Part shown: positions 1-30,164 of the stretch, piece after piece | Position numbering within the stretch: the stretch's first letter is position 1 | Layout: the number at the start of each line of letters is the position of its first letter | IMG/VR virus record: IMGVR_UViG_2737471850_000006 | DNA: 30,164 nt | Source of the DNA: a virus | Lineage: Duplodnaviria > Heunggongvirae > Uroviricota > Caudoviricetes | Strand: one strand, 5' to 3' | The notes under the pieces: generated by a model | What the model was told of the DNA's origin: nothing | What the model saw: only the letters and a program-made list of their open reading frames with translations | Databases searched by the model: none | Position numbers and translations under genes: made by a program

Positions 1-1998
1 ATGTTAACCCATTGGGTAACAGCGCAAGAATGCGTAGGAATGTCATGCTTTCCTAAACATGAGGTGAGTATTCGCCGCAATCTTGAAAAGCTTGCAGCCA
101 ATCATCCAGAACTACGTCGCAAGCGTACGGGTTCAAAGGCTTTGGAATTTCATATATCAGTTCTGCCAGCGGCAGCACGTGCTGAGTTGTTATTAAAATC
201 TGAGCAAATAGAAACAAGCCAGGGGTATTTTGAAATCGCCCGCCCCACGCTGGAAGCCCATGATTATGATCGTGAGGTGCTGTGGAGCAAATGGGATAAA
301 GCCAGCGATTCCCAGCGCAGACTTGCTGAAAAATGGTTGCCTGCGGTTCAGGCTGCAGACGAAATGCTGAACCAGGGGATTTCAACGAAAACGGCTTTTG
401 CGACCGTTGCAGGGCATTACCAGGTCAGCGCATCCACTTTGCGGGACAAGTATTACCAGGTACAGAAGTTTGCGAAGCCTGACTGGGCGGCTGCACTTGT
501 TGATGGACGTGGTGCATCCCGTCGCAATGTTCACAAAAGTGAATTTGACGAGGATGCCTGGCAGTTTCTGATTGCAGATTATCTGCGACCGGAAAAACCC
601 GCCTTCCGCAAATGTTATGAGCGTCTGGAACTGGCAGCCCGCGAGCATGGCTGGAGTATTCCCTCCCGTGCCACGGCCTTTCGCCGGATTCAGCAACTGG
701 ACGAGGCAATGGTTGTTGCCTGCCGTGAAGGTGAACATGCACTGATGCATCTGATACCGGCACAACAACGAACTGTGGAACACCTGGACGCCATGCAGTG
801 GATCAACGGCGACGGTTATCTGCATAACATCTTTGTACGCTGGTTTAACGGTGATGTGATCCGCCCGAAAACATGGTTCTGGCAGGATGTGAAAACCCGA
901 AAAATTCTGGGCTGGCGCTGCGATGTGAGCGAGAACATTGATTCAATTCGCCTCTCGTTCATGGATGTTGTGACTCGCTACGGTATCCCGGAGGATTTTC
1001 ACATCACCATTGATAACACCCGTGGTGCTGCGAATAAATGGCTGACGGGAGGCGCGCCCAATCGCTACCGCTTTAAGGTAAAAGAGGACGATCCAAAAGG
1101 ACTGTTTTTACTGATGGGGGCGAAAATGCACTGGACAAGCGTTGTTGCCGGTAAAGGCTGGGGCCAGGCAAAACCTGTTGAACGTGCTTTCGGTGTTGGT
1201 GGGCTTGAGGAATACGTTGATAAGCATCCGGCACTGGCTGGCGCATATACGGGGCCTAATCCGCAGGCAAAACCTGATAACTATGGCGACCGCGCTGTTG
1301 ATGCAGAGCTGTTTCTGAAAACCCTTGCCGAAGGTGTGGCGATGTTCAATGCCAGAACAGGCCGTGAAACAGAAATGTGCGGAGGCAAACTTTCGTTTGA
1401 TGACGTTTTTGAGCGTGAATACGCCAGAACGATTGTGCGTAAGCCTACCGAAGAGCAAAAACGGATGCTGTTACTGCCTGCCGAGGCGGTGAACGTTTCA
1501 CGTAAAGGCGAGTTCGCGCTTAAAGTTGGCGGCTCCCTTAAAGGTGCGAAAAACGTTTATTACAACATGGCGTTAATGAATGCCGGAGTGAAAAAAGTTG
1601 TGGTCAGATTTGATCCACAGCAGTTACACAGCACGGTTTATTGCTACACCCTGGACGGTCGGTTTATCTGTGAAGCGGAATGTCTGGCACCTGTTGCGTT
1701 TAATGATGCTGCGGCAGGCCGTGAATATCGCCGCCGCCAGAAACAACTGAAATCTGCGACGAAAGCAGCGATTAAGGCACAGAAACAAATGGATGCACTG
1801 GAAGTGGCAGAGCTGCTGCCGCAGATAGCCGAACCTGAAGCACCAGAATCACGAATTGTCGGCATTTTCCGGCCTTCCGGTAATATGGAACGGGTGAAGA
1901 ATCAGGAGCGTGATGATGAATACGAAACTGAGCGTGATGAATATCTGAATCATTCGCTGGATATTCTGGAACAGAACAGACGTAAAAAAGCCATTTAA
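1..1998 (+). CDS. A: DDE transposase, MuA family (665 aa); ORF opens at window position 1, so the true start may lie at or upstream of the window edge
   Basis: 665-aa ORF. From about residue 66 onward ([23 protein letters not shown] ... to the C-terminal [11 protein letters not shown]) it matches MuA as I recall it; the first ~65 residues differ. Followed 38 bp later by the B gene. Confidence 0.9.
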
Positions 1999-2036
1999 TT
2001 AACGTTTAAACAAAATTTAATTACGAGGTTATTCAG

Positions 2037-2975
2037 ATGAATATTTCCGATATTCGCGCAGGACTGCGCACGCTTGTAGAAAATGAAGAAACCACCTTTA
2101 AACAAATTGCTCTTGAGAGCGGACTTTCTACCGGAACTATCAGTAGTTTTATCAATGATAAGTACAACGGGGATAACGAGCGTGTTTCACAAATTCTGCA
2201 ACGCTGGCTGGAAAAATATCATGCAGTTGCAGAACTACCTGAACCGCCCCGCTTTGTGGAAACGCAGACGGTAAAACAAATCTGGACAAGTATGCGTTTT
2301 GCCAGCCTGACTGAAAGTATTGCTGTTGTATGTGGCAATCCTGGTGTGGGCAAAACCGAAGCGGCCCGTGAATATCGCCGCACCAATAACAATGTCTGGA
2401 TGATCACCATTACGCCATCCTGTGCCAGCGTTCTGGAATGTCTTACTGAACTGGCGTTTGAGCTGGGAATGAATGACGCACCACGCCGTAAAGGGCCGCT
2501 CTCCCGCGCCCTGCGACGTCGCCTTGAAGGTACACAGGGGCTGGTTATCATCGACGAAGCTGATCATCTTGGTGCCGAAGTTCTGGAAGAACTCCGCCTG
2601 TTACAGGAATCAACCCGTATTGGCCTTGTGCTGATGGGAAATCACCGGGTTTATTCAAATATGACGGGGGGTAACAGAACGGTTGAATTTGCCCGTCTGT
2701 TTTCCCGTATTGCAAAGCGCACTGCAATTAATAAAACCAAAAAAGCCGATGTAAAAGCTATTGCGGATGCCTGGCAGATTAACGGCGAAAAAGAACTGGA
2801 GTTATTACAGCAGATTGCGCAGAAACCAGGTGCGCTTCGCATTCTGAATCATTCACTTCGCCTTGCCGCCATGACGGCTCACGGTAAAGGTGAGCGTGTT
2901 AACGAAGATTATCTGCGTCAGGCTTTCCGTGAATTAGACCTGGACGTTGATATTTCAACGCTGCTGCGTAATTAA
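2037..2975 (+). CDS. B: ATP-dependent target DNA activator B (AAA+ ATPase), 312 aa
   Basis: ATG preceded by GAGG. Walker A GNPGVGKT and Walker B LVIIDEAD are visible in the translation. Size and position immediately after A match MuB. Confidence 0.9.
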   Translation: MNISDIRAGLRTLVENEETTFKQIALESGLSTGTISSFINDKYNGDNERVSQILQRWLEKYHAVAELPEPPRFVETQTVKQIWTSMRFASLTESIAVVCGNPGVGKTEAAREYRRTNNNVWMITITPSCASVLECLTELAFELGMNDAPRRKGPLSRALRRRLEGTQGLVIIDEADHLGAEVLEELRLLQESTRIGLVLMGNHRVYSNMTGGNRTVEFARLFSRIAKRTAINKTKKADVKAIADAWQINGEKELELLQQIAQKPGALRILNHSLRLAAMTAHGKGERVNEDYLRQAFRELDLDVDISTLLRN

Positions 2976-2990
2976 GAAGGAGAAGAAATT

Positions 2991-3218
2991 ATGATGGCCC
3001 GAAATATAAAAATGGCAACGGATGCGCAGAACTGGTTACAGGCGCGCGGGAGTCATGTAAATGAATCATATCTCGGCGTGGCGCGTCCGATTCTTGAAAT
3101 CACTTACCCACCGGTGGAACTGGTAAAAAACGCGGTCAGAATTATGGAGCATAAGTCCGGGGTGGCCCGTTCTGTATGGACGGCCCGTCTTAATGGTTGC
3201 CAGATTATCTGGAGATAA
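2991..3218 (+). CDS. kil: Small early protein, Kil-like by position (75 aa)
   Basis: Strong RBS AAGGAGAAG upstream of ATG. First ORF after B, as kil is in Mu; size about 74-75 aa. Identity rests on synteny and size only. Confidence 0.5.
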
Positions 3219-3220
3219 CG

Positions 3221-3451
3221 ATGTGTATTAAAGCTGAAAAATATATTGAATGGGTTAAACACTGTCAGTGCCACGGGGTGCCGCTGACGACATATAAATG
3301 CCCCGGATGTGGTGAACAGATTATGACGCAATGCTCACCCGAAAAGGAAATTCGGGATTCCCTGACATGTTGTCCGTGGTGCAGCGCGGTTTTCTTTAAG
3401 CAGGTAAAAGGCGCGAAGGTAAAAGCCAGCGCAGTTATTCAGAATCAATAA
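3221..3451 (+). CDS. Cys-rich small early protein (putative zinc ribbon), 76 aa
   Basis: ATG at 3221 with GGAGA 5 nt upstream. Translation contains CQCHG, CPGCGEQ and CCPWC clusters (9 Cys). Confidence 0.5.
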   Translation: MCIKAEKYIEWVKHCQCHGVPLTTYKCPGCGEQIMTQCSPEKEIRDSLTCCPWCSAVFFKQVKGAKVKASAVIQNQ

Positions 3452-3462
3452 GGAGAAACAAA

Positions 3463-3732
3463 ATGGCAAAAGTTATCTTTGAGTTTACATGGCTGGAAAG
3501 TAGTGAAGGTTGCAATGGGCGCAGAGAAATTCTGGATGCAAAAGCATGTCTTGCAGATATCTCGCCAACGGAAAATACCGGGCCTCATGATTTACTGGCA
3601 AATATCGTCCTGACTATGGCTCCTGAAATTATTAAAAAGGCCAAAGATGAGATGCTGACCACTATGAAGAAAGTGGGTATGGAAGCTGAATGTGATTTAG
3701 TACCACGTCCGGTGAATGTGGTTAAACATTAA
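3463..3732 (+). CDS. Hypothetical early protein (89 aa)
   Basis: RBS AAGGAGAAA upstream of ATG; tightly packed in the early operon. Confidence 0.5.
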   Translation: MAKVIFEFTWLESSEGCNGRREILDAKACLADISPTENTGPHDLLANIVLTMAPEIIKKAKDEMLTTMKKVGMEAECDLVPRPVNVVKH

Positions 3733-3752
3733 TTCGCAAAGGAACGCTGACA

Positions 3753-4100
3753 ATGAACGTCAAAATCCGAAATGAAATTCAGGCATTAATCCGAATTCAG
3801 GAACGCAATAACAACGGTGGTGAATTACGCGAGTTTATTTGTACACGGGTAGTTGATGGTTATGGTGAAAAGACTTACCTGATTACTTTCGACCATTACA
3901 GCATTTGTGCACGTTACTGTGGTGAATCGATATTCCGTGCCATTGTGTATGGCAATGCGTTTGATGTGGATTTATGGGAGTACGTCATGGACCGTGAATA
4001 CATCTGTGTATCAGACCCGAAAGCCCGTGAAATGTGGCAGCGTATCTGGCGCGATTACCGGTTAATGGCAAAAGGCTGGGCGCGCAGCTGTTATTCCTAG
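3753..4100 (+). CDS. Hypothetical early protein (115 aa)
   Basis: ORF with AAAGGAAC RBS-like sequence upstream; co-directional in the early operon. Confidence 0.5.
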   Translation: MNVKIRNEIQALIRIQERNNNGGELREFICTRVVDGYGEKTYLITFDHYSICARYCGESIFRAIVYGNAFDVDLWEYVMDREYICVSDPKAREMWQRIWRDYRLMAKGWARSCYS

Positions 4101-4184
4101 CTTGCCCTGAAAGCGGTTCAGTTATCGCTGCGGCATATTCCGGCATCACTGCGCGAGCCTCTGTTGTACTGAATGGTGGCTGAC

Positions 4185-4472
4185 ATGAAGTGTAATCGTA
4201 AGCGCTGGTCACGCGAAGACCGGGAATTTATCGAGGCCAACGTCGGGAAAATGACCGTTGAAGAAATGGCGGAAAAACTGAAAGTCGCCACAACCGCCCT
4301 CCGGGCACATGCCAGAAGGCACGGAATATCATTGTGTGCATACCGAATCAGTGAACACGACAAATATTTGTGTCGTGAGCTTTATAAGGAAGGGCTGGAT
4401 ATTCATGTCATTGCCCGAAAGATGGAATTAAGCAATCGAGCTGTATCCAGCATTGTATACGGCGGATATTAA
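4185..4472 (+). CDS. Hypothetical early protein, possible helix-turn-helix (95 aa)
   Basis: Second in-frame ATG (4185) has GGTGG upstream; the first ATG (4173) lacks an SD. The HTH call comes from the segment DIHVIARKMELSNRAVSSIV and is weak. Confidence 0.45.
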   Translation: MKCNRKRWSREDREFIEANVGKMTVEEMAEKLKVATTALRAHARRHGISLCAYRISEHDKYLCRELYKEGLDIHVIARKMELSNRAVSSIVYGGY

Positions 4473-4491
4473 TTAACAGGAGCTTTAATTT

Positions 4492-5016
4492 ATGGCTAAA
4501 CCAGCAAAACGTATCAAAAGTGCCGCAGCGGCTTATGTGCCACAAAACCGCGATGCGGTGATTACCGATATTAAACGCATCGGGGATTTACAGCGCGAAG
4601 CATCACGTCTGGAAACGGAAATGAATGATGCCATCGCGGAAATTACGGAGAAATTTGCAGCCCGGATTGCACCGATTAAAACCGATATTGAAACCCTTTC
4701 AAAAGGTGTTCAGGGATGGTGTGAAGCGAACCGCAACGAACTGACAAACGGCGGCAAAGTGAAGACGGCGAATCTTGTCACCGGTGATGTATCGTGGCGG
4801 GTCCGTCCACCCTCAGTAAGTATTCGTGGTATGGATGCAGTGATGGAAACGCTGGAGCGTCTTGGCCTGCAACGCTTTATTCGCACGAAGCAGGAAATCA
4901 ACAAGGAAGCGATTTTACTGGAACCGAAAGCGGTCGCAGGTGTTGCCGGAATTACAGTTAAATCGGGAATTGAAGATTTTTCCATTATTCCGTTTGAACA
5001 GGAAGCCGGTATTTAA
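4492..5016 (+). CDS. gam: Gam host-nuclease inhibitor (Ku-like DNA-end-binding protein), 174 aa
   Basis: RBS CAGGAG. The 174-aa translation matches Mu Gam as I recall it (MAKPAKRIKSAAAAYVPQNRDAVITDIKRIGDLQREASRLE...). Confidence 0.85.
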   Translation: MAKPAKRIKSAAAAYVPQNRDAVITDIKRIGDLQREASRLETEMNDAIAEITEKFAARIAPIKTDIETLSKGVQGWCEANRNELTNGGKVKTANLVTGDVSWRVRPPSVSIRGMDAVMETLERLGLQRFIRTKQEINKEAILLEPKAVAGVAGITVKSGIEDFSIIPFEQEAGI

Positions 5017-5114
5017 TACCACCATTAATATTTAATTAATTCACATTCTTTTAATTATGGCGCGATGCGTCAGGGGATTGCTCGCGCCTGAAACAGATTA
5101 CTGAGGAATAAAAC

Positions 5115-5645
5115 ATGGTTGATGCAAAAATTCTGAATGGTGTCAGCACATTATTACGGGCTTACGGACGCCTGACCTGCGGAGTTCTGGCTGAAAAAAT
5201 GAAGATGCCTCCCTCATCAATGGTGTATTTCCTGCGTGATGCGGTTGATGCCGGCGTTCTCACCGAATGCAACGGATTTTATGACGTTCCGCGCCCGCGT
5301 CCGACGCCGCCTGTAAGACGAAACGCAACTGAGCAGCCTGCTGTTGATGATGCGGTGTGGTGCAACTGGCGTCGCTCATTACCCTGGGTGGAAGGTAATA
5401 CCATCCCCGCACTGGCAAAAGAGTTTGCGACAGGCGTACTGACCTGTGAGTCCGTTCACATCGTTGCAGAAGTGGATGACGAGATGTGCAAACAGGGAAT
5501 GCCACGTTTTGTGATGGCTTATATCGATATCCGGCTGGGGCGGTTTATTTGCAGTTCAAGCGACTGGAATATCACCGACCATGTACTGCGTTATCTCATT
5601 CTTGATTGTTCTCCGGCTCCCGTAGCGGTGCAGGAGGTGGCGTGA
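5115..5645 (+). CDS. Hypothetical early protein with possible N-terminal winged-helix (176 aa)
   Basis: RBS GAGGA upstream. Stop overlaps the start of the next gene (ATGA), indicating translational coupling. Confidence 0.55.
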   Translation: MVDAKILNGVSTLLRAYGRLTCGVLAEKMKMPPSSMVYFLRDAVDAGVLTECNGFYDVPRPRPTPPVRRNATEQPAVDDAVWCNWRRSLPWVEGNTIPALAKEFATGVLTCESVHIVAEVDDEMCKQGMPRFVMAYIDIRLGRFICSSSDWNITDHVLRYLILDCSPAPVAVQEVA

Positions 5646-6175
5646 TGTTTTTTAAAACGTCAAATCCCGCAGCACTGCTGGCGTGGGACCAGTTTATGGC
5701 GGACTGTCTGAAACTACGCGAAGAAGCCCGCCATCTTGATAAGGTTCTGGGTTGTGGTTGCCGGTCAGTATTCAGCACAGGTATTGGTGGGCGTTATTTT
5801 CATGGTGTGAACTTTCCGGGGAATGAGCGCCCTTTCTCGCGGGAGCTGTGGACCGTACAACGGCCCGCATCAGGTAACAGTTGCAGGCCCAGAACTTCGC
5901 GGATACCTGTTCATCTCAGGGAGCAGGCAAAAGAGCTGGCGAAAATATGGCAGGAGAATATTCCGGTCACTTATGCCCGCACAGATGCTCTCTTACCCGC
6001 ACTGGGACTGGATTTCAGCGCAACAATATTCGGACCTCTCCAGTGGTTCCGTGTTGGTGATGTGATTTACGTCATGACGGGGATGACGCCCGCACAAGGC
6101 CGCATGACTGAAATCCTTTCTGACGAATTTATCCGGGCGCAAAAACAGGCGGAGGTAAACAATGGAAAACAATGA
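5645..6175 (+). CDS. Hypothetical early protein (176 aa)
   Basis: ATG at 5645 overlaps the upstream stop (TGATG). The longer 5606 start in the ORF track lies inside the previous gene. Confidence 0.5.
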   Translation: MFFKTSNPAALLAWDQFMADCLKLREEARHLDKVLGCGCRSVFSTGIGGRYFHGVNFPGNERPFSRELWTVQRPASGNSCRPRTSRIPVHLREQAKELAKIWQENIPVTYARTDALLPALGLDFSATIFGPLQWFRVGDVIYVMTGMTPAQGRMTEILSDEFIRAQKQAEVNNGKQ

Positions 6176-6344
6176 AACATCGTATTCGTGGCTGGGGACA
6201 TTTACCACTGTGAAGCAGGAATGTCCGACCTGCGGTAATGAAAACCCTGAATATCTGAAAGAGTGCCCTCATTGTGGTGGGCAGAAATGCAACCACTGCG
6301 ATATGGGCGATGACACGGCGTGCATGAATTGTGAAGGTGAATAA
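6162..6344 (+). CDS. Small zinc-ribbon protein with four Cys pairs (60 aa)
   Basis: RBS GGAGGT 7 nt upstream. Translation contains CPTCG, CPHCG, CNHC and CMNC. Confidence 0.45.
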   Translation: MENNETSYSWLGTFTTVKQECPTCGNENPEYLKECPHCGGQKCNHCDMGDDTACMNCEGE

Positions 6345-6447
6345 TATGAATAATGAAACTAAAACATTATTTTCCATAAAATCCACTCTGATTGATGTGT
6401 AAATTCAGGCGGTGTTGCAGCACCGCCCCCTTTCCGGAGGTACGATC

Positions 6448-6999
6448 ATGAGTCGCACATCCCTGATTAAATTAATCCATGTCGCCCGTCGGGAACTACA
6501 ACTCGACGATGACACTTACCGCGCTTTTCTGATGCAGAAAACAGGCAAAATCAGTTGCCGCGAGCTGACGGTCACGCAACTGGAACAGGTGCTCGGTGCC
6601 ATGAAAGAACGCGGCTTTAAGAAGCAGAATAAATACCCCCGTCGCCGCTTTAAGGGGCATGTCACGCCCCGTGAGAAGGTGTATAAAATCTGGCAGCAGA
6701 TGGCAGAAGACGGTTTTATTGCCGATGGCGGTGATGTGGCGCTGGATAAATATGTTCAGCGCCTGACCGCGAAACGCAACGGCGGACAGGGCGTTTCCAC
6801 ACTGGCGTGGTGTCATGGCGACACGCTGCTGACAGTCCTCGAAACACTCAAGCAGTGGCACATCCGCTGTATTCGTGAAGCCTTTTCCCGTCACGGGCTT
6901 CCATTGCCGGTCAGTCCGTCCGGTCGTGAACTGCGCGGCTATGATGCCATGACGGCGGCTTATGCCCATGCCAGAAAGACACGGAGGATGGCACAATGA
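6448..6999 (+). CDS. gemA: GemA-like early regulatory protein (183 aa)
   Basis: ATG at 6448 with GGAGGT upstream. Position immediately before mor and length match Mu GemA. Stop overlaps the mor start (ATGA). Confidence 0.7.
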   Translation: MSRTSLIKLIHVARRELQLDDDTYRAFLMQKTGKISCRELTVTQLEQVLGAMKERGFKKQNKYPRRRFKGHVTPREKVYKIWQQMAEDGFIADGGDVALDKYVQRLTAKRNGGQGVSTLAWCHGDTLLTVLETLKQWHIRCIREAFSRHGLPLPVSPSGRELRGYDAMTAAYAHARKTRRMAQ

Positions 7000-7385
7000 C
7001 GGAAGATTTATTTGGTGATTTGCAGGATGACACCATCCTGGCACATCTTGACAATCCCGCAGAGGATACGTCACGCTTTCCGGCACTGCTGGCGGAGCTG
7101 AACGATTTACTACGCGGGGAATTGTCCCGGCTGGGTGTTGATCCTGCCCATTCACTGGAGATTGTTGTGGCTATCTGTAAGCATCTGGGCGGCGGTCAGG
7201 TCTACATTCCACGCGGTCAGGTTCTGGACTCGCTGATTCGGGATTTGCGTATCTGGAATGATTTTAACGGTCGCAACGTCAGCGAACTGACCACCCGTTA
7301 TGGTGTCACTTTCAATACGGTTTACAAGGCCATTCGCCGGATGCGACGGCTGAAATACCGCCAGTACCAGCCCTCACTTCTGTAA
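6996..7385 (+). CDS. mor: Mor, middle-operon transcription activator (129 aa)
   Basis: RBS GGAGGA. The 129-aa translation matches Mu Mor as I recall it and is visibly homologous to the C protein downstream (shared LGGxQxYIP and FNGRN motifs). Confidence 0.9.
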   Translation: MTEDLFGDLQDDTILAHLDNPAEDTSRFPALLAELNDLLRGELSRLGVDPAHSLEIVVAICKHLGGGQVYIPRGQVLDSLIRDLRIWNDFNGRNVSELTTRYGVTFNTVYKAIRRMRRLKYRQYQPSLL

Positions 7386-7390
7386 ACAGT

Positions 7391-7415
7391 AAAGCCGGTT
7401 AATCCGGCTTTTTTT
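7391..7415 (+). terminator. Rho-independent terminator after mor (GC stem plus T tract); likely also part of the Mor-responsive middle-promoter region
   Basis: AAAGCCGG-TTAAT-CCGGCTTT hairpin followed by TTTTT, starting 6 nt after the mor stop codon. Confidence 0.6.
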
Positions 7416-7462
7416 ACGTCCTCAATATCCTGTGATGAATAACCGTACCGGGGGAAATCATC
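7416..7462 (+). promoter_or_regulatory. Candidate middle promoter (Pm) region between the mor terminator and the next ORF
   Basis: Position only: Mu transcribes C from a Mor-activated promoter downstream of mor. No promoter hexamers were confidently identified. Confidence 0.3.
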
Positions 7463-7681
7463 ATGGGTAAAGGCTGGAATGCATCCTTTCATCTTGGCAG
7501 ACGTGAGCGGCTGCGTCAGGAGGTTTTGCACCGTGTCGCCGGTGGGCCACGTCCTGCGCCCCGCGACTATACCGGTCATGATGGCACCCACGGCAGTTAT
7601 TACATGAAAGGCTGGCAGTCAGTTGATATGCCGGAAATTCTTCATCATTGCCTGCTTTACAGGGAGAAACATTATGTCTGA
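7463..7681 (+). CDS. Hypothetical protein (72 aa), coding status uncertain
   Basis: ORF with Arg/Gly/His-rich translation and weak RBS; sits where Mu has a small gene between mor and C. Confidence 0.3.
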   Translation: MGKGWNASFHLGRRERLRQEVLHRVAGGPRPAPRDYTGHDGTHGSYYMKGWQSVDMPEILHHCLLYREKHYV

Positions 7682-8036
7682 GCGTTCTGCTCGTCAGTGG
7701 CCTGATTTTTTATCGGTGGTGTTACTGGCGCTGTTATTGTGGATAAGTCTGTTTTGTGGCTGGCGCGCGCTGATGTTTTGCTGTGCCTCGGTTTTCAGTG
7801 TTGCTTTATGTGTTGCCGGTGATTGTCTGGATGCGCTGATAATGAGCTGCCGGGTGCCTGAACATTTTGCCCGGTTCGTCTGGCCGCTGACCTGGCTGGG
7901 GAGTCTGTCCGGGCTGGGATTAGCCGTGATGGTAACGTCTCAACTGAAAACGGGTCCTGAGCATGTCATCTGGGCGCTGGCCGGATTGCTGACGTTCTGG
8001 CTCTCCTTTCGTTTTCGCGCTCGTCTGTTCGGGTAA
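7674..8036 (+). CDS. Cys-rich integral membrane protein with about four predicted TM helices (120 aa)
   Basis: ATG at 7674 with GGGAGAAA RBS. Four hydrophobic stretches are visible (FLSVVLLALLLWISLF, LMFCCASVFSVALCVAG, FVWPLTWLGSLSGLGLAVMV, VIWALAGLLTFWLSF). Confidence 0.5.
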   Translation: MSERSARQWPDFLSVVLLALLLWISLFCGWRALMFCCASVFSVALCVAGDCLDALIMSCRVPEHFARFVWPLTWLGSLSGLGLAVMVTSQLKTGPEHVIWALAGLLTFWLSFRFRARLFG

Positions 8037-8045
8037 AGGGGCACC

Positions 8046-8165
8046 ATGTACAGAAAATTCAGTGATGAATGTTTCGGGCCGTCCACGCTGATGAGTGCGA
8101 TAAAAGTGATTGCCCTTGTGGTTCTGATAACCATCAGTGCCGTGGTGTATCTTTCTGTCTGTTAA
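8046..8165 (+). CDS. Small single-TM protein (39 aa)
   Basis: Hand-translated ORF MYRKFSDECFGPSTLMSAIKVIALVVLITISAVVYLSVC; fills the gap before C. Not in the ORF track because it is under 60 aa. Confidence 0.35.
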   Translation: MYRKFSDECFGPSTLMSAIKVIALVVLITISAVVYLSVC

Positions 8166-8177
8166 CCGGGGGAAAAT

Positions 8178-8600
8178 ATGCAGCATGATTTATTTGAACA
8201 CGATCCGGCAATTCGCCAGTTAATCGGACATATTGATAACATCCCGGCCCCGGAACTGGAATCACGCTGGCCCCGTTCGGTGGTTGATCTGATTGATGTT
8301 CTGGAAAACGAACTGAAACGCCAGAACGTCAGCAATCCCCGTGAGCTTGCCCGTAAACAGGCCGTTGCCCTGTCCTGTTTTCTGGGGGGACGGCAGTTTT
8401 ACATCCCCTGCGGCGATACGATCCTGACCGCGTTACGCGACGATTTGCTTTACTGCCAGTTCAATGGTCGTAACATGGAAGAACTGCGTTGCCAGTATCG
8501 CCTGTCCCAGCCGCAGATCTACCAGATTATTGCCCGCCAGAGAAAGCTGCATACACGACGTCATCAGCCTGATCTGTTCTCACCTGAAAGCCAGAAATAA
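8178..8600 (+). CDS. C: C, late transcription activator (Mor/C family), 140 aa
   Basis: RBS GGGGA. The 140-aa translation matches Mu C as I recall it and is paralogous to Mor. Confidence 0.9.
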   Translation: MQHDLFEHDPAIRQLIGHIDNIPAPELESRWPRSVVDLIDVLENELKRQNVSNPRELARKQAVALSCFLGGRQFYIPCGDTILTALRDDLLYCQFNGRNMEELRCQYRLSQPQIYQIIARQRKLHTRRHQPDLFSPESQK

Positions 8601-8622
8601 CCGGCATCCTGCCGGTTATTTC
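8599..8622 (+). terminator. Hairpin directly after the C stop codon; possible terminator or attenuator of the middle transcript
   Basis: AACCGGCA-TCC-TGCCGGTT 8-bp stem followed by ATTTCCT (weak T tract). Confidence 0.3.
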
Positions 8623-8691
8623 CTGTCACCATAATCCCGCACCTGCCATCTGATTTTTTAGACTGCCATCAGAGCATTTTTTCAGGGAAGC
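8623..8691 (+). promoter_or_regulatory. Candidate C-dependent late promoter Plys
   Basis: Motif CCCGCACCTGCC (8636-8647) about 45-55 bp upstream of the lys start; a near-identical motif sits at the same distance upstream of gene I. Confidence 0.4.
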
Positions 8692-9210
8692 ATGATGGCG
8701 GGGATACCAAAAAAACTGAAAGCCGCACTGCTGGCGGCAACGATTGCCGGTGGAGGTGTGGGTGGTTATCAGGAAATGACCCGTCAGTCTCTGATCCATC
8801 TGGAAAATATCGCTTATATGCCTTACCGCGATATTGCCGGTGTGCTTACGGTCTGTGTGGGACATACCGGGCCGGATATCGAAATGCGCCGTTACAGCCA
8901 TGCGGAGTGTATGGCTCTTCTCGACAGTGATTTAAAACCGGTTTATGCGGCAATCGATCGTCTTGTCAGGGTGCCGCTGACGCCATATCAGAAAACGGCG
9001 CTGGCAACGTTTATTTTCAACACCGGTGTTACCGCATTCAGTAAATCAACGCTGCTGAAAAAACTCAATGCCGGTGATTACGCCGGAGCGCGTGACCAGA
9101 TGGCCCGCTGGGTGTTTGCCGCAGGCCATAAATGGAAAGGACTGATGAACCGTCGCGAAGTGGAAATGGCAATCTGGAATATCAGGGGGGCGGATGACCT
9201 TCGCCAGTAA
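8692..9210 (+). CDS. lys: SAR endolysin (phage lysozyme with N-terminal signal-anchor-release domain), 172 aa
   Basis: N-terminal weakly hydrophobic Gly/Ala-rich segment (KLKAALLAATIAGGGVGGY) followed by a lysozyme-like domain; first gene after C, as in Mu. Confidence 0.85.
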   Translation: MMAGIPKKLKAALLAATIAGGGVGGYQEMTRQSLIHLENIAYMPYRDIAGVLTVCVGHTGPDIEMRRYSHAECMALLDSDLKPVYAAIDRLVRVPLTPYQKTALATFIFNTGVTAFSKSTLLKKLNAGDYAGARDQMARWVFAAGHKWKGLMNRREVEMAIWNIRGADDLRQ

Positions 9211-9580
9211 AAGTTTACTGCTGGCAGCCGTGTTTGCCGCCGTTCTGTCCGGGGTGTTGTGGCACAGGCTGGACAGCACCCGCCACGATAACCAGACGCT
9301 GCGCCGTGAATTACAGACGGAGCAACAGGCCCGCAACACGGCTGAATGGTTGTTACACAGTCAGGAACAGACGATGCAGGTATTTTCCGCTATCCGTGCC
9401 GCAAATCGTGCCGCGCGGCTGGAAGATGAGACAGAACATCATGATGCAAAACAAAAAATTACAACCGCCATTACCGGTGACAATTGCAGCACTCGTCCTG
9501 TGCCTGCCGTTGCTGCTGACAGGTTGCGGGAACTCGAAAAACGCACCCGTGCCATCGGTGGTGATCCTGCCCGAAACTGA
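9194..9580 (+). CDS. Inner-membrane spanin (i-spanin, Rz-like), 128 aa
   Basis: N-terminal TM helix (LLLAAVFAAVLSGVLW) followed by a charged, coiled-coil-like periplasmic region; overlaps the end of lys. Confidence 0.6.
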   Translation: MTFASKSLLLAAVFAAVLSGVLWHRLDSTRHDNQTLRRELQTEQQARNTAEWLLHSQEQTMQVFSAIRAANRAARLEDETEHHDAKQKITTAITGDNCSTRPVPAVAADRLRELEKRTRAIGGDPARN

Positions 9581-9782
9581 TGCAGAACTGACGGAAGCAA
9601 CGCCCGTTCCGCCCATGCCACAGCCCCTGACGTGGGGAGCATCCCTTCTCTGGAATGCTGACCTGTTGATGGCGCTCGGGCAGTGCAACCGCGACAAGGC
9701 ATCAGTCCGGGAACAGGAGACCCGAAGGAAAGAAATTTATGAACGAAGACCAGAACCGGGCGGTGGCGCTGCTGCTCGCTGA
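9441..9782 (+). CDS. Outer-membrane spanin lipoprotein (o-spanin, Rz1-like), in an alternate frame overlapping the i-spanin 3' end
   Basis: Lipoprotein signal peptide with lipobox (MMQNKKLQPPLPVTIAALVLCLPLLLTGC) read in the +1 frame relative to the i-spanin. Start codon choice (9426, 9441 or 9444) is uncertain. Confidence 0.5.
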   Translation: MMQNKKLQPPLPVTIAALVLCLPLLLTGCGNSKNAPVPSVVILPETDAELTEATPVPPMPQPLTWGASLLWNADLLMALGQCNRDKASVREQETRRKEIYERRPEPGGGAAAR

Positions 9783-9933
9783 ACTCTGGCAGGGGGATAC
9801 CCGTGATATTCCCCGCCCGGCGGCGTATGACCCGCCTGTATTGTGTGCCGGTTGCGGTCGTGAGCTGCGGCCTGATGTGCTGAGACAGCAGCCGATGGCG
9901 AACTACTGCCACTGGTGCCGTGGAGCAGAATAA
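9739..9933 (+). CDS. Small C4 zinc-finger protein, TraR/DksA-like (64 aa)
   Basis: RBS AAGGAAAG. Translation has CAGCGRELRPDVLRQQPMANYCHWC, resembling the TraR/DksA C4 zinc-finger pattern. Confidence 0.5.
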   Translation: MNEDQNRAVALLLAELWQGDTRDIPRPAAYDPPVLCAGCGRELRPDVLRQQPMANYCHWCRGAE

Positions 9934-10232
9934 TGGATTTGATTTCAGTTTTAGCGTTATGGCCTTACCTGTTGCCTGTTGTGGCCGGTGGGGCCGTCTG
10001 GGCAATGCGTCGTAGTTTTGCCAGCACTGAGCGTGTGGAGCGTCTTGAAAACCGGATGACCGAAATGGAAACCCGCTACGCCAGCATCCCTGGCACAGAA
10101 GATGTACACGAAATGCGCCTGCGAATTGCAGAGCTGTCCGGCGATATCCGGGTACTGTCCCAGCGGGTGCAGTCATTTTCCCATCAACTGGAGCTGCTGC
10201 TTGAAAACGCAGTAAACCGGAGTAATTCATGA
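9933..10232 (+). CDS. Small membrane protein (99 aa)
   Basis: ATG at 9933 overlaps the upstream stop. N-terminal TM helix (LISVLALWPYLLPVVAGGAVWA) then a coiled-coil-like region. Confidence 0.5.
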   Translation: MDLISVLALWPYLLPVVAGGAVWAMRRSFASTERVERLENRMTEMETRYASIPGTEDVHEMRLRIAELSGDIRVLSQRVQSFSHQLELLLENAVNRSNS

Positions 10233-10519
10233 TTAACGATATTCTGACCGAAGACCGTCGTCTGGTCATCCTGCGTTCCCTGATGGACTGCAATAACGAA
10301 GCAAACGAATCCATCCTTCAGGACTGTCTGGATGCATACGGACACAACGTTTCCCGCGATGTGGTTCGCGGCCAGATTGACTGGCTGGCAGAGCAGCAAC
10401 TGGTCACCGTGGAAAACCTGCGCGGCTTTTATGTCGTAACGCTGACCTCCCGAGGTCAGGATGTGGCAGAAGGTCGTGCCCGCGTTGCCGGTGTCAAGCG
10501 TCCTCGTCCCCGTGCATGA
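10229..10519 (+). CDS. Hypothetical protein (96 aa)
   Basis: ORF with start overlapping the upstream stop; syntenic with a small gene preceding the packaging genes in Mu. Confidence 0.5.
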   Translation: MINDILTEDRRLVILRSLMDCNNEANESILQDCLDAYGHNVSRDVVRGQIDWLAEQQLVTVENLRGFYVVTLTSRGQDVAEGRARVAGVKRPRPRA

Positions 10520-10530
10520 CAGGAGGCGTG

Positions 10531-11106
10531 ATGGACAGGAAAACACGGGGCCGGGCTTCAAAAGTGGATTTACTGCCGGAAAACGTACGTAAAACGCTGC
10601 ATGAAATGCTGCGTGATAAAGCGATCCCACAGGCCCGCATTCTGGAAGAAATTAACGCACTGATTAAAGACGCTGGCCTGCCGGATGAGATGAAACTCTC
10701 CCGTTCCGGTCTGAACCGTTACGCGACGAACGTCGAGCAGGTAGGCCATAACCTGCGACAGATGCGTGAAATGACGTCAGCACTGACCGCAGAACTTGGC
10801 GACAAGCCAATGGGAGAAACCACAAAGCTGATTCTGGAAATGGCCCGAAGCCAGCTTTTTAAGGCCATGATGCGGCAAATCGAAAACCCGGAATCTGACG
10901 TGGATATTGACCTGCTGAAAAATGCCATGCTGGCGGCACAGCGTCTGGAATCCACGGCAATGTCCAGCCACCGGCGCGAGAAAGAAATCCGCCAGGCATT
11001 CGCAGAAGAAGCGGCAAACGCCGTCAGTGAAGAACTGCGCGGGCAGGATGGCATCAGCGAAGAGCTGGAGCAGCGTATCCGTGATGTGCTGCTGGGTAAG
11101 GCATGA
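10531..11106 (+). CDS. D: Putative terminase small subunit / DNA-packaging protein (191 aa)
   Basis: ATG at 10531 with strong AGGAGG 5 nt upstream. Directly precedes the large terminase. Assignment is by synteny. Confidence 0.55.
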   Translation: MDRKTRGRASKVDLLPENVRKTLHEMLRDKAIPQARILEEINALIKDAGLPDEMKLSRSGLNRYATNVEQVGHNLRQMREMTSALTAELGDKPMGETTKLILEMARSQLFKAMMRQIENPESDVDIDLLKNAMLAAQRLESTAMSSHRREKEIRQAFAEEAANAVSEELRGQDGISEELEQRIRDVLLGKA

Positions 11107-11113
11107 GAGGGTT

Positions 11114-12769
11114 ATGAACACCAGAGAAAACAACCTTAAAGCCCTTCATGCGCCCCGCAAAATCAACCTGCGTGAGGAAGCCGGACTGCTCGGCGTGAAT
11201 ATCGTGACCGATATCGGTGAAGCACAGCCCCGCAATGAACCGGTTTTCCTGGGTTATCAGCGCCGCTGGTTTGAGGATGAAAGCCAGATTTGCATCGCTG
11301 AAAAATCCCGTCGTACCGGTCTGACATGGGCCGAAGCGGGCCGCAATGTCATGACGGCAGCAAAGCCGCGTCGCCGTGGCGGTCGCAACGTTTTTTATGT
11401 GGGTTCCCGTCAGGAAATGGCGCTGGAATATATCGCCGCCTGTGCCCTGTTTGCCCGCGCCTTTAACCAGCTGGCAAAGGCTGACGTATGGGAGCAGACC
11501 TTCTGGGACAGCGACAAAAAAGAAGAAATCCTCACTTATATGATCCGTTTCCCTAACAGCGGATTTAAGGTGCAGGCGCTGTCAAGCCGTCCGTCTAACC
11601 TGCGTGGTTTGCAGGGGGACGTGGTGATTGATGAGGCGGCATTTCATGAAGCCCTGGACGAACTCCTGAAAGCGGCCTTTGCGCTCACCATGTGGGGTGC
11701 CCGCGTGCGGATCATATCGACACATAACGGCGTCGATAACCTGTTTAACCAGTACATTCAGGATGCGCGCGAGGGGCGCAAGGATTACAGCGTTCACCGT
11801 ATCACGCTGGATGATGCCATCGCTGACGGGTTGTACCGACGTATCTGTTACGTCACGAATCAGCCGTGGTCGCCGGAAGCGGAAAAAGCCTGGCGTGATG
11901 GCCTGTACCGGAATGCGCCGAATAAAGAGAGTGCCGACGAGGAATACGGCTGCATTCCCAAAAAATCCGGGGGCGCTTATCTGTCACGCGTGCTGATTGA
12001 AGCCGCCATGACGCCAGTGCGGGATATCCCGATTCTGCGTTTTGAAGCCCCGGACGATTTTGAATCGCTGACACCACAAATGCGCCACGGCATCGTTCAG
12101 GACTGGTGTGAACAGGAGCTGCTCCCGTTGCTCGATGCGCTGTCGCCGCTCAATAAACACGTACTGGGCGAAGACTTTGCACGCCGTGGCGACCTGACGG
12201 TGTTTGTGCCGCTTGCCATCACGCCTGACTTACGCAAACGCGAATGTTTCCGCGTGGAGCTGCGTAATGTGACCTATGACCAGCAGCGACAAATCCTTTT
12301 ATTCATTCTGTCCCGTTTGCCCCGTTTTACCGGCGCTGCATTTGATGCCACCGGTAACGGCGGTTATCTGGCAGAAGCCGCCCGTCTGATTTATGGCCCG
12401 GAGATGATCGACTGTGTGAATCTGACCGCATCCTGGTATCAGGAGTGGATGCCCAAACTGAAAGGCGAGTTTGAAGCGCAGAACATCACGATTGCCCGGC
12501 ACCAGACCACACTTGATGACCTGCTCCACATCAAGGTGGACAAAGGTATTCCGCAGATTGATAAGGGGCGCACAAAAGACGAAGGCGGTAAAGGCCGACG
12601 ACATGGCGACTTTGCCGTGGCGCTCTGTATGGCTGTCAGGGCGTCTTATATGAATGGTTTTGTTATCGACGAGGACAGCATACAGGCGCTGCCACCACGC
12701 CACCGTGGTGATGGTGTTGATAACGATGATTTTGATGATTATCACCAGTTTGAACGAGGGGGCTGGTAA
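11114..12769 (+). CDS. E: Terminase large subunit (551 aa)
   Basis: ATG at 11114 with GAGAGGG upstream; the longer 10922 start in the ORF track lies inside the previous gene. Size and position before the portal fit a large terminase. I did not verify ATPase or nuclease motifs. Confidence 0.75.
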   Translation: MNTRENNLKALHAPRKINLREEAGLLGVNIVTDIGEAQPRNEPVFLGYQRRWFEDESQICIAEKSRRTGLTWAEAGRNVMTAAKPRRRGGRNVFYVGSRQEMALEYIAACALFARAFNQLAKADVWEQTFWDSDKKEEILTYMIRFPNSGFKVQALSSRPSNLRGLQGDVVIDEAAFHEALDELLKAAFALTMWGARVRIISTHNGVDNLFNQYIQDAREGRKDYSVHRITLDDAIADGLYRRICYVTNQPWSPEAEKAWRDGLYRNAPNKESADEEYGCIPKKSGGAYLSRVLIEAAMTPVRDIPILRFEAPDDFESLTPQMRHGIVQDWCEQELLPLLDALSPLNKHVLGEDFARRGDLTVFVPLAITPDLRKRECFRVELRNVTYDQQRQILLFILSRLPRFTGAAFDATGNGGYLAEAARLIYGPEMIDCVNLTASWYQEWMPKLKGEFEAQNITIARHQTTLDDLLHIKVDKGIPQIDKGRTKDEGGKGRRHGDFAVALCMAVRASYMNGFVIDEDSIQALPPRHRGDGVDNDDFDDYHQFERGGW

Positions 12770-14307
12770 TGGGCCGTATTCTGGATATTTCCGGGCAGCC
12801 GTTTGATTTTGACGATGAAATGCAGACCCGCAGCGATGAGCTGGCAATGGTCATGAAGCGCACGCAGGAGCATCCTTCCAGTGGTGTGACGCCGAACCGG
12901 GCCGCGCAGATGCTGCGTGATGCCGAACGCGGTGATCTGACAGCCCAGGCTGACCTGGCCTTTGATATGGAAGAAAAGGACACCCACCTTTTTTCCGAAC
13001 TGAGCAAACGCCGCCTTGCCATTCAGGCGCTGGAATGGCGCATCGCTCCGGCACGTGATGCCAGCGCACAGGAGAAAAAAGATGCCGACATGCTGAATGA
13101 ATATCTGCATGATGCGGCGTGGTTTGAAGATGCCCTGTTTGATGCCGGTGATGCCATTCTCAAGGGCTATTCCATGCAGGAGATTGAATGGGGGTGGCTG
13201 GGGAAAATGCGCGTGCCGGTGGCGCTGCATCATCGCGATCCGGCGCTGTTCTGCGCGAACCCCGACAATCTGAACGAATTACGCCTGCGTGATGCGTCTT
13301 ATCACGGGCTGGAGCTGCAACCGTTTGGCTGGTTTATGCACCGGGCCAAATCCCGTACCGGGTATGTCGGCACCAATGGCCTTGTACGCACGCTTATCTG
13401 GCCTTTTATTTTTAAAAACTATTCCGTGCGTGATTTTGCAGAGTTCCTGGAAATTTACGGACTTCCCATGCGCGTCGGTAAATATCCGACCGGCTCCACG
13501 AACCGTGAGAAAGCCACGCTGATGCAGGCCGTGATGGATATCGGGCGACGTGCCGGTGGCATTATTCCGATGGGGATGACGCTGGATTTTCAGAGCGCCG
13601 CAGATGGTCAGTCAGACCCCTTTATGGCGATGATTGGCTGGGCAGAAAAAGCGATTTCAAAAGCCATTCTGGGCGGCACCCTGACCACAGAGGCCGGCGA
13701 TAAAGGTGCACGGTCGCTGGGTGAAGTGCATGATGAGGTTCGCCGGGAAATCCGTAACGCGGATGTGGGCCAGCTTGCCCGCAGTATTAACCGTGACCTG
13801 ATTTATCCCCTGCTGGCACTGAACAGTGACAGCACCATTGATATTAACCGCCTGCCGGGCATTGTATTTGATACCAGTGAAGCGGGTGATATTACGGCAC
13901 TGTCTGACGCCATTCCGAAACTGGCGGCGGGAATGCGTATTCCGGTCTCCTGGATACAGGAAAAACTCCATATTCCGCAGCCGGTCGGTGATGAAGCCGT
14001 GTTTACTGCTCAACCGGTCGTCATGGATAACGGTCCGCAGAAAGAGGCTGCATTATCCGCTGAAGATATCCCGCAGGAGGATGATATCGACCGGATGGGC
14101 GTCTCACCGGAAGACTGGCAGCGTTCGGTTGATCCCCTGCTGAAACCCGTCATTTTTTCTGTGCTGAAAGATGGCCCGGAAGCCGCCATGAACAAAGCCG
14201 CTTCATTATATCCGCAGATGGATGATGCAGAACTTATCGACATGCTGACCCGTGCCATTTTTGTTGCCGATATCTGGGGGCGTCTGGATGCCGCAGCAGA
14301 CCATTGA
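12769..14307 (+). CDS. H: Portal protein (512 aa)
   Basis: ATG overlaps the terminase stop (TAATG) with GAGGGGG RBS. Size and position match the Mu portal. Confidence 0.8.
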   Translation: MGRILDISGQPFDFDDEMQTRSDELAMVMKRTQEHPSSGVTPNRAAQMLRDAERGDLTAQADLAFDMEEKDTHLFSELSKRRLAIQALEWRIAPARDASAQEKKDADMLNEYLHDAAWFEDALFDAGDAILKGYSMQEIEWGWLGKMRVPVALHHRDPALFCANPDNLNELRLRDASYHGLELQPFGWFMHRAKSRTGYVGTNGLVRTLIWPFIFKNYSVRDFAEFLEIYGLPMRVGKYPTGSTNREKATLMQAVMDIGRRAGGIIPMGMTLDFQSAADGQSDPFMAMIGWAEKAISKAILGGTLTTEAGDKGARSLGEVHDEVRREIRNADVGQLARSINRDLIYPLLALNSDSTIDINRLPGIVFDTSEAGDITALSDAIPKLAAGMRIPVSWIQEKLHIPQPVGDEAVFTAQPVVMDNGPQKEAALSAEDIPQEDDIDRMGVSPEDWQRSVDPLLKPVIFSVLKDGPEAAMNKAASLYPQMDDAELIDMLTRAIFVADIWGRLDAAADH

Positions 14308-15607
14308 TCTGGCGTATGCCGCACGCCTCCCGCCAAAGGAGGCTGTCGCGTATTTCCGCGCCAAAGGCTACAACATCACCTGGAACTGGTACGAACAACT
14401 GGCAGACGCGCACGCCCGCGCCTTTACCGTTGCCAAAGCCACCCGGATGGATGTACTGACCACAATCCGTGAGGAAGTGGAGCGGGCTGTCAGTGAAGGC
14501 ATCACCCGTGAGGAATTTACCCGCACACTGGCCCCCCGGCTGCAAAAACTCGGATGGTGGGGAAAACAAATCATCGTGGATGCAGAGGGAAACGCGAAGG
14601 AAATCGAACTGGGCAGTCCGCGTCGTCTGGCAACCATTTATAACGTCAATACCCGTACGGCGTACGGGGCGGGACGTTATGCACAGATGATGAATACCGC
14701 AGATTTGTATCCGTACTGGCAGTATGTTGCCGTTATGGATGGCAGAACACGCCCGGAACATGCGCGGCTGCACAATATGGTTTTCAGGTATGACGACATT
14801 TTCTGGCAGACGCATTACCCGCCCAATGGCTGGAACTGCCGCTGTCGCGTCCGGGCGGTGTCTGCGGCCCGCATGAAAGAACTGGGGCTACAGGTCAGTT
14901 ATGGTGCGTCATTCATGAATACCCGCGAAGTGGATGCCGGTACGGATGAAAGCACCGGAGAGATTTTCCGCACATCGTCAACCACATTTGACAACGGTCG
15001 GGTAAAAATGACGCCGGATGTGGGCTGGTCATATAACCCCGGGGCGGCGGCATTTGGTACGGATCAGGCACTGATTCGAAAACTGGTGGAAGTTCGTGAC
15101 GCGCAGCTGCGTGAGCAGGTTGTTCAGACGCTGAATAACAGCCGGGAGCGTCAGCTTGCTTTTTCCCTCTGGCTTAAACGTCTGGCGAAATCACGCCGGG
15201 CCGGACATGAGGTCCGTGCGCTGGGGTTTATGACGGAAGCCGTGGCGGAGGCCGTATATCAGCGCACCGGGAATATGCCAGCCCGTCTGCTTGTAATGAA
15301 CGGGAAAAGTCTGGCGACCACTGCTGATGCTGCCCTGAAAACGGAAGATTTACAGCGTCTGCCGTCGCTGATGGCAAAACCACAGGCGGTATTGTGGGAC
15401 AGGGAGAACCACCAGTTGCTGTATGTTGTGGCAACCCGTGACGGCACGGCCCGGATTGTGGTCAGAACATCACAGACAGTCGGCAGGCAGAATGACCGTG
15501 CGGATGTGCTGGTCAGTATCAGCCGCGTATCTGCACAGTCGCTTGAAGCCGCGATTGCTGACGGGATGATTGACGTACTGGAGGGGTATGTGGAGGTGAA
15601 TAAGTGA
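14288..15607 (+). CDS. F: Head morphogenesis protein (Mu F-like), 439 aa
   Basis: First ATG at 14288 (the 14252 start in the ORF track is TTG). Follows the portal as in Mu. Confidence 0.75.
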   Translation: MPQQTIDLAYAARLPPKEAVAYFRAKGYNITWNWYEQLADAHARAFTVAKATRMDVLTTIREEVERAVSEGITREEFTRTLAPRLQKLGWWGKQIIVDAEGNAKEIELGSPRRLATIYNVNTRTAYGAGRYAQMMNTADLYPYWQYVAVMDGRTRPEHARLHNMVFRYDDIFWQTHYPPNGWNCRCRVRAVSAARMKELGLQVSYGASFMNTREVDAGTDESTGEIFRTSSTTFDNGRVKMTPDVGWSYNPGAAAFGTDQALIRKLVEVRDAQLREQVVQTLNNSRERQLAFSLWLKRLAKSRRAGHEVRALGFMTEAVAEAVYQRTGNMPARLLVMNGKSLATTADAALKTEDLQRLPSLMAKPQAVLWDRENHQLLYVVATRDGTARIVVRTSQTVGRQNDRADVLVSISRVSAQSLEAAIADGMIDVLEGYVEVNK

Positions 15608-16074
15608 GTCTTGATATGAACGTTGCCGTGGATGTGCGACGTATTCAGCTTGCGCTGGATGAACTGGGAACCGTCACACGTGACCGCGTCATTCCCCGTG
15701 TGATGGCTGCGGCGCTGCTGTCATCCACGGAACAGGCATTTGAACGGCAGGCAGACCCGGATACAGGGAAAGGCTGGGAAGCGTGGAGCGATTCGTGGCT
15801 GGCATGGCGTCAGGATCATGGTTTTGTTCCGGGCAGTATCCTTACCCTGCATGGCGATCTGGCACGCAGCATTACCACAGATTATGGACAGGATTATGCC
15901 CTGATTGGTTCGCCAAAAATTTATGCTGCCATTCATCAGTGGGGCGGTACACCCGATATGGCACCCCGCCCGGCAGGCGTTCCTGCGCGTCCTTATATGG
16001 GGCTGGATAAGACCGGGGAACAGGAAATTTTTGATGCCATCAGAAAACGCGTCAGCGCCGCTCTGAGGCAATAA
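15604..16074 (+). CDS. G: Virion morphogenesis protein (Mu G-like), 156 aa
   Basis: GTG start at 15604 with GGAGGTG about 6 nt upstream, overlapping the F stop. An alternative ATG lies at 15616. Confidence 0.65.
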   Translation: MSLDMNVAVDVRRIQLALDELGTVTRDRVIPRVMAAALLSSTEQAFERQADPDTGKGWEAWSDSWLAWRQDHGFVPGSILTLHGDLARSITTDYGQDYALIGSPKIYAAIHQWGGTPDMAPRPAGVPARPYMGLDKTGEQEIFDAIRKRVSAALRQ

Positions 16075-16121
16075 ACAGAATCAGGCATAAAATCAGCCGC
16101 ACAGATTTTTTAAAACGCGCC

Positions 16122-16170
16122 ACGGGATTTTTAAACCGGTATTTAACGGTGTATGAATCCCGTTTTATCT
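16122..16170 (+). terminator. Stem-loop plus T tract in the G-I intergenic region; candidate terminator of the lys-to-G transcript
   Basis: ACGGGATT (16122-16129) pairs with AATCCCGT (16156-16163) around a 26-nt loop, followed by TTTATCTT. Confidence 0.35.
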
Positions 16171-16204
16171 TCCTTCCACTTTCTTTCTCCAGTACTCAAA
16201 TAGC

Positions 16205-16270
16205 ATAACCCCAGATTTTCCCGCACCTCCCGCAAACTGACTGCTCACAAACCATGATGAGCAGCAGGAC
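16205..16270 (+). promoter_or_regulatory. Candidate C-dependent late promoter PI
   Basis: Motif CCCGCACCTCCCGC (16220-16233) about 40-50 bp upstream of the I start, matching the motif upstream of lys. Confidence 0.4.
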
Positions 16271-17356
16271 ATGAAAAAACACGCGATTGGCATTGCCGCA
16301 CTGAGTGCGCTGTCCATTGACGATGACGGCTGGTGCCAGTTATTGCCTGCCGGTCATTTCAGTGCCCGTGATGGTCGTCCGTTTGATGTGACAGGCGGTC
16401 AGGGGTGGTTCATTGACGGTGAGATTGCCGGGCGTCTGGTTGAAGGCGTTCGCGCGCTCAACCAGGACGTGCTGATTGATTACGAGCATAACCAGCTACG
16501 TAAGGACAAAGGATTACCCCCGGAACAACTCGTCGCGGCTGGCTGGTTTAACGCCGATGAAATGCAGTGGCGTGAAGGTGAAGGGTTATTTATCCACCCA
16601 CGCTGGACGGCGGCGGCACAGCAGCGCATCGATGACGGCGAATTTGGTTATCTCTCTGCGGTTTTTCCGTATGACACCGCCACCGGTGCGGTGCTGCAAA
16701 TCCGCCTTGCTGCGCTGACCAATGACCCCGGTGCCACCGGCATGAAAAAGCTGACCGCACTGGCGGCAGACCTTCCCGACATCCTTCAACAGGAGAACAA
16801 ACCCATGAATGAAACGCTGCGCAAGCTGCTTGCGCGTCTTGGGGTGACGGTCCCCGAAAATGCAGACATCACCGATGAACAGGCCAGCGCGGCCCTGAGT
16901 GCGCTTGATGCGCTCGAAACAGATGCCGGAAAAGTGGCGACGTTATCCGCCGAACTGGAAAAGGCACAGAACGCCGCCGTTGACCTGACGAAATACGTCC
17001 CGGTGGAAAGCTACAACGCCGTGCTTGATGAACTGGCACAGGCCAAAGCACAAAGCGCCACTGCCAGCCTGAGCGCCGTTCTGGACAAGGCGGAGCAGGA
17101 AGGCCGCATTTTCAAAAGCGAACGTACCTATCTGGAACAGCTTGGCGGTCAGATTGGCGTGGCGGCACTGTCGGCACAGCTTGAGAAAAAACAGCCCATC
17201 GCTGCGTTATCTGCCATGCAGACCACCACAGCGAAAATCCCGTCGCAGGAAAAAACGGCGGTGGCGGTGCTGTCTGCTGATGAACAGGCAGCAGTGAAGG
17301 CGCTCGGCATTACAGAGGCTGAGTATCTGAAAATGAAACAGGAACAAGAAAAATGA
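16271..17356 (+). CDS. I: Prohead protease/scaffold protein I (361 aa)
   Basis: 361-aa ORF after a 196-bp intergenic gap. C-terminal half is Ala/Leu/Glu/Gln-rich and coiled-coil-like, as expected for a scaffold. Directly precedes the major capsid gene. Confidence 0.8.
   Translation: MKKHAIGIAALSALSIDDDGWCQLLPAGHFSARDGRPFDVTGGQGWFIDGEIAGRLVEGVRALNQDVLIDYEHNQLRKDKGLPPEQLVAAGWFNADEMQWREGEGLFIHPRWTAAAQQRIDDGEFGYLSAVFPYDTATGAVLQIRLAALTNDPGATGMKKLTALAADLPDILQQENKPMNETLRKLLARLGVTVPENADITDEQASAALSALDALETDAGKVATLSAELEKAQNAAVDLTKYVPVESYNAVLDELAQAKAQSATASLSAVLDKAEQEGRIFKSERTYLEQLGGQIGVAALSAQLEKKQPIAALSAMQTTTAKIPSQEKTAVAVLSADEQAAVKALGITEAEYLKMKQEQEK
16805..17356 (+). CDS. Z: Nested in-frame scaffold protein (Z-like), internal start within I
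   Basis: In-frame internal ATG at 16805 preceded by AGGAGA at about 8 nt, which is stronger than the RBS of I itself. Downstream region is the coiled-coil scaffold part. Confidence 0.4.
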   Translation: MNETLRKLLARLGVTVPENADITDEQASAALSALDALETDAGKVATLSAELEKAQNAAVDLTKYVPVESYNAVLDELAQAKAQSATASLSAVLDKAEQEGRIFKSERTYLEQLGGQIGVAALSAQLEKKQPIAALSAMQTTTAKIPSQEKTAVAVLSADEQAAVKALGITEAEYLKMKQEQEK

Positions 17357-18270
17357 TTGTCACCCCGGCATCCATTAAAGCCCTGATGACCTCCTTCCGT
17401 AAGGATTTCCAGAACGGGCTGGCCTCAGCACCTTCGCAATACGCAAAAATTGCAATGGTGGTAGCGTCATCCTCTAAAAGTAACACCTACGGCTGGCTGG
17501 GTATGTTCCCCTCCCTGCAGGAGTGGGTTGGTCGTCGTGTTGTACAACAGATGGCTGCACATGGTTATTCCATCACCAACAAAACATTTGAACGCACCGT
17601 GGGGATTTCCCGCGATGACTTTGACGATGACAATCTGGGTATTTATGCCCCGGCATTTCAGGAGATGGGGCGTTCAGCGGCGATTCAGCCAGATGAACTG
17701 GTTTTTGATGCTCTTGGTAAAGGGTTTTCACAACCATGTTATGACGGCCAGAACTTCTTTGACAAGGAGCATCCGGTGTATGCCAATGTTGATGGCACCG
17801 GGAGCGTAACTAACACATCGAATATCGTGGAGCAGGACAGCTTTAGTGGTCAGCCGTTCTATCTGCTGGACTGCTCCCGTGCAGTCAAACCGCTGATTTT
17901 CCAGGAACGCCGCAAGCCAGAATTGATTGCTCGTACCCGCATCGATGATGAACACGTGTTCATGGACAACGAGTTCCTGTTCGGGGCCAGTGCCCGCCGT
18001 GCTGCCGGTTACGGCTTCTGGCAGATGGCTGTCGCGGTAAAAGGCGATCTGACACTGGATAACCTCTGGAAGGGCTGGCAACTGATGCGCTCTTTTGAAG
18101 GTGATGGCGGTAAGAAGCTGGGCCTGAAGCCGACGCATATCGTTGTGCCGGTCGGGCAGGAAAAAGCAGCAACACAGTTGCTCAACCGTGAACTGTTCGC
18201 GGAAGGTAACACCACCGTCTCCAACGAGATGAAGGGTAAGCTGGAACTGGTTGTCGCTGACTACCTGTAA
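17353..18270 (+). CDS. T: Major head (capsid) protein (305 aa)
   Basis: Size and position after the protease/scaffold gene match the Mu major head subunit; start overlaps the I stop. Confidence 0.8.
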   Translation: MIVTPASIKALMTSFRKDFQNGLASAPSQYAKIAMVVASSSKSNTYGWLGMFPSLQEWVGRRVVQQMAAHGYSITNKTFERTVGISRDDFDDDNLGIYAPAFQEMGRSAAIQPDELVFDALGKGFSQPCYDGQNFFDKEHPVYANVDGTGSVTNTSNIVEQDSFSGQPFYLLDCSRAVKPLIFQERRKPELIARTRIDDEHVFMDNEFLFGASARRAAGYGFWQMAVAVKGDLTLDNLWKGWQLMRSFEGDGGKKLGLKPTHIVVPVGQEKAATQLLNRELFAEGNTTVSNEMKGKLELVVADYL

Positions 18271-18278
18271 CCGTCATT

Positions 18279-18302
18279 AAAAGGCGGTTCAGACCGCCTT
18301 TT
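18279..18302 (+). terminator. Hairpin terminator or attenuator after the major capsid gene
   Basis: AAAAGGCGG-TTCAGA-CCGCCTTTT directly after the T stop codon. Confidence 0.45.
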
Positions 18303-18336
18303 AACCTGATTTAAAGGAAAAGGAGGAGCATGTGTT

Positions 18337-18747
18337 ATGTCAGGCACTTCGCTTAATTCACAACGGCTGGACACTTCTCGCATCACTTGCACGGCGATTA
18401 TTAAATGCCTTCGTCCGGTCTACCGCCGCGCCGGAATCGCCTTTACGCGTGGCGAAAACACCGTGGAAGTCACCGAAGAACAACTGGCGATCATTCGTGC
18501 CGACAGCGTGCTGTCTGTGGTATCTGCATCGTCAGCAGAAACGCTCGCTGAGGCTGGGGGGCTGGACGTTCTGGGTGTGGGCGATCTGAATACCCGTATC
18601 CGTGCGACCGTTGCCGGTCTGGATAAGGCAAATCCGGAACACTTTACCGCAGGGGGAGAACCCAAAGTGAAAGCCGTCAGTGCGGCGCTGGGAGAAAACG
18701 TCACTGCGGCACAAATCAAAGCCGCGCTGGCTGAGGCACAAGCATGA
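18337..18747 (+). CDS. Hypothetical head-associated protein (136 aa)
   Basis: Strong RBS AAGGAGGAG upstream of the ATG at 18337. Confidence 0.6.
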   Translation: MSGTSLNSQRLDTSRITCTAIIKCLRPVYRRAGIAFTRGENTVEVTEEQLAIIRADSVLSVVSASSAETLAEAGGLDVLGVGDLNTRIRATVAGLDKANPEHFTAGGEPKVKAVSAALGENVTAAQIKAALAEAQA

Positions 18748-19166
18748 GCTATGCCACTCTTGACGACATGGTAAAGCGTTACCGGCGCAGCAGCCTGGAC
18801 GCGCTGACATCGGATAAAACCGATTCGGGCGAACCGGATGACAGCCTGGTTGAACAGGCGTTACAGGATGCCCGTGCACTTATCGACAGCTATATCAGCC
18901 CGCGTTATCCGTTGCCGTTATCTGTTGTGCCAGCCGCCCTGACCCGCGTCTGCTGTGATATTGCCTTCTATTACCTGTGTGATGCGCAGGCAACCGAGCA
19001 GTGCACGCAACGTTATAAAGATGCCGTTAAGTGGCTGCATGACGTACTTAACGAAAAATTGCCGCTGGGAACGGACGCGCATGGCGCTGAACCGGTGAGC
19101 GAAAATCTGGTGGAAGTGAAATCTGATACCGCTGTTTTTTCCCGTAACCAGAGAGGATTCATCTGA
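18744..19166 (+). CDS. J: Putative head-tail joining/completion protein (140 aa)
   Basis: Start overlaps the upstream stop; placed between head and tail genes as in Mu. Confidence 0.55.
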   Translation: MSYATLDDMVKRYRRSSLDALTSDKTDSGEPDDSLVEQALQDARALIDSYISPRYPLPLSVVPAALTRVCCDIAFYYLCDAQATEQCTQRYKDAVKWLHDVLNEKLPLGTDAHGAEPVSENLVEVKSDTAVFSRNQRGFI

Positions 19167-19714
19167 TGATTGCCACGACAGAAGCTGCGTTGCTTGAAAC
19201 CGTTCGCGGGCTGTTCGGGCGAACGTTACGCGAAATCAAAACGCATCCGGGCACCTGGTCTGATGCCGCAATAAAAAAAATCCTGATTGCACCACCGTCT
19301 GTTTATCTGGCGTGGCTGGGCTGCGGTGAAGGCCGCACCCGCCGTGAGGTGGAAAGCCGCTGGGTGTTTTATGTGGTGGCAAAAATGCTGAATGGTCGGG
19401 AGACCGACCGTCCGGGGATTTACCAGATTGTTGAGCGTCTGATTGCCGGGATGAATGGACAGACGTTTGGCCCGACTACCGGCCTGCGCCTGACCAGCGT
19501 CCAGAACCTGTATACCAGTGCTCAGGGTAATTCAGGTGTCGCACTGTACGGCATCTATTTCAGTGGCATCACGCCGTTGCCGTCAGGTGTGGACATGGAT
19601 TCGCTGGATGATTACGAGCGTCACTGGCAGACCTGGAAATTCCCGGACGAAACCCCGGAATTTGCCGCACATATCAATGTGAATCAGGAAAAGGATCATG
19701 ATGCTGAAAATTAA
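19166..19714 (+). CDS. K: Putative tail completion/terminator protein (182 aa)
   Basis: Start overlaps the upstream stop; precedes the sheath gene. Confidence 0.55.
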   Translation: MIATTEAALLETVRGLFGRTLREIKTHPGTWSDAAIKKILIAPPSVYLAWLGCGEGRTRREVESRWVFYVVAKMLNGRETDRPGIYQIVERLIAGMNGQTFGPTTGLRLTSVQNLYTSAQGNSGVALYGIYFSGITPLPSGVDMDSLDDYERHWQTWKFPDETPEFAAHINVNQEKDHDAEN

Positions 19715-19904
19715 ACCCGCAGCGGGGAAAGCCATCCGTGACCCGCTCACGATGAAATTACTGGCTCCGGAGGGAGAAGAAAAGCCCCGTAACAGTTTCT
19801 GGATACGTCGCCTTGCAGCCGGTGATGTGGTTGAAGTCGGGAGCACCGAAAACACGGCGGATGATACCGACGCTACGCCGAAAAAACGGAGTAAATCGAA
19901 ATGA
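19698..19904 (+). CDS. Small hypothetical protein (68 aa)
   Basis: ORF bridging K and L with overlapping start and stop. Confidence 0.45.
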
Positions 19905-21388
19905 GCGATATTTCATTTAACGCGATCCCGTCAGATGTTCGCGTTCCTCTGACGTATATCGAATTTGATAACAGCAATGCCGTCAGCGGAACACCGGCTC
20001 CCCGCCAGCGCGTGCTGATGTTCGGGCAAAGCGGAAGTAAAGCCAGTGCCGCACCGAACGTACCTGTCCGTATCCGTTCCGGCTCACAGGCCAGTGCGGC
20101 ATTTGGTCAGGGTTCCATGCTGGCACTGATGGCAGATGCATTCCTGAACGCTAACCGCGTGGCGGAGCTGTGGTGTATCCCGCAGGGAAACGGCACCGGT
20201 AATGCTGCTGTCGGTGAAATCTCACTGTCAGGAACGGCAGGCGAAAACGGCTCGCTTGTGACCTATATTGCCGGTCAGCGACTGGCGGTATCCGTCGCAG
20301 CAGGTACAAAAGGGGCTGCGCTGGCTGACCTGCTGGTTGCCCGAATCAAAGGCCAGCCGGATTTACCGGTGACGGCAGAAGTTCGCGCAGACAGCGGAGA
20401 TGATGACACCCATGCAGATGTGGTTCTGAGTGCAAAATTTACGGGTGCATTATCTGCCGTGGACGTGCGCTGGAACTATTACGCGGGTGAAACCACCCCT
20501 TACGGGATTATCACGGCATTCAAAGCCGCCTCCGGGAAAAATGGCAACCCGGATATCAGCGCAAGTATCGCGGGAATGGGCGATCTGCAATACAAATATA
20601 TTGTGATGCCCTATACCGATGAACCGAACCTGAATCTGTTACGCACTGAATTGCAGGAACGCTGGGGACCGGTCAATCAGGCTGATGGCTTTGCCGTGAC
20701 AGTGCTGTCCGGCACGTATGGGGATATTTCCACGTTTGGTGTCAGTCGTAATGATCATCTGATCTCCTGTATGGGGATTGCCGGTGCACCGGAACCGTCA
20801 TATCTGTACGCCGCCACACTGTGTGCCGTTGCCAGCCAGGCGCTTTCCATCGACCCGGCGCGTCCTCTCCAGACGCTGACGTTGCCCGGAAGAATGCCGC
20901 CTGCGGTGGGGGATCGTTTCACCTGGTCAGAACGTAATGCGCTGCTGTTTGACGGCATCTCCACGTTTAACGTGAATGATGGTGGTGAAATGCAGATTGA
21001 ACGCATGATCACGATGTACCGCACAAACAAGTACGGTGACAGCGATCCGTCTTATCTGAACGTGAATACCATCGCCACGCTCAGTTATCTGCGTTATTCG
21101 CTGCGAACCCGCATCACGCAGAAATTCCCGAACTACAAGCTGGCAAGTGATGGCACCCGCTTTGCCACCGGTCAGGCCGTGGTGACGCCATCCGTGATCA
21201 AAACGGAGCTGCTGGCACTGTTTGAAGAATGGGAAAACGCCGGACTGGTCGAGGATTTCGACACGTTCAAAGAGGAGCTGTATGTGGCACGTAACAAGGA
21301 CGACAAAGACCGTCTTGATGTGCTGTGCGGCCCGAATCTGATTAACCAGTTCCGCATTTTCGCGGCACAAGTTCAGTTCATTCTGTAA
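19901..21388 (+). CDS. L: Contractile tail sheath protein (495 aa)
   Basis: 495 aa, followed by a 118-aa tube gene: the typical myovirus sheath-tube pair. Size matches the Mu sheath. Confidence 0.8.
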
Positions 21389-21397
21389 GGAGCATTT

Positions 21398-21754
21398 ATG
21401 GCTGGAAATCAGCGTCAGGGGGTGGCGTTCATCCGTGTCAATGGCATGGAGCTTGAATCAATGGAAGGTGCCTCCTTCACGCCTTCCGGCATCACCCGTG
21501 AAGAAGTGACCGGCTCGCGGGTTTATGGCTGGAAAGGTAAACCACGTGCCGCAAAAGTGGAATGCAAAATTCCGGGCGGCGGTCCCATCGGGCTGGATGA
21601 AATTATCGACTGGGAAAACATCACGGCAGAGTTTCAGGCAGACACCGGTGAAACCTGGATGATGGCGAATGCCTGGCAGGCAGATGAACCGAAAAACGAC
21701 GGCGGCGAAATTTCGCTGGTACTGATGGCAAAACAAAGCAAACGCATTGCATAA
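21398..21754 (+). CDS. M: Tail tube protein (118 aa)
   Basis: RBS AAGGAG; position immediately after the sheath gene. Confidence 0.8.
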   Translation: MAGNQRQGVAFIRVNGMELESMEGASFTPSGITREEVTGSRVYGWKGKPRAAKVECKIPGGGPIGLDEIIDWENITAEFQADTGETWMMANAWQADEPKNDGGEISLVLMAKQSKRIA

Positions 21755-21763
21755 GGGGAAACA

Positions 21764-22198
21764 ATGGACGAAATGAATTTAGGTCCTGAAGCACAGGAAC
21801 TGCATGACAGCATTGTGGCAGAAATTCAGTCCGGCGTGCTGAAACTGAAAGACGGCCTGCCGTTCGGCACCGGTGACGAGACTGAAATGCAGTATGACGT
21901 GACACTGCGTGAACTGACCGCAGGCGATCTGATTGATGCCCAGGCGGCTGCTGAAAAGCTGGTAATGAGCAAGGAAGGCCCGATACTGGTCAGTTCCCCT
22001 TCCCGGATGGGACTGGAAATGCTGCGCCGACAGATTGCCAGCGTGGGCTGCATCAAAGGCCCGTTGTCGATGGCGCTGATTCGTAAACTGTCCGCTGATG
22101 ACTTCCAGCGTCTGTCGCTGGCCACAGAAATGTACGACATGGCTGTGGCAGCATCGCTGACACAAGAACGGGGGCGAGTGGCTGCGGTGCCGGAATGA
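21764..22198 (+). CDS. Tail assembly chaperone (144 aa)
   Basis: RBS AAGGGGA. Located between the tube and tape-measure genes, the conserved chaperone position. Confidence 0.6.
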   Translation: MDEMNLGPEAQELHDSIVAEIQSGVLKLKDGLPFGTGDETEMQYDVTLRELTAGDLIDAQAAAEKLVMSKEGPILVSSPSRMGLEMLRRQIASVGCIKGPLSMALIRKLSADDFQRLSLATEMYDMAVAASLTQERGRVAAVPE

Positions 22199-22328
22199 TA
22201 TTGAGAAAGCGGCGACAGCGATTGGCGTTATTCTGAAAAGTGGCCCGGAATGGGCCTTGTCTCTCCCGTTGTCCCGCTTTTTCCGGCACTGCCAGCAGGC
22301 TAAAACCCTCTCTCAATATCACCGTTAA
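22161..22328 (+). other. Alternate-frame open window: candidate programmed-frameshift extension of the tail assembly chaperone
   Basis: The +1 frame (equivalently -2) relative to the chaperone is open from 22161 to the TAA at 22326-22328 (56 codons), covering the whole apparent 144-bp gap before the tape-measure start. It overlaps the chaperone 3' end near a CGGGGGC run. Confidence 0.35.
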
Positions 22329-22342
22329 ATCAGGAAATCTCT

Positions 22343-24394
22343 ATGACCGGGAAACGCTTAAAGGCGTCTGTCATTATTGATCTTAATGGCAATCTTTCCC
22401 GGCGTTCCCGCCAGTATTCGAACCAGATAAACGCCCTGTCCCGTAGCGGGCAAAGTTCCCTTCGTGCCCTGCGTATGGAGGTTGTGCGCGTTTCTGGTGC
22501 CATTGACAGAATGGGTTCTCTGTCAACCCGTACATTCCGAATGCTGTCAGCCGGGGCGCTGGGTATCGCTGGCGTGGGTTACACCGCCAATAAACTGTTT
22601 ATTGGTGCAGCCGCCCAGCGTGAGCAGCAGATCATCGCCATGAACTCGCTGTATCACGGCGATAAGGCCAGAGCGCAGGCCATGATGGCCTGGGCGAAAC
22701 AGAACGCAAAAGAAACCACCTGGGGGCTGGGCGGCGTTCTGCAGGAAATCCGCACATCAACGGCGTTTGGTATGAATGATGAACAGGTAAAACAGTTCAT
22801 CACCATGCTACAGAACCAGGGCGCGATGCATGGCTGGGATTTACCCACCGCGCAGGGGGCTTCGTTACAGTTCAAACAGATGTTTGCCCGCCAGCAAATC
22901 ACCGCGGCGGATGCCAACCTGCTGACCGGCTATGGTATCAACGTTTACAAGGTGCTGGCAGATGCAACGGGTGAGGATGAGAAAAAAATCCGCAAGTTGG
23001 GTGAAAAAGGCAAGCTGGGCCTGAAATCCATCCTGACGGTATTCCGGACCCTGCTGGAGCAGTCAAAAGGCGCACAGGCGGCTGCCATGAACTCCTGGGA
23101 CGGGATGATGGCCCAGATGGAGGGCAACCTGCTTGAGTTTCGCACGAAGGTGGCAAACAGCGGCCCCTTTGAAGAAATCAAGAACGAGATGCGCCGGGTG
23201 CTTAACTGGCACGACATGGCGGATAAATCCGGGGAACTTGACGCACTGGCAGAAAACATTGGTCAGAAATTTCTGACCACGTTCAGAACGGTAAAAATCG
23301 CGGCGCAGGAATTATGGCGCTGGCTGAAACCGGGTAAGGATGCGCTGGCATGGGTTGACCAGAATATTGTCAGCCTGAAAAAACTGGCTGCTGTTCTGGT
23401 GTCTGTCTGGCTTGCCAATAAAGCCCTGAGAGCAGGCTGGGCCGTGGCAAAACCCTCATGGCAGGTTGCCAGTTATCCGTTTAAAACCGGGCGTCGTATG
23501 TGGCGCTGGATGCGAAACCGCAAACGTGGGCAGGCAGGTCTGCCGGTCCCGGATGCCATGACGTCTGAGGCGCTGTTGCAAGGCATCGGCATTCAGCGTG
23601 TGTTTGTCACTAACTGGCCTCACGGGTTCGGCGGTTACGGAAGCGGTGGCCGTGGTGGCCGCACCCGGAAAGGCAGAGGCATGACGCCCCTGTTACCCCG
23701 CCAGCCGTTGCTGTTGTCGGGGCCACAGTCGCTGGCACTTTCGCCCCCCCGTTCAGTGCCTGCCTTACCGGCCCCGAAGACGCTGCCGTTACCCGGTAAA
23801 TCCGGTCTTCTGAGCAGGCTTGCAGGCAGTGCTGCCGGGCAACTGGTTACGGGAACGGTCGGAAAGCTGGCTGATGCCGGGCGTGCCGTTGGCGGGTGGT
23901 TTTCCGGTATCGGAAACAAACTTGCAGGCAGTGCGATCGGTCGGGTTGTGACAAAAGGTGCCGGGGCGCTGGGCTGGATGGGGAAAGGTGCCGGTCGTGC
24001 GTTGTCACGTCTGGGTGGCCCGGTAATGGGGGCACTCCAGCTTGCCCCCGTCCTGATGGATGAGCAGGCGTCAACCCATGAAAAAGCAGGCGCAATTGGC
24101 AGTACAGCCGGTGCATGGCTCGGCGGTGCCGTTGGCAGCCTTGCCGGACCGCTGGGTACGGTTGCCGGTGCCACGCTGGGCAGTGTCGCCGGGGAGTATC
24201 TGGGCGGTTTTGTAACCGACCTGTATCAGAAATGGACGGCCCCGGATAAGGAACCGCAGGAACAAAAAGTGAATGCGGAAGCCTCGCTGCGCGTCGAACT
24301 TGGCGAGGGGTTACGTCTGACCAGTTCCCGCGTCACCGAGGACGGTATGGGGCTGAATATTTACGCGGGCGATAACTACATTACAGGCTGGTAA
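22343..24394 (+). CDS. Y: Tail tape measure protein (683 aa)
   Basis: Long ORF after the chaperone. C-terminal third is Gly/Ala-rich with repeated GxxAG/LAGS-like motifs and a Pro-rich linker. Confidence 0.8.
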
Positions 24395-24398
24395 AACC

Positions 24399-25886
24399 AT
24401 GTTTGAAGATGCTTTAAATGCCGTTAATGCTGTCCGGGATAAAATCAGCGGTGGTAAGAAAACAACCGGCAAAGGCACGTTTCGTAACGTGCCGTTTCTC
24501 GTCATCGAGGAGCAAAAACAGGCTGGCGGACGTCGCCTGGTTAAACGCGAGTACCCGTTACGTGATACCGGCGGCGTCAATGACCAGGGGAAAAAGCTTC
24601 GCTCCCGTACATTCAGCGCCTGCATTCTGAACAGCAACGCAGAAACAGCCAGAGATGAAGCGGGTGCGCTGATGGATGCTCTTGATGCTCCGGGTAGCGG
24701 TGAGCTGGTACATCCTGATTTCGGCACTGTGGACGTCATGGTGGATTCATGGGAATGCCGCACTAAAGCGGATGAACTGAATTATTACGCGTTCACCGTT
24801 ACCGTTTATCCGTCGTTGCAGGATACTGCCCCGGACGCAGAGACAGACACCAGTGCAGCCGTACCGGCACAGGCCGTTGCTGTAACCGGTTCTCTGGGAG
24901 ATACGCTGTCCTCTGTCTGGCAGACCGTAAAAGATGGCACTGCGGCGGCAACCGCCGTGATGGAAGCTGTAACCGGTGTCATCGATGATATCAGTGATGC
25001 GGTGGACAATCTGGGGGTTACGCAGACTGTCAGCGGTCTGATGGGATCGCTTTCTGCGATGAAAGGCTCTGTGACCAGCCTGATTAACCAGCCTGCCATG
25101 CTGGCCTCCTCGCTGATGGGGGCGCTGTCCGGCGTTTCATCGTTATGCGATACCCGGACAGCATTTTCCACATGGAACCGTCTGGCGCAGCGATTCGAAC
25201 GTCGCCATGCCGCCACCGCAGGCAGACAGGGGACAATCACAACCTCGTACAACAGTCCGGTTGCAGAAAAAAATATTGCCACACTGAACTACGTCATGCT
25301 GGCAGCAGCACAGACATACCGGGCGGAGGCAGCAAGCCAGGCACTGACTGCGGCACTGGATTTCAGTCGCCGGATGGATAATGCCGCCCGTGCACCTGTA
25401 CTGGATGCCCCGTCCACCACAACCGGCACAGCCAGCGGGGCCAGCAGCACATCCGCTACCGTCACACAGGGACAGTTACAGTTAACTGCCATAACCCCGG
25501 ACGGCGGCTTTTCACAGGTATCCTTTTCAGACAGTGGTACAGCCACGCCCCCGGTATTTGAAAGTGTGTCCGATATCGGAAAAACAGCCGCCATGCTGGG
25601 GGCAGCGCTGGATACCGTCATTCTGACGGCATCTGAGCAGGGCTTTTCGACAGACAGCGTTCAGCTTACGCAACTGCGTCTGCTGGTTGTTGCCGACCTG
25701 GAAAAACGCGGGCTGCAACTGGCGGGCAGTGAAACGCACCGCCTGCCGGAGACGATGCCTGCAATGGTGGCTCTGTACCGTTACACAGGAAACAGCCGGA
25801 ACTGGCAACGGCTGGCCCGCAGGAACGGTATCAGCAACCCGTTGTTTGTTCCCGGTGGTGTCAGTATTGAGGTGATTAATGAGTAA
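24399..25886 (+). CDS. N: DNA circularisation protein N-like tail protein (495 aa)
   Basis: Size and position after the tape measure match Mu N; contains a Ser/Thr-rich low-complexity segment. Confidence 0.75.
25725..25760 (+). promoter_or_regulatory. Possible internal late promoter (PP) inside the 3' end of N
   Basis: CGCACCGCCTGCC (25736-25748) resembles the motif upstream of lys and I, but lies about 130 bp upstream of the P start. Confidence 0.2.
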
Positions 25887-27018
25887 TACCGTCACGCTGC
25901 GAACGGATGGCAGGCTTTTTACCGGCTGGACGTCAGTCTCTGTCACCCGCTCCATTGAATCCGTAGCCGGATATTTTGAGCTGGGGGTGAATGTGCCACC
26001 GGGTACAGATTTATCCGGGCTGGCACCGGGGAAGGCGTTCACGCTGGAAATCGACGGGCAGATTGTCTGCACCGGTTATATCGATTCGCGGCGACGCCAG
26101 ATGACCGCTGACAGCATGAAAATCACTGTCGCCGGACGTGACAAAACGGCTGACCTGATTGACTGTGCTGCCGTTTACAGTGGCGGACAGTGGAAAAACC
26201 GCACACTGGAGCAGATTGCGCGTGACCTGTGCGCCCCTTATGGCGTTACCGTTCGCTGGGAGCTTTCCGATAAGGAAAGTTCGGCAGCTTTTCCCGGCTT
26301 CACGCTGGACCATTCAGAAACCGTTTATGAGGCGCTGGTGCGTGCCTCCCGCGCACGCGGTGTACTGATGACCAGCAATGCCGCAGGAGAGCTGGTATTC
26401 AGCCGGGCTGCCAGCACAGCCACTGATGAGCTGGTTCTCGGAGAAAATCTGCTGACACTGGATTTTGAGGAAGACTTCCGCGACCGGTTCAGCGAATACA
26501 CCGTCAAGGGGTATGCCCGCGCAAACGGTGCTGAGGGTGATGATATTGATGCGAAAAGTATCGTCTCCCGGAAAGGGACCGCCACTGACAGTGATGTAAC
26601 CCGTTACAGACCGATGATCATCATTGCTGACAGCAAAATTACGGCGAAGGATGCACAGGCCCGCGCCCTGCGTGAGCAACGCCGCAGACTGGCAAAATCC
26701 ATCACCTTTGAGGCTGAAATTGACGGATGGACTCGCAAGGACGGGCAACTCTGGATGCCGAACCTGCTGGTCACTATTGATGCCTCGAAATATGCCATCA
26801 AAACCACGGAATTACTGGTCAGCAAAGTCACCCTGATACTGAATGACCAGGACGGGCTGAAAACCCGCGTCAGCCTTGCACCACGCGAAGGCTTTCTGGT
26901 GCCGGTTGAAAGCGACCGTAAAAACAGGAAAGGCGGCGACAGTAACGGCGGTATTGATGCGCTGGTTGAAGATTATTATCGCAGACACCCGGAGAAAACG
27001 CCGCCGTGGAAAGAGTAA
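25879..27018 (+). CDS. P: Baseplate hub protein (379 aa)
   Basis: RBS GAGGTG; start overlaps the N stop. Size and position match Mu P. Confidence 0.75.
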
Positions 27019-27599
27019 ATGATTCCGCCCTGAACCGCCTGCTGACGCCGCTGATGCGTCGTGTGCGCCTGATGCTTGCGCGCGCTGTTGTTAACGTGAT
27101 TAACGACGGGCGAAAGGTTCAGAACCTGCAGGTCGGCCTGCTGGATGATGAGGAATCTGATGAAGTGGAGCGCCTGCAAAATTACGGGCATTTCAGCGTT
27201 CCCCTGCCGGGAGCAGAGGCGCTGATTGCCTGTGTAGGCGCACAACGTGATCAGGGGATTGCCGTTGTGGTGGAAGACCGCCGCTACCGCCCGACAAATC
27301 TTGAACCGGGTGATGCAGGCATTTACCACCACGAGGGGCATCGTATCAGGCTGACAAAGGACGGACGCTGCATCATTACCTGTAAAACGGTTGAGGTTTA
27401 CGCTGATGAAAGTATGACCGTTGACACACCCAGAACCACGTTTACCGGCGACGTTGAGATCCAGAAAGGTCTGGGCGTTAAAGGTAAAAGCCAGTTCGAC
27501 AGCAATATTACTGCCCCGGATGCCATCATCAATGGCAAATCGACGGATAAGCATATCCACCGTGGCGACAGCGGCGGAACCACGGGGCCAATGCAATGA
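27006..27599 (+). CDS. Q: Baseplate central spike protein (197 aa)
   Basis: GTG start with GGAGA upstream, overlapping the P stop. Position matches the Mu baseplate spike gene. Confidence 0.7.
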   Translation: MERVNDSALNRLLTPLMRRVRLMLARAVVNVINDGRKVQNLQVGLLDDEESDEVERLQNYGHFSVPLPGAEALIACVGAQRDQGIAVVVEDRRYRPTNLEPGDAGIYHHEGHRIRLTKDGRCIITCKTVEVYADESMTVDTPRTTFTGDVEIQKGLGVKGKSQFDSNITAPDAIINGKSTDKHIHRGDSGGTTGPMQ

Positions 27600-28033
27600 C
27601 CGATTTAGCCATTATCTGGACGAACGGACGCGGCGATATTGCACAGGATGGCATTGATATGCTGACCGACGACAGCCTGACAACCGATGTGACAATCTCC
27701 CTGTTTACAGACCGGCGCGCGCTGGATTCTGACACGCTGCCGGATGGTTCAGATGATCGCCGTGGATGGTGGGGTGACAGTTACCGCGACCGCCCCATCG
27801 GTTCGCGGTTGTGGCTGTTATCACGTGAAAAAGCCACACCGGATACGCTGGAACGCGCCAGAGGGTATGCCGAAGAGGCGCTGGAATGGCTGAAAACAGC
27901 GGGCCGGGTAAGTGCGATTAACGTCAGAGCGGAACAGTTACATCAGGGCTGGTTATACCTCTACATTGCACTGACATTACCGGATGGTTCCGTTATTCCT
28001 TATGAGTTTAAAGCAGCATTTAACGGGGTTTAA
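27596..28033 (+). CDS. V: Baseplate protein (145 aa)
   Basis: Start overlaps the upstream stop; synteny with Mu baseplate genes. Confidence 0.7.
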   Translation: MTDLAIIWTNGRGDIAQDGIDMLTDDSLTTDVTISLFTDRRALDSDTLPDGSDDRRGWWGDSYRDRPIGSRLWLLSREKATPDTLERARGYAEEALEWLKTAGRVSAINVRAEQLHQGWLYLYIALTLPDGSVIPYEFKAAFNGV

Positions 28034-29116
28034 ATGGCTTATTCACCACCGACATTATCATCGCTGATTGCCCGTACAGAACAGAATATTGAACAGCGCC
28101 TGCCGGGTAGCTGGCCTCAGGCCCGTGAAAAAACGCTGAGTGCCATTGCTTATGCTCAGGCGGGCCTTGCTGCCGGTTGTCACGAGCATATTTCATGGGT
28201 TGGACGGCAGATTATCCCGTCGACAGCAGATGAAGATGAGTTGCTGGAGCACTGCCGGTTCTGGGGCGTGCGCCGCAAACAGGCGACAGCCGCCAGCGGC
28301 CCGCTGACTGTCACCACATCGGCAGCGACCACCATTCCTGCCGGTACACGCTGGCAGCGTGCTGATGGTGTGGTTTACAGCCTGGCTGATGTCATTGTGA
28401 TTGACCGTGCAGGAACGACGGAAATTACCGTTACCGCACTGGCTGCCGGTGAAGCAGGAAATACCGGTGAGAATACCCTTTTAACGTTGATCACCCCGGT
28501 TGCCTGTGTTGTTTCCGATGCCATCACTGTAAAAGGGTTTTCCGGTGGGGCTGATATTGAGAGTGCAGCGGAGCTGCTGTCACGGCTGGAATATCGTGTC
28601 CAGTATCCTCCGTTCGGCGGTAATCAGTTTGATTACGTCCGCTGGGCACGTGAAGTCAGCGGCGTTACCCGTGCCTGGTGTTTTCCGACATGGAAAGGCG
28701 GTGGCACAGTCGGGGTGACGTTTGTTATGGATAACCGGAGCAATATTTTTCCACAACCGGCAGACGTGGAACGCGTGGCAGATTATATCGCCGGTCATAC
28801 TGACCCGATCACCGGTCTGATTGTCGGACAGCCTGACGGTGTAAATGTCACTGTATTTGCGCCAAAGGCAAAGCCGGTAAATCCACGGATTTATATATCA
28901 CCGAAGACAGCCGAACTGAAACAGGCTATTACCCACGCCATTAATACCATGTTTTTTAATGAGGTGACGCCGGGCGGCGCACTTGCCCCCTCCCGTATTA
29001 TCCGTGCGGTGGCAGGTGTTACCGGTCTGGATGATTTTGAAGTGCGTTTCCCGACAGAGATCCAGCGTTCGGAGAATACGGAACTGTTAACACCGGGGAC
29101 AATTGAATGGCTGTAA
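28034..29116 (+). CDS. W: Baseplate J-like wedge protein (360 aa)
   Basis: ATG immediately after the upstream stop; size and position match the Mu baseplate wedge gene. Confidence 0.75.
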   Translation: MAYSPPTLSSLIARTEQNIEQRLPGSWPQAREKTLSAIAYAQAGLAAGCHEHISWVGRQIIPSTADEDELLEHCRFWGVRRKQATAASGPLTVTTSAATTIPAGTRWQRADGVVYSLADVIVIDRAGTTEITVTALAAGEAGNTGENTLLTLITPVACVVSDAITVKGFSGGADIESAAELLSRLEYRVQYPPFGGNQFDYVRWAREVSGVTRAWCFPTWKGGGTVGVTFVMDNRSNIFPQPADVERVADYIAGHTDPITGLIVGQPDGVNVTVFAPKAKPVNPRIYISPKTAELKQAITHAINTMFFNEVTPGGALAPSRIIRAVAGVTGLDDFEVRFPTEIQRSENTELLTPGTIEWL

Positions 29117-29649
29117 CACCCTATCAGACGGCCTTTCTGCAATTACTGCCGTCAGGGCTTGCCTGGAATAAAAGCCCCGACAGCAAATTATCTGCGCTGG
29201 CGCAGGCCATCAGCGACGTGATTGCCACTGCGGCGGATGATGCGCGGCAAATGCTGCGGGAGCGTTTCCCGTCCACATCCCGCTGGTATCTGGGGGAGTG
29301 GGAATCATTTCTGGGGTTGCCGGACTGTACCAGCGAAAACGGCACCTTGTCCGAACGCCAGCGGGCTGCCGCGAATAAAGTGCGTATGACCGGCAATCTG
29401 AGTCGGCGCTTTTATGAATGGCTGGCTGCACAGTACGGTTTTACCGTCAGGCTGACGGATTCCACAGAAGGCCAGTGGGTTACGCAGGTCAATATTTACG
29501 GTATTAAAAATTATCGCAACGCAACGGTGCTGGATAATGTTCTGACGCCGTTACGTGTTTATGAATCGGGTGCGCTGGAATGTTTACTGGAGAAATATAA
29601 ACCCGCACATCAGATTTATAAATTTGTTTACCATGACGGAGATAACTAA
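29107..29649 (+). CDS. R: Baseplate/tail protein (180 aa)
   Basis: Overlapping start; precedes the tail-fibre gene. Confidence 0.65.
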   Translation: MAVTPYQTAFLQLLPSGLAWNKSPDSKLSALAQAISDVIATAADDARQMLRERFPSTSRWYLGEWESFLGLPDCTSENGTLSERQRAAANKVRMTGNLSRRFYEWLAAQYGFTVRLTDSTEGQWVTQVNIYGIKNYRNATVLDNVLTPLRVYESGALECLLEKYKPAHQIYKFVYHDGDN

Positions 29650-30164
29650 TGTTTTATATTGATAACGACAGCGGCGTAACCGTCATGCCGCCCGTATCCG
29701 CCCAGCGTAGTGCTATCGTTCGCTGGTTTTCAGAAGGTGACGGGAATAATGTTATCACATGGCCCGGCATGGACTGGTTTAATATTGTGCAGGCGGAGTT
29801 ATTAAACACGCTGGAAGAAGCCGGTATTCAACCGGATAAAACAAAATTAAACCAGCTTGCACTGTCCATTAAAGCCATTATGAGCAATAACGCGCTGCTG
29901 ATAAAAAATAACCTCAGCGAAATTAAAACTGCCGGGGCATCAGCACAGCGTACAGCACGTGAAAATCTGGATATCTATGATGCCAGCCTGAACAAAAAAG
30001 GACTCGTTCAGCTAACCAGTGCCACTGACAGCCCCAGTGAAACGCTGGCAGCCACCGCAAAAGCGGTGAAAATTGCGATGGATAATGCCAATGCCCGTCT
30101 GGCAAAAGACCGGAACGGAGCAGATATTCCCAATAAGCCGCTGTTTATCCAAAACCTCGGTTTA
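29649..30164 (+). CDS. S: Tail fibre protein S, N-terminal part only (truncated by window end)
   Basis: ATG at 29649 overlaps the R stop (TAATG); frame stays open for 172 codons to the window edge. Last gene before the G segment in Mu order. Confidence 0.65.
   Translation, partial: MFYIDNDSGVTVMPPVSAQRSAIVRWFSEGDGNNVITWPGMDWFNIVQAELLNTLEEAGIQPDKTKLNQLALSIKAIMSNNALLIKNNLSEIKTAGASAQRTARENLDIYDASLNKKGLVQLTSATDSPSETLAATAKAVKIAMDNANARLAKDRNGADIPNKPLFIQNLGL

Follow-up and report, generated by a model that had tools for sequence, protein, structure and literature searches.

Small genes between B and gam of a Mu-like virus: orthologues of the Mu kil-gp9 block in a conserved frame with an exchangeable accessory slot

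The early transcript of phage Mu covers the semi-essential (SE) region (PMC3820752), and when this region is deleted, non-replicating Mu is no longer lethal and viability is restored (PMC3325207). In its kil to gp9 portion, established function is limited to Kil and to the Mu allele of gp7. According to Waggoner (1989), as cited in a passage of PMC3961180, Mu kil is host-lethal and E. coli cells become spherical. The Mu gp7 allele, E6 (Mup07, NP_050611), is the protein named Gnarl2 (Silas et al., Nat Commun 2025, PMC12373910), which emerged from a screen aimed at counter-defence accessory genes. Gnarl2 altered the O-antigen bands of ECOR1 and ECOR22 and raised T5 plating 1e5-1e6-fold (PMC12373910). 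This O-antigen change was recorded when Gnarl2 was over-expressed in wild strains (PMC12373910), and may not reflect what the protein does in the natural cycle of Mu. For E5, E7 and E8, searches of the literature by locus tag, accession and gene name turned up nothing, nor did they yield any later study of Gnarl2.

We analyzed a 30,164-nucleotide stretch of viral DNA (IMG/VR record IMGVR_UViG_2737471850_000006), called the window here, in which five ORFs of 75, 76, 89, 115 and 95 codons, all on the + strand, fill the interval between B and gam. The left flank, B (2037..2975, +), encodes a transposition ATPase identical to Mu B at 311/312 residues. On the right, gam (4492..5016, +) encodes a Ku-like DNA-end-binding nuclease inhibitor that matches PF07352 (E 8.8e-42) and is identical to Mu Gam at 173/174 residues. 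By sequence comparison, the five ORFs are the orthologues of Mu kil/gp5, gp6/E5, gp7/E6, gp8/E7 and gp9/E8. An earlier sequence-only reading of this DNA had correctly described five tightly packed small ORFs in a Mu-like setting, the latter now borne out gene by gene (Kil and gp6 100% identical to Mu, gp9 at 93/95 residues), but it likened only the first, tentatively, to a named Mu gene of the block, and all five are the catalogued kil and E5-E8. Annotation of the block dates back to the publication of the Mu left-end sequence, and its existence is no news.

Comparison of the annotated maps of Mu, 3F6, D108 and SfMu placed the window within this group. Mu itself (Mup05-Mup09; GenBank M64097, NC_000929) shares the gene order, the spacing and the B and gam flanks, but differs in carrying another gp7 cassette (23/93 identical), while codon 116 of the window gp8 is an amber and the middle of that gene contains a divergent patch. 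Mu_3F6 (LR595867) and D108 (NC_013594) have the same five-gene layout with an intact gp8 of 139 aa, compared to 115 aa in the window; D108 also has a distinct gp7 sub-allele and a gp6 of 73 aa. At the DNA level, the identity is 96.9% with Mu_3F6; with Mu it is likewise 96.9%, over a megablast alignment in two pieces that covers 84% of the query. A Shine-Dalgarno-like motif lies 5-9 nt upstream of four of the five ORFs, and the intergenic gaps are 2-20 nt except after the fourth. No Rfam family was matched, and promoter-like and terminator-like sites were no more frequent than in shuffled sequence. None of the five proteins has a hydrophobic segment, and PDB sequence searches with Kil, gp6, gp7, gp8 and gp9 found nothing significant. 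Taking all of the evidence below together, we think it likely that the block is the promoter-proximal part of the SE region of the Mu/D108 group, built from a conserved frame and an accessory slot, and that it reshapes the host early. It is a known block with a role in host manipulation, not a demonstrated anti-defence island.

The first gene, kil (gp5; 2991..3218, +), starts just downstream of the end of B, as it does in Mu, D108 and SfMu. Its product is identical to Mu Kil at 75/75 residues, so that "tentatively Kil-like", the description first given to it, was right as to Kil but too cautious. It matches PHROG 2743 over its full length (E 2.8e-43), PF26843 (Kil_protein) is recorded on the identical protein of a public contig, and a 53%-identical homologue occupies the same position in Klebsiella Mu-like phages. 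A scan of genome contigs with Kil gave no confirmed locus. With lambda Kil and Rac KilR, which are FtsZ/division inhibitors, Mu Kil has in common its name and the theme of a small, phage-encoded, host-lethal morphogenetic protein. However, the same passage of PMC3961180 reports that the Mu, lambda and Rac Kil proteins have no significant mutual similarity, and that Mu kil yields spherical cells rather than the filaments of lambda Kil and Rac KilR. Because of this lack of similarity and the spherical phenotype, the "septation inhibition" label that RefSeq and PHROG attach to Mu Kil is probably misapplied. Going by the morphology attributed to Waggoner (1989) in that passage, Kil may instead block cell elongation. 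One member of the Kil cluster is labelled "Protein cim" in one database source.

Across ~80 related loci, kil, gp9 and gam or DUF3164 are constant, gp6 and gp8 are present in some and absent from others, and gp7 belongs to different families; the IMG/VR loci were gathered with Kil or gp9 as bait, and the constancy of these two is thus partly built into the sample. Among the 49 IMG/VR loci, gp6 and gp8 occur together in 25, gp6 alone is missing from 13 and both are missing from five, bringing the loci without gp6 to 18/49 and those without gp8 to 5/49. In a further five (5/49), gp6 is replaced by an unrelated 70-aa ORF, and one has a gp6 fragment only. The Klebsiella-type Mu-like phages (e.g. 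Kp4866-3, OK490420) share with the window the scaffold of B, kil, gp9 and an end-protection gene, with Kil 53% and gp9 46% identical, and differ in the slot, which is either empty, so that kil abuts gp9, or filled by other genes. These fillers include an ORF of PHROG 1518 ("host nuclease inhibitor") at the kil-gp9 junction, and a 54-aa CxxC protein; in addition, a remote gp8 homologue sits between B and kil, and DUF3164 often replaces gam. We conclude that a conserved frame, with kil on the left and gp9 followed by gam on the right, surrounds an exchangeable accessory slot. In the window, this slot is occupied by a predicted C4 zinc-ribbon gp6, by a gp7 cassette for which at least one alternative exists, and by an amber-shortened ORFan gp8.

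The gene closing the frame, gp9 (E8; 4185..4472, +), encodes a protein of 95 aa identical to that of Mu at 93/95 residues. An alternative in-frame upstream ATG at 4173 would give 99 aa, and many relatives have the 95-aa start only. The gene is found in every related locus with a complete B-gam interval, making it a member of the conserved frame and not a variable accessory gene. A possible helix-turn-helix (HTH) had been noticed in this ORF, and the comparisons agree with it, pointing to two motifs. In the window protein, HTH Pfam hits at residues 9-53 and 69-93 are sub-threshold (HTH_Tnp_1, 19.8 bits, below the cut-off of 24.1), while in the Klebsiella homologue, 46% identical, HTH_11, HTH_23 and MarR_2 all score above their Pfam cut-offs, in two distinct parts of the protein. 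The window protein also resembles, weakly, the tandem-HTH protein 2LVS/Cbp1, and it matches PHROG 323, "transcriptional regulator, D5-like" (E 4.8e-28), over positions 143-242 of a 319-position profile. From these matches, gp9 is predicted to be a basic (pI 9.4), DNA-binding tandem HTH protein, and it would act as a sequence-specific regulator of phage or host DNA.

These properties of gp9 raise the question of whether the block serves the phage's own programme rather than host takeover, as a regulatory or replication module in which Mu DNA is bound by gp9, possibly together with gp6, and which would explain early functions such as arm (amplified replication) or cim (control of immunity). Besides the predicted tandem HTH fold and the conservation of gp9 in every complete related locus, a P2-like Vibrio phage has a gp9 homologue immediately before its replication gene A. 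In addition, the SE region has been credited with arm, cim and sot without assignment to ORFs (PMC4553209, PMC10052514), and the "Protein cim" label of the Kil-cluster member would fit. However, Kil and Gnarl2 are clearly directed at the host, gp6 cannot be a core regulator, as close to half of the relatives do without it, and the PHROG 323 match spans only the central third of its profile. We regard a module directed at phage DNA as possible, though on balance doubtful.

Returning to the slot of the preferred reading, its first gene, gp6 (E5; 3221..3451, +), encodes 76 aa identical to Mu gp6 at 76/76 residues and matches PHROG 3786 (E 1.1e-40); all gp6 homologues carry PF26833 (Phage_Mu_gp6). 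It had been taken for a zinc ribbon with nine cysteines. Both the count, exactly nine, and the ribbon stand, but in a comparison of eight sequences only five of the cysteines are conserved: C27, C50, C51 and C54 never vary and C30 occurs in 7/8, whereas C2, C15, C17 and C38 are variable. Because only five of the nine are conserved, a single C4 zinc ribbon is predicted, following an N-terminal helix. In the AF2 model (pLDDT 89), the CPGC and CCPWC motifs are placed in two beta-hairpin knuckles, giving the two CxxC knuckles with conserved cysteines, each in a beta-hairpin, that define a C4 ribbon. A fold search with this model matched uncharacterised phage proteins only.

The second slot gene, gp7 (E6 position; 3463..3732, +; 89 aa), is a 3F6/D108-type allele. 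In global alignment, its product is identical to that of Mu_3F6 at 85/89 residues (96%), 42% identical to that of D108, and identical to that of Mu at only 23/93; BLASTP of the window gp7 against Mu gp7 gave no alignment. The window protein matches PHROG 2230 (E 2.6e-35) over positions 1-89 of 89 and does not hit PHROG 10252, to which Mu gp7 belongs, while Mu gp7 reaches PHROG 2230 at only E 0.009. When the two families were compared by hhalign, 68 collinear columns were aligned with a probability of 38% (E 3.4e-4). By these comparisons, the window gp7 belongs to a family other than that of Gnarl2, with homology of the two unproven. An 83-aa "MAK...KH" ORF between gp9 and gam of distant Mu-like phages was considered as a bridge between the two gp7 families and rejected (hhalign probability <1%).

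The switch is visible in the DNA as a mosaic cassette. A 60-nt sliding identity against Mu and 3F6 mapped a segment, 3477..3750, that is unrelated to Mu DNA (33-50% identity), with flanks at 95-100% on both sides and borders at codon ~5 and the stop codon of gp7. Of the 49 IMG/VR loci, 20 have the D108 type of gp7, 19 the Mu type and 10 the window type. Gnarl2 and the window gp7 are alike in their slot between gp6 and gp8, their length (87 and 89 aa), their first five residues (MAKVI) and last residue (H), and in being mildly acidic and soluble. They are unlike in having no detectable pairwise similarity and in belonging to different PHROGs, and the O-antigen effect has been demonstrated for the Mu allele only (PMC12373910). 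Because the gp7 family is different, this result is not simply transferable to the window. By analogy with its Mu counterpart, the window gp7 would most likely act on a cell-envelope or surface-polysaccharide step. A more specific proposal, which we hold to be speculative and rather unlikely, is that the gp7 position is an allelic series (Mu-type Gnarl2, D108 type and 3F6/window type), in which each member is adapted to its own target in the host envelope or in O-antigen biosynthesis. If this were true, the window gp7 would be a "Gnarl-like" seroconversion factor with a specificity unlike that of Gnarl2, and exchanges of the cassette would follow the serotype of the host.

The last slot gene, gp8 (E7; 3753..4100, +), encodes a shortened product of 115 aa. 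That this ORF is present was seen from the start, but the truncation was missed: it is a 139-aa gene cut by an amber codon. At 4098..4100 (+), the window has TAG where a DNA alignment shows TCG (Ser116) in both Mu and 3F6. In all 48 comparison loci with gp8 (48/48), the gene encodes 139 aa with a stop at codon 140, and the exact 115-aa product is present on three public contigs. The match to PHROG 3690 (E 1.1e-74) spans profile positions 1-115 of 139, and by this match the window gp8 is assigned to the family by descent, with a truncated product. Read-through translation reveals a 24-codon remnant of the C-terminal tail (4101..4172, +) that would remain untranslated; the read-through protein is identical to Mu gp8 at 128/139 residues. 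Within gp8, a patch at 3831..4010 is 80-90% identical to Mu and 3F6, with flanks at 97-100%, and even the closest of 55 comparison loci reaches only 92.6% over it.

A profile search with gp8 of 1.84 billion representative proteins gave only 11 hits, all from the Mu group or to two short, unannotated remote relatives. The remote homologues (105-113 aa) cover gp8 positions 4-108 only, and the truncated protein may retain the conserved core. Judged by these searches, gp8 is an ORFan accessory gene. An AF2 model built on a 13-sequence alignment had a pLDDT of 41.7 and was unusable. In intact phages, the gp8 stop (TGA, 4170-4172) abuts the ATG at 4173. Ribosomes in the window would stop 72 nt before this TGA-ATG junction, and translation of gp9 might conceivably drop.

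Host takeover or anti-defence activity had been expected of this region. The first part of this expectation is in keeping with the host lethality of Kil and the O-antigen change caused by Mu E6, but nothing ties gp6, gp8 or gp9 to defence. An anti-defence island would have gp6, gp7 and gp8, and perhaps gp9, inhibit intracellular defence (restriction-modification, RecBCD-linked or abortive infection) alongside Gam. Such an island would be consistent with the position of gp6-gp8 near the nuclease inhibitor gene gam, with their resemblance to fast-turnover accessory genes, including the swapping of gp7 as a cassette, with the PHROG 1518 ORF in the same slot of the Klebsiella phages, and with the origin of Mu E6 in a counter-defence screen (PMC12373910). 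Nevertheless, the phenotype found for Mu E6 is a change at the cell surface, not intracellular inhibition (PMC12373910). Searches of all five proteins against Pfam and NCBIfam gave no family above cut-off, and for gp6-gp8 this includes the known anti-restriction families; the PADLOC defence-protein library gave only noise-level hits with the five. Furthermore, gp6 (pI 8.6), gp7 (pI 5.3) and gp8 (pI 7.6) are not strongly acidic DNA mimics, the fold of gp6 leads only to uncharacterised phage proteins, and the shortening of gp8 is apparently tolerated. We therefore consider an anti-defence island unlikely.

Are these ORFs functional genes at all? Profile searches, which the sequence-only reading had proposed as a check, matched each of the five proteins to a phage protein family (PHROG, E 1e-28 to 1e-75). 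The frames are open across ~50 related loci with dN/dS values of 0.09 for kil, 0.27 for gp6, about 0.2 for the gp7 families, 0.18 for gp8 and 0.20 for gp9. We conclude that purifying selection acts on all five genes. Three minus-strand ORFs (3104-3331, 3985-4212 and 4118-4363) were rejected as genes, with stops in 8-16 of the ~50 loci. Some of these minus-strand ORFs are listed as "putative" in M64097.

That the five are decaying or non-functional filler, kept through operon position alone, might be argued from the dispensability of the region for plaque formation (noted already from the sequence, and in line with its place in the Mu semi-essential region; PMC3820752, PMC3325207), from the nonsense mutation in the window gp8, from the many relatives without gp6 and gp8, and from the absence of a recorded Pfam family for gp7 and gp8 and of any but the Mu-specific PF26843 and PF26833 for Kil and gp6, but it is largely refuted by the selection analysis (dN/dS 0.09-0.27 in all five) and runs counter to the intact gp8 of all 48 other loci that have the gene, the phenotypes of Kil and Mu gp7, and the confident gp6 model with its conserved predicted metal ligands, leaving it very improbable.

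Taken as the early, host-reshaping part of the SE region, the block would work as follows. The long early transcript from Pe would carry kil to gp9 together with A and B, and the products of kil to gp9 would reshape the host soon after induction or infection. The slot genes may encode small proteins that act by binding host factors. As fixed parts of the Mu-group early operon, kil and gp9 probably serve the core lytic programme, while the gp6-gp8 slot is of the swap-in/swap-out type that has yielded effectors of the host surface and of counter-defence, e.g. Gnarl2. The window also offers two natural variants of experimental use: a non-Gnarl2 allele of gp7 and a gp8 without its C-terminal tail.

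The window belongs to the Mu/D108 group of transposable phages. It opens exactly at the ATG of transposase gene A (1-1998), so that the repressor, ner and the left end fall outside. Positions 2900-4600 align end to end with Escherichia virus Mu_3F6 at 96.9% identity; the alignment with Mu also reaches 96.9% but breaks into two pieces, which together span only 84% of the query. Of 5,426 complete E. coli genomes, none matched the window at 100% (best 97.4%). Between B (2037-2975) and gam (4492-5016; PF07352, E 8.8e-42) lie five plus-strand ORFs, in full agreement with the list given in the sequence-only reading. The same five are annotated as kil, E5/gp6, E6/gp7, E7/gp8 and E8/gp9 in the records of Mu, M64097 (the 1991 Mu left-end entry), Mu_3F6, D108 and SfMu.

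All five are genuine genes. Each has one strong PHROG family (kil 2743, gp6 3786, gp7 2230, gp8 3690, gp9 323; E 1e-28 to 1e-75), and the reading frames are open throughout the 50 IMG/VR loci that we retrieved with Kil as the query. Mean pairwise dN/dS for kil (0.09) is as low as that for B (0.08) and gam (0.09); the values for gp6 (0.27), gp8 (0.18), gp9 (0.20) and both large gp7 families (~0.2) likewise indicate purifying selection on every gene of the block. Overlapping minus-strand ORFs, some of which M64097 lists as 'putative', were discounted, being interrupted by stops in 8-16 of ~50 relatives. An Rfam search of the block matched no family, and promoter-like and terminator-like sites within it were not more frequent than in shuffled sequence. 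These results fit a polycistron of closely spaced genes carried on the long early transcript that starts at the early promoter Pe and covers the 'semi-essential' (SE) block (PMC3820752).

The product of kil (2991-3218, plus strand, 75 aa) is identical to Mu Kil at 75/75 positions, so that its earlier description as tentatively Kil-like was understated. Expression of Mu kil yields spherical E. coli (Waggoner et al. 1989, as summarised in the lambda Kil paper, PMC3961180), and the Kil proteins of Mu, lambda, and Rac are without significant similarity to one another (PMC3961180). Thus, RefSeq and PHROG seem to have borrowed the label 'Kil protein for bacterial septation inhibition', the product name in the annotation of NC_000929, NC_013594, NC_027382 and LR595867. 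One source gives the name 'Protein cim' to a 68-aa protein of the Kil cluster (P0059), hinting that the genetically defined cim function was at some point equated with this ORF. In 11 comparison loci of related Mu-like phages (L018, L020, L033-L036, L039, L040, L043, L045, L055), a Kil 85-99% identical to that of the window stands beside a B protein only 40-44% identical, which points to a further recombination joint between B and kil.

The next gene, gp6 (3221-3451, plus strand, 76 aa), is 76/76 identical to Mu gp6. Its relatives form only seven 90%-identity clusters, all from Enterobacterales, and are covered by a recent Pfam family, PF26833 'Phage_Mu_gp6'. The sequence-only reading had described a nine-Cys zinc-ribbon protein. 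Nine cysteines are present, and an AlphaFold2 model (pLDDT 89) consists of an N-terminal helix and five strands, with the CPGC and CCPWC motifs placed one per hairpin loop, an arrangement that predicts one zinc ribbon of the C4 type. Four of the nine (C2, C15, C17, C38) are substituted in relatives; C27, C50, C51 and C54 are conserved in all sequences, and C30 in 7/8. The early region contains a second small Cys-rich ORF downstream, at 6162-6344 on the plus strand; it encodes 60 aa with 8 Cys arranged as CxxC pairs and has sub-threshold matches to both a zinc ribbon and DnaJ CXXCXGXG.

The most informative position of the block is gp7 (3463-3732, plus strand, 89 aa). Here the window shares 85/89 residues with Mu_3F6 and 42% with D108, yet only 23/93 with Mu, against whose protein BLASTP gave no alignment. 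Window and D108 gp7 belong to PHROG 2230 and Mu gp7 to PHROG 10252; Mu gp7 matches PHROG 2230 only at E 0.009, and a profile-profile comparison of the two types returned 38% probability, so that common ancestry of the families is no more than possible. In the DNA, identity to Mu is 95-100% as far as ~3476 (gp7 codon 5); from 3477 to ~3750 the two are unrelated, and from 3771 they are identical again: a clean cassette replacement. This dimorphism between Mu and D108 at ORF7 was already pointed out in the SfMu paper (PMC4406740). The swap matters because the Mu counterpart (E6/Mup07, NP_050611) is 'gnarl2', an accessory gene that shifted the O-antigen bands of ECOR1 and ECOR22 and raised T5 plating 1e5-1e6-fold (PMC12373910). 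The O-antigen effect was shown for the Mu allele and cannot be transferred as such to window gp7. An 83-aa ORF that starts MAK and ends KH (PHROG 18464) is found between gp9 and gam in L135 (3286-3537), L137 (3340-3531) and L138 (606-857); it resembles gp7 by eye, and profile comparison did not support it as a relative.

The 115-aa ORF at 3753-4100 (plus strand) is a shortened gp8 gene, in which TCG (Ser116) has become TAG at 4098-4100 through one C>A change. With this amber read through, 128/139 residues agree with Mu gp8, and gp8 is 139 aa long in 48/48 other gp8-bearing loci. Because the 115-aa protein is present on three public contigs, it represents a genuine variant of the lineage rather than an artefact of the window. 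The family is an ORFan: among 1.84 billion representative proteins, a profile search gave 11 matches, and structure prediction (pLDDT 42) gave no usable model. The two remote matches (105 and 113 aa) span profile positions 4-108 only; thus the amber removes a 24-residue tail that they also lack and leaves the conserved core intact. Where gp8 is complete, its TGA stop (4170-4172) directly precedes an ATG at 4173, 12 nt 5' of the conserved gp9 start, and termination 72 nt earlier might conceivably reduce the translation of gp9. Within gp8, identity to Mu and 3F6 falls to 80-90% in a divergent patch at 3831-4010, for which the closest match among 55 loci is 92.6%.

The last gene, gp9 (4185-4472, plus strand), encodes 95 aa, or 99 aa if started at the upstream ATG 4173; the conserved start is that of the 95-aa version. 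The protein is basic (pI 9.4), 93/95 identical to Mu gp9, and aligns with the central third of PHROG 323, labelled 'transcriptional regulator, D5-like'. Pfam HTH families match it below cut-off in two regions (~9-53 and 69-93), and in the corresponding regions a homologue from Klebsiella phage Kp4866-3 (46% identical) scores above the cut-offs for HTH_11, HTH_23 and MarR_2. The tandem-HTH protein Cbp1/2LVS is matched weakly as well, and together these family matches suggest a tandem-HTH character. In a P2-like Vibrio phage, another homologue immediately precedes the replication gene. No search supported the label 'COG1209: dTDP-glucose pyrophosphorylase' that gp9 carries in the Mu_3F6 record.

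We compared gene order across 49 complete IMG/VR loci. All contain kil, gp9 and gam, a constancy biased by the Kil-based sampling. Both gp6 and gp8 are present in 25/49; gp6 is absent in 13/49, replaced by an unrelated 70-aa ORF (PHROG 3375) in 5/49, missing along with gp8 in 5/49, and a fragment in 1/49. The replacement ORF is His-rich and lies at ~236-448 nt after the kil start (L015, L021, L037, L038, L054). Of the gp7 genes, 20 are of the D108 type, 19 of the Mu type and 10 of the window type. A second scan, with a gp9 alignment as query, reached more distant Klebsiella-type Mu-like phages (L056 3250-4412; L110-L137), in which kil is 53% identical and in some directly abuts gp9; other such loci carry between kil and gp9 an 85-92-aa ORF of PHROG 1518 ('host nuclease inhibitor'). 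The gap between B and kil holds, in some, a 54-aa CxxC...CxxC ORF or a 105-111-aa remote gp8 homologue, and DUF3164 often takes the place of gam. The gene orders show a conserved scaffold of B, kil, gp9 and an end-protection gene, with accessory slots on both sides of kil. In the window, gp6, gp7 and gp8 occupy the slot between kil and gp9.

Taken as a whole, the block probably serves host manipulation, as a module that would be expressed together with the transposition genes. Kil would act on cell elongation, the slot genes may encode small binding proteins aimed at host factors, and gp9 would be a DNA-binding regulator. In the literature, Kil is described as lethal and as rounding cells; the SE region is reported to be dispensable yet toxic, and deletion of the whole region restores viability to cells infected with non-replicating Mu (PMC3325207). 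That gp9 accounts for one of the unassigned phage-directed functions (arm, cim) is a less likely reading. We regard it as improbable that the slot genes specifically inhibit intracellular defence systems; the anti-defence activity expected from the sequence-only reading is reasonable, but genomic context was all that we found in its favour. Non-functional filler ORFs are effectively excluded by the purifying selection on the block genes. The host-manipulation, anti-defence and gp9-regulatory readings are not mutually exclusive.

All block genes are catalogued already, as ORFs in M64097, as PF26843 (Kil) and PF26833 (gp6), and as PHROGs for all five, and the exact protein sequences are present in public databases. 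All that is mildly new is that the window phage has a non-Gnarl2 gp7 family and a tail-less gp8, and that kil and gp9 form a fixed frame round a variable slot.

Follow-up and report, generated by a model that had tools for sequence, protein, structure and literature searches.

The closest described counterpart of the locus analyzed here is the tail assembly chaperone gene gp41 of phage Mu (Mup41), which is extended into FS-gp41 (‘gene 41.5’) by a programmed –2 ribosomal frameshift. The Mu GenBank record (AF083977) carries a joined two-piece coding sequence, Mu_56, at coordinates equivalent to those described below, with the note ‘verified -2 translational frameshift in PMID 15469818; tail assembly chaperone frameshift product’. 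Xu, Hendrix, and Duda (2004; PMID 15469818) are the authors cited for the Mu –2 frameshift, and the review passages that treat phage tail assembly genes name Mu as the natural –2 case among them (PMC5009743, which also cites Baranov et al. 2006). The efficiency of the Mu event is given as ~2.2% (PMC3498833), in line with the ~2% quoted as the published in vivo estimate. A 10-mer of the Mu site by itself supported 14% shifting in a cell-free system, with a reporter that cannot distinguish –2 from +1 (bioRxiv 10.1101/2025.10.02.679949).

Other frameshifted systems share some of these properties and differ in the shift itself. The lambda gpG/gpGT pair is likewise encoded between the major tail or tube gene and the tape-measure gene, and likewise consists of a short, abundant product and a rare, C-terminally extended one made at few-percent efficiency. 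However, the lambda shift is –1, at the heptamer G_GGA_AAG, whereas the one considered here is –2 and occurs at a different slippery sequence; the lambda tail is non-contractile, and we detected no sequence similarity between the two systems, which fall into different Pfam families. The gpE/gpE+E’ pair of P2 (Phage_TAC_7, Phage_P2_GpE) is a contractile-tail chaperone pair in the same position that uses a –1 shift. The window’s gp41 matches Phage_TAC_7 weakly and below threshold (23.2 bits, cut-off 25), but its extension has no match to the P2 E’ family. A –2 shift that yields a trans-frame protein is also found in arterivirus nsp2TF, though this system belongs to a eukaryotic virus, is unrelated in sequence and function, and uses a different slip site that is stimulated by a bound protein.

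A Mu-type gp41 locus

We analyzed a window of 30,164 nucleotides (the whole stretch of viral DNA), concentrating on the region between its tail tube and tape-measure genes; the features described below lie on the + strand. Positions 21398–22500 are 97.8% identical to Escherichia phage Mu and 94–98% identical to D108, SfMu, and several Yersinia Mu-like phages. Judged by this similarity, the window comes from a Mu-type phage that is a close relative of Mu itself.

The gene order (tail tube, gp41, tape measure) is the same as in Mu. The tail tube gene (Mu gpM/Mup40; 21398–21754; 118 amino acids) was identified by the Pfam Tail_tube domain (PF10618, E=7e-35) and by the Mu annotation ‘tail tube protein’. 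It is followed by gp41 (21764–22198, with the TGA stop at 22196–22198), the ‘G’ analogue produced by standard translation. This 144-amino acid tail assembly chaperone matches Gp41_Mu (PF23746; E=2e-34, 118 bits, cut-off 27), belongs to PHROG 508 (phrog_508, ‘tail assembly chaperone’), and corresponds to Mu_41 in the Mu annotation. The tape measure gene (Mu gp42; 22343–24394; 683 amino acids), identified by TMP_3 (PF20155, E=2.5e-15) and by the Mu annotation, is preceded by a ribosome-binding site (AGGA, 22332–22335) that matches the one annotated for Mu_42. No solved structure was found among relatives.

The first-pass annotation of this DNA, which was made from the sequence alone, had drawn attention to the apparent gap between gp41 and the tape-measure ATG and had proposed that an open alternate frame within it encodes a frameshift-extended tail chaperone. 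The gap does span 144 bp (22199–22342), and the +1/–2 frame is open from 22161 to a TAA at 22326–22328 (55 sense codons plus the stop), so that it takes in the last 35 nt of gp41 before the stop and the stop codon itself. Translation of 22161–22331 in this register gives HKNGGEWLRCRNDIEKAATAIGVILKSGPEWALSLPLSRFFRHCQQAKTLSQYHR, followed by a stop. The –1 frame, as had been described, runs for 12 codons beyond the gp41 stop before it closes. A 55-codon open stretch is not in itself significant; its conservation is.

Joining 21764–22174 to 22173–22328 gives a 188-amino acid FS-gp41, in which the T extension (22173–22328, in the +1/–2 frame) reads G-EWLRCRNDIEKAATAIGVILKSGPEWALSLPLSRFFRHCQQAKTLSQYHR and ends at the TAA. 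The T extension matches PHROG 12783 (phrog_12783, E=5e-30). The corresponding 188-amino acid –2 product predicted for Mu is identical, letter for letter, to Swiss-Prot P0DJY4 (‘Probable tail assembly protein FS-gp41’). Over 22100–22360 the window differs from Mu at three bases. Of these, only 22269 lies in the T extension; the change there is silent in the T frame, and so are two differences in D108. The window and Mu therefore share the gene, the shift site, the flanking genes, and an identical T protein; their differences amount to three amino acids in the gp41 body (L/M, I/V, A/V), none of them at the recoding site.

We are highly confident, on the strength of the Mu_56 annotation, P0DJY4, and the comparative tests described below, that this locus carries the Mu-type programmed –2 ribosomal frameshift in its tail assembly chaperone gene. 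The three points of the first-pass annotation, a frameshift-extended chaperone in the +1/–2 frame, the G run as its slip site, and Mu as an unusual –2 case, are all supported, the last by the AF083977 note and by what the reviews say of Mu. The gp41/FS-gp41 arrangement that occupies the gap is already published and annotated in databases, and it is not new. It is a textbook natural example of –2 frameshifting in bacteria; as a discovery, it carries no weight.

The shift site and the direction of the shift

The shift site, CGG_GGG_CGA in the gp41 frame (22169–22177), is identical in Mu and D108. Its codons begin at 22169 (CGG), 22172 (GGG), and 22175 (CGA), and the run of five Gs occupies 22170–22174. 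A G-rich run in the overlap had been put forward as a possible slip site, with coordinates that were one base off: the run is present, but ACGGGGGCG lies at 22168–22176. Its role as the slip site is borne out by the Mu annotation and product and by conservation of the motif, and its position is the junction in both database versions of FS-gp41.

To place the site in a broader context, we assembled a set of gp41 homologues drawn from collections of viral sequences, genomes, and metagenomes, obtaining 153 loci with 81 distinct sequences. Their hosts include Escherichia, Kluyvera, Erwinia, Pluralibacter, Vibrio, Aliivibrio, Aeromonas, and Bilophila. In ~70 of the 81 distinct loci, five Gs followed by a CGA that is in the gp41 frame are found within the last 60 nt of the chaperone ORF, and the +1/–2 extension in these loci continues for 33–47 codons beyond the gp41 stop. 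The exceptions are two loci in which the motif lies more than 60 nt from the stop, plus slip-site variants and assemblies with four Gs. Every subfamily keeps the +1/–2 register of the extension, the slip motif, and the overlap between the extension and the gp41 3’ end.

Codon choice around the site is narrower than the encoded residues require. Where Arg is encoded just before GGG, the codon is always xGG (CGG or AGG), and GGG is followed in every case by the rare CGA rather than by one of the common Arg codons. Since protein constraint would also permit CGU or CGC before GGG and AGA after it, this pattern points to a constraint at the nucleotide level. The pattern fits a need for five Gs, which –2 re-pairing would use, and for a slow codon in the A site.

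In the proposed mechanism, most ribosomes would translate gp41 from 21764 to 22198, terminate at its stop, and release the 144-amino acid chaperone. A small fraction would slip two bases back on the five-G run at CGG_GGG_CGA, either through the P-site tRNA-Gly alone, which would move from GGG at 22172–22174 to GGG at 22170–22172 with CGA waiting in the A site, or through a tandem slip of the P-site tRNA-Gly and the A-site tRNA-Arg, the latter moving from CGA to GGC. The shifted ribosomes would then read the +1/–2 frame to the TAA at 22326–22328 and produce the 188-amino acid FS-gp41, which would consist of the chaperone body and a C-terminal ‘T’ domain of ~51 amino acids. The slowly decoded CGA and an RNA hairpin 3–4 nt downstream may tune the efficiency of the event. 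If lambda gpG/gpGT is a guide, the tape-measure protein gp42 would be coated by the N-terminal part that both products have in common, the tail tube protein, as the likely partner of the T extension, would be recruited by the rare T domain, and both gp41 and FS-gp41 would be missing from the virion.

The two routes correspond to a disagreement between databases at the junction (22172–22178 of the window; 2275–2281 of homologue locus L001). Swiss-Prot P0DJY4 reads ...QERGGEWL..., with a Gly that implies the one-tRNA slip, whereas GenBank UIW09302.1 reads ...QERGREWL..., with an Arg that implies the two-tRNA slip. Both curated versions are 188 amino acids long and both imply a –2 shift. The Gly/Arg disagreement may be a new, small point.

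The alternative that survives best is a +1 slip, in which tRNA-Gly would move from GGG to GGC in the P site, or tRNA-Arg from CGG to GGG, to yield a 187-amino acid product with one Gly fewer. Because –2 and +1 shifts enter the same frame, they are inseparable by sequence, and the direction rests on the experiment cited in the Mu record (PMID 15469818). Re-pairing of GGG with GGC is possible at two of three positions, two four-G homologues (L067 and L069, described below) fit a +1 slip at least as well as a –2 slip, and the cell-free reporter is blind to the distinction. Nevertheless, the note in the Mu record and the relevant statements in the reviews have –2 as experimentally verified, and both curated products have the –2 length; an exact-sequence look-up found no database match to the 187-amino acid product. 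The five Gs, including those of the preceding xGG, are moreover kept in ~70 of the 81 loci, and a –2 slip needs them whereas a +1 slip does not. We consider a +1 slip improbable.

Several variants of the site were observed among the homologues. The two four-G forms are CAG_GGG_CGA (L067, 1166–1172) and TCG_GGG_CGA (L069, 1172–1178); in these, –2 re-pairing would be poorer, with a first-position mismatch, and they might use +1. One locus has seven Gs (CAG_GGG_GGG_CGA; L025, 1869–1878), and another has AGG_GGG_CGA (L127). Within the window, a second copy of GGGGGCGA is present at 1116–1123; the chance expectation is ~0.5 copies per strand in 30 kb.

Independent gene or extension

The T frame could instead be a separate small gene with its own start codon and no frameshift. 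The D108 record (GQ357916) annotates it in this way, as a 48-amino acid gene 41.5, and in PHROGs the T part makes up a separate family (phrog_12783). The T frame of the window, however, has no ATG or GTG and only two late TTG codons (22257 and 22269), so the extension is not independently startable in any ordinary way. The start of D108 gene 41.5 corresponds to a CTG, and the listing of open reading frames for the window shows none of at least 30 amino acids in the T frame. Conservation of the gp41 3’ overlap and the slip motif in every subfamily also counts against a separate gene, which we regard as very improbable, more so than a +1 slip.

Database treatment of the extension is uneven. The frameshift product is absent from RefSeq NC_000929, from the Yersinia phages MT591577 and MT374852-6, and from 44 complete E. 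coli genomes, in which PGAP annotates only a ‘phage tail assembly protein’ and a ‘tape measure protein’ over this stretch. In PHROGs the T part (phrog_12783) is listed under ‘unknown function’, and in most records the stretch either is left unannotated or carries a stray small ORF. The combination of G5-CGA with a 33–47-codon +1/–2 frame could serve as a simple rule for annotating FS-gp41 across the family.

In a few sequences gp41 and T are fused in frame, always with a G run of four (P0001, P0002, P0046, P0006, L024 at 1883, which is the same as L060, and L026 at 1901). We rejected these as natural fused variants, as all have four Gs rather than five and are probably sequencing or assembly errors. 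L024 (Kluyvera YDC799) also lacks single bases in other homopolymers (of G in T, and of C in the tape-measure gene), which is why the four-G fusions look like sequencing errors.

These fusions bear on the possibility that RNA polymerase, rather than the ribosome, slips on the G run, so that a minor share of the transcripts, one G shorter or two Gs longer, would encode the fusion by standard translation. Homopolymer runs can cause transcriptional slippage, several assemblies do show the four-G in-frame form, and a cell-free assay that couples transcription and translation is compatible with such an event. Yet a run of five Gs is far shorter than known bacterial slippage tracts, and the four-G fusions occur in DNA assemblies, where they have the appearance of errors. 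The literature, as given in the Mu record’s note, names the event translational. Polymerase slippage is in our estimation still less probable than a separate gene.

The alternate frame is conserved as a protein

Loss of the alternate frame among homologous prophages had been named as the observation that would speak against the proposal. The frame is not lost: besides the motif in ~70 of the 81 distinct loci, sequence comparison indicates that it is under purifying selection as a protein. Across 16 sequences of the enterobacterial group, and with the comparison restricted to the extension beyond its overlap with gp41, the T frame had a dN/dS of 0.18, compared with 1.17 and 2.70 for the remaining forward frames, and most variable sites fell at the third codon position of the T frame. 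In 21 diverged loci drawn from all subfamilies, the T frame contained no stop codons, whereas each of the other five frames contained 13–41. Peptide motifs are kept across genera as well, with GGE/GGD at the junction, GPEWA, and LPLSR/LPLRR within an LP[LIV][SR]R[LF] pattern near the C-terminus.

A non-coding gap (a spacer, regulatory hairpin, or terminator, with a frame open by chance) might have been suggested by the strong structure of the region, by a terminator-like hairpin at 22242–22256, and by the fact that 55 open codons in a row are not an unusual chance event, but it is refuted by these comparative data (dN/dS, third-position variation, stops, and conserved peptides), and with terminator-like sites no more numerous than in shuffled sequence we give it next to no credence. 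The search of the gap returned no promoter-like site and two terminator-like hairpins, a number not above that in shuffled sequence; one of the two is the apical stem of the large hairpin described below and lies inside the coding frame.

Two further candidate products were rejected. An extension in the –1 frame adds few codons, and a varying number of them (1–12 in most groups). An antisense ORF (22053–22322) is unconserved, with antisense frames carrying 13–41 stops across relatives.

In the Bilophila group (L031, L073–L077), reading on in the –1 frame beyond the chaperone stop likewise gives ~90 open codons, which probably mark the beginning of a tape-measure ORF that overlaps the T region. 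In one Mu-like locus (L114, ~1100–1200), the T frame is cut to 30 codons by an internal deletion and the downstream RNA is unstructured (z=+1.4), possibly because this is a decaying prophage.

A candidate RNA hairpin downstream of the shift site

We identified a candidate conserved RNA hairpin at 22177–22301, a putative modulator of shifting, from a minimum-free-energy fold, covariation, and folding z-scores in relatives. The hairpin starts 3–4 nt after the CGA and takes in most of the T coding region. It comprises an outer stem (22181–22194 with 22282–22296), an inner stem (22205–22220 with 22267–22281), and an apical stem (22242–22246 with 22252–22256). For the 186 nt from 22160, the minimum-free-energy fold has a z-score of –2.56. 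A scan of 22050–22450 against Rfam returned no known RNA family.

We examined covariation in an alignment of 19 enterobacterial-group sequences (alignment A4). The hairpin’s pairs could form in 87.9% of cells, compared with 39–49% when partners were slid by 1–3 columns, and the covariation score was 0.161 versus 0.06–0.09 for the slid versions; these values are to be read with three points in mind: the structure comes from a member of the alignment itself, the sequences are related, and both arms are coding. Eight pairs change on both sides among the 19 sequences. One of the pairs runs through G-C, G-U, and A-U, changing Cys to Tyr (TGC to TAT) on the upstream side and His to Tyr (CAC to TAC) on the downstream side.

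A second test, which is less dependent on the alignment, used 27 representatives with pairwise identities below 85%. The 120 nt after the CGA had a mean z-score of –2.7, with 17 of the 27 below –2, versus a mean of –0.3 and one of the 27 for the 120 nt upstream (Wilcoxon p=8e-6). The Vibrio, Aeromonas, and Bilophila subfamilies have predicted hairpins in the corresponding place as well, built from stem sequences that are unrelated.

Structure 3’ of the site is a plausible modulator of shifting, as the folding predictions would have it. The bare 10-mer shifts in the cell-free system, so the hairpin is unnecessary for shifting as such. That the –2 frameshift of the Gp41_Mu family is tuned by a conserved, apparently undescribed RNA hairpin together with the invariant, slowly decoded CGA is a tentative suggestion, and we lean against it. 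The conserved, long downstream hairpin may nonetheless be a new small point, and together with the junction residue it offers a modest mechanistic lead for recoding studies.

An imperfect inverted repeat flanking the gap had also been noted. Both arms are present where they had been placed, TATTGAGAAAG at 22199–22209 inside the T coding frame and CTCTCTCAATA at 22308–22318 in the variable C-terminus of T, and they are complementary at 10 of 11 positions; the repeat is, however, poorly conserved. We rejected it as a functional stem: the minimum-free-energy fold does not contain it, its arms pair in 69% of cells, and in sequences beyond the Mu group several of its positions are unpaired in most cases. 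In Mu itself, the repeat could extend the base of the hairpin.
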